DNA of 38,182 bases from Candidatus Parcubacteria bacterium (GTDB lineage Bacteria > Patescibacteriota > Minisyncoccia > Phycocordibacterales > Zambryskibacteraceae). The translations under genes were made by a program, and so were the position numbers. The stretch covers positions 1 to 38,182 of the forward strand of contig JAIFWN010000004.1 in assembly GCA_019658995.1 (NCBI GenBank), in the 5' to 3' direction. Shown piece by piece: positions 1-38,182 of the stretch (its first letter is position 1; the number at the start of each line of letters is the position of its first letter). A model generated the notes under the pieces. The model had not been told where the DNA came from and did no database searches. It worked only from the letters and a program-made list of their open reading frames with translations.

Positions 1-2
1 AT

Positions 3-122
3 GCGTGGGAAGTTGTCAGCACCAACAAAATCACTTCCTGGTTTCTCCTCGTCATCCTCTCCTTCGTAATCGTTGCGTATCTCAAGCACTACAAAAAAGA
101 CATTCTCAAGAAAGCTGTTTAA
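3..122 (+). CDS. 3' end of a CDS entering from the left window edge (C-terminal membrane-helix fragment, product unknown)
   Basis: Frame 3 is open from nt 3 to TAA at 120-122 (AWEVVSTNKITSWFLLVILSFVIVAYLKHYKKDILKKAV*). It has one hydrophobic helix. It is absent from the ORF track because it has no start in the window. Confidence 0.3.
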   Translation, partial: AWEVVSTNKITSWFLLVILSFVIVAYLKHYKKDILKKAV

Positions 123-658
123 CTATTACGCGAATTTAAAAAAAAAAAAAAAAAAAACAGGAAGACTGCCGGAATTAGGAGCAAGCGCAGGTCCGGAACA
201 AAATGATTGGTAAAGAAATTGAGATAGATCAGCATACAGAGTACAACACTCCAGACATAACTTGGCGGTTCCTTGAGCTCAAGCTTAAGAATACGCCAGG
301 CTTGTGCTATATAACTTCCCACCGCCGCGTACATGAATCCGCTGTATAGAGGGACATTGAAAATCTTAAATAATCCCGGCTCAGGATAACTCCATGAGCC
401 GATGAGAGGATGCGTCTTGAACGCCTCAAGAGTGAATCCTATTATATGGAAAAGGAAGATCGTCTTGACTTCATCCTTAGTCTCGAGACCCGTGAAATAC
501 AAAATAGCCTGGATGAGGATCGCCGATATAAACAGAAAATCATACCGATACAATCCCAATAAAGGCAGGTGGTTCGAAAGGAAAAGGAGGGCGAAAAATG
601 AACCGGCAAAGACGCAGGCCCTTGCCTGCTTCAGACCAAAGATAAGAAATTCTCTCAT
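119..658 (-). CDS. DUF817-like integral membrane protein, probably 3'-truncated
   Basis: 179-aa ORF. The motifs FGLKQARACVFAG, RYDFLF, HIIGFTLEAFKT, GSWSYPE, VPLYSGFMYAAVGSYIAQAWR and YLNFFTNHF fit my recollection of the DUF817 family. The ORF ends just after the T20 run. Confidence 0.55.
   Translation of the reverse strand: MREFLIFGLKQARACVFAGSFFALLFLSNHLPLLGLYRYDFLFISAILIQAILYFTGLETKDEVKTIFLFHIIGFTLEAFKTHPLIGSWSYPEPGLFKIFNVPLYSGFMYAAVGSYIAQAWRILKLELKEPPSYVWSVVLCMLIYLNFFTNHFVPDLRLLLIPAVFLFFFFFFLNSRNS
138..157. repeat. 20-nt A homopolymer (T20 on the minus strand)
   Basis: Counted directly: aaa at 138-140, a x10 at 141-150 and a x7 at 151-157. It encodes the FFFFFF run at the C-terminus of the 119..658 ORF. 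Confidence 0.95.
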
Positions 659-664
659 CTCAGG

Positions 665-1315
665 TCAAATTATCTTAAATTCTCTGAAAACAGATTCGTA
701 CAGGGAAATAACATGCTTGGCATCGCGCTCGTTGAGAAGATAATCCGAGCCGGAATGGGCAATCTGATTCCTTATCTTATGTGCTTCCCAGGCGGCATCG
801 AGAGTGAGAAAATCTGATTTCTCCACGCCCTTAAGCATCTCACCCAGCGAATCACCATGATAACCCTGTGCCCTTAGGAGTTCGTCCAGCATGACATCGG
901 CCTCTATAATGGCCAGCCGCCAATCGCCGGCGCTTGGACTATTGATGTGCTCTATGACATGCTCCCATCTTTCGTTTTTGGCATTGGCAGGCTCTTCGGC
1001 ATCCTTTCCTCTTTTTTCAGATCCATAAATTTTACTTTCCTCTTCGTTCAGCTTTTTGAGCTTCCTGTAATTCATGACTAGGGCGACAATAGAGAGGACG
1101 GTAACGATAACACAGAGAACCACTACTATCGGCCACACATACTGAGCAAGCCAGGCCTTGATGACCTGCCATATTGATGCATATGATCCGAATCTCGACT
1201 TCAGCAGATAATCGAGTATGACAGACCAGAGCATCCAGAGGAAGAGTATTATCAGGCCGACAAACCCGAACTCGACGAAATGATCAACCTTCTTCTCTTC
1301 CTTCTTAGGGGGCAT
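665..1315 (-). CDS. Membrane-anchored hypothetical protein with a C-terminal helical domain carrying an Rx4H (HEPN/DUF4145-like) motif
   Basis: 216-aa ORF with two N-terminal hydrophobic helices. The C-terminal segment AWEAHKIRNQIAHSGS contains R-N-Q-I-A-H. Confidence 0.6.
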   Translation of the reverse strand: MPPKKEEKKVDHFVEFGFVGLIILFLWMLWSVILDYLLKSRFGSYASIWQVIKAWLAQYVWPIVVVLCVIVTVLSIVALVMNYRKLKKLNEEESKIYGSEKRGKDAEEPANAKNERWEHVIEHINSPSAGDWRLAIIEADVMLDELLRAQGYHGDSLGEMLKGVEKSDFLTLDAAWEAHKIRNQIAHSGSDYLLNERDAKHVISLYESVFREFKII

Positions 1316-1335
1316 GGATATATTCTACCTCGGTT

Positions 1336-2775
1336 TTATTTCTGAAAATCCTTACCAGCTTCGAAAATCGCAGCTTCGTTCCCAAGATCTGCAGTCAGAA
1401 GCAATCCGAGGGGTAGATTACCAGCCTGCGCAGGCAAGCCCGAGAAGCCGGATGGCACGGACGCAGATGGGCATCCCGATATGTTCCCGGGCACTGTGAA
1501 GATATCCGCCAGATACATAGAGAGCGGATCCGACTTTTCGCCGAACTTGAAGGCTGGAGTAGGTGTGGAAGGTGTCAGTATCAGGTCTACTTCCTTGAAG
1601 GCGTCCCTGAGTTCTTCGGTAATAGCCCGCTTCATGTTTACGGCCTGACCGTAGTATGCGTCATAATAACCGGAGGAGAGTACGTACGTGCCTAAAATAA
1701 TTCTTCGACGTGCTTCCCTGCCGAAACCGGCACCTCGAGTTTTGAAATAGTCGTCAATGGAATTCTCTCCGTCCACATGAAGGCCGTACTTCACCCCGTC
1801 GAAACGGGCGAGATTCGATGAGACTTCAGCCGGCATCAGTATGTAATACACGGCAAGCGAGTACTTGAGGAGCGGGAGGCTAATATTTTTTATCTTATAG
1901 CCGAGAGATTCGAATTTTTTCACCGCTTCTTCGAAATTTTCCGCTACATCTTTGTCGAGCTGACCTTCGAAGAAGTCGCGTGGTACTCCTATCGTAAAGC
2001 CATTCTTACCGAGCAAATTCTGGCCATGCTTTCCGAAGGAAACATCCGAAGAATTAGCGAGAGAAGAATCGCTTAATGTCGTCGAATCAAGCGGATCCTG
2101 GCCTTTCACAACCTCGTACAACATCTCGGCGTCCTCGACAGTCTTGGCAAACGGCCCGATCTGGTCGAGCGAACTCGCCATAGCAATCAAACCGCTGCGA
2201 GAGACTCTTCCATATGTAGGCTTCATACCGACGATACCGGTGAAAGCGGCCGGCTGACGTATCGAGCCGCCAGTATCCGATCCGAAAGCGGCCAAGACCA
2301 TCCCGGCTGCTACAGCAGCAGCCGACCCGCCTGAAGATCCTCCGGGTACTCTCTCCGGATCAATAGGATTTTTGGTCGGACCATAGGCCGAATTTTCCGT
2401 GGAAGAACCCATGGCAAATTCGTCGCAATTAGTGCGGCCGATGATCACCGCGCCGGCTTCTTTTAACTTTTTGACTACAGTAGAGTCATAGGTAGCCCGA
2501 TAATTTTCAAGGATTTTGCTGCCGGCGCTCGCGATCTTGCCTTTGACAAGCATATTATCCTTAAGCGCGATAGGAATACCACCTAAGGGCAGATTAATAT
2601 TGGCCTTCTCTGCTTGTTCTAAGCAATCATCAAACACTTCGAGAAATGCGTGAACTTCTGGGTCTTTGTGCTTAATTGCATCAAGACAGGCTTGAGTAAG
2701 CTCGCGCGCAGTGAAGTCGCCTTTTTTTAGAGCCTCGCGCGCACTGACTATTGTTAGTTTTTGTAAGTCGATCAT
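1336..2775 (-). CDS. gatA: Asp-tRNA(Asn)/Glu-tRNA(Gln) amidotransferase subunit A
   Basis: 479 aa. It has the amidase signature GGSSGGSAAAVAAG and the KDN motif (ALKDNMLVKG). It lies directly downstream of gatC with a 1-nt overlap. Confidence 0.95.
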   Translation of the reverse strand: MIDLQKLTIVSAREALKKGDFTARELTQACLDAIKHKDPEVHAFLEVFDDCLEQAEKANINLPLGGIPIALKDNMLVKGKIASAGSKILENYRATYDSTVVKKLKEAGAVIIGRTNCDEFAMGSSTENSAYGPTKNPIDPERVPGGSSGGSAAAVAAGMVLAAFGSDTGGSIRQPAAFTGIVGMKPTYGRVSRSGLIAMASSLDQIGPFAKTVEDAEMLYEVVKGQDPLDSTTLSDSSLANSSDVSFGKHGQNLLGKNGFTIGVPRDFFEGQLDKDVAENFEEAVKKFESLGYKIKNISLPLLKYSLAVYYILMPAEVSSNLARFDGVKYGLHVDGENSIDDYFKTRGAGFGREARRRIILGTYVLSSGYYDAYYGQAVNMKRAITEELRDAFKEVDLILTPSTPTPAFKFGEKSDPLSMYLADIFTVPGNISGCPSASVPSGFSGLPAQAGNLPLGLLLTADLGNEAAIFEAGKDFQK

Positions 2776-3056
2776 TAGAGAATTTTCTTGACCGATACAT
2801 ATTGCCCTTTCCTCTTCGGAGCAGCGTTCAAAAGCGCTTCTGTATATATGCCTGACTCGTGCGGATTAACATCCTCGCGCATAACATTGCGGAGCAAGGG
2901 CTTTTCTTTGCCACCTGTCCCCTTCAACCTGGCCCCTTTTATTTCTCCCACATACTTTAAAATCGCTTCGAACTCGTGCGCGAGGCTCTCTGCCTCCTCA
3001 CTCGAGATCTCGATCCTAGCCAATTTCGCCAATTTCAAGACTTCCTCCTTATTCAT
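2775..3056 (-). CDS. gatC: Asp-tRNA(Asn)/Glu-tRNA(Gln) amidotransferase subunit C
   Basis: 93 aa. The N-terminus (VLKLAKLARIEISSEEAESLAHEFEAILKYV) and the LRED-type segment (NVMREDV) are typical of GatC. Its position upstream of gatA also fits. Confidence 0.9.
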   Translation of the reverse strand: MNKEEVLKLAKLARIEISSEEAESLAHEFEAILKYVGEIKGARLKGTGGKEKPLLRNVMREDVNPHESGIYTEALLNAAPKRKGQYVSVKKIL

Positions 3057-3060
3057 AGGG

Positions 3061-5076
<2,016 letters not shown>

Positions 5077-5565
5077 TTAGTATCTCACGCGGACTGCTCG
5101 CTCAACCCTGCGGGCATTGCCCGGTGCGCAGGTATTATAGCCCAAAGATTCTATGGTGGTACGAAGGTCAGGAGTCTTGGTAACTGTCACCGTAGCGCAG
5201 TAAGGGTCAGGCAGGAATGTCAGCGAAAAGACAGAGATTCCCGAGGCTCCGCCGACCTGGTTCGGTGTCGGGTTGGTTTTACCTCCCTGCGTATTGACAG
5301 AGTCGGAATTGCAGTTGATGGTCGACGTAGTCGTGGTTGAAAAGGCGCTTAGTCCGGAAGGGTTTTTGACATCCCAGTAGATAGCGCACTCGATGCCGGT
5401 ATCCGCTGCGTAGAAGGCGAACTGTGACTCTCTGCCGGCCGAAGCCAGGATGGCTTCTTTGACCGCTACAGATACTATGCCGGTCGAGACCAGGAGCAGA
5501 GTGGCCGTAATGACGATAGCGATAAGCAATGTGAATCCTCGCTGATTTTTTCTTTGGTTTTTCAT
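5077..5565 (-). CDS. Minor pilin, PilX-like (prepilin-type N-terminus lacking Glu5)
   Basis: I place the start at the internal ATG giving MKNQRKNQRGFTLLIAIVITATLLL. This ATG overlaps the stop of the upstream gene (ATGA at 5562-5565). It has a hydrophobic N-terminal helix with a GFTL cleavage-type motif. Confidence 0.7.
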   Translation of the reverse strand: MKNQRKNQRGFTLLIAIVITATLLLVSTGIVSVAVKEAILASAGRESQFAFYAADTGIECAIYWDVKNPSGLSAFSTTTTSTINCNSDSVNTQGGKTNPTPNQVGGASGISVFSLTFLPDPYCATVTVTKTPDLRTTIESLGYNTCAPGNARRVERAVRVRY

Positions 5566-6095
5566 TGCCAGTTGAAGATATTTTCCCGGGCACGGAATGA
5601 GCGGTTGACGAGCCCCTTTGACCACGTCACGGTCACGGTTATGGAGACTTCGTTTGCATTAATTGAAGTGATTTCCACCTCCCGCTTGAAAGTCGTATCG
5701 GGCCAGGAAGAATCGTAACCGAAGAAGCCATTGACCGGGTCCTGCTTCAGCACCGGACATGAGGGCTGACCCTGGGGGCAGGTAGAGATTGTGTTGACCT
5801 GATCCAGGGAATCGACTTTGCACTTCTTGCCGTTGTTGCAGGGATCGCCGGCATTGGCAATGCCGCTTAGCCAGTTCGCCCCGGTCAGACCGTTTTGATC
5901 CCTCCTGTTTCTTACAATCTCGACTCCTTCCTGAGCAAGATAGAAGGCTACTATCTGGTCTTTGGAAAAGATTGCCGAGGAGATGCCGTTCTGCGCCGCG
6001 GCAAATGCTCCCGTCACCGCAAGAACGAGAATGGATATGGCGATGAGGGATTCGACCAGGGTAAAGCCTTTTTCTTTTTTGGTGTTGATCTTCAT
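5562..6095 (-). CDS. Type IV minor pilin / pseudopilin (prepilin-type N-terminal cleavage/methylation domain)
   Basis: The N-terminus KGFTLVESLIAISILVLAV shows the class III signal G|FTLxE. Confidence 0.8.
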   Translation of the reverse strand: MKINTKKEKGFTLVESLIAISILVLAVTGAFAAAQNGISSAIFSKDQIVAFYLAQEGVEIVRNRRDQNGLTGANWLSGIANAGDPCNNGKKCKVDSLDQVNTISTCPQGQPSCPVLKQDPVNGFFGYDSSWPDTTFKREVEITSINANEVSITVTVTWSKGLVNRSFRARENIFNWQ

Positions 6096-6097
6096 AG

Positions 6098-6637
6098 CTA
6101 ATTATCCAAAAGCCTCTGCGAGACCAGGGTCTGCAGGGTGAAATCGGTTCTGGCCGCCGCCTTGGTGCCCGCGGAACCCTTTATCTTGATCACGATCTTC
6201 GGCTGCAGGCCCTCCCCGGCATTGGCACCGAGTACGTAGAATTTCATATCCGAGATAGTGATCTCCGGCGCGGTCACCGGCACGTAAGTCAGTCCGGCGT
6301 CCGTAGATTTTTCGATGGAAGTGCCGGACTGCCTGTAGACTATGATCCTGCCATCATTTGCGAGGAAGGCTATCGAGTTTCCGCCATTCGAGCAATTCTG
6401 CCTGCTCGGAAGCGGAGGGGTCAGGCCGCAGTCATAAACGGTGCCGAAGCGCATCTCGCGGGTCATGCTCTCTACGGATAGATTGAGGTTGTCCATGACC
6501 GCCTTCAGAGATTCCGATTTCCTGTTGAGATCGAATACCTGAAGAATGGATCCCATGGATATGGTCATGACAATGGCGAAAACCGTTACCGCCGTCATCA
6601 TCTCTATGAGAGTAAATCCTTTTCGGAAATTTTTCAT
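6098..6637 (-). CDS. Type IV minor pilin / pseudopilin
   Basis: N-terminus MKNFRKGFTLIEMMTAVTVFAIVM. Confidence 0.8.
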   Translation of the reverse strand: MKNFRKGFTLIEMMTAVTVFAIVMTISMGSILQVFDLNRKSESLKAVMDNLNLSVESMTREMRFGTVYDCGLTPPLPSRQNCSNGGNSIAFLANDGRIIVYRQSGTSIEKSTDAGLTYVPVTAPEITISDMKFYVLGANAGEGLQPKIVIKIKGSAGTKAAARTDFTLQTLVSQRLLDN

Positions 6638-7251
6638 CGTACCGATATCTGACCCGTTACGTAAACCACTACGGAATTCTTCTTGCCATCGATGGATGTC
6701 AGTTCCACTCTCGCGCCTTTGAGCGACGGGTCCGCCGGACCGCCGTTGTATGAAATCTTAGCCTCTATGGCCGGACGGACGAATGAGATATCGAGCCGAG
6801 TAATGCCGTTACAGCTTTCCGTGCCGGAAGCATCGACGATTGTGCAGAGTTTGCTCACGGTATTACCACCGGACATGGTGATCTTATCCAGACATTCTGA
6901 CGCCCCGCCTATCGGACAGGTGAAGTTACCGTCATAACGGCCGTTCAATGGCGAGCGGTCGGCAAAGAAAATATATGAGGTGTTGTCTCCTCCGGAAGAG
7001 ATATCGAACTCAACCCCGTAACCTGCGCTGAACCCGCCTGCGGCCCCCGGAGAATACTCTTTGACTGAAATGCCGTAGACCTGAGCCTGGCGGAGCGACA
7101 ACCCGAGGTTGTTGGCCAGGTTCTTCAGGGCCGCTCCCGATGTATAGCGAGACTGATTGAAGCCGATTATGGAAGTCAGAGCAAGCATCACGCCCACCGT
7201 GATCATAAGCTCGAGAAGAGTAAATCCCTTACTGGAAGAATGAAAGGACAT
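6634..7251 (-). CDS. Type IV minor pilin / pseudopilin (FimT/GspH-like)
   Basis: N-terminus SKGFTLLELMITVGVMLAL. It shares a 4-nt overlap with the downstream gene. Confidence 0.8.
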   Translation of the reverse strand: MSFHSSSKGFTLLELMITVGVMLALTSIIGFNQSRYTSGAALKNLANNLGLSLRQAQVYGISVKEYSPGAAGGFSAGYGVEFDISSGGDNTSYIFFADRSPLNGRYDGNFTCPIGGASECLDKITMSGGNTVSKLCTIVDASGTESCNGITRLDISFVRPAIEAKISYNGGPADPSLKGARVELTSIDGKKNSVVVYVTGQISVR

Positions 7252-7972
7252 GGAGTATATCGAGATGGAAAACGAGACTTACCCAGGCACCCGCCACCAT
7301 GAACGGCGCAAAAGGTATCTCGCTCTTAATTGTAATTCTTTTTGCGGAAAAAATCTTACCGAAGAGCATCAGCGGGAGCGTCACCGCCGTACCTATCCAG
7401 AAGGAGAGAACAATGGCCGAGAGCCCGTAAGCTCCGCCCAGAAGCAGGCCGACGGACAGAGCGAGTTTTGCATCTCCGAAGCCGAGTGCCCTACCCCGTG
7501 ACAGAAGCCAGCCGAGACCGAAGAGTGCGAAGAGTACCGGCCCTGAGAGCCAGTCTATAGTACCGCCTCCCGTGTAAAACCTGAATAATAAAGAGAGGAA
7601 AATAGCTCCGTACACAAGCTGGTCCGGAATGATTTTGTGCCTGAAATCGTAGATGACAATGACGATGTATAGAGCAAAGATCGGCCAATACAGATAGCTG
7701 AGAGTCGCGAAGACGAGACCGGTGAAGATTTCTACGGATACGTACTGGAGAGATATGGGCGTCTTGCACCTGCTACATCTGCCTCTAAGGAAAAAGAAGC
7801 TTGCCACAGGCAGGAGTTCCCACCAGCGGAGTTCGGACGCGCAGGAGGCGCACGATGAGCGTCCGCCTAGGGAGAGCCCGGAGCGGTAACGCAAGCCCAC
7901 AACATTGAGGAAGCTGCCGACTATAGCTCCCAGTACAAACAAGGGTAAAAATAAAAACAATGCCGGAAGCAT
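7229..7972 (-). CDS. pilD: Prepilin peptidase (A24 family)
   Basis: 247-aa polytopic membrane protein. It has a CxxC...CxxC segment (CASCASEL...CSRCKTPIS) and the catalytic-type Asp motif GFGDAKL. Confidence 0.9.
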   Translation of the reverse strand: MLPALFLFLPLFVLGAIVGSFLNVVGLRYRSGLSLGGRSSCASCASELRWWELLPVASFFFLRGRCSRCKTPISLQYVSVEIFTGLVFATLSYLYWPIFALYIVIVIYDFRHKIIPDQLVYGAIFLSLLFRFYTGGGTIDWLSGPVLFALFGLGWLLSRGRALGFGDAKLALSVGLLLGGAYGLSAIVLSFWIGTAVTLPLMLFGKIFSAKRITIKSEIPFAPFMVAGAWVSLVFHLDILHVLSFFQ

Positions 7973-8001
7973 TGTTTTTATTATATCAGCTTAAGCTGAG
8001 G

Positions 8002-8490
8002 TTAGTTGCAGGTAACGTCGCTTTGAGCCTGTGCTGCGGCATTCTGCTTGGAAACGCCCGTCGAGTCTACGCACCAGAATTGTCCAGCGGTGGTGAGAGA
8101 AGCTGATACTGCATAAGCGGAAGCGGTTGACTGGCAGCTCAGAGTTGTACCCGTCGGCCAGGCCGTAGCAGTACCGGTGTACTGGTTCATACCCGAAGCC
8201 GCATCGGTAAACATAGCGCCGGTACATGGCAAGGCCGCTGAAGCCATGGTGGAGGCGGTATATCCACCGTTATTGTCGTAGTAAACTTCGGCCGCTGCGC
8301 GGAGTCCTGCGAGCTGAGCCTTGACCTTGGCATCATTGCCCTTGTTGCGGGCCGAGTTTAGCGAGGCAAGCACCACAGACGAAAGAATTCCGATGATGGC
8401 GATGACCACCAGGAGCTCGATGAGGGTGAAGCCTCTTTTGGTTCCCCCGGGACCCATCTTCCAACCTTTAAAATTTATCCTTTTAAGCAT
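8002..8490 (-). CDS. pilA: Type IV major pilin
   Basis: It has KRGFTLIELLVVIAIIGILSSVVLASLNSAR followed by a C-terminal domain with four Cys. The true start may be the internal ATG at 8457 (MGPGGTKRGFTL). Confidence 0.85.
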   Translation of the reverse strand: MLKRINFKGWKMGPGGTKRGFTLIELLVVIAIIGILSSVVLASLNSARNKGNDAKVKAQLAGLRAAAEVYYDNNGGYTASTMASAALPCTGAMFTDAASGMNQYTGTATAWPTGTTLSCQSTASAYAVSASLTTAGQFWCVDSTGVSKQNAAAQAQSDVTCN

Positions 8491-8533
8491 ATTTATCGTT
8501 AATTTTATTTACCTTCCCATTATACCTCTGCTG

Positions 8534-9742
8534 TCAGGCTCCGGCAGAGTTGGCAATGTTATATATGGGGATAAGCACCGAGGCTAAAAGCGTGCCTACG
8601 CCAAGGCCCAGGGCTACAATCATGACCGGCTCTATAAGGCCGACTAGGGTATCAACCGCATTGACCACCTCTCTTTGGTAGAAACGGGCCATGGTCTTCA
8701 GTATGCTGCCAAGCTCACCGGTCTCCTCCCCGACCTTAACCATTTGTATGAGCATGGCCGGCATTTCTTCATACTGAGATAGACTCTGCGACAGAGAACT
8801 TCCTCCCTTGACTGCCGCGACGCTATCCTCGAGCATGTTCCTATATACATCGTTGCCCACCACATTGGCAGTTACTTCGAGAGAACGCACCATCGGTATG
8901 CCCGAGATGATCATGGTCGAGAGATTATCGGTGATAACGGAAAGATAGAGTTTCTTGTACAGAGTACCGAGATAAGGGACAGAGAGCTTGAATCTGGCAA
9001 AAGTATGACTGCCCTCCTCGGTGCGAAGAAAACGGAAAAAGAAGAAGCCGAACACCAGAAGTGCCGCCAGTATTAGAATGCCGTAAGAAAGTATGAAGTT
9101 TGAGAAAGCGAATACGACTGCCGTGTAGAACGGAACAGGCTGCCCGGAGTCGAGCAGGATAACCGATATCTTCGGAATGATGACAGTAAACATGAGAATC
9201 ATTACCGCTATGAAGACAGCAATGACGAAAGCCGGATAGATGAGGGCGTTCTTTGCCTTCGAAACCACTTCGTAATTGCGGTCGAGGTGGTCGGCTAGAT
9301 ACTCGAACGTCTCATTGAGCTTTCCCGTCTCCTCTCCGCTCTTTACCATATTCACGTAGAAGTCGGAAAAAATTTCCGGATGTTTGCCGAGCGCCTTGGA
9401 GATAGAGCTTCCGGCCTGCAGATCATCGGTGATCTCGATAAGAGAACGCCTGAGATGCTGGTTCTCGGCTTCGGATGCAAGGAGCGAGAAGATCTTCAGT
9501 GCGGAGACCGAAGCGTTGAAAAGCGTTGCCATCTGCCTCGAGAGTATGACCACATCCTTCGTCGTAACCTTTTCTCCCAAGGAAAGCTTGGAGAGCCATG
9601 TTTCCTTTTCGGCCGGATCGATGGCGGCGATGATCAAGCCGCGCTTCTGCAGGCTGTCGATAGCCACTTCAAGCGATACAGCCTCGATGGAACCGGACTT
9701 CTGCGCTCCGCCCTGCTCCAATGCCTTATAGTTGTAGAGCAT
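8534..9742 (-). CDS. pilC: Type IV pilus platform protein (GspF/PilC family)
   Basis: 402 aa with the duplicated T2SS-F architecture and three or more TM helices, e.g. ETGKLNETFEYLADHL and ETGELGSILKTMARFY. Confidence 0.9.
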   Translation of the reverse strand: MLYNYKALEQGGAQKSGSIEAVSLEVAIDSLQKRGLIIAAIDPAEKETWLSKLSLGEKVTTKDVVILSRQMATLFNASVSALKIFSLLASEAENQHLRRSLIEITDDLQAGSSISKALGKHPEIFSDFYVNMVKSGEETGKLNETFEYLADHLDRNYEVVSKAKNALIYPAFVIAVFIAVMILMFTVIIPKISVILLDSGQPVPFYTAVVFAFSNFILSYGILILAALLVFGFFFFRFLRTEEGSHTFARFKLSVPYLGTLYKKLYLSVITDNLSTMIISGIPMVRSLEVTANVVGNDVYRNMLEDSVAAVKGGSSLSQSLSQYEEMPAMLIQMVKVGEETGELGSILKTMARFYQREVVNAVDTLVGLIEPVMIVALGLGVGTLLASVLIPIYNIANSAGA

Positions 9743-9751
9743 TTGGTTGAA

Positions 9752-10816
9752 TTATATCATCCTCTCCAGGGCACGGGGATTTGTAGAGTACTGGAAAGCG
9801 TTCTCCGGTGTTATTTCCCCGCGGCGCACCAAGTCGGAGAGTGAACGGTTGAAGTCGATCATTCCCTCTTCGCTCGAAGTCTCTATGACGGCGTTGATTT
9901 CGTGAGTGCGCTTCTCACGTATGAGATTGGCCACGGCATTGTTGTTTATCAGAAGTTCGTAAGCCGGTATGAGCCCGCCCTTGACCCGAGGCAGAAGCCG
10001 CTGAGAGAAGATACCTATGAGTGACCCGGAGAGCTGGAAGCGGATCTGCTCCTGCTGGTCGGCCCCGAAGGAGTCGATGATGCGGTCGACGGTCTGGGCA
10101 GCCGTATTGGTATGCAGAGTCGAGAGCACCAAGTGGCCTGTTTCGGCAGCGGTGACGGCCGTAGCAATAGTATCAGGCTCGCGCATCTCTCCGACCATTA
10201 TGACGTCGGCATCCTGCCGAAAAACTCCCCAGAGAGCGGTGTGGAAATCCGGAGTATCATTTTTGACCTCGCGCTGGTCGATAATCGACTTGGCCGGAGT
10301 GAAGAGGAACTCGATCGGGTCCTCGATGGTAACTATGTGCTCGAGTCTGTCCTGGTTTATTGTCTCTATCATACTGGCCAGAGTGGTCGACTTTCCCTGT
10401 CCGGCCGGACCAACGACCAGGAAGAATCCCTGCTGCTTGCCGGCAAAACTGTTCAGAATCTTTGGGAGATTCAGTTCTTCGAAACTCTTGACCTTGGTCG
10501 GCACCAGGCGGAGTGCCACCGACTTCCTGCCGACGGTTTCAAAAATATTTCCTCGGAAGCGGGCACCGCTTTCATGCATATAAGCGAAGTTTGCCTCGTT
10601 TTTCTCGGCAAACTCTTTCTGGTTCGCCGGAGTGAGAAAGATATTCTCAAGCTCGGTCAGATTTTCCTTAGTGAGCGGGGCAAACTTCTCCAGAGGTATG
10701 AGGAAGCCGGAAGCTCTTATGGCCGGCTTTCTGCCTTCGGAGAGATGGAGGTCCGAGGCATTCTCCTTGGTTACGATGCCCACGAGCTCGCCGAGAAGAG
10801 TTTCCGCTGTTCCCAT
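9752..10816 (-). CDS. pilT: Type IV pilus retraction ATPase (PilT family)
   Basis: 354 aa. It has Walker A GPAGQGKSTT, an Asp box, Walker B (IMVGEMRE) and a His box (GHLVLSTLHTN). Confidence 0.9.
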   Translation of the reverse strand: MGTAETLLGELVGIVTKENASDLHLSEGRKPAIRASGFLIPLEKFAPLTKENLTELENIFLTPANQKEFAEKNEANFAYMHESGARFRGNIFETVGRKSVALRLVPTKVKSFEELNLPKILNSFAGKQQGFFLVVGPAGQGKSTTLASMIETINQDRLEHIVTIEDPIEFLFTPAKSIIDQREVKNDTPDFHTALWGVFRQDADVIMVGEMREPDTIATAVTAAETGHLVLSTLHTNTAAQTVDRIIDSFGADQQEQIRFQLSGSLIGIFSQRLLPRVKGGLIPAYELLINNNAVANLIREKRTHEINAVIETSSEEGMIDFNRSLSDLVRRGEITPENAFQYSTNPRALERMI

Positions 10817-10817
10817 G

Positions 10818-11207
10818 TTACTTGATGTCCCTATCGGCGATTTTTATAATTTCTTCGACCACTTCAGATGGTATGGATGTTGCTTTGACTATATAGCCGG
10901 CCACGCCCAGATTTTTGGCCTCCTCGATTTTCGATGATGCGCTTTCGTTGGTAAGCATTACTACCAGGGATTTTTCCGAAAGTTTTTCCTGCCTGATCGC
11001 CTTTAGAAGCTCGAGACCGTCCATGCCCGGCATTATTATGTCGAGAACGAGGATATCGTACTTACCTCCGGCGCGCAGTTTGGAGAGAGCTTCTTCCGGA
11101 CCGACGCACATGTCGGCGTTTACTCCGTATTTCTCAAACTTCTTCTGATACATACCGAGGAGGAACTTATCGTCGTCTACCAGGAGTACCGAGTAAGGCT
11201 TGTTCAT
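10818..11207 (-). CDS. Stand-alone response-regulator receiver domain (CheY/PilH-like)
   Basis: 129 aa. It has VLLVDDD, a phospho-acceptor context (LDIIMPGMDG) and a conserved Lys region (YIVKA). No output domain is present. Confidence 0.85.
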   Translation of the reverse strand: MNKPYSVLLVDDDKFLLGMYQKKFEKYGVNADMCVGPEEALSKLRAGGKYDILVLDIIMPGMDGLELLKAIRQEKLSEKSLVVMLTNESASSKIEEAKNLGVAGYIVKATSIPSEVVEEIIKIADRDIK

Positions 11208-11214
11208 ATTTGTA

Positions 11215-12930
11215 TTATAGCGTATTTACTTCTTCGAATGGAATGACGCGGTTCATGGCCTTTATGATGGCATCTTCCTTCATGGTGAGCATGCCCTTTT
11301 CCCTGGCAATCTTGAAGAGTTCGGCCTCCGTAGGGCTTTTCAAGATCACCTGCTCTATATCCTTATCCATATAAAGAACTTCCATGACGGCCTCACGACC
11401 GGATATACCTGTTACGCAGTCCTTGGTCGGCACCGCCTCGTATACTTCTTTGCCTATAGGTACGGATTTCCTGACATCGACCGGAAGATCTGAGAATTGC
11501 TTTTCTATGAGGAGCTTCAGACTGCCTTCGATTGGTACAGGTTTGCCGCCGTCCTTACACAAGGTCTTTACCAGGCGCTGAGCCATGGCAAGGATGAGGG
11601 TCGGGGCTATGAGATACGGATCGACACCCATATCTATGAGGCGCGGTATGACGCCCAGAGCGTTATTGGTGTGGATGGTCGAGAGCACTAGGTGGCCTGT
11701 CAGAGCGGCCTGGATAGCGAGCGCAGCTGTTTCCTTGTCGCGGATTTCGCCGACCATAATGATGTCCGGATCCTGGCGCAAAGTGGTGCGGAGGCCGTTG
11801 GCAAAGGTGTAATCGATCTCGGGCTGTACCTGAGACTGGCTGACACCATCCATGTTGTACTCTACCGGATCTTCGAGCGAGAGGACGTTCATGTGGTCCT
11901 TGTCGACTTCGTTGAGCATCGAGTAGAGAGTGGTGGATTTGCCGCTTCCGGTCGGGCCGGATATGAGGATAAGGCCGTAAGGCCGCGTGATAGCATTCTT
12001 TATGAGAGCGAGATTCGCCTTAGATATGCCGAGCTGATCCAGCCTGCGTACGCCCCTCTCCTGGTCGAGGATCCTCATCACCACCTTCTCTCCGTAATAC
12101 GTAGGGAAGGTCGAAACGCGGAAGTCTATCTTCCTTCCTTCCATCTTGGCGCTGAAGCGTCCGTCCTGGGGTTTGCGTTTTTCGTCCAGGCGCATGTTGC
12201 AGAGGATCTTGATGCGCGCCACTACCGCGGAATGGACTTTGATCGGCAGGGTGAGCGAAGTATTGAGGACTCCGTCAACACGGAAACGCACCCGGATATT
12301 GTCATGCTGGGGCTCAATGTGAATGTCCGAAGCATTACCGTCGGTGGCGTAGGAAAGAATGGTGGCCACAATCTTCGTCACCGGAGCGTCCTCGACGATT
12401 TTGGCCTCGCCCTTGTCGGTTTCTACTTTTTCTTTATCTTTTCTTATCTCCTCTTTCTGGGCAAGTTCGGTGTCGAGCTCGGAGAGAGCCTGCGTGACCT
12501 CGCCGGAGAGGCCCTTGTACTGTGCCAGGACCTTGTCGAAATCGTCCTCGGTAATAAGGAAGAGCTTGTAGGGCATGCCAATCCTCGAGGAGATAAAGTT
12601 CAGGGCGTCGCGCGCCTCAATATCATCCGGATCTACCGCACCTACCTCGAGCACGCCGTCTTTAACCCCGATCGGCACGACTTTGTAATGCTCGGCTGAT
12701 TCCTCCGGTATGTATTCGAGAATCTTGCCGAAGAAATCGACATTGCGGAGGCTCCTCGTGGGTATGTCGAGCTCTTCACCCTTGGCCTCGAGGATGCGTT
12801 CGGGCGGAACGCCACGCATTACCAGAACTTGCTCGAGAGAAAGGCCAGAGCTTTTGGCTTCGGCCTCGATGGCAGCGGCGTCATCCGCCTTGATGACCTT
12901 TTTTTCCTTCAATAAATCTATGATGCTCAT
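11215..12930 (-). CDS. pilB: Type IV pilus assembly ATPase (GspE/PilB family)
   Basis: 571 aa. It has an N-terminal GSPII-type domain, Walker A GPTGSGKSTT, IMVGEIRD and GHLVLSTIHTN. Confidence 0.9.
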   Translation of the reverse strand: MSIIDLLKEKKVIKADDAAAIEAEAKSSGLSLEQVLVMRGVPPERILEAKGEELDIPTRSLRNVDFFGKILEYIPEESAEHYKVVPIGVKDGVLEVGAVDPDDIEARDALNFISSRIGMPYKLFLITEDDFDKVLAQYKGLSGEVTQALSELDTELAQKEEIRKDKEKVETDKGEAKIVEDAPVTKIVATILSYATDGNASDIHIEPQHDNIRVRFRVDGVLNTSLTLPIKVHSAVVARIKILCNMRLDEKRKPQDGRFSAKMEGRKIDFRVSTFPTYYGEKVVMRILDQERGVRRLDQLGISKANLALIKNAITRPYGLILISGPTGSGKSTTLYSMLNEVDKDHMNVLSLEDPVEYNMDGVSQSQVQPEIDYTFANGLRTTLRQDPDIIMVGEIRDKETAALAIQAALTGHLVLSTIHTNNALGVIPRLIDMGVDPYLIAPTLILAMAQRLVKTLCKDGGKPVPIEGSLKLLIEKQFSDLPVDVRKSVPIGKEVYEAVPTKDCVTGISGREAVMEVLYMDKDIEQVILKSPTEAELFKIAREKGMLTMKEDAIIKAMNRVIPFEEVNTL

Positions 12931-13227
12931 TTAATCGCGACCTATGCTGTCGAATGGATTATTCCTGCCGGGAAGCTGGTTCGGTATGGGCGTCGAGAAG
13001 TCCACCAGCCGCTTATACAAAGGCGAGGAGAAGAGAGATTGATTGAGAGAGACCGACTGGATGCTTGAGTATAAGTTAAGGACATCCGAACCCACAGCCT
13101 GCGCCGAGATATCGCGGGTGGTCGAGACACTCGCCGGGCTTCTGAAGCTCGAGTAAACGTAAATGCCTATGATGAAGAGTATCGCCACCACTATCAGAGC
13201 CATGTTGTTTTTCAGGAAGGTGATCAT
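12931..13227 (-). CDS. Small single-pass membrane protein of the pilus locus (function unknown)
   Basis: 98-aa ORF with one N-terminal TM helix. It is packed tightly between pilO-like and pilB with no gaps. Confidence 0.55.
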   Translation of the reverse strand: MITFLKNNMALIVVAILFIIGIYVYSSFRSPASVSTTRDISAQAVGSDVLNLYSSIQSVSLNQSLFSSPLYKRLVDFSTPIPNQLPGRNNPFDSIGRD

Positions 13228-13228
13228 G

Positions 13229-13771
13229 TTACTTGAGCCAATAGGTTTCTATGGTTATCTGGAATTCGTAAATGCCCGATTCCGAAGTTTTGAAGGCCAG
13301 AGACTTCACATCAATGATGCGCAGGCTCTGCTCGACGTCCTGCATGAACTTGCGGAAGTTCTGGTAAGTGGTGATGAAGGAGAAGGATACGGTCACCGTG
13401 TCGTAAGACTTCTGCTGTCCCGACTGCATTATGGAGGTACCGGCATCGTCCTTGTTGTCTACGGTACGGATGCTCTTGATACTGATACCGTAGCGGGCCG
13501 CGATGGCATCGAAGTTCATGGCCAGGTTAACGGTATCGACATTGTCGGGCACGATCTTCTCGAGACGGGCGATTTCGGTAGCCGGAGTGTTCTGATACTT
13601 TACGTCCAGGTCCTGGCGGATCTTGGTCAGCTCGGCGACATTGCCCAGAATGTTTTTATACTGGTCGGATTGCTTCTTCAGGACATCGACCTTTTCGTAA
13701 TGCGGCGAAATGAAAGTGTAGAAGAGTCCTACAGAGACAAGAAGCAGGATGAATGCGGTGGAGTTTTTCAT
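13229..13771 (-). CDS. pilO: PilO-like pilus assembly protein
   Basis: 180 aa with an N-terminal TM helix followed by coiled-coil and ferredoxin-like parts. Its position after pilN-like also fits. Confidence 0.6.
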   Translation of the reverse strand: MKNSTAFILLLVSVGLFYTFISPHYEKVDVLKKQSDQYKNILGNVAELTKIRQDLDVKYQNTPATEIARLEKIVPDNVDTVNLAMNFDAIAARYGISIKSIRTVDNKDDAGTSIMQSGQQKSYDTVTVSFSFITTYQNFRKFMQDVEQSLRIIDVKSLAFKTSESGIYEFQITIETYWLK

Positions 13772-13772
13772 A

Positions 13773-14474
13773 TTATGGTTTGGGGGCGGTAGTCGTAGCG
13801 CTCTTGGCCGTGCTCGATGATGTGGCTGTCGGCAAGATAGTCACCGCACTGAGCGGAGCATTCGGAGCCGTCACCGTCGGCAGGTTATCCACCTCTTCTT
13901 TGTACGAGACGAGCGTCGGATCGACATAAGCTTTGAAAGAGAAGGTAACGTTGCCTTTGTCGTCGAGATCCAGATCGGCGAAGATCGGCTGCTTGAAATA
14001 CGGACTCTTATTGAAAATCTCAGACTGGAGAGCCACCGCCGCGTAACCCCTGGCCTGCCCGCGCATGCTTAGCTCGAGTCCCTTATCGGTGGCTTTATAT
14101 TGAAATTCGTTGAAGCGCACTGTCTTCAACGTGGAATTTTCGAGGTATGTGAAGAGCGGCGAGAGGACAATGTGTCTATCCAGGAGCTTGCCTGTCGAGA
14201 CAATGCGCGAGTCCAAGCGGCTGATCTTGGTAATGGTCTCCGGCTCGAGAGTGGCGTGAGCGGAGTTGAGATCGACGCCCATCTTCTTGATGTTCTGGTT
14301 GAGATACAGCTCGTAGCCGAAGACGCCGAGCGAGAGCAGTACGGCGAAAGTGAATATAAAGACGGCCAAAGTGCCCAATATGCTCCTGCTGCTCTCGCGG
14401 GATATCCGACTTACGATACCTGCGGTAGCCAAGGGACCCTTGGGAATGAATGATGATTGGAATTTCGGTTCCAT
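13773..14474 (-). CDS. pilN: PilN-like pilus assembly protein
   Basis: 233 aa with a cytoplasmic N-terminus, one TM helix (LGTLAVFIFTFAVLLSLGVFGY) and a periplasmic-type domain. It lies directly downstream of pilM. Confidence 0.6.
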   Translation of the reverse strand: MEPKFQSSFIPKGPLATAGIVSRISRESSRSILGTLAVFIFTFAVLLSLGVFGYELYLNQNIKKMGVDLNSAHATLEPETITKISRLDSRIVSTGKLLDRHIVLSPLFTYLENSTLKTVRFNEFQYKATDKGLELSMRGQARGYAAVALQSEIFNKSPYFKQPIFADLDLDDKGNVTFSFKAYVDPTLVSYKEEVDNLPTVTAPNAPLSAVTILPTATSSSTAKSATTTAPKP

Positions 14475-14525
14475 CTGGCTAAATTATACTAGAGTTTTAG
14501 CCCAAAAATGTCTTAGTTATACACA

Positions 14526-15644
14526 CTATCCCTCGTCCTGGAGTTTTCTCAGCGCTGTACCGATAGCGACAGCGAACTCGGGTCCCGTCTGGCGCAAAAT
14601 ATTTTCGATAAAGGCCGGAGTGGCGAGCTTGCCGAAGGGGTTACCGGCTACCGCTTCCGTTTTGAAAGCGGCTTTGGCGAGTTCCTGTAGGCCTTTGAGC
14701 GAGGCGCCTCCGCCCACGAGCACTACCTTGGAAACGCTCTTGTTGTACTTCTTTTCAAACCCGAGGATAGTGCGGTTAGCTTCGGCAAAGATATACTCGA
14801 GGACAAGATTGATAACGTCGGCCACGCTCTTGTCGCCTCCCGAGAGTCCCATCTCCCGCTTCATGACCTCGGCGCGCTCCACCGGGAGACCGAGAGATTT
14901 GGAAATAGCGCTCGTGATGTCCTGCGCCCCGCGGTTGACCGTATGCGAAGCCCTGACCACTCCCCGCTCTACGATGTAGAGCTTGGTTGATGCCGCGCCC
15001 ATGTCCATAATCATTACCGGCGCGAGCCCTTCTTCGAGCACCGAGCGCATAGTGGAGAAAATTTCAATTTCGAAGAAGCCGGCTTCCACGCCAGACTTGA
15101 GAGCAATGTCCTGATAACGGCCGATGGTGTCGTTGTGTATGGCCACGACCAGAACATCAATCTTCTTCTGCGCTCCGGCCGGTTCAGTCGGGAAAACGGT
15201 ATCGTCTACTTCGGGCTTGGGTATGGCCGACCAGTCGAGCATCACTTCGTTTATCGGTACCGGTATGTATTTGCGGGCTTCGAGAGGCACCATGGTCTCG
15301 AGCTGCTTAGGACCGACATCCGGCATCTCTATGACCGACATCAGGGAGGAGGCAAATGGTATGGCGATGCCGGCGAGCTTGGTGGTAACGTTCACCTCCT
15401 TCTCTTTCATCAAGTCGGCCAGAGCGGAAGCTATCTTATCCGTTGGGAGCTGAACCGCCTGACCTATCGAAGCGCCGCCGTAGGGGCCAAGAGCGAGCTC
15501 GCCGTAAGTCTCGAGCACGGCCTGGCCGTTCTTCTTCCGGATCTGCACGACCTTGATGGCCGATGAGCCTATATCGATACCAATAACCGAGGGCGAATCC
15601 TTCTTGCCGCCGAAGATTCCGCCGAGGAAACCAGGGAGTGCCAT
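14526..15644 (-). CDS. pilM: Type IV pilus assembly protein PilM (actin-like ATPase fold)
   Basis: It has IGIDIGSSAIKVVQI and later GGGASLKGL motifs. I use the ATG at 15644 (MALPGFLGG). The track ORF extends to a TTG at 15671, which would overlap comF. Confidence 0.85.
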   Translation of the reverse strand: MALPGFLGGIFGGKKDSPSVIGIDIGSSAIKVVQIRKKNGQAVLETYGELALGPYGGASIGQAVQLPTDKIASALADLMKEKEVNVTTKLAGIAIPFASSLMSVIEMPDVGPKQLETMVPLEARKYIPVPINEVMLDWSAIPKPEVDDTVFPTEPAGAQKKIDVLVVAIHNDTIGRYQDIALKSGVEAGFFEIEIFSTMRSVLEEGLAPVMIMDMGAASTKLYIVERGVVRASHTVNRGAQDITSAISKSLGLPVERAEVMKREMGLSGGDKSVADVINLVLEYIFAEANRTILGFEKKYNKSVSKVVLVGGGASLKGLQELAKAAFKTEAVAGNPFGKLATPAFIENILRQTGPEFAVAIGTALRKLQDEG

Positions 15645-15663
15645 ATAATTAGATTGTATCACA

Positions 15664-16326
15664 ATGCTCAAAGCTGTTTTAAGCGGTTTTGTAGATTTTC
15701 TTTATCCGAAGTCCGGAGAAGTTTACGCGCTCGAAGAGCTTTCACCCTACGAACTTCTGGCCAGACTCCCGCAGGCCCCGGATCTCGGGGATGAGACCAT
15801 CGCCATCTTCGCCTATTACGATGAGCGCGTACGCGACCTTATTTGGGAACTCAAGTATAGGAAGAACCGGAAAATTGCCGAGACCCTGGCATCAGTCGTC
15901 TATGACGTATTGAGGACCGAAGTCGCCGAGCGGGCACTCTTCGAAAATTTCATAAACCCCCTCCTCATACCTATGCCCATGTCCCCGGCGCGCAGGCTCG
16001 AAAGGGGCTGGAACCAGACGGAAGTTCTCTGTGAAGAACTTATAAGGCTGGATACTGACCCGCCTGCGCAGGCAGGGAAAATATTTGAATACTCTCCCAA
16101 TGTTTTAACGAAAGTGCGGCACACCGAGAGCCAGACTCTGACAACAAACAAAAAAGAAAGGCTCCGTAACGTCGAGAATTCCATGAGTTCGGACCAGTCT
16201 GTCAGAGGACGCAATGTCGTCCTCTTCGATGACGTTACGACGACGGGCGCCACTTTCCGTGACGCCCGTCGCGCACTCCGTGAGAGAGGAGCCAGAAGGA
16301 TTCTCTGTATAGCACTAGCTCATTGA
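15664..16326 (+). CDS. comF: ComF family protein (phosphoribosyltransferase-type domain)
   Basis: 220 aa with a C-terminal PRTase motif (VVLFDDVTTTGATF) and ComFC-like spacing. It lacks the N-terminal Cys-rich finger seen in many ComF proteins. Confidence 0.8.
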   Translation: MLKAVLSGFVDFLYPKSGEVYALEELSPYELLARLPQAPDLGDETIAIFAYYDERVRDLIWELKYRKNRKIAETLASVVYDVLRTEVAERALFENFINPLLIPMPMSPARRLERGWNQTEVLCEELIRLDTDPPAQAGKIFEYSPNVLTKVRHTESQTLTTNKKERLRNVENSMSSDQSVRGRNVVLFDDVTTTGATFRDARRALRERGARRILCIALAH

Positions 16327-16331
16327 TCCCG

Positions 16332-16359
16332 TTAGAAGTGGACTAAATCCACTTTCTAA
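16332..16359. terminator. Hairpin between convergent genes (possible bidirectional terminator)
   Basis: aagtgga (16336-16342) pairs with tccactt (16348-16354). With one bulged T the stem can extend further. It is flanked by A/T-rich sequence. Confidence 0.35.
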
Positions 16360-16364
16360 TGGGA

Positions 16365-16799
16365 CTAGTCCTGGTTCTGAAGAACTCTGGCCGCAAGCAC
16401 TCCTTCGTATTTGTAGATCTTGGCTTCCTCGCTATTCTGATCCGCTCCCGTGAACTTGCCCACCACTCTGACATTGGTATCGAGACCTATGCCCTTCTCT
16501 ATTACTTCTACCTTAGAAGTATCGAGGGCGTAGAATTTGCCGTCACTGCCCTTGAGTCCGATGATACACTCATCGCCTGTCGGAACTTTGCCGCTCTGGA
16601 GAGGCAGACAGTCGAGCTTGCCTAGAACCGATATCTCATCCCCCTTAGGATCGGTATAAGGAACTTCTTCCGTAACATTGTTCGGCGCTCCGTCATCCTC
16701 ACCGTCTCCGCGCATAAGCATCCATCCGCCCACGAGCACTACCAAAACAACCAAGCCTATAAACCAGCCCTTCTTGTACCAAGGTGTATTATTTTCCAT
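16365..16799 (-). CDS. Hypothetical membrane-anchored protein
   Basis: 144-aa ORF with an N-terminal TM helix (WFIGLVVLVVLVGGWMLM). No family was recognised. Confidence 0.55.
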   Translation of the reverse strand: MENNTPWYKKGWFIGLVVLVVLVGGWMLMRGDGEDDGAPNNVTEEVPYTDPKGDEISVLGKLDCLPLQSGKVPTGDECIIGLKGSDGKFYALDTSKVEVIEKGIGLDTNVRVVGKFTGADQNSEEAKIYKYEGVLAARVLQNQD

Positions 16800-16866
16800 G
16801 TTTTTACCTTATCACTTCGTAGACGAAGCGCAAGACCGCCGATTACCTGAAATTTATTGATAATAA

Positions 16867-17361
16867 TTAACCCCGAGCAGCTTTCTCCAGCTCCGCCACA
16901 TCAATCTTCTTCATCTTGAGCATTGCCTGGAGAGCACGGTCGGCCTTGGCTTTATCCGGATCATTGAGGAGCTCCGGCAATCTCTTAGGAATAATTTGCC
17001 AGGAGTAGCCGTACTTATCCATGACCCAGCCGCATTGCTGCATATTAGGATCCCCGTCCTCCCCCAGCGCGTTCCAATATTTGTCCACTTCATCCTGTGT
17101 ATCGCACTCAACGTAGAAGGAGGTGGCCGCTGTGGGCTTGAAGACGGGTCCGCCGTCGAGGCACATAAACTCCTGCCCCAAGAGTTCGAAGACGGCCGTC
17201 AGTACCTTGCCGTCGAAGCCCGCCATCGGGCCTTCCTTAATGCCTTCTGGATACCTCTTGATCGAGACAATCTTCGAGTCGGGGAAAACAGAGACATAGA
17301 AGTTCATGGCTTCCTCGGCATTCCTGTCGAACCAGAGAAACGGAGTAATTTTCTGCTTCAT
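16867..17361 (-). CDS. VOC-superfamily protein, PhnB/YjdN-like (3-demethylubiquinone-9 3-methyltransferase-type domain)
   Basis: The N-terminus KITPFLWFDRNAEEAMNFYVSVFPDSKI and the segment DKYGYSWQI are characteristic of that family. Confidence 0.75.
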   Translation of the reverse strand: MKQKITPFLWFDRNAEEAMNFYVSVFPDSKIVSIKRYPEGIKEGPMAGFDGKVLTAVFELLGQEFMCLDGGPVFKPTAATSFYVECDTQDEVDKYWNALGEDGDPNMQQCGWVMDKYGYSWQIIPKRLPELLNDPDKAKADRALQAMLKMKKIDVAELEKAARG

Positions 17362-17362
17362 G

Positions 17363-17785
17363 TTATTGCTGTGGCATTAGGGGCTGCATGATACTCACTC
17401 GGTTACCCTCGCTGTCGAGGATGGAGGCAAACATGCCTACGCCCGGTATCATCTCCGGCTGGCCGTCCTTCTTCGACCCGCCGAGGACTTGACCGCCGGC
17501 GGCCTTCACATCCTCAATAGATTTATTGATATCCTCGACGGCTATAACCACCGACGGGTATTGCGAGATGGGATCAGCGCTCTTCTTGTAGAAGCCGCCG
17601 TTGATCTTGCCCTTCTCCAAGGGGCCGTTCTTGTCCGACTCCGAAGTCATCACTACCACATAGTTCCCCATCTCCGGACCCATCTGGGTAAAGTCCCAGC
17701 CGAAGGCCTCGCCATAGAACTTCTTCATCCGCTCGAGATCCTCTCCTGGGAACTCGAAGTGCACTACTGGATTATTTTTAGCCAT
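17363..17785 (-). CDS. VOC family (glyoxalase/bleomycin-resistance fold) protein
   Basis: 140 aa. VVHFEFPGEDLERMKKFYGEAFGW is the typical first beta-alpha-beta module. Confidence 0.7.
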   Translation of the reverse strand: MAKNNPVVHFEFPGEDLERMKKFYGEAFGWDFTQMGPEMGNYVVVMTSESDKNGPLEKGKINGGFYKKSADPISQYPSVVIAVEDINKSIEDVKAAGGQVLGGSKKDGQPEMIPGVGMFASILDSEGNRVSIMQPLMPQQ

Positions 17786-17812
17786 AAAATTTATATTAAT
17801 TGAATTATTGTA

Positions 17813-17977
17813 CTACTTTTTTGGGTGCTTCCGGGGTTTCCTTATCTCTGTGGGCTTGGCCTTCGAGCGTACTCGACCGATCTTTACCTTCGGCTCCATC
17901 CTCGGCGCAGCCGATCCGTGAGCCTGACCGCTCTTTATCACATCTTTGTTCCTGACATTCTTCTTGGTCGGCTTCAT
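17813..17977 (-). CDS. Possible small, very basic protein (54 aa)
   Basis: My own translation is MKPTKKNVRNKDVIKSGQAHGSAAPRMEPKVKIGRVRSKAKPTEIRKPRKHPKK*. It is on the same strand as its neighbours and falls below the ORF-track size cutoff. Confidence 0.3.
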   Translation of the reverse strand: MKPTKKNVRNKDVIKSGQAHGSAAPRMEPKVKIGRVRSKAKPTEIRKPRKHPKK

Positions 17978-17984
17978 CACCCAC

Positions 17985-18089
17985 TCAGGACGTTCTCCTC
18001 TTCGGTTTCTTTCCGCCCGGCCAACAGATCGGGCAGAAGCTCCCTCTGTATTTGTGCCCGCGACTGCAGATTTTTATCTTCTTTTTCAT
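17985..18089 (-). CDS. Possible small zinc-ribbon-like protein (34 aa)
   Basis: My own translation is MKKKIKICSRGHKYRGSFCPICWPGGKKPKRRTS*, with a C-x3-H...C-x2-C pattern. The ATG lies 7 nt after the YgjP-like stop codon. Confidence 0.35.
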   Translation of the reverse strand: MKKKIKICSRGHKYRGSFCPICWPGGKKPKRRTS

Positions 18090-18096
18090 TTCGTTA

Positions 18097-18501
18097 CTAA
18101 CGAAAGAGCTTCTCCAAAGTGACAAACCGTACATCGATACGCATTAATTCGGCCCGAGACTTCCGCCAATCCGGCAGAGTCTTCTCCACCAGAGCCCAGA
18201 ATCTTTCGGAATGATTAAATTCCTCAAGATGGCAGAGCTCATGGACGATGATGTAGTCGGCCAAGTGCGGCGGCAGGAGCGCGATGCGATAATTAAAGTT
18301 CAAATTCCCCTTCTTCGAGCAACTCCCCCACCTCGACTTATGGTTCTTGATAGCTATCCGCTTGTAATCGAAGTTGTAGAAAGTATTGAAGTGCTCAAGC
18401 CTCGCCTGCACCAACCCCCGCGCCATCTCTTTATGCTTCAAATACCTTGCCGAGGGTTTCCTTTTTCTGTCCGCTCTTTTTCTCCTAAAACTTAAAAACA
18501 T
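18097..18501 (-). CDS. YgjP-like (DUF45) M48-type zinc metallohydrolase, short form
   Basis: 134 aa. It has NHKSRWGSCSKKGNLNFNYRI and the HExxH motif in IIVHELCHLEEFNHSERFW. The N-terminal beta-rich half of longer family members is absent. Its ATG shares one nt with the stop of the upstream MTase gene (TAATG). Confidence 0.75.
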   Translation of the reverse strand: MFLSFRRKRADRKRKPSARYLKHKEMARGLVQARLEHFNTFYNFDYKRIAIKNHKSRWGSCSKKGNLNFNYRIALLPPHLADYIIVHELCHLEEFNHSERFWALVEKTLPDWRKSRAELMRIDVRFVTLEKLFR

Positions 18502-19343
18502 TAAATTCTCACAAGAGAATCCGAATAGACCATTAATTCTCTGGCGTTTCTTATTCTTGTCGTTCTGTATTTAAAAGATAATCTATTTCTATTCCTATCC
18601 GAATATAGATCCCTGACCCTTCTATTCTCGTCATAAGTTAATACCCAGTGCGCCTTATTACTCTTGTTTAGTGTTTTAGCTAACTTATTGTGATAATCCT
18701 TATCTTTAACATTTAAATATAAAGCGTACCCCTCCGCGAAATATGGTGGATCTAGGTATATAAATGTGTTTGTTATTTCTGAGTACCTCTTAAACACCTG
18801 GAGCCCATCTTCGTTACTAACTACAATTTTACTTTTGAATTTAGCAATTCTCTGAATTCTGTCGATTAGACCTTTTTTATTAAATCTTGCATCAATTTTA
18901 TACTTCCCGTTCTGTTTTATACCTCCGATAGGATTAGCATTAATTATTCCGTAAGCGTTCGTACGATTAAGAAAGAAGGTTGCGAAACCTCGCTCAAATA
19001 TTTTAGATTTAGAGCTTTTGTAAATTTGTTTCTGTATTTTCCACTCATCAATTGTAATCGGCGTGGATAAAATTTTATTTATGAATTTTCGATTATGGTT
19101 AACAACTGAATACCAGAAACTATATATACAGTAATCTAAATCATTTATTACAATCTTCCTGACTTTATTTGAAAACAATAGAGATAATGCTGCTCCTGCA
19201 CCTCCTGCAAACGGTTCAATATATACTGGCCTTCTCAAACCATTATTTTCAATAATTTTTGAAAATCTTGATGAAAGGAACGCTTTGCCACCTGGATATC
19301 TCAAGGGCGATGATGGAACCATACTTAAGATTCTATAAAACAA
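18501..19343 (-). CDS. Dam-family (D12 class, alpha-type) N6-adenine DNA methyltransferase
   Basis: It has RYPGGK, the AdoMet motif I EPFAGGAG, FFLNRT and the catalytic motif IV DPPY (aa 198-201). The start is either 19343 (19-nt overlap with the upstream gene) or 19322 (2 nt after its stop). Confidence 0.85.
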   Translation of the reverse strand: MFYRILSMVPSSPLRYPGGKAFLSSRFSKIIENNGLRRPVYIEPFAGGAGAALSLLFSNKVRKIVINDLDYCIYSFWYSVVNHNRKFINKILSTPITIDEWKIQKQIYKSSKSKIFERGFATFFLNRTNAYGIINANPIGGIKQNGKYKIDARFNKKGLIDRIQRIAKFKSKIVVSNEDGLQVFKRYSEITNTFIYLDPPYFAEGYALYLNVKDKDYHNKLAKTLNKSNKAHWVLTYDENRRVRDLYSDRNRNRLSFKYRTTRIRNARELMVYSDSLVRI

Positions 19344-20665
19344 AAAGTCTTTAGGGAAGTGAAGGTTTTTCTTTCCAGATCAGCTTTTATCCGTGCGGGA
19401 TCTTTTATTTTCTTATTTGGATCATATACAAATATAAAAAGCGTCTCACAATCTTGAGATTCATTATAGTGATGAGTATCTACAATAAGTTGTGATGTTA
19501 ACTTAGAGTCTGTTAAATTTGAGCTAGCCATTTTAATTTCAATTACAATTTTTTGTGGTTTTAGAAGAAAATCCACCCTTGATGCCTTGCCCATGTATGA
19601 AGGCGTCCACTCTTCTTCATAAACTTGGTCAAAAAACAAATTCAAGAAAATTCTCATTAAATCCTGCACATCATATTCATCATTAATCTCAATTGAACCT
19701 CTATTGTCATGTCTCGGTTTAAGAGCTGCCACAGCACGAGAAAAATTAGAAGAAATATGTTTTAAAATTTCTATTCCGAGATCTGAACTATATGTCGAAG
19801 TTTTTCTCGAATTCAACGGGAATGAGAGTGCGCTCTCACTTCTGTTCTCCCGATCGTTTTCATCTCTCTTGTGACCAACTGTCGTTATACTCGAAATCGA
19901 TTTATCTAATATCCCTTTCGTCCATTCCACCGCCATTGAATTTTTGTATACATCACCTACTTTAAACGACTTTCCAGACATGACTTTGAAGATTTTTTTG
20001 ATATTTCTAAGTACTTCAGTTTTACTTTTAGTAAGCACCAGTAGTCCTTCAGGGAAATCGATACCAATCAATTGGCGCACCGCGGGATTACCCAGTAATC
20101 GATTGTCTAAGGTGGTAGAATCAACATTTGACCTTTTAATTCCATTTTGATCTGCGAAATCAAATACTTGAACAGGCTTTGATGGCTTTTTTCCTCCATG
20201 CTGGGATAGAAACCTTAATCGCTGTTCAGTATTCCAGGATAATACTCCCCTACCCTTATTTGCTCCAGTATGTTCAAGATTAATCCAATGGAAAGCATCC
20301 TTTGGATTTTTAAAAGACACTACATCAATTTCCTTTGGTACTTGTGACGGATATTTATCCCTTAGAGTTTTAAATTTTTCCCTGTATTTTTCATCCTGAA
20401 TTAGGTTAGGATTTGATAATAATTTTGCAGCAACAGTGCGGCGGTTACCTTCAAGCGCGAGATATTTTTTATTAACAGGTGTAACTATCAAGCGTTTAGT
20501 GGGATTAAAACCTCTTTGGACTATATCTTCAGCTAGATTCAGCAATTCTTTCCCCGACTTTTCAATCATCATGCCAATAGCTTCTTTTTCGTTTTTTACG
20601 CTAGTAAAACGAGGGTTTTCTGAGTTTGGAATTAACTCATTGATATTAATGGTCTTCTTGTCCAT
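19325..20665 (-). CDS. ParB/Srx-like N-terminal domain protein with a C-terminal PD-(D/E)xK-like nuclease motif (putative restriction/defence nuclease)
   Basis: 446 aa. The N-terminus has YLALEGNRRTVAAKLL, which resembles ParB box II GERRxRA. The C-terminus has EEEWTPSYMGKASRVDFLLKPQKIVIEIK, a spaced E..D..ExK pattern (D365, E376, K378). Confidence 0.6.
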   Translation of the reverse strand: MDKKTININELIPNSENPRFTSVKNEKEAIGMMIEKSGKELLNLAEDIVQRGFNPTKRLIVTPVNKKYLALEGNRRTVAAKLLSNPNLIQDEKYREKFKTLRDKYPSQVPKEIDVVSFKNPKDAFHWINLEHTGANKGRGVLSWNTEQRLRFLSQHGGKKPSKPVQVFDFADQNGIKRSNVDSTTLDNRLLGNPAVRQLIGIDFPEGLLVLTKSKTEVLRNIKKIFKVMSGKSFKVGDVYKNSMAVEWTKGILDKSISSITTVGHKRDENDRENRSESALSFPLNSRKTSTYSSDLGIEILKHISSNFSRAVAALKPRHDNRGSIEINDEYDVQDLMRIFLNLFFDQVYEEEWTPSYMGKASRVDFLLKPQKIVIEIKMASSNLTDSKLTSQLIVDTHHYNESQDCETLFIFVYDPNKKIKDPARIKADLERKTFTSLKTFCFIES

Positions 20666-20733
20666 GGACTCTAGGGTACTCCTGTCGAGATCAATAGGAA
20701 AGGGCTAAGAAATATGCTAAATTTGGCCCACGA

Positions 20734-20822
20734 GGAGACGTGGCTGAGTGGTCGAAAGCGCCTCACTGCTAACGAGGTAGGGTCCTTAAAAGCCCTCCAG
20801 GGTTCGAATCCCTGCGTCTCCG
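20734..20822 (+). tRNA. tRNA-Ser (anticodon GCU), CCA not encoded
   Basis: Folded by hand. The acceptor GGAGACG pairs with CGTCTCC. The anticodon loop is CT-GCT-AA. It has a long variable arm and a T-arm CAGGG-TTCGAAT-CCCTG. The discriminator is G and is followed by CA. Confidence 0.85.
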
Positions 20823-20823
20823 C

Positions 20824-21318
20824 ATGTTAAAACCTAATGAGTTTGAAAAAGTTGTAGACGATCTTTTATTCACCCATAGTCAACTACTGTTAAATGGATA
20901 CCTGCATAAAAGAGTAACCAGTGAGGCTTACGGCAAAAATATTTATACATGGAATACGTTATTGTTGAGTTTAGAAAAAGACGTCATTCTTGGACTAGAT
21001 AAGATATTGGATAAGAAATTCTTTGGCGGACTTAATTCTGATGAACTTAGGGTAATAGGTACAAAAATCTCCAAAGTCCGAAATCATTTTGCACATATTA
21101 ACCTCAATGAAATAATTCACGAAGAGGCTTTCTTTAAAGCAAACGGGCTAACTGGATCCGAAATAATTAAGATGATAGATGCATTAAAAAATCTATTTAT
21201 ACAAAATGAAAAGAATGTCGGGTCAAAAATAAATGTCCAGGAATTGTTCAATGAAACAACAAGAAATATTATGAATGACTTAGATAGTTGGCTAAAATCA
21301 TTTAAAACATCCCTCTGA
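20824..21318 (+). CDS. HEPN-like (Abi-type) protein with an Rx4H motif
   Basis: The 164-aa ORF stays open in about one-third-GC DNA, which is unlikely by chance. The motif KISKVRNHFAHIN contains R86-x4-H91 (nt 21079-21096). The ATG begins 1 nt after the tRNA-Ser discriminator base. Confidence 0.6.
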   Translation: MLKPNEFEKVVDDLLFTHSQLLLNGYLHKRVTSEAYGKNIYTWNTLLLSLEKDVILGLDKILDKKFFGGLNSDELRVIGTKISKVRNHFAHINLNEIIHEEAFFKANGLTGSEIIKMIDALKNLFIQNEKNVGSKINVQELFNETTRNIMNDLDSWLKSFKTSL

Positions 21319-21524
21319 TGAAGAAGCATACTCATTACCATAAGGACGGGTCGGTGTGGGCTAAAGGGTTTATGACGGGAAGCAAGATGGACGGTAAGTG
21401 GACGTGGTTTCGGAAGGATGGCTCCAAGATGCGCTCAGGGTCCTTCAAGCTCGGCATGCAAGTTGGCGAGTGGGTTACTTATGACAAGCACGGCAAAGTG
21501 GTCAAAAAGACTCAGATGAAGTAG
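21318..21524 (+). CDS. MORN-repeat small protein (YwqK-family antitoxin-like)
   Basis: 68 aa with repeated G-x-W-x-x-(F/Y)-x-x-(D/N)-G units (DGSVWAKGFMTGSKMDGKWTWFRKDGSKMRSGSFKLGMQVGEWVTYDKHGK). The ATG overlaps the upstream stop (TGATG). Confidence 0.65.
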   Translation: MKKHTHYHKDGSVWAKGFMTGSKMDGKWTWFRKDGSKMRSGSFKLGMQVGEWVTYDKHGKVVKKTQMK

Positions 21525-21539
21525 TGATAAACTATAGAT

Positions 21540-21758
21540 ATGCATGACGAAACAAAAATGAAGTGGGAGGAGTGCCGGAGGTGGGGACGACGCGGCGGCA
21601 AGCATGGCGGCAATGCGGTTTACTTCTTTGGTTTTATAGGAGCCGCTATCTACTACATCCAGAATGCCGCTACCTTTGGCGCCGGAGTGCTTGGCGTGCT
21701 TAAGGCTATAGTCTGGCCAGCCATCGTGGTCTACAAATGGCTCGGACTCCTGGTCTAA
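21540..21758 (+). CDS. Small membrane protein (hypothetical)
   Basis: 72 aa with a basic N-terminus followed by two hydrophobic helices. Confidence 0.5.
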   Translation: MHDETKMKWEECRRWGRRGGKHGGNAVYFFGFIGAAIYYIQNAATFGAGVLGVLKAIVWPAIVVYKWLGLLV

Positions 21759-21771
21759 GCTGACAGCTATA

Positions 21772-21993
21772 TTAGCGATGTGGGCACCCAGCCCAGCAGC
21801 AGGGGCGACGCATGCCGCCGCTAAGTTTGGAGAGAGCTTTTTTGATACGAATATCCCTGGTCTCTGCCTTTTTGCCGGAGGTGACCCAGCAGATCCATTC
21901 ATTGCGCGCTAAGGGTGTGATGTCATCCCAAATAGCTCTCGCCTGTCTCGAAGAGTTGATGGCTTTGCGCAGATCCGGAGGCATTTTGTGCAT
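21772..21993 (-). CDS. YdeI/OmpD-associated family-like small protein
   Basis: 73 aa. PPDLRKAINSSRQARAIWDDITPLARNEWICWVTSGKKAETRDIRIKKALSKL matches my recollection of the family pattern. Confidence 0.55.
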   Translation of the reverse strand: MHKMPPDLRKAINSSRQARAIWDDITPLARNEWICWVTSGKKAETRDIRIKKALSKLSGGMRRPCCWAGCPHR

Positions 21994-22041
21994 AAAGCTA
22001 TTTTACCAATCTTTGGGGCAAATGTCGGATATACTTGAGGC

Positions 22042-22428
22042 ATGGAAACATCAATCTTCATCGCCAAGATCATGGGACTCTTCGGAGCTATTAGCACCCT
22101 TGCCATAATGCTTAGCTACCGGAAGCACACACTTCGTGAGCTTGAGATGGCAGAGAGTGTTCCCTCGGTGGTAGCTTCTGGCTACTTCATCCTTATGCTC
22201 GGAGTGCTCCTGGTAGTGAGTCATAACATCTGGGTCAAAGACTGGCGCGTAGTCGTCACCATCCTCTCCTGGTCGACCTTGGCCAAGGGTGTGCTCCGCA
22301 TTGCCTTCCCCGACTGGGTGCGGAAGCTCGTGGAGAGGAAGCAACAGAATGCCAAATTCATCTTCGCCGAACTCGCCGTGTTCCTGATCTCGCTCTATCT
22401 CCTCTACTACGGATATATAGTCTATTAA
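22042..22428 (+). CDS. Hypothetical integral membrane protein
   Basis: 128 aa with about four hydrophobic helices. No family was recognised. Confidence 0.55.
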   Translation: METSIFIAKIMGLFGAISTLAIMLSYRKHTLRELEMAESVPSVVASGYFILMLGVLLVVSHNIWVKDWRVVVTILSWSTLAKGVLRIAFPDWVRKLVERKQQNAKFIFAELAVFLISLYLLYYGYIVY

Positions 22429-22495
22429 GAAATCCTCTGTCATTGCCTTTCGGATCTGAAAGGTCTAGAGTTTCTCCAGATCAAAAGGAGGCAAA

Positions 22496-22882
22496 ATGCC
22501 CGACTCTATGAAGGCTACCAACTGGACCGCGCTCGAAGAGAGAATCAGGATAAGAGTCGAAGAACTCTGCAAGGACAGGCCAAAACCCATGCTCGTGAGC
22601 AATGTCCGACTTGCTATTGGCCCGGATCTGGTGCCGGACGAGTGTCCGAGGACTTCTCTAAACCATGAGAGTCATCTGACTTATCTGGTTTCCAAGAGTT
22701 TTGACTACACGGAAGCCTGGATATGCGACGAGAACATAAGCATCGAGATCTTGCCGGAGGAGACTCCGAATCGCGACGCTTTCGACCTCTCGCTCACCTG
22801 GAATGTGATCATCCCCGAGTACCTGGTGCGCGATTTGCCACAGCACTTCGCCGACAAGATCCGCCCGCCATCGCGCTCATAG
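22496..22882 (+). CDS. Hypothetical protein, paralog of 24718..25173
   Basis: It has a strong SD (AAAGGAGGcaaaATG) and an intrinsic terminator at its 3' end. It shares W..L...I..R.E...(D/E)RP ... LVP ... SF..AW.I.D..(I/V).(I/V).I.E...N.F.L.LTWN..(I/V)P with the second copy. Confidence 0.65.
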   Translation: MPDSMKATNWTALEERIRIRVEELCKDRPKPMLVSNVRLAIGPDLVPDECPRTSLNHESHLTYLVSKSFDYTEAWICDENISIEILPEETPNRDAFDLSLTWNVIIPEYLVRDLPQHFADKIRPPSRS

Positions 22883-22894
22883 GCGGGTTTTTTA
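22864..22894 (+). terminator. Rho-independent terminator
   Basis: The stem cccgcc (22864-22869) pairs with ggcggg (22882-22887) and is followed by ttttttattttt. The stop codon lies in the loop/stem junction. Confidence 0.6.
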
Positions 22895-23245
22895 TTTTTC
22901 CAGACGATGCAGGACTGCGTGGACTATGGAGAGCACCAGACCGAAGGCCAGAGCCCAGAGGAAGGAGTCCACTGAAAACCCTTCGACAAGCCTGTCAGCA
23001 AGGAGTATTAGCAGAGCATTAATGACGATAGTGAAGAGGCCCAGCGTCATTATTGAGAGCGGCAAGGTCAGGAGCGTGAGGATGGGCTTGACGAACATAT
23101 TGATAGCCGCAAGAACCACGGCCAGAATCACATAGGTCTGTACTCCCCCACTCACATGTACGCCGGGCAGGAGTTTGACGGCTATGGCTACCGCAAGAGC
23201 CGAAACAACTAAACGAATTATGATTTTCATACGTCTATTGTACAA
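22892..23245 (-). CDS. Phage-holin-4_2 / DUF360 (YvlD-like) membrane protein
   Basis: LLPGVHVSGG...AAINMFVKPILTLLTLPLSIMTLGLFTIVINALLILLADRLVEGF is the typical family pattern. The start is probably the internal ATG at 23230 (MKIIIRL). Confidence 0.7.
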   Translation of the reverse strand: MYNRRMKIIIRLVVSALAVAIAVKLLPGVHVSGGVQTYVILAVVLAAINMFVKPILTLLTLPLSIMTLGLFTIVINALLILLADRLVEGFSVDSFLWALAFGLVLSIVHAVLHRLEK

Positions 23246-23275
23246 TAAACATCTAATAGTATTAACTAATCATCA

Positions 23276-23572
23276 ATGAAAAATCCTTATCTCAATGCCC
23301 TCTCCGCCGCCGCCTATATAGCAGTGGTCGGCACCTTTCTACACTACGTAGAGCAAGGCCACGCCAATACCCCCGATAAGTGGTGGAGTGGTATAGCCTT
23401 CATTTCGCTCGTCACTCTCTCCGTAGCTATGATGGGCTACTTCTTCGCCTTCAAACCTCTGCAGATGTACCTTGATGGGGAGAGGAGGGCCGCCGTACAG
23501 TTCTTTGTTAAGACCTTGGGCACCTTCGCCGTCTTCACTATCACACTTCTATTAATAGTCTTTCTAAATTAA
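23276..23572 (+). CDS. Hypothetical membrane protein
   Basis: 98 aa with three hydrophobic helices. Confidence 0.5.
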   Translation: MKNPYLNALSAAAYIAVVGTFLHYVEQGHANTPDKWWSGIAFISLVTLSVAMMGYFFAFKPLQMYLDGERRAAVQFFVKTLGTFAVFTITLLLIVFLN

Positions 23573-23582
23573 CTCTAACGGG

Positions 23583-23885
23583 ATGATCATCGTACAAGAC
23601 ACATTTGTTTGTAAGCCGGGGAACGCTTCAAAGTTAGCAAAACTCTTCAGGGAGTGGGCAGACCTCCGACCCAAGGGGAGAAACACGGCTATCCTCACTG
23701 ATATGACCGGGCAGTTCCACCGCCTGATAGTCCGTGGCGAATGGGAGAGCCTCGCCGCTTATGAGGAAGAAATAAAGAATATGGAGAAGAACATGAGCTC
23801 TGAAGAGAAGGCTATGATGGAGAAGTTCAAGGATATGAACGAGATGTACGTCAGCGGCTCGCGCGAGATTTATAAAGTCTGGTAA
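23583..23885 (+). CDS. Hypothetical cytoplasmic protein
   Basis: 100-aa ORF with protein-like composition. No family was recognised. Confidence 0.5.
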   Translation: MIIVQDTFVCKPGNASKLAKLFREWADLRPKGRNTAILTDMTGQFHRLIVRGEWESLAAYEEEIKNMEKNMSSEEKAMMEKFKDMNEMYVSGSREIYKVW

Positions 23886-24159
23886 CTCCGGCAACTATGA
23901 GTGCGGCCGCCACTCCGAGAAACAAAAGATTTATGGAAGCCGCCCCGCCGGCGCCGGTGTTGGGCACGCCCGGTACATACGTTGTTGACGCTCCCAGCAC
24001 TGCAGCCTGGCTCTGATACGGATCCTGATACGTATTATATGTACTCATCCCTGCCGTGTTCGCATTGTAAGTAGGTATCCCCTGCTCTGTCGGGATACTT
24101 ACGCCGGGAATACCGTAGATGAGTCCGGTTATGCCTTCTGCCAAGATTACCTGTGACAT
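23851..24159 (-). CDS. Hypothetical protein with a C-terminal sorting-signal-like tail (VPNTG + hydrophobic helix + basic end)
   Basis: The 102-aa ORF ends ...PGVPNTGAGGAASINLLFLGVAAALIVAGVTRLYKSRASR. It has no convincing N-terminal signal peptide. It overlaps the convergent neighbour by 35 nt. Confidence 0.4.
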   Translation of the reverse strand: MSQVILAEGITGLIYGIPGVSIPTEQGIPTYNANTAGMSTYNTYQDPYQSQAAVLGASTTYVPGVPNTGAGGAASINLLFLGVAAALIVAGVTRLYKSRASR

Positions 24160-24213
24160 ATTACAGGTAACGGTCAGGCGGAGGGTATCTTACTTGTCTA
24201 AATTTCCTTATTT

Positions 24214-24603
24214 CTAATAACCCATGAGTGAGTATCCCGCCGGACCGTAAGCGGTGATGTAGACAAGGACTACGAAGAGCACCAGGTCATATTCCCAGCC
24301 GGTTGCGGTCTGGGTGTAGAAGGGTATCTTCCACTTGGCAATCTTGGTCCAGGTGGCCCCGATCATGACAAGCGCGAGGAGGAGCGCCGCTACCTGCATA
24401 TAAACGCCGAGAAGTATCCCCAGTCCGCCGAGAGCCTCGACGAGACCAAGAACAACTATCGCCCATGCCGGCCAGCCCATGCCTTGTGCCATACCATGAG
24501 GTTTCCTGATCTTAGGCAAACCGTGATAAACGAAGATAATACCCACTACAACCCTGAGTAGTAGCATGGCTTCGTCCTGATAATTCATTATTGCATCAAG
24601 CAT
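24214..24603 (-). CDS. DoxX family membrane protein
   Basis: 129 aa. LLLRVVVGIIFVYHGLPKI and LVEALGGLGILLGV are typical of DoxX. Confidence 0.75.
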   Translation of the reverse strand: MLDAIMNYQDEAMLLLRVVVGIIFVYHGLPKIRKPHGMAQGMGWPAWAIVVLGLVEALGGLGILLGVYMQVAALLLALVMIGATWTKIAKWKIPFYTQTATGWEYDLVLFVVLVYITAYGPAGYSLMGY

Positions 24604-24717
24604 AATTTGCGATTAATTCTAATCCCTACATTATAACTCCAATAACCAGGAAATTTGCAAACAGAGCCGCAGAAGCGTAAAGTAGCTCGTCAGACCCTGC
24701 AACCGAGCGGAGGACGG

Positions 24718-25173
24718 ATGACCACGACAGCAACTGGTTCCCCTGGTGATGTAATGACTGCTCTAACTCCCAGCCGTTCCAGATCCTGGGCTGGTCTCAT
24801 GACTCAGATCGAGGAGAGGGCGGAGAAGTATGCGGAAGAACGCCCGCGTCATCGTTATGCCACCTGCGTGTGGCTATGTGCCACAAGAAAGCTCGTTCCA
24901 TCCGGATCGTACTCCGAAGAGGAAGCCAAGGAAATCCTCGAGAGAGCGGTACGGCAGAGCTTCAAGGCCTGGCGGATCGACATCTGCGACGACAAGGTCG
25001 AGGTCAGGATCATGGAAACACAGAATCCCTTCTCTCTTGAGCTGACATGGAACAGTCCCGTACCGGACAGAGTCTGCAATGTCTTGCGGGCCGACCTCGA
25101 GAGCATCGCCTCAGCGAGTGAGTCCAGCGGCAGGCAAGCTCGCAGTCTCTTATCAAGACTCAACGAGAAGTAG
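24718..25173 (+). CDS. Hypothetical protein, paralog of 22496..22882
   Basis: I prefer the ATG at 24718, preceded by GGAGGA, over the TTG at 24655 used in the track. The C-terminal half aligns with the 22496 ORF (FSLELTWNSPVP against FDLSLTWNVIIP). A terminator follows. Confidence 0.6.
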   Translation: MTTTATGSPGDVMTALTPSRSRSWAGLMTQIEERAEKYAEERPRHRYATCVWLCATRKLVPSGSYSEEEAKEILERAVRQSFKAWRIDICDDKVEVRIMETQNPFSLELTWNSPVPDRVCNVLRADLESIASASESSGRQARSLLSRLNEK

Positions 25174-25196
25174 GCGCACGCAGGTGCGCCTTTTTT
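25173..25196 (+). terminator. Rho-independent terminator
   Basis: The structure is ggcgcac-gcag-gtgcgcc followed by tttttt. Confidence 0.75.
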
Positions 25197-25201
25197 ATTT
25201 C

Positions 25202-25229
25202 TTGCATATTTACTGCAGAGGTACATAAT
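25202..25229 (+). promoter_or_regulatory. Sigma-70-like promoter candidate for the ECF sigma gene
   Basis: TTGCAT (25202-25207), a 16-nt spacer and CATAAT (25224-25229). It lies about 35 nt upstream of the start codon. Confidence 0.4.
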
Positions 25230-25263
25230 GGCCTGAGACTGTTTTTTCTTCAGCGGAGGCAAA

Positions 25264-25914
25264 ATGTTGGGCTCTAAACTGGTTTACGAGAGCACTGCAC
25301 CGCCCGCACAGAGAGGAGGGGTCTATTTCCAGGACAAGGATGATTCGGCCGTGATCACGGAGCATCTCTCGGGCAACGAATCCGCTTTTACCGAGATCTG
25401 CGAAAGGTACCAGACGCGGCTTCTCAACTTCATCTACCGGACAATCGGAGATCGTGACAGGGCCGAAGATCTTGTCCAGGAAGTCTTCCTCCGAGTTTGG
25501 AAGCATGCCCATCGCTTCGACCGATCGAAAAAGTTCTCGACCTGGATCTACACGATCGCCAGCAATCTCGCCAAGAACGAGCTCCGCGACAGGTCTCGGA
25601 GTCCGCTGGTCCTCTTCCAAGCCTTGCGCGTGGAACATGGGGACAACGATGGTGGAGAGCTCCCCTTGCAGTTCGAGGATAAGATGTCGCGTCCCGACGA
25701 TCTCTTCCACAAGCGGCAATTGCGCGAGCTGGTCGAAGAAACACTGTTAAAACTGACTGAGGATCACCGGCAAACCTTCGTCCTTCGGGAGATCGAGGGC
25801 AAGAGCTACAATGAGATCGCAGAGATAAGCGGCTGTACCCTCGGTACCATGAAAAGCCGCTTGAACCGCGCTCGTACCGCCTTCGCCGCGATCATCGAGC
25901 CATACATCGACTGA
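25264..25914 (+). CDS. ECF-type RNA polymerase sigma-70 family factor
   Basis: Region 2 is AEDLVQEVFLRVWKHAHRFD...FSTWIYTIASNLAKN. Region 4 is SYNEIAEISGCTLGTMKSRLNRAR. Confidence 0.85.
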   Translation: MLGSKLVYESTAPPAQRGGVYFQDKDDSAVITEHLSGNESAFTEICERYQTRLLNFIYRTIGDRDRAEDLVQEVFLRVWKHAHRFDRSKKFSTWIYTIASNLAKNELRDRSRSPLVLFQALRVEHGDNDGGELPLQFEDKMSRPDDLFHKRQLRELVEETLLKLTEDHRQTFVLREIEGKSYNEIAEISGCTLGTMKSRLNRARTAFAAIIEPYID

Positions 25915-25937
25915 GCATACGAAAGTGTGCTCTTTTT
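25913..25937 (+). terminator. Rho-independent terminator
   Basis: The structure is gagcatac-gaaa-gtgtgctc (one G-U pair) followed by ttttt. It overlaps the GTG start of the long mscL ORF version, which argues for the later ATG. Confidence 0.65.
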
Positions 25938-25954
25938 ATTTCGTCTATAAGCTC

Positions 25955-26266
25955 ATGCGCGGATTCATACACTTTCTCCGTACTCAGGGCATAGTCGGAC
26001 TGGCTATCGGCTTTATCATCGGCGCCGCGGTAGCCAAGACTGTGACAGCCCTGGTCGACGACATTCTCACCCCTATCATTGGCATTTTTCTCGGCAAGGC
26101 CGGAGACATTTCCAAACTAACACTCGACATACACGGGGTAGTCTTCAAGTGGGGCGACTTTCTATCGAACCTTATAAACCTCATCATCATTGCGGCAGTC
26201 ATCTATTTCCTATTCCGCGCACTCAAACTCGACACCTTAGACGAGAAGAAGGAGTCCGCGAAATAG
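25955..26266 (+). CDS. mscL: Large-conductance mechanosensitive channel
   Basis: MRGFIHFLRTQGIVGLAIGFIIGAAVAKTVTALVDDILTPIIG is the classic MscL N-terminus and TM1. Confidence 0.85.
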   Translation: MRGFIHFLRTQGIVGLAIGFIIGAAVAKTVTALVDDILTPIIGIFLGKAGDISKLTLDIHGVVFKWGDFLSNLINLIIIAAVIYFLFRALKLDTLDEKKESAK

Positions 26267-26280
26267 GCTAAAATAGCCTG

Positions 26281-28437
26281 GTGAATCTTTCTGATAAACT
26301 GAGCACTCACTTCCGCATTTTGCCCGTGCAGGAAAAAGCCCTAAAGAGACTCGGAGTCGAGACTGTCGAGGATCTCCTCTACCACTTCCCCACACGCTAC
26401 GGTGATACTGCGGAAGTTACAAGCATCGCAAGCCTGAAGAAGGGCGACACCGCTACCATATTCGGCAAAATCTCCGGACTGAAGACCAGCAAAGCCTGGA
26501 AGAAGAAAATCCCGATGTCGGAGGCATACGTTAGCGACGGATCGGAGAGGATAAAGATAATCTGGTTCCATCAGCCGTATCTGGCCAAGATGCTCCACGA
26601 CGGAGCCGGCGTCAGAATCGAGGGAAAAGTGAGCGAAAGAAATGGAGAATTGTATTTATCCAATCCAAAAGTGGAGAACGTCGGCAAACTCCCCGAAGCC
26701 ATCGGGGTCTCGCTCTTCGGCAAGGACTCGGACGTGCACGCTCTCTACCCCGTCTACCCCGAGAGCCGCGGCGTGAGCTCCAACTGGATCTTCCACAAGA
26801 TTCAAAACATTTTCACTTCCAGAATTCTGGATGAAGTCGAGGATCCGATACCGGCGGATATTTTGAAAAAATTCTCCCTGCCGACACTCCGCACCGCTCT
26901 TGTCTGGATTCATACGCCGAAGAATGCCGAAGATGCCGAGAAGGCCCGCAAGCGCTTCGCTTTCGAGGAAGTCTTTATGATCCAGCTCGAGCGGCAGAAG
27001 GCCAGGCATGAATTTGCCGAGAGAAGCGCCTTCACCATAGATAAGAGCATGCAGGATGTGCAAAAGTTTATAGAACGCTTCCCATTCGAGGCAACAAGCG
27101 CTCAGCGGCGGGCCATAGAAGGTGCGCTCGAAGACTTCCGCCGCGGACATCCGATGGCACGGCTCCTCGAGGGCGATGTCGGAAGCGGTAAGACCGCCGT
27201 GGCCGCCACCCTCGCCTATGCAGTCACGACATCCAAGCCCAGAGATCAGAGCTTCGGCACTTTAGAAACCGCTTACATGGTACCGACGGAGATCCTGGCC
27301 CAGCAGCACTTCGAGTCGTTCATCAAATACTTCAGACACCTGCCGGTAAACATCGGTCTCATTACCGGAAGCGGGTGTAGAAAGTTTCCTTCCAAGGTCA
27401 ATCCCTCGGGCTGGACGGACATCTCGCGCTCACAGCTTCTTAAGTGGGTAGCAAACGGAGAGATCGCCGTACTCATAGGCACGCATGCCCTCATACAAAA
27501 GAGTGTGAAGTTCAAACACCTGGCCCTGGCCATCATCGACGAGCAACACCGCTTCGGCACCACTCAAAGACAGAAACTGACGACAAAAGATGGCGTTACT
27601 CCTCACCTGCTCTCTATGACCGCCACTCCCATACCCCGCACGCTTGCCCTTACTCTCTACGGCGACCTCGACCTCACGCTCCTCGATGAGATGCCGGCCG
27701 GGCGTAAGCAGATCATCACCGAAATAGTGACTCCAAACAAACGCGATGAGACTTACGAGAAGGTCCGCAAGGAACTCTCCAAAGGCCGCCAAGCATACGT
27801 AATATGCCCGCGCATCGACGAAGCCGACCCGACCAAAGAACTCGCCGTTCTGGCCAAGTCTGTCAATGAAGAAGCCAAGCGTCTGAAGCGAGATGTTTTC
27901 CCCGAGTACGAAATAGGTATTATGCATGGGAAAATTTCTCCAGCAGAGAAAGAGAAGGTTATGATGAATTTCAAGGCCGGTAAGATCGATATATTAGTCT
28001 CTACTTCAGTTGTGGAAGTGGGAGTAAACGTGGAGAATGCCTCGCTCATCATCATTGAGGGCGCTGAACGCTTCGGCCTCTCGCAACTGCATCAGCTCCG
28101 GGGCCGAGTGCTCCGCGGCACTCACCAACCCTACTGCTATGTGTTTACCGAGTCGAACTCCAAGCAGACTGTGGAGAGACTGAAGGCGCTTTCGACTGCC
28201 AAGAACGGCTTCGAGCTCGCCGAGTTTGATCTCAAGAATCGCGGATCAGGACAGCTCTACGGCGGCAAACAGTGGGGCATCTCAGACCTTGGCATGGAAG
28301 CTATCAAAAACCTGAAGATGGTCGAAGCCGCCCGCGATGAAGCCGCGAAAATCATAGACAAAGATCCGGATTTGAAAAAGTATCCCCTGCTTCGAACGCA
28401 TCTGGCCTCTTCCTTGCAAAAAATCCACTTCGAGTAG
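26281..28437 (+). CDS. recG: ATP-dependent DNA helicase RecG
   Basis: 718 aa with a GTG start. It has a wedge/OB N-terminal part, Walker A GDVGSGKT, DEQHRFG and helicase C motifs (QLHQLRGRVLRG). Confidence 0.9.
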   Translation: MNLSDKLSTHFRILPVQEKALKRLGVETVEDLLYHFPTRYGDTAEVTSIASLKKGDTATIFGKISGLKTSKAWKKKIPMSEAYVSDGSERIKIIWFHQPYLAKMLHDGAGVRIEGKVSERNGELYLSNPKVENVGKLPEAIGVSLFGKDSDVHALYPVYPESRGVSSNWIFHKIQNIFTSRILDEVEDPIPADILKKFSLPTLRTALVWIHTPKNAEDAEKARKRFAFEEVFMIQLERQKARHEFAERSAFTIDKSMQDVQKFIERFPFEATSAQRRAIEGALEDFRRGHPMARLLEGDVGSGKTAVAATLAYAVTTSKPRDQSFGTLETAYMVPTEILAQQHFESFIKYFRHLPVNIGLITGSGCRKFPSKVNPSGWTDISRSQLLKWVANGEIAVLIGTHALIQKSVKFKHLALAIIDEQHRFGTTQRQKLTTKDGVTPHLLSMTATPIPRTLALTLYGDLDLTLLDEMPAGRKQIITEIVTPNKRDETYEKVRKELSKGRQAYVICPRIDEADPTKELAVLAKSVNEEAKRLKRDVFPEYEIGIMHGKISPAEKEKVMMNFKAGKIDILVSTSVVEVGVNVENASLIIIEGAERFGLSQLHQLRGRVLRGTHQPYCYVFTESNSKQTVERLKALSTAKNGFELAEFDLKNRGSGQLYGGKQWGISDLGMEAIKNLKMVEAARDEAAKIIDKDPDLKKYPLLRTHLASSLQKIHFE

Positions 28438-28494
28438 AGTATTAGCCCAGTTCTTTCAACCGCCGCAAATAGCGCGGCATAAAAAGGAGAGGTT

Positions 28495-29412
28495 ATGCTT
28501 CATCCGCTAGCTGCAGAAGAAATTCTTCCGCTTGAGGGCTGGACTCAGTGGCTTGAGCAATGGAAAGCGACTAAGACCGCCGAAGAACGCCACGGTCTTC
28601 TCCACGTCGGATTCGACGTTCGTACCAAGGAGGGCCAGTATGCCGAGAGGATCATTTTCTTCCTCTCCATAGCTGAAGGGCATGATGAGCTTTACCTGCA
28701 TTTCAGAACAGAAGAAGAAATACGGTTCATCAATTCCGGATTTCCGAAGACGAATTCCGAAGCACGGAAGAGGGTCTCCCGCAAGGCTTTCGACGAGCTC
28801 TGCATGCACTTCTTCAAAAAGGAAATTCCCGACAGCAAAGCGATCTTCACGGCGTGGAAAGTTCAGGAGATCTCAGTCGTGCTGGAAGAGCTTCTCCACT
28901 TCTTCCGGATAAAGAACGGGCGGATTTACAACCTGCCTCTGACTCTGGAGAAGGATCACAACGGCGAGATCGCCAAAGAATTCCTGATCAATCTCATCAA
29001 GCTGGGATGGAATGCTCCCCAGTACCACGAGCACATCAAGCCGGAGGAGATCGAACGCTTCGAAGCTGCCCGGCCGACCTTTGTTGAGATGCTCTGCACT
29101 CTGCATCGCCCGGACCTTCTGCTCACGCACGATTTCTGCCATGGCATGTTCAGGGCACCAGACCCGATCGATGGAGTCTCCTTTGCCAAGCTCAAGGAGA
29201 TCGTGATGAGCAAGGAGATCCATGTTCCCTATGAGGACGGGCCGCGTCCGCCCAGGAGCATGGCCGAAGCGGTAGCTTGCGGATCTCGCGAAGCCATCGT
29301 CCTCCAGACTCTCGCGATCCGGGCATCGGAGTTCGACCGCTTACGGCGCATCGCCGAGCTCCAGGAGGAGCAAGAGCGAGCGAGAAGCGAGTTAGCGAAG
29401 CTCGAGACTTAA
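28495..29412 (+). CDS. Hypothetical protein (305 aa)
   Basis: It has a strong SD (AAAAGGAGaggttATG) and a strong terminator after the stop. No family was recognised. Confidence 0.6.
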   Translation: MLHPLAAEEILPLEGWTQWLEQWKATKTAEERHGLLHVGFDVRTKEGQYAERIIFFLSIAEGHDELYLHFRTEEEIRFINSGFPKTNSEARKRVSRKAFDELCMHFFKKEIPDSKAIFTAWKVQEISVVLEELLHFFRIKNGRIYNLPLTLEKDHNGEIAKEFLINLIKLGWNAPQYHEHIKPEEIERFEAARPTFVEMLCTLHRPDLLLTHDFCHGMFRAPDPIDGVSFAKLKEIVMSKEIHVPYEDGPRPPRSMAEAVACGSREAIVLQTLAIRASEFDRLRRIAELQEEQERARSELAKLET

Positions 29413-29418
29413 TCACCG

Positions 29419-29447
29419 GCGGCGGGACAATATCCCGCCGCTTTTTT
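29419..29447 (+). terminator. Rho-independent terminator
   Basis: A 9-bp stem, gcggcggga-caata-tcccgccgc, is followed by tttttt. Confidence 0.8.
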
Positions 29448-29455
29448 ATTTGTAT

Positions 29456-29480
29456 AAAAAAGCTCGACTACTTGTCGAGC
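29456..29480 (-). terminator. Rho-independent terminator for the minus-strand gene
   Basis: The hairpin is gctcgac-tactt-gtcgagc. The A run at 29456-29461 gives a T-tract on the minus strand. The hairpin overlaps the stop codon. Confidence 0.55.
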
Positions 29481-29812
29481 AATTTGAGAAATTCTATGAG
29501 ATGGAAACGGTACACCAGCGTGCTGGCAGACACTGCACCGCAGAAGAAAGCGGAGAAGATGCCGAGAATAATTGCCGCGTTCTGCCATGGTGAACGGTTC
29601 ACAATGGCAAGAATACACCAAGTGACAAAACCGAGTGAAAGCAAGCAAAGCGATACCGCCACCCATACTGGCGCATTGCCAGTGATCGCTCCGATAAAGA
29701 CGAACAGAGCGGAAACAAAAGCTGTGAAGAACAGATCATAGAGATTATCGAAAGTGATCATCCATCTTGGCAGCCTTGGGCCAGAACTAACGGTAACTCC
29801 ATCGGTACTCAT
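29468..29812 (-). CDS. Hypothetical small membrane protein
   Basis: I use the internal ATG at 29812, preceded by AGGAGGaagc. The product is 114 aa with three hydrophobic helices. The longer track ORF (to 30097) would run antisense through the DUF2784 gene. Confidence 0.55.
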   Translation of the reverse strand: MSTDGVTVSSGPRLPRWMITFDNLYDLFFTAFVSALFVFIGAITGNAPVWVAVSLCLLSLGFVTWCILAIVNRSPWQNAAIILGIFSAFFCGAVSASTLVYRFHLIEFLKLLDK

Positions 29813-29887
29813 GCTTCCTCCTGGAAGAAGTTCTGAGCAGAACTTACTCTTTCCGACCAAGCATGTCAATGTGTTAGAATTAATTTC

Positions 29888-30328
29888 GTGAATTACGAAG
29901 TTCTTGCCAATCTCACTGCAATTACGCACATCGTCCTCGTCTTTGCCGTTCTTGCCGGTATTCTCATCTCCATTCGCTACAAACGCTTCCGCCCGTGGGA
30001 GGCGGCGGCGGTGCTCATTGTTATCGTCTTCTGGTCTCTTTATGGCAACTGCCCGCTCACCCTCGTCGAGTCGCACTTCCGCGACCTGGCCGGACACTCA
30101 CTGCCTCTCCTGGTGCAGAAAGGCTTCCTCCCCTATTACATAAACAAATTCTTAAGTCTCAATCTCCCCGGTCCGGTGATCGGACGCTTTACCTATTTTG
30201 TCGGCGGCATCTTCTTCCTCGCCTCTATCGAGTGGCTCTCGCCATACATCAACTTTGAGATTTTCAAGCTTCGGAGGCTCCTCAGAAAAACTCCCAAACG
30301 CCACTTGACAAGAGCTAATAGAGTGTAG
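29888..30328 (+). CDS. DUF2784-like membrane protein
   Basis: 146 aa with a GTG start. It has hydrophobic helices and the central GNCPLTLVESHFRDLAG segment I associate with DUF2784. Confidence 0.5.
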   Translation: MNYEVLANLTAITHIVLVFAVLAGILISIRYKRFRPWEAAAVLIVIVFWSLYGNCPLTLVESHFRDLAGHSLPLLVQKGFLPYYINKFLSLNLPGPVIGRFTYFVGGIFFLASIEWLSPYINFEIFKLRRLLRKTPKRHLTRANRV

Positions 30329-30334
30329 TATAAT
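30305..30334 (+). promoter_or_regulatory. Consensus sigma-70 promoter (TTGACA-N18-TATAAT)
   Basis: TTGACA at 30305-30310 and TATAAT at 30329-30334. It lies about 40 nt upstream of the lipoprotein ATG and is embedded in the 3' end of the DUF2784-like CDS. Confidence 0.55.
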
Positions 30335-30374
30335 ATTAAAAGAAGTCCCCCACACCCAACACGGAGAATTGCAC

Positions 30375-30794
30375 ATGCGATTCCGTAACATCGTCCCGCT
30401 TCTGGCTTTCGCCCTGGCCTCAGCCTGCCGAGACTCGACCGCACCCGTTGATCCGATCATGGAGGTGCACCTCTCCCCCTTTCAGCAGGAGGAGATCACC
30501 ACCAGCGTGTTCTCGTTCCAGGAAAACGAGATGATCTTCACGGCTCCGGTCGGCGTCGATCCGGTCGTCGATCTCAGCTGGGACAAGGTTGGGACCAGCT
30601 CACCGGATCTCAAGGTCTTCGAACCCGAGATGATCCGGGATCCTGAACACATCTGCCAGTCGTCATGCACCAAGGTGACCTGGAGATATCGGGTCCAGTT
30701 CTATGCCCGGGATTTCGGCGAAGCAGTCTTCACGGCCACGCTTCGCTTGAATCCAAGCGAGAAGAGCGTCTTTAAAGTAATTGCCCGGAGATAA
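30375..30794 (+). CDS. Putative lipoprotein
   Basis: The ATG at 30375 is preceded by GGAG with an 8-nt spacing. The signal MRFRNIVPLLAFALASAC has a lipobox-like ASAC. A long hairpin terminator follows. Confidence 0.6.
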   Translation: MRFRNIVPLLAFALASACRDSTAPVDPIMEVHLSPFQQEEITTSVFSFQENEMIFTAPVGVDPVVDLSWDKVGTSSPDLKVFEPEMIRDPEHICQSSCTKVTWRYRVQFYARDFGEAVFTATLRLNPSEKSVFKVIARR

Positions 30795-30804
30795 TGTCTT
30801 CCAA

Positions 30805-30845
30805 GACCTCCCCCGACCATCACTATTGGTCGGCGGAGGTCTTTT
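30805..30845 (+). terminator. Rho-independent terminator (long hairpin)
   Basis: gacctcccccgacc (30805-30818) pairs with ggtcggcggaggtc (30828-30841). That gives 13 bp with one mismatch and a 9-nt loop, followed by tttt. Confidence 0.7.
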
Positions 30846-30864
30846 GTTATATTATCTTCGACAA

Positions 30865-30938
30865 CCGCCCTTAGCTCAGTTGGTTAGAGCACAGAGCTTA
30901 TACCTCTGGGGTCCTTGGTTCGAATCCAAGAGGGCGGA
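30865..30938 (+). tRNA. tRNA-Ile with anticodon UAU, CCA not encoded
   Basis: Folded by hand. The acceptor CCGCCCT pairs with AGGGCGG. The D-arm is GCTC-AGTTGGTTA-GAGC. The anticodon stem CAGAG pairs with CTCTG and the loop is C-T-TAT-A-C. The T-arm is CTTGG-TTCGAAT-CCAAG. The discriminator is A. Confidence 0.8.
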
Positions 30939-30995
30939 CAATCCTCGGAAACCCACGGTTTTCCGACGCTCGCTTCTCGAGCTGCCTTCCTCCAC

Positions 30996-31015
30996 GGGAG
31001 AACAGCTGTTCTCCC
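30996..31015. repeat. Perfect 20-nt palindrome
   Basis: gggagaacagctgttctccc is fully self-complementary. It lies in the 122-nt non-coding gap after tRNA-Ile and no T-tract follows it. Confidence 0.9.
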
Positions 31016-31060
31016 GACCCCACTCGTCTTCGCTTTGCGAAGCTCTGTTATACTAATTTT

Positions 31061-31354
31061 ATGCAAAACGAAAAGAAACTCTGGTTCAAAGCCAAGAAGT
31101 TCGGCTGGGGATGGACACCCACAAGCTGGCAGGGCTGGGTCATTACCGCAATTTACATCATCGGCCTTCTGCATCTCGTTTTTGAAGCCGACGTCGAGCA
31201 CTCCGGAGGCGGATTTCTCATCAACTTCGCGTTCGATTTCCTCATCCTGACTATCCCCTTCCTCATCATCTGCTATCTCAAGGGCGAAAGGCCGCACTGG
31301 CGATGGGACGGTGTGGACAAAGATCATACTCAAACACCGTCAACTTCGCTATAG
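31061..31354 (+). CDS. Hypothetical small membrane protein
   Basis: 97 aa. It has KKFGWGWTPTSWQGWVITAIYIIGLL and a second helix. Confidence 0.55.
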   Translation: MQNEKKLWFKAKKFGWGWTPTSWQGWVITAIYIIGLLHLVFEADVEHSGGGFLINFAFDFLILTIPFLIICYLKGERPHWRWDGVDKDHTQTPSTSL

Positions 31355-31385
31355 TTGAGCTAGGGTTTATCAGTAATAAATAAAT

Positions 31386-31580
31386 ATGAAGCTTCACAAG
31401 ATTGCTTTTATCCTTCTTATCATCGGAGGTCTCAACTGGGGACTGACAGCTCTGGTAAGCGGATGGGACTTGGCTAACTACATCGGCGACGGCGTCGCTC
31501 AGGTAGTCTATATCCTCGTCGGCATCTCGGCTTTGGTCGAGGTCTTCGGCCACAAGAAAAACTGCAAAGAGTGCATGTAA
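31386..31580 (+). CDS. DUF378 family small membrane protein
   Basis: 64 aa. LLIIGGLNWGLTAL...VVYILVGISAL is the DUF378 pattern. Confidence 0.7.
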   Translation: MKLHKIAFILLIIGGLNWGLTALVSGWDLANYIGDGVAQVVYILVGISALVEVFGHKKNCKECM

Positions 31581-31582
31581 AC

Positions 31583-31608
31583 AAAAAAGCCCCTTCGGGG
31601 GCTTTTTT
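31583..31608. terminator. Bidirectional rho-independent terminator
   Basis: The structure is aaaaaa-gcccc-ttcg-ggggc-tttttt. It sits between the convergent DUF378 and ftsH genes. Confidence 0.8.
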
Positions 31609-31634
31609 GTTTATCCTGAGAGTTAGTCACAGGA

Positions 31635-33626
31635 CTACGGCTGGTGCTCGATATCTTTCTTCCTTTTCAGCTTGATTTTGTGGGAGATCAGGATCTCCTC
31701 GAACTCCTTCTGCTCTATGGTCTCGACCTCTACCAGCTTCTTGGCAATGTCGTCGAGAGCGTCACGATACTCGTGAATAATGCGGGCGGCGCGCTTCAGT
31801 GCTTCATCAATAATTTTCGAAACTTCGGCATCTATCTTTGCTCCCACTTCCTCGGAGTATCCCCTTTCTTCGAAGTGCTGTCCCGGCAGCGGACGTCCGG
31901 CTTCTCTCTCATAGGCTATAGGTCCCATCTTGTCGCTCATGCCGTACTTAGTTACCATGTCGCGAGCCAGAGCCGAAGCTACCTGCAGATCGTTACTTGG
32001 TCCGGTGGAGACATCTCCGAAAATATTTTTCTCTACCACATAGCCTGCGAGTGTGACCGTGATGTCGTCGATGAACTCTTTTTTCGACTGTAGCTTATTC
32101 TCCTCAATCGGGAGCTTGAAGACGTAGCCGAGCGCCCTCCCTCGCGAAATAATGGATATCTTGTGCACCGGATCCGCGTAAGGGAGCACCGATGCCACCA
32201 GCGCATGTCCTCCCTCGTGATAAGCAATGATTTCTTTTTCTTTCTTATTCAGGAGGAAACTCTTGCGCTCCGGACCGATCATCACCTTCTCTATGGAGCG
32301 TATGAGATCAAACTGCCCGACCTTGGTGCGGTTCTCGCGCGCCGCAAGGATGGCTGCCTCGTTCATGAGAGAGTAGAGATCGGCACCAGAGAATCCCGGC
32401 GTGCGCTCGGCGATGAGGGTGAGATTCACATCCTCGGCGAAAGGCTTCTTCCTTGCATGTATTTTCAAAATTTCTTCGCGGTCCTTCCGGTCCGGAAGGT
32501 CGAGAGTGACCCGGCGGTCGAAGCGTCCGGGGCGGAGCAGCGCCGGATCAAGAACGTCGGGCCTGTTTGTCGCGGCCATGACGATGACCTTCTCATTGGG
32601 CTCGAAGCCGTCCATCTCTACGAGGATCTGGTTCAGTGTCTGCTCGCGCTCGTCATTACCTCCGCCCATACCGCTGCCACGCACGCGGCCTACCGCATCT
32701 ATCTCGTCCACGAAGATGATGGCCGGAGAGGACTTCTTGGCAAGGTCGAAGAGATCGCGCACGCGCGACGCTCCCACACCCACGAACATCTCGACAAATT
32801 CCGATCCGGAAATGGAGAAGAAGGAAACTCCGGCTTCCCCCGCCACCGCTCTGGCGAGCATTGTTTTACCCGTGCCGGGAGCGCCCATAAGAAGAATGCC
32901 CTTAGGGATGCGTGCCCCTATATCCAGGAACTTCTTCGGATTCTTCAAAAAGTCGACAATCTCAGAGAGCTCTTCCTTGGCCTCCTTGGCACCGGCCACA
33001 TCCTTGAAAGTGATTCTCTGAACCTTGTCGTCCGGCCGTATCATCCTGGCCTTACTCTGCCCGAAGGAGAAGGCCTGCATGCCCGCACCCTTCACTTGTC
33101 TTGAAATAAACCAGAGAAAGAAGATGACGAAAAGAATCGGCAATATAATCGGCGCGAGAGAGAGGATCCAGAAGCCCAGACCCTGGTTGTTCTCCACTGA
33201 GATCTTGACCTTGTTCAAGGCGTCGGTAGGAACTTTGTAATTGGCGAGAGTGGTGGTAAGCGCCGTACTCTCCTCCTTCTTCGATGACTTCTCCGTACCA
33301 TCCTTGTACTTCACGCTAATGCTATCGCCCTTAACCACGATCTCACTCACCAGGCTCTGAGTGACATCTCTTGCCAGATCGGAGATGGAAACAGTCTCGC
33401 TGCCGGTGCCTACACCAGAGAGTGCCGAGTAGGTGCTTGCAAGAACCACGAAGACGATGACTGCGATAACGGCCTGCTTGAGGAAACCGTTGCCCGGAAT
33501 GGGACCCTTAGGGGGCTTGGGCTGGAGTCTCTTGCGCCTGTCTCCCTGCCTCCGGTCTTCCGCTTCGCTCTGTCTTCTTTCTTCTTTTGATAGATTATTC
33601 TCTGCCATATTTCCGCATGCTATCAT
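31635..33626 (-). CDS. ftsH: ATP-dependent zinc metalloprotease FtsH
   Basis: 663 aa. It has two TM helices, Walker A GAPGTGKT, an SRH region and the zinc motif HEGGHA. The start may be the ATG at 33608 (MAENNL). Confidence 0.95.
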
Positions 33627-33634
33627 TCTCTCTA

Positions 33635-34072
33635 ATGACTGTCTACGCCGAGAATCGCAAAGCCAGGTTCGATTTCGAATTGCTTGAAAAGTTTACCGCC
33701 GGTATCGAACTTTCCGGGCCGGAAGTGAAGAGCGTGCGGGCCGGGCGCGCGAGTTTGGCCGGCTCTTACGTCTCCATAAGAGGAGGCGAAGCCTATCTTC
33801 TCGGTGCTGAAGTGGCTCCCTATCAGCCCAAGAACCAGCCAGAGGACTATGACGCGGCAAGGGCGCGTAAGTTACTGCTCGCCCGCGCGGAAATCGCCAA
33901 ATTGGCCGAAGCTGAGGCCACTAAAGGCTTGACAATTGTACCGATCTCGGTGTATAATAAAGGCAGGTTCATCAAACTCGACGTCGCCATAGCTCGCGGC
34001 AGGAAGAAGTTCGACAAACGCGAAGCCATAAAGAAGCGCGACACCGAGCGGGACCTAAAGAGGACTTTGTAA
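33635..34072 (+). CDS. smpB: SsrA-binding protein
   Basis: The ATG at 33635 gives MTVYAENRKARFDFELLEKFTAGIELSGPEVKS, a typical SmpB N-terminus. It has a basic C-terminal tail. The tmRNA gene follows. Confidence 0.9.
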   Translation: MTVYAENRKARFDFELLEKFTAGIELSGPEVKSVRAGRASLAGSYVSIRGGEAYLLGAEVAPYQPKNQPEDYDAARARKLLLARAEIAKLAEAEATKGLTIVPISVYNKGRFIKLDVAIARGRKKFDKREAIKKRDTERDLKRTL

Positions 34073-34102
34073 ACTTGCCACGCCACGGCGGGGTGAACAT
34101 AT

Positions 34103-34507
34103 GGGGATGATCGGCCTAGACAAGGCGACTCATCGGATTGACGCGCGAGAGAGCCGAAGTGACTCTCTAATCCGCTTCAAACTTCAACTGCAAACAAAAT
34201 TGCAAGAACCGTTTCTCCGTATTTTACGGCAAACGACTTCGAGTTCGCTTACGTTAGAGCTTAAGCTCGCGTAGCGCGTGGCCTCCGGGTGTGTCTCGAA
34301 CCCGGTACGTCGCGGAATATCCGAGACTCTGAAATTAAGCCTCCTCGCTTAGTTTCGAAACAATGAGGATAGAGTGCCGAGAGCTTTCGTTTGTTTTGTA
34401 TCTCGTCGCTTGATCCGCCAGCCGGCGGACAATGAAGCAAACTACCTAGCGTAGACCTCAATCCGATCTCATCTTGCACCCGGGTTCAATTCCCGGCATC
34501 TCCACCA
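34103..34507 (+). ncRNA. ssrA: tmRNA (transfer-messenger RNA), CCA encoded
   Basis: The 5' end is GGGGATGATCGGCCTAGACAAGG. The 3' end is GGTTCAATTCCCGGCATCTCCACCA. The acceptor stem contains a G3-U pair. The candidate tag ORF GCA AAC GAC TTC GAG TTC GCT TAC GTT AGA GCT TAA (34229-34264) encodes ANDFEFAYVRA. Confidence 0.85.
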
Positions 34508-34514
34508 AAGAAAA

Positions 34515-34537
34515 ACCGCCCCTTCCGGGGCGGTTTT
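34515..34537. terminator. Rho-independent terminator after ssrA
   Basis: The hairpin is accgcccc-ttcc-ggggcggt, with the T-tract (34534-34537) overlapping the last stem base. An A run on the left side could serve the convergent minus-strand gene. Confidence 0.75.
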
Positions 34538-34552
34538 CGTTAGCGCAAGGTA

Positions 34553-35152
34553 TTAGCGGGAACTGCCGTTGCTTCCGCCACGGTTATTCCTGCCGCCACG
34601 CCTGTTGCTATTGCCTCGTGAGGAAGAAGAGCTGGAACCACCTCTATTGCTTCCTCTCGAAGACCTGCTGCCTTGTCTATTTGCCATATTCTTAGGAACT
34701 AAACTTCTAGTTCGGGGGCTGCCCCCTCGTATTGTAGTAACGTACTCACCTTTGAATTCTTTATGCCTGTGTTTGCTTAAAGATCTGAGCATGCCGAAGA
34801 GTTGCAGTGCGGCCTTCTTCACATCCTCGTATCTGTACTGGCCGGCACGACTCTCCACGGATGGCAGAGCGCACATGTGGATCTTTTTAAAATCGCCGAA
34901 CGGGAACCTATACTGGCCCTTGCTGTCTTTGCCCTTCTCGTCATCGATGCCCAAATACCATTTGCCGTATTCCCCGATCCCGTGCTTCTCTATGAAAGCA
35001 TTTTCTTCGCGCCTTGAGGGCTGGTGTTCGCTCCACATATCGCGCTCATCAAGAACGAAACGCTTTCCTTTTATTAATTTCTTGGCATATGCAAGCGCCT
35101 GCCGGTTGAGCCCTATTGCCATATCAAATGGTAGACGGGAGCTCTCGGCCAA
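34553..35152 (-). CDS. Conserved hypothetical protein with an Arg/Gly/Ser-rich C-terminal tail
   Basis: 199-aa ORF whose start may be the ATG at 35122. The globular part (WSEHQPSRREENAFIEKHG..YRFPFGDF) is followed by about 55 aa of R/G/S/N low-complexity sequence. Confidence 0.6.
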   Translation of the reverse strand: MAESSRLPFDMAIGLNRQALAYAKKLIKGKRFVLDERDMWSEHQPSRREENAFIEKHGIGEYGKWYLGIDDEKGKDSKGQYRFPFGDFKKIHMCALPSVESRAGQYRYEDVKKAALQLFGMLRSLSKHRHKEFKGEYVTTIRGGSPRTRSLVPKNMANRQGSRSSRGSNRGGSSSSSSRGNSNRRGGRNNRGGSNGSSR

Positions 35153-35167
35153 AATGACACTCGGCTT

Positions 35168-35599
35168 TTATTTGCCCTTCTTCCTAGCAGACTGGGCTTT
35201 TTTGATATTCTTCTTTTGTGCCGCACGCATTGCTTTGGTCGGCTTGGATTTCTCTGGCACGTTCTTGCGCGGATAAGCATGGAAGACATCCCCCTTCACA
35301 TGAGTGATAGGACCGCGGATAGCTTTGTCCAGAGACTTCTTGACCTTGGAATTGGTTATAACAAGTTTTCCGCTTCTTATATCTGCATCATCCTTGGATA
35401 TGAGCCAGGAGACGGTATCCCAACTGCCGCTCGGACGCTCTCCCGCGAGACGTTCGAGGTGGCCCTTGGAGCCAACGTCTTGTATGCGAAAGTTTGAGAA
35501 TTCGTACTTCGGACGCACTACGATACGGTAGAACCTGCCGCGGCCTCCGGTACCTGGCATCTTTCTTTTCTTCGGCTTTGACTTTGTTTTCGCTGTCAC
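35168..35599 (-). CDS. Conserved hypothetical basic protein
   Basis: 143 aa. The core GRFYRIVVRPKYEFSNFRIQDVGSKGHLERLAGERPSGSWDTVSWLISK has Lys-rich termini. Confidence 0.6.
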   Translation of the reverse strand: MTAKTKSKPKKRKMPGTGGRGRFYRIVVRPKYEFSNFRIQDVGSKGHLERLAGERPSGSWDTVSWLISKDDADIRSGKLVITNSKVKKSLDKAIRGPITHVKGDVFHAYPRKNVPEKSKPTKAMRAAQKKNIKKAQSARKKGK

Positions 35600-35616
35600 G
35601 ATGGATTAGGAGACGG

Positions 35617-36072
35617 TCAGCTCCTCTCTATCTTTCGGATAGTTTCAAGCAGGAGTTCGTTTTGATTTTCGAGATGGCCGATAATAACGCTGACCTCGTG
35701 CTCGGCCTTCTTGTTGATTTCGTAGTCGAGCTGGGCCCGGCGGTCCGCGGCCTTAGCCTCAACATTCTGACCTACCAGGATGAGCGGCAGGAGGATAAGC
35801 TGAAGAATATTGGAAATAAAGAGCCAAATGACGAAGGCTGGTCCTGGATCAAAGCGGTACTCGGAAGGACCGAACATGTTCCATCCGAGCCAGGCTAGGG
35901 TCCAGAAGATGAGGAATAAGAAGAACCCGAGACTGCCGATTTTACGAGTCATGAAGAGTGCAAATTTTTCGGCACCGGTCAGAGATTCCTTATGTTCGAC
36001 CCTGGTATTATGTACGGGCTTGCGGGCGTTGACGACCTCCTCGAGGCTCGGCAGGATGTGCTTGTATTCCAT
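35617..36072 (-). CDS. DUF1003 family membrane protein
   Basis: 151 aa. It has two TM helices around FDPGPAFVIWLFISNILQLILLPLILVGQN, followed by a coiled C-terminus. Confidence 0.65.
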   Translation of the reverse strand: MEYKHILPSLEEVVNARKPVHNTRVEHKESLTGAEKFALFMTRKIGSLGFFLFLIFWTLAWLGWNMFGPSEYRFDPGPAFVIWLFISNILQLILLPLILVGQNVEAKAADRRAQLDYEINKKAEHEVSVIIGHLENQNELLLETIRKIERS

Positions 36073-36113
36073 TTGCTATATAGTATATACTCACAGCAAT
36101 AATATCATAAGCC

Positions 36114-36620
36114 TTGCTAACCCCGCGTACTAATCACCGCATCCCAGCCAAAGAACTTCGTGTCATAGGACCAAAAGGAGAAAATTTCGGAGTAATCTCC
36201 CTCGAGGAGGCTATGAGGAAGGCCGCCGAGTTCGACCTCGACCTCATAGAAATCTCCCCCAATGCCGTACCTCCGGTGGCTAAGATTGCCGACCTGGGGA
36301 AGTTCATGTATGCCGAAGCCAAGAAGGAGAAGGAGGGTAAGAAGAAGGCGCATTCGGTCGAGGTCAAAAGCGTCCAGGTCAAGCTAGGCACCGGCGACCA
36401 CGACCTCTCGCTCAAGGCCAAGAAAGCCTCCGAGTGGCTTGCCGAAGGAAACCGCGTACAGATCTCGCTCTTCCTCCCCGGCCGCGCCAAATATCTGGAT
36501 GAGAAGTTTCTTAAAGAGCGCATAGAGCGCCTCCTGAAGCTCGTTTCAGTTCCCTACAAAGTCGCCGACGCTCCAAAAAAGAGTCCGAAGGGTATGACGG
36601 CTATCATAGAGCGGGCCTAG
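36114..36620 (+). CDS. infC: Translation initiation factor IF-3
   Basis: ELRVIGPKGENFGVISLEEAMRKAAEFDLDLIEISPNAVPPVAKI plus the C-domain. The only in-frame start after the upstream TAA (36108-36110) is TTG at 36114. This is consistent with the non-AUG starts known for infC. Confidence 0.9.
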   Translation: MLTPRTNHRIPAKELRVIGPKGENFGVISLEEAMRKAAEFDLDLIEISPNAVPPVAKIADLGKFMYAEAKKEKEGKKKAHSVEVKSVQVKLGTGDHDLSLKAKKASEWLAEGNRVQISLFLPGRAKYLDEKFLKERIERLLKLVSVPYKVADAPKKSPKGMTAIIERA

Positions 36621-36621
36621 T

Positions 36622-36649
36622 TTGACAAAGCTCAGCTTTTGTGTATAAT
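36622..36649 (+). promoter_or_regulatory. Consensus sigma-70 promoter (TTGACA-N16-TATAAT)
   Basis: TTGACA at 36622-36627 and TATAAT at 36644-36649, preceded by TG. It starts 2 nt after the infC stop codon. Confidence 0.55.
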
Positions 36650-36676
36650 TAGACAAGACTCCCAGCCAAGGAACGT

Positions 36677-37042
36677 ATGCGCTTCTGCATCTTAGTAGCT
36701 CTATCGCTCTTATCACTGCCCATTGCGGCGAAGGCTCAGGGTAAAGTCATCGACACTCAGAGCCAGACGATCTCGATCACCATTTTGCCGTCGGCGGTGA
36801 GCAGCCTCATGTCAGACTCGACCTGGAAGCGTCTCGGTCAGTTGGCTCGAGCCTCAGCCCAGAGGCCGGCCAGATCACGGTCGCTGTCAGCACGACTTAG
36901 CCAGCCCTTCGCCATTATCCTGCCCGATGGCTCTGTCGAAGACCTCTCCCCCGCCTCGTACCACGAGTGCAGACCGGGCACGAGAAAAGCCGACCGGGCC
37001 GTCCACGGAGATACAGTCATCGTAACCGTCCTCGAGTGCTGA
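36677..37042 (+). CDS. Possible small secreted protein inserted between infC and rpmI
   Basis: 121-aa ORF with an SD-like AAGGAAC. The N-terminal signal-peptide-like sequence is MRFCILVALSLLSLPIAAKA|QG. The middle is R/S-rich, and long ORFs also exist on the opposite strand, so coding status is uncertain. Confidence 0.4.
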   Translation: MRFCILVALSLLSLPIAAKAQGKVIDTQSQTISITILPSAVSSLMSDSTWKRLGQLARASAQRPARSRSLSARLSQPFAIILPDGSVEDLSPASYHECRPGTRKADRAVHGDTVIVTVLEC

Positions 37043-37073
37043 CTGGACAACCGCTCCAAAATAAGTATCATGA

Positions 37074-37099
37074 ATAGGCCTAGAAACGGGCCTATTTTT
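37074..37099 (+). terminator. Terminator/attenuator-like hairpin abutting the rpmI start
   Basis: The stem ataggcc (37074-37080) pairs with ggcctat (37089-37095) around an 8-nt loop. The T run extends to 37099 and the ATG is at 37100. Confidence 0.45.
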
Positions 37100-37294
37100 A
37101 TGTCGATGAAAACCAATAAGAGCTTCCTTAAGCGGGTCAAGGTCACCAAGAAGGGGAAGATTTTGGTGCGCAAAACCGGACAAAACCACTTTAACGCTAA
37201 GGAGAATAGCTCCGAGAGAGGGGCTAAGGGCCGCAAGGGCGAGTTCCACATGACCAACAAAGAGCGCAGCCGCTTCCTTATAAATATAAAATAA
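37100..37294 (+). CDS. rpmI: 50S ribosomal protein L35
   Basis: MSMKTNKSFLKRVKVTKKGKILVRKTGQNHF fits L35. The alternative start is 37106. The longer track start at 37070 is unlikely. Confidence 0.85.
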   Translation: MSMKTNKSFLKRVKVTKKGKILVRKTGQNHFNAKENSSERGAKGRKGEFHMTNKERSRFLINIK

Positions 37295-37638
37295 TGACCA
37301 GAGTCAAAAAGGGCGTCAACGCCTTAAAGTCCAGGAAGAACATATTGCGAAAGGTTAAGGGTTACCGCTTCGGCCGCTCGACCAAGGAACGCCAGGCCAA
37401 CGAAGCCATTTTCCACGCCGGTACTTACTCCTTCGCTCACCGCCGCGACAAGAAGGGCGACTTCCGCCGCCTGTGGAATGTCCGCATCTCCTCTTCGCTT
37501 AAACCGCTCGGCCTCTCCTACTCGAAGTTCATCAATATGCTGAAGAAGAAGAATGTGGAGATCGATCGCAAGATCCTAGCCGACCTGGCCGAGAATTCTC
37601 CGGCAGTTTTCAATAAAATTGTAGAAGCGGTTAAGTAG
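37294..37638 (+). CDS. rplT: 50S ribosomal protein L20
   Basis: MTRVKKGVNALKSRKNILRKVKGYRFGRS...AHRRDKKGDFRRLW. It has a 1-nt overlap with the rpmI stop (TAATG). Confidence 0.95.
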   Translation: MTRVKKGVNALKSRKNILRKVKGYRFGRSTKERQANEAIFHAGTYSFAHRRDKKGDFRRLWNVRISSSLKPLGLSYSKFINMLKKKNVEIDRKILADLAENSPAVFNKIVEAVK

Positions 37639-38182
37639 TTATAAATCCAGCTCGTACCGCTCTCCTATCTTGGGGATTATTGAGTCTACTTCCAATTCAT
37701 CTTTGAGCCTCTGGGCGAGGAAGATGGAGGCTTTTGGCTCACCCATGGTTACGAAGACTTTCTTCAGTGTATCTTTGGAGTGTGACACGAAGTCTACCAG
37801 CTGGTCGGATCCGGCATGGGCGGAGAACCCGTCTATACTCTCGACTCTGGCGTTGACTCTCACCCTGGTTCCATTGATGGTCACATCTTTCATGCCTTCC
37901 CTGATCTGTCTCCCCAGAGTACCCGGCGTCTGATAGCCGACGAAAAGTATGGTGGTGTTGGGGTCCGGCAGATATCTTTCTTCATGGAAGAGAATACGCC
38001 CCGCAGTCGACATACCCGAACCGGCAAGAATAATTTTGGGTGTTTTGGCTTCGGCAATGGCGATGGAGTCTCTTACTTCCCCGGTCTCATGAAGCATGGG
38101 AAAATCAAATACATCCTTGCCGGTCAGACGCTTGTATATCTCGGTTACCCGTATAGCCAGAGGCGAGTCGAGGAAGACCGAT
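37639..38182 (-). CDS. MBL-fold / beta-CASP family hydrolase, C-terminal part (CDS continues beyond the window)
   Basis: The frame stays open upstream of the track's Met to the window edge (..VFLDSPLAIRVTEIYKRLTGKDVFDFPMLHE..). It has a beta-CASP-type motif (GFSAHAGSDQL). Confidence 0.75.
   Translation of the reverse strand, partial: SVFLDSPLAIRVTEIYKRLTGKDVFDFPMLHETGEVRDSIAIAEAKTPKIILAGSGMSTAGRILFHEERYLPDPNTTILFVGYQTPGTLGRQIREGMKDVTINGTRVRVNARVESIDGFSAHAGSDQLVDFVSHSKDTLKKVFVTMGEPKASIFLAQRLKDELEVDSIIPKIGERYELDL

Follow-up and report, generated by a model that had tools for sequence, protein, structure and literature searches.

PD-λ-5 is an experimentally validated anti-phage system of Escherichia coli that confers broad protection (Vassallo et al. 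2022, Nat Microbiol, PMC9519451). Its protection was among the broadest in the E. coli functional screen (PMC9519451). The components were listed as 'ParB/HEPN, methyltransferase', an HHpred-based label of the discoverers, and the system was described as 'RM+Abi' (PMC9519451). Cloning needed an mrr-deleted E. coli host (PMC9519451), in keeping with an active adenine methylase. The named reference is the pair RCQ13837.1/RCQ13838.1 of E. coli ECOR7. A published study of the PD-λ-5 mechanism was not found in literature searches. For ParB-fold proteins in general, mutation of the P-motif arginine abolishes NTP binding (PMC12704722), and nucleotide specificity is predicted neither by sequence nor by models (PMC12704722, section 9).

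The window, the whole stretch of 38,182 nt analysed here, contains a gene pair, A and B, which resembles PD-λ-5 in its A-to-B two-gene operon, in the ParB-like N-domain followed by a helical domain, and in the D12-class adenine methyltransferase (Table 1). It differs in two respects. The published A protein was annotated as ParB/HEPN, whereas the C-terminal part of gene A is a PF18742 PD-(D/E)xK nuclease, and the published system comes from an E. coli prophage, whereas the host here is an uncultured, probably Patescibacteria-type bacterium. The pair probably constitutes a restriction-modification-like module of the PD-λ-5 family that acts against phages through an exchangeable effector, in this case a DNase.

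Table 1. Features of the A-B locus, with positions in the window.
Feature	Position	Strand	Basis
Gene B, 273-aa Dam-like (D12 class) N6-adenine DNA methyltransferase, PD-λ-5_B type	18501..19322	minus	Pfam PF02086, PADLOC
Gene A, 446-aa ParB-like / REase-fold fusion	19325..20665	minus	PADLOC and Pfam matches
PF18742 nuclease domain of gene A, aa 289-446	19328..19801	minus	Pfam, invariant residues, domain model
Low-complexity linker of gene A, aa 260-288, predicted disordered	19802..19888	minus	pLDDT <50
All-helical domain of gene A, aa 146-259	19889..20230	minus	pLDDT mostly >90, six helices
ParB/sulfiredoxin-fold N-domain of gene A, aa 1-145	20231..20665	minus	Invariant residues, profile vs PDB, Foldseek
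Upstream region, 68 nt, between gene A and tRNA-Ser gene	20666..20733	minus	AGGAG about 14 nt before ATG

Gene A is intact. It runs from an ATG without interruption to a stop codon at 19325-19327, and the motifs named in a sequence-only reading of the window were found where that reading had placed them: LALEGNRRTVAAKLL at aa 69-83, containing R75 and R76, EEEW at 350-353, SRVDFLL at 362-368 with D365, and IVIEIK at 373-378 with E376 and K378. About 220 aa between the two ends had been left unassigned. This middle stretch was resolved into three parts, the helical domain, the disordered linker and a helical extension of the nuclease (aa 289-329). The AlphaFold2 model of the whole protein had a pLDDT of 86. 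By PADLOC and Pfam, gene A combines a PD-λ-5_A-type N-module with a PF18742 nuclease C-terminus. The PADLOC model PDLC03998 (PD-Lambda-5_A) aligned aa 1-277 with profile positions 1-287 of 466 (E 4.6e-73), and 22 further PD-Lambda-5_A models were among the 25 PADLOC matches listed for the locus. Beyond about aa 350, no PADLOC PD-Lambda-5_A profile was aligned. Going by the PADLOC HMMs alone, an automated annotator would probably label the locus PD-Lambda-5.

The N-domain contains, in order, ENPRF (N17, R19), the box I-like motif LAEDIVQRGFNP, box II LEGNRR, LEHTG (H132) and W144, and in the alignments the named residues of these motifs are invariant across the family. G73, N74, R75 and R76 of box II, the P-motif, were invariant in alignments of 18 and 26 sequences. 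With the family profile of aa 1-150, the best PDB sequence was Helicobacter pylori ParB (4umk, E 5.4e-4); the match extended over box I and box II (GxRR), and GNRR of gene A was aligned with GERR of ParB. The top PDB structural matches of the gene A model in Foldseek were Noc 7ol9 and ParB 6sdk, 7bnk and 7bnr, with probabilities of 0.9-1.0 and E 5e-4 to 4e-3. The ParB structures matched include complexes with CDP and CTPgammaS. Sulfiredoxin 6ky4 was also matched (TM-score 0.58 on the target), and in the viral library ParB-like and GmrSD_N proteins ranked first, viral ParB-like proteins with E down to 2e-8. Pfam PF02195 (ParB_N) did not match the gene A protein at E<=1. A relative, P0098, reached E 0.0019 and 18.6 bits, below the cut-off of 26.3. 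A ParB/Srx fold of the N-domain, below the Pfam threshold, is thus supported by profile and structure matches. The ParB/Srx-like domain with an arginine patch proposed from the letters alone was thereby confirmed, and GNRR proved to be invariant. Gene A shares the N-domain fold and the box I and box II motifs with the CTP-gated clamps formed by chromosomal ParB and Noc, but differs in box III, which is ENLQR in ParB and LEHTG in gene A. The position of this box, L-(E/K)-H-T-G with an invariant H132, was judged by eye and lies outside every tool alignment. The match to box III is loose, so NTP hydrolysis or clamping by gene A may be absent. The helical domain is conserved jointly with the N-domain and is covered by the PD-Lambda-5_A profiles of PADLOC. 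Foldseek alignments to ParB chains comprising the N-domain and HTH spanned about 260-280 columns, but with low TM-scores, and the helical domain is possibly a DNA-binding equivalent of the ParB HTH region.

In the C-terminal domain, Pfam PF18742 (REase_DpnII-MboI) matched aa 300-433 with E 1.9e-41 and 141.6 bits, against a cut-off of 27, and PADLOC Aga_Helical-REase matched aa 291-432 with E 3.6e-26. D365, E376 and K378 were invariant in the alignments of 18 fused homologues and of 48 PF18742 proteins, and E330, D332, Q334, E351 and D396 were equally invariant in both sets. The model of the domain (pLDDT 88) had the expected topology, with a helix at 330-344, strands at 348-351, 365-368 and 373-379, a helix at 386-401 and a strand at 408-414 in DSSP. 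On these grounds E330/D332 in the helix, E351 in beta1, D365 at the start of beta2 and E376-x-K378 in beta3 are proposed as candidate catalytic residues. By its motif set, which is far beyond chance, the domain is a PD-(D/E)xK nuclease, as had been claimed from the triad D365/E376/K378. Structural matches in Foldseek were weak (best E 0.015). They were mostly REase-fold nucleases with non-nucleases intermixed, and included BstEII, NucS/EndoMS, PaqCI, XPF/Mus81, Shedu and Can2. The sole sequence relative in the PDB was EcbAgaN (23wq, E 1e-4). With PF18742 proteins and the pAgo-associated 'Helical-REase' AgaN, gene A shares a homologous nuclease core, a preceding helical segment and the invariant motif set DEYDVQD, EEW.P.Y.G, D-F-L, E-x-K and D. 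Those proteins have about 250-270 aa, stand alone or are paired with an Argonaute, and are without the ParB-like module of gene A. No Argonaute-sized gene adjoins gene A, as it would in the short pAgo systems (SPARDA/AgaN).

Gene B matched the PADLOC model PDLC04018 (PD-Lambda-5_B) with E 7.2e-102 and PF02086 with E 1.4e-20, and contains the motifs EPFAGGAG (FxGxG) and DPPY. The mechanical ORF call starts at an in-frame TTG at 19343. Homologous methyltransferases begin at the same SPLRYPG motif as gene B. Both genes are on the same strand with A first, and the stop of gene A is 2 nt away from the ATG of gene B at the junction TAAGTATG; to judge from the sequence, the two are translationally coupled. 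A methyltransferase came next after the fused gene in all five loci with readable downstream sequence (the window, L001, L002, L094 and L095), which supports the earlier suggestion of a defence enzyme that works with a methyltransferase. The same A-to-B order was also present with the other C-terminus (L003/L004, L005). Stand-alone PF18742 genes, in contrast, had no D12 methyltransferase within 3 kb in any of 80 loci, with controls. The methylase thus belongs with the ParB-like module, and the nuclease is a portable effector.

These data bear on whether gene A is an orthodox Type II enzyme, in which recognition and cleavage of a specific, possibly GATC-like sequence both reside in the PF18742 domain and the ParB-like part is an accessory such as a transcriptional controller or a DNA-tethering domain. 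In its favour are the classical arrangement of a PD-(D/E)xK nuclease beside a D12-class methylase, the name of PF18742, which derives from DpnII/MboI, and a stand-alone member that adjoins a true DpnII operon (L009). In that locus, however, PF04556, the real DpnII family, and PF18742 are separate neighbouring genes, and Pfam gave no PF04556 match in gene A. The same methylase and N-module are also found in loci where the C-terminus of the A protein is not a REase, D12 methylases are missing beside stand-alone PF18742 genes, and gene B scored only 61.8 bits on TIGR00571 'dam', below the cut-off of 114.85. The need for an mrr-deleted host, though E. coli is Dam+, would further speak against plain GATC methylation in that relative. 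A Type II enzyme is therefore very unlikely, and the assignment of gene A as an orthodox DpnII/MboI enzyme was rejected on the missing PF04556 match and on the stand-alone PF18742 genes without D12 methylases.

The comparison with PD-λ-5 locates the point at which the two architectures of the family diverge. Homology of gene A to relatives of about 447 aa without PF18742 (P0002 and others) stops near aa 255, and divergence falls in the linker. The C-terminus of these relatives is that of the named PD-λ-5_A-type proteins, and close relatives of the window's N-module, with about 52-54% identity, bear it, P0006 among them. The HEPN identity of the canonical C-terminus follows the discoverers' label; Pfam returned nothing for 8 full proteins, 16 C-terminal fragments and 10 further representatives. 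The ParB-like/PF18742 fusion is rare: among 1.84 billion representatives it accounts for about 16 clusters (50% identity), all from metagenomes. In the cluster look-up each fused protein was a metagenomic singleton, and one came from a Patescibacteria MAG. A GTDB scan for fused relatives showed only loci with the C-domain alone among the best 80. A search of phage genomes found N-module matches alone, with 25-33% identity, P2/Wphi-type phages included. For P0006, P0020, P0098 and P0026, identity to the window's methyltransferase was 54.9%, 55.3%, 41.6% and 37.8%, and identity to its N-module 53.7%, 40.9%, 39.4% and 30.9%, respectively. The closest C-domain was that of P0026, with 55.8%. Across these four loci, methyltransferase similarity tracks the ParB-like module and not the nuclease. 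Gene A had been regarded beforehand as no described defence enzyme. For the ParB-like module and the methyltransferase this does not hold, as PADLOC identifies both as PD-λ-5, but the REase-fold effector that replaces the HEPN-type tail appears to be undescribed.

In the proposed working of the pair, the product of gene B would mark the host's own DNA by N6-adenine methylation. The ParB/Srx N-domain, with its intact GNRR phosphate-binding box, and the helical domain would form the conserved module that partners the methyltransferase; it probably binds NTP and DNA and would report unmethylated, foreign DNA. The flexible linker would tie this module to a swappable effector. In E. coli PD-λ-5 the effector annotated as HEPN is a presumed RNase with an abortive-infection-like outcome. 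In the window variant the PF18742 effector has a complete catalytic set, from which DNA cleavage is predicted as the output.

Some pAgo-associated nuclease domains act collaterally, so the outcome could be abortive infection rather than selective restriction. This leads to a toxin-like explanation, modelled on the pAgo-associated DREN/AgaN nucleases, which are indiscriminate after oligomerisation: once triggered, the PF18742 domain would degrade DNA, perhaps RNA, indiscriminately, that of the host included, and the methyltransferase would be chiefly an antidote, regulator or addiction element and not a site-specific mark of self. The match to Aga_Helical-REase and EcbAgaN as the sole PDB sequence relative point in this direction. 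The DREN nuclease of SPARDA, which is pAgo-associated and has a PD-(D/E)xK fold, shows no activity as a monomer and turns into a collateral, non-specific nuclease upon tetramerisation (PMC12205087); it serves here as an analogy that does not imply kinship with PF18742. Stand-alone PF18742 genes are normally without a methylase, so sequence-specific restriction is not an intrinsic property of the domain, and the designation 'RM+Abi' for PD-λ-5 (PMC9519451) fits as well. Self/non-self marking, however, accounts better than a simple toxin-antidote pair for the strict coupling of A to B and for the way methylase and N-module co-vary, and an oligomerisation trigger is not evident in the pair. We consider the toxin-like explanation unlikely and retain the restriction-modification-like module with a DNase effector.

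A more specific version of this module can be put forward only tentatively, as a possibility well short of probable. In it, the N-module would act as an NTP-gated DNA clamp of the ParB fold. With the methyltransferase that co-evolves with it, the clamp would read the methylation state, for instance by being loaded where target sites are unmethylated and then sliding, and would license a HEPN or REase effector. It would thereby stand in for the helicase-type ATPase switch that Type III restriction enzymes use. Type III systems (Mod and Res) likewise comprise a methyltransferase and a subunit in which an NTP-dependent switch is joined to a PD-(D/E)xK nuclease, and the co-variation of methylase and N-module would be compatible with a Mod-like role in specificity. 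Res has an SF2 helicase-type ATPase, whereas the putative NTPase of gene A has a ParB fold, and sequence homology between Res and gene A was not detected. If the clamp version is true, the variant with a REase would be a 'ParB-clamp restriction enzyme' in its simplest form and represent a new mechanistic restriction-modification class built on the CTPase-switch fold. The parallel to GmrSD and SspE drawn in the sequence-only reading stands as an analogy: in these and DndB-type (DUF262) proteins, too, a ParB/Srx NTP-binding domain is joined to a nuclease and tied to DNA modification status. Membership does not follow. GmrSD and SspE have an HNH (DUF1524) nuclease and a DGQQR-type box, and attack modified DNA or sense phosphorothioate. 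Gene A has a GNRR box, closer to GERR of ParB, a REase-fold nuclease and a co-encoded cognate methylase, and Pfam gave no DUF262 or HNH/DUF1524 match in its protein.

The natural effector swap would split PD-λ-5 into a sensing and marking unit, the ParB-like module with the methyltransferase, and an exchangeable output domain. The output domain of the window variant has a textbook catalytic site that can be mutated and assayed on DNA. With its separable modules, the variant would therefore be a convenient entry point for two questions: whether a ParB-CTPase-fold switch is at work in restriction-type immunity, and how methylation status is coupled to effector firing. The catalogue of ParB-fold fusions is extended by a REase-fold fusion. 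The main text of a survey of such fusions makes no mention of a REase-fold or HEPN fusion (PMC12704722). Because that survey searched with Pfam domains, the N-domain, which lies below the ParB_N threshold, may have been missed.

The A-B pair is located in a low-GC segment at 18.45-21.33 kb, with 33-39% GC compared with about 52% in the flanks, suggesting horizontal acquisition of the pair. The pair lies next to a tRNA gene, and mobile elements commonly carry ParB-fold proteins fused to diverse domains (PMC12704722). Both observations would suit a function outside defence, in which gene A serves a mobile element as a ParB-like regulator, of DNA-binding or partition type, with a chance nuclease domain and an orphan methylase beside it. 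Unlike chromosomal ParB and Noc, however, gene A has neither a ParA partner nor the ParB C-terminal dimerisation domain, and carries a nuclease instead. Integrase and replication genes were also absent near the pair, and the homologous pair of E. coli came out of an experimental selection for phage defence (PMC9519451). Such a regulator is hardly credible. Convincing flanking direct repeats or an integrase marking a mobile island around the pair were not found. The neighbouring ORFs encode a methyltransferase, a YgjP-like protein, a HEPN-like protein and housekeeping-type proteins, next to tRNA-Ser. The HEPN_AbiU2-like ORF (20824-21318) was considered as a split-off HEPN half of PD-λ-5_A and rejected. 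The canonical C-terminus aligned with the family of this ORF at an hhalign probability of 0.6%, BLASTP found nothing, and homologues of the ORF in other genomes do not adjoin A-B pairs. In the upstream region of gene A, a consensus promoter scan yielded no site; these 68 nt presumably comprise the promoter and 5' UTR of the A-B operon.

Gene A was an uninterrupted ORF with an ATG start, and gene B began 2 nt past its stop codon (TAAGTATG). The gene B product, a D12-class N6-adenine methyltransferase, contained EPFAGGAG and DPPY motifs and matched PF02086 (E 1.4e-20). PADLOC assigned residues 1-277 of protein A to PD-Lambda-5_A (E 4.6e-73 for the best of many matching models of this family) and gene B to PD-Lambda-5_B (E 7.2e-102). 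PD-λ-5 was found by functional selection in E. coli, and its components are listed as 'ParB/HEPN, methyltransferase' in a supplementary table (PMC9519451). A non-defence role for A-B is a less likely reading. The remainder of protein A, aa 291-432, matched 'Aga_Helical-REase' (E 3.6e-26), and the single Pfam family was PF18742, REase_DpnII-MboI, at aa 300-433 (E 1.9e-41). The closest relatives, P0002-P0019 (~50-54% identity), matched only over aa 1 to ~255 and carried a different, helical, Pfam-silent C-terminus with a conserved LRVFLE...H...W pattern. None of the PADLOC PD-Lambda-5_A profiles aligned beyond ~aa 350. Judged from these alignments, protein A is a PD-λ-5_A whose effector tail was replaced by a REase-fold domain, and the tail of such proteins is subject to modular exchange. 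The sequence-only reading had proposed an undescribed defence enzyme. This did not hold for the sensor and methylase core, which is a known, validated system; the version with the REase-fold effector appears undescribed in the literature searched.

The AlphaFold2 model of protein A (62 homologues, mean pLDDT 86) comprised folded blocks at aa 1-259 and 289-446. The disordered linker between them, aa 260-288, sits exactly at the divergence point of the two tail architectures. Foldseek searches of the PDB with the N-terminal block returned Noc and ParB-CDP/CTPgammaS structures first (probability ~1, E 5e-4 to 4e-3) with sulfiredoxin next, and the viral library returned ParB-like and GmrSD_N proteins. 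When aa 1-150 of 26 family members were built into a profile, its best PDB sequence was H. pylori ParB (4umk, E 5.4e-4), aligned through box I and box II (GERR in ParB, GNRR in protein A). Protein A itself stayed below the Pfam ParB_N threshold, so the kinship lies at the level of fold and motif rather than of a curated family. Both domains named in the sequence-only reading, ParB-like and PD-(D/E)xK nuclease, were recovered, and every motif quoted in that reading lies at the residue numbers given (LEGNRR with R75/R76, EEEW at 350-353, D365, E376-x-K378).

Conservation was assessed in 18 proteins that share the fused layout and are 22-36% identical to protein A. In the N-module, G73, N74, R75, R76, H132 and W144 were invariant in all 18, and the ParB-fold domain keeps an intact phosphate-binding arginine box. 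In the nuclease domain, E330, D332, Q334, E351, D365, E376, K378 and D396 were invariant in these and in 48 PF18742 proteins. The PD-(D/E)xK site is complete, with D365 at the start of strand 2 and E376-x-K378 on strand 3 of the model. A triad that varied among homologues, which would have refuted the sequence-only reading, was therefore not what the alignments showed. Foldseek matches of this domain were weak (best E 0.015); most were REase-fold nucleases (BstEII, NucS/EndoMS, PaqCI, XPF/Mus81, Shedu, Can2), and some were not nucleases. The sole solved structure with sequence-level kinship was EcbAgaN (23wq, E 1e-4).

Full-length fusions were rare. Among 1.84 billion representatives searched by profile, they made up ~16 clusters (P0001, P0020, P0026, P0121-P0133), beside thousands of N-only or C-only matches. 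The fused proteins were metagenomic singletons, one from a Patescibacteria MAG, and among the matches listed for GTDB representative genomes the best 80 loci were all C-domain-only. A methyltransferase neighbourhood, proposed for survey from the sequence, was found: a D12 methyltransferase directly followed the fused gene in all five loci with readable downstream DNA (the window, L001, L002, and, as partial genes, L095 with 'SSPLRYPGAK...EPFVGGG' and L094 with 'SSPLRYPGSK'). Relatives with the other tail showed the same layout (L003/L004, L005), and A-B is a conserved two-gene unit. No D12-type methyltransferase occurred within 3 kb of stand-alone PF18742 genes (0/80 loci, positive controls recovered), and at most 5/80 had an ORF with crude amino-methyltransferase motifs. 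By gene neighbourhood, the methylase goes with the ParB-like module rather than with the nuclease; an orthodox Type II restriction enzyme is a less likely reading of A-B. Methyltransferase identity to gene B followed that of the N-module (ParB-like plus helical domain), not that of the C-domain; as only four loci were compared, this co-variation is suggestive, short of proof.

Identity (%) of homologous loci to the window
Locus	Methyltransferase	N-module	C-domain
P0006	54.9	53.7	unrelated tail
P0020	55.3	40.9	36.8
P0098	41.6	39.4	unrelated tail
P0026	37.8	30.9	55.8 (closest)

In the proposed mechanism, B would mark self DNA and may supply specificity, like Mod in Type III systems. The ParB-like module and helical domain would bind NTP and DNA and sense DNA that lacks modification, perhaps acting as a gated clamp. 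In other ParB-fold proteins the P-motif arginine is needed for NTP binding; the identity of the bound nucleotide is not predictable (PMC12704722). The tail would carry out the response, which in protein A would be DNA cutting. In the chief competing explanation the nuclease output would be abortive and collateral, by analogy with pAgo-associated nucleases such as SPARDA DREN, for which oligomerisation is required for firing (PMC12205087). The variant is a natural effector swap with a readily assayed catalytic site, which gives it practical value, and involves the ParB-CTPase fold, whose roles beyond chromosome segregation are under active study.

Features of the window
Feature	Position	Strand	Remarks
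YgjP-like metallopeptidase ORF	18097-18501	-	PF01863 (E 5.6e-37), profile positions 108-205 of 207 only; HExxH present; host-like GC; ATG overlaps gene B stop (TAATG)
Low-GC stretch, containing gene A	~18.45-21.33 kb		30-39% GC; rest of window ~50-54%
Gene B	18501-19322		273 aa
Gene A	19325-20665	-	446 aa
tRNA-Ser(GCT)	20734-20823	+	between gene A start and next ORF; low-GC DNA either side
HEPN-like ORF	20824-21318	+	164 aa, low GC; begins right after tRNA-Ser; HEPN_AbiU2 below threshold (E 9e-6); invariant R86-x4-H91
MORN_2-like ORF	21318-21524	+	68 aa; repeat match below threshold; starts on last base of HEPN-like ORF; GC back to ~50%
tRNA-Ile	30865-30939	+	anticodon TAT
tmRNA	34103-34507	+	tag ETLKLSLLA

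The low-GC DNA flanking tRNA-Ser(GCT) suggests a tRNA-associated insertion hotspot, but a search for an integrase or flanking direct repeats gave nothing convincing. The YgjP-like ORF could be co-transcribed with A-B, or it could be a host gene that has lost its 5' end, at the border of the island. It had no PADLOC match, and no such gene lay beside A-B in other loci. The HEPN-like ORF belongs to a small family present in Candidatus Taylorbacteria/Harrisonbacteria genomes, with no linkage to A-B pairs in other genomes. Kinship with the canonical PD-λ-5_A tail was rejected (hhalign probability 0.6%), and the ORF probably stands on its own as a small defence or toxin gene. Elsewhere in the window, the tRNA-Ile has a UAU anticodon, uncommon in bacteria.

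In L009 (2040-5759), a complete operon of the DpnII type, with a D12 MTase, an N6_N4 MTase, a small ORF and PF04556 DpnII, had a stand-alone PF18742 gene immediately downstream. This layout probably explains the Pfam name, and shows PF18742 as an accessory to R.DpnII, not the enzyme proper. In Pseudomonas phage OQ658368.1 (L007), the A-like gene XNT20262.1 is followed by a gap that contains, on the opposite strand, a D12 methyltransferase ORF missing from the annotation (~4391-5332, minus strand in locus coordinates; B-protein profile, hmmsearch E 1e-94). The two would form a convergent pair of PD-λ-5-like type carried by a phage. Weak N-module relatives (27% identity over aa 1-155) were present at the genome end of P2-type phages (phage Wphi gp98/gp96 in L006; Peduovirus P2 228-680), adjoining a second ORF and a cytosine methylase.
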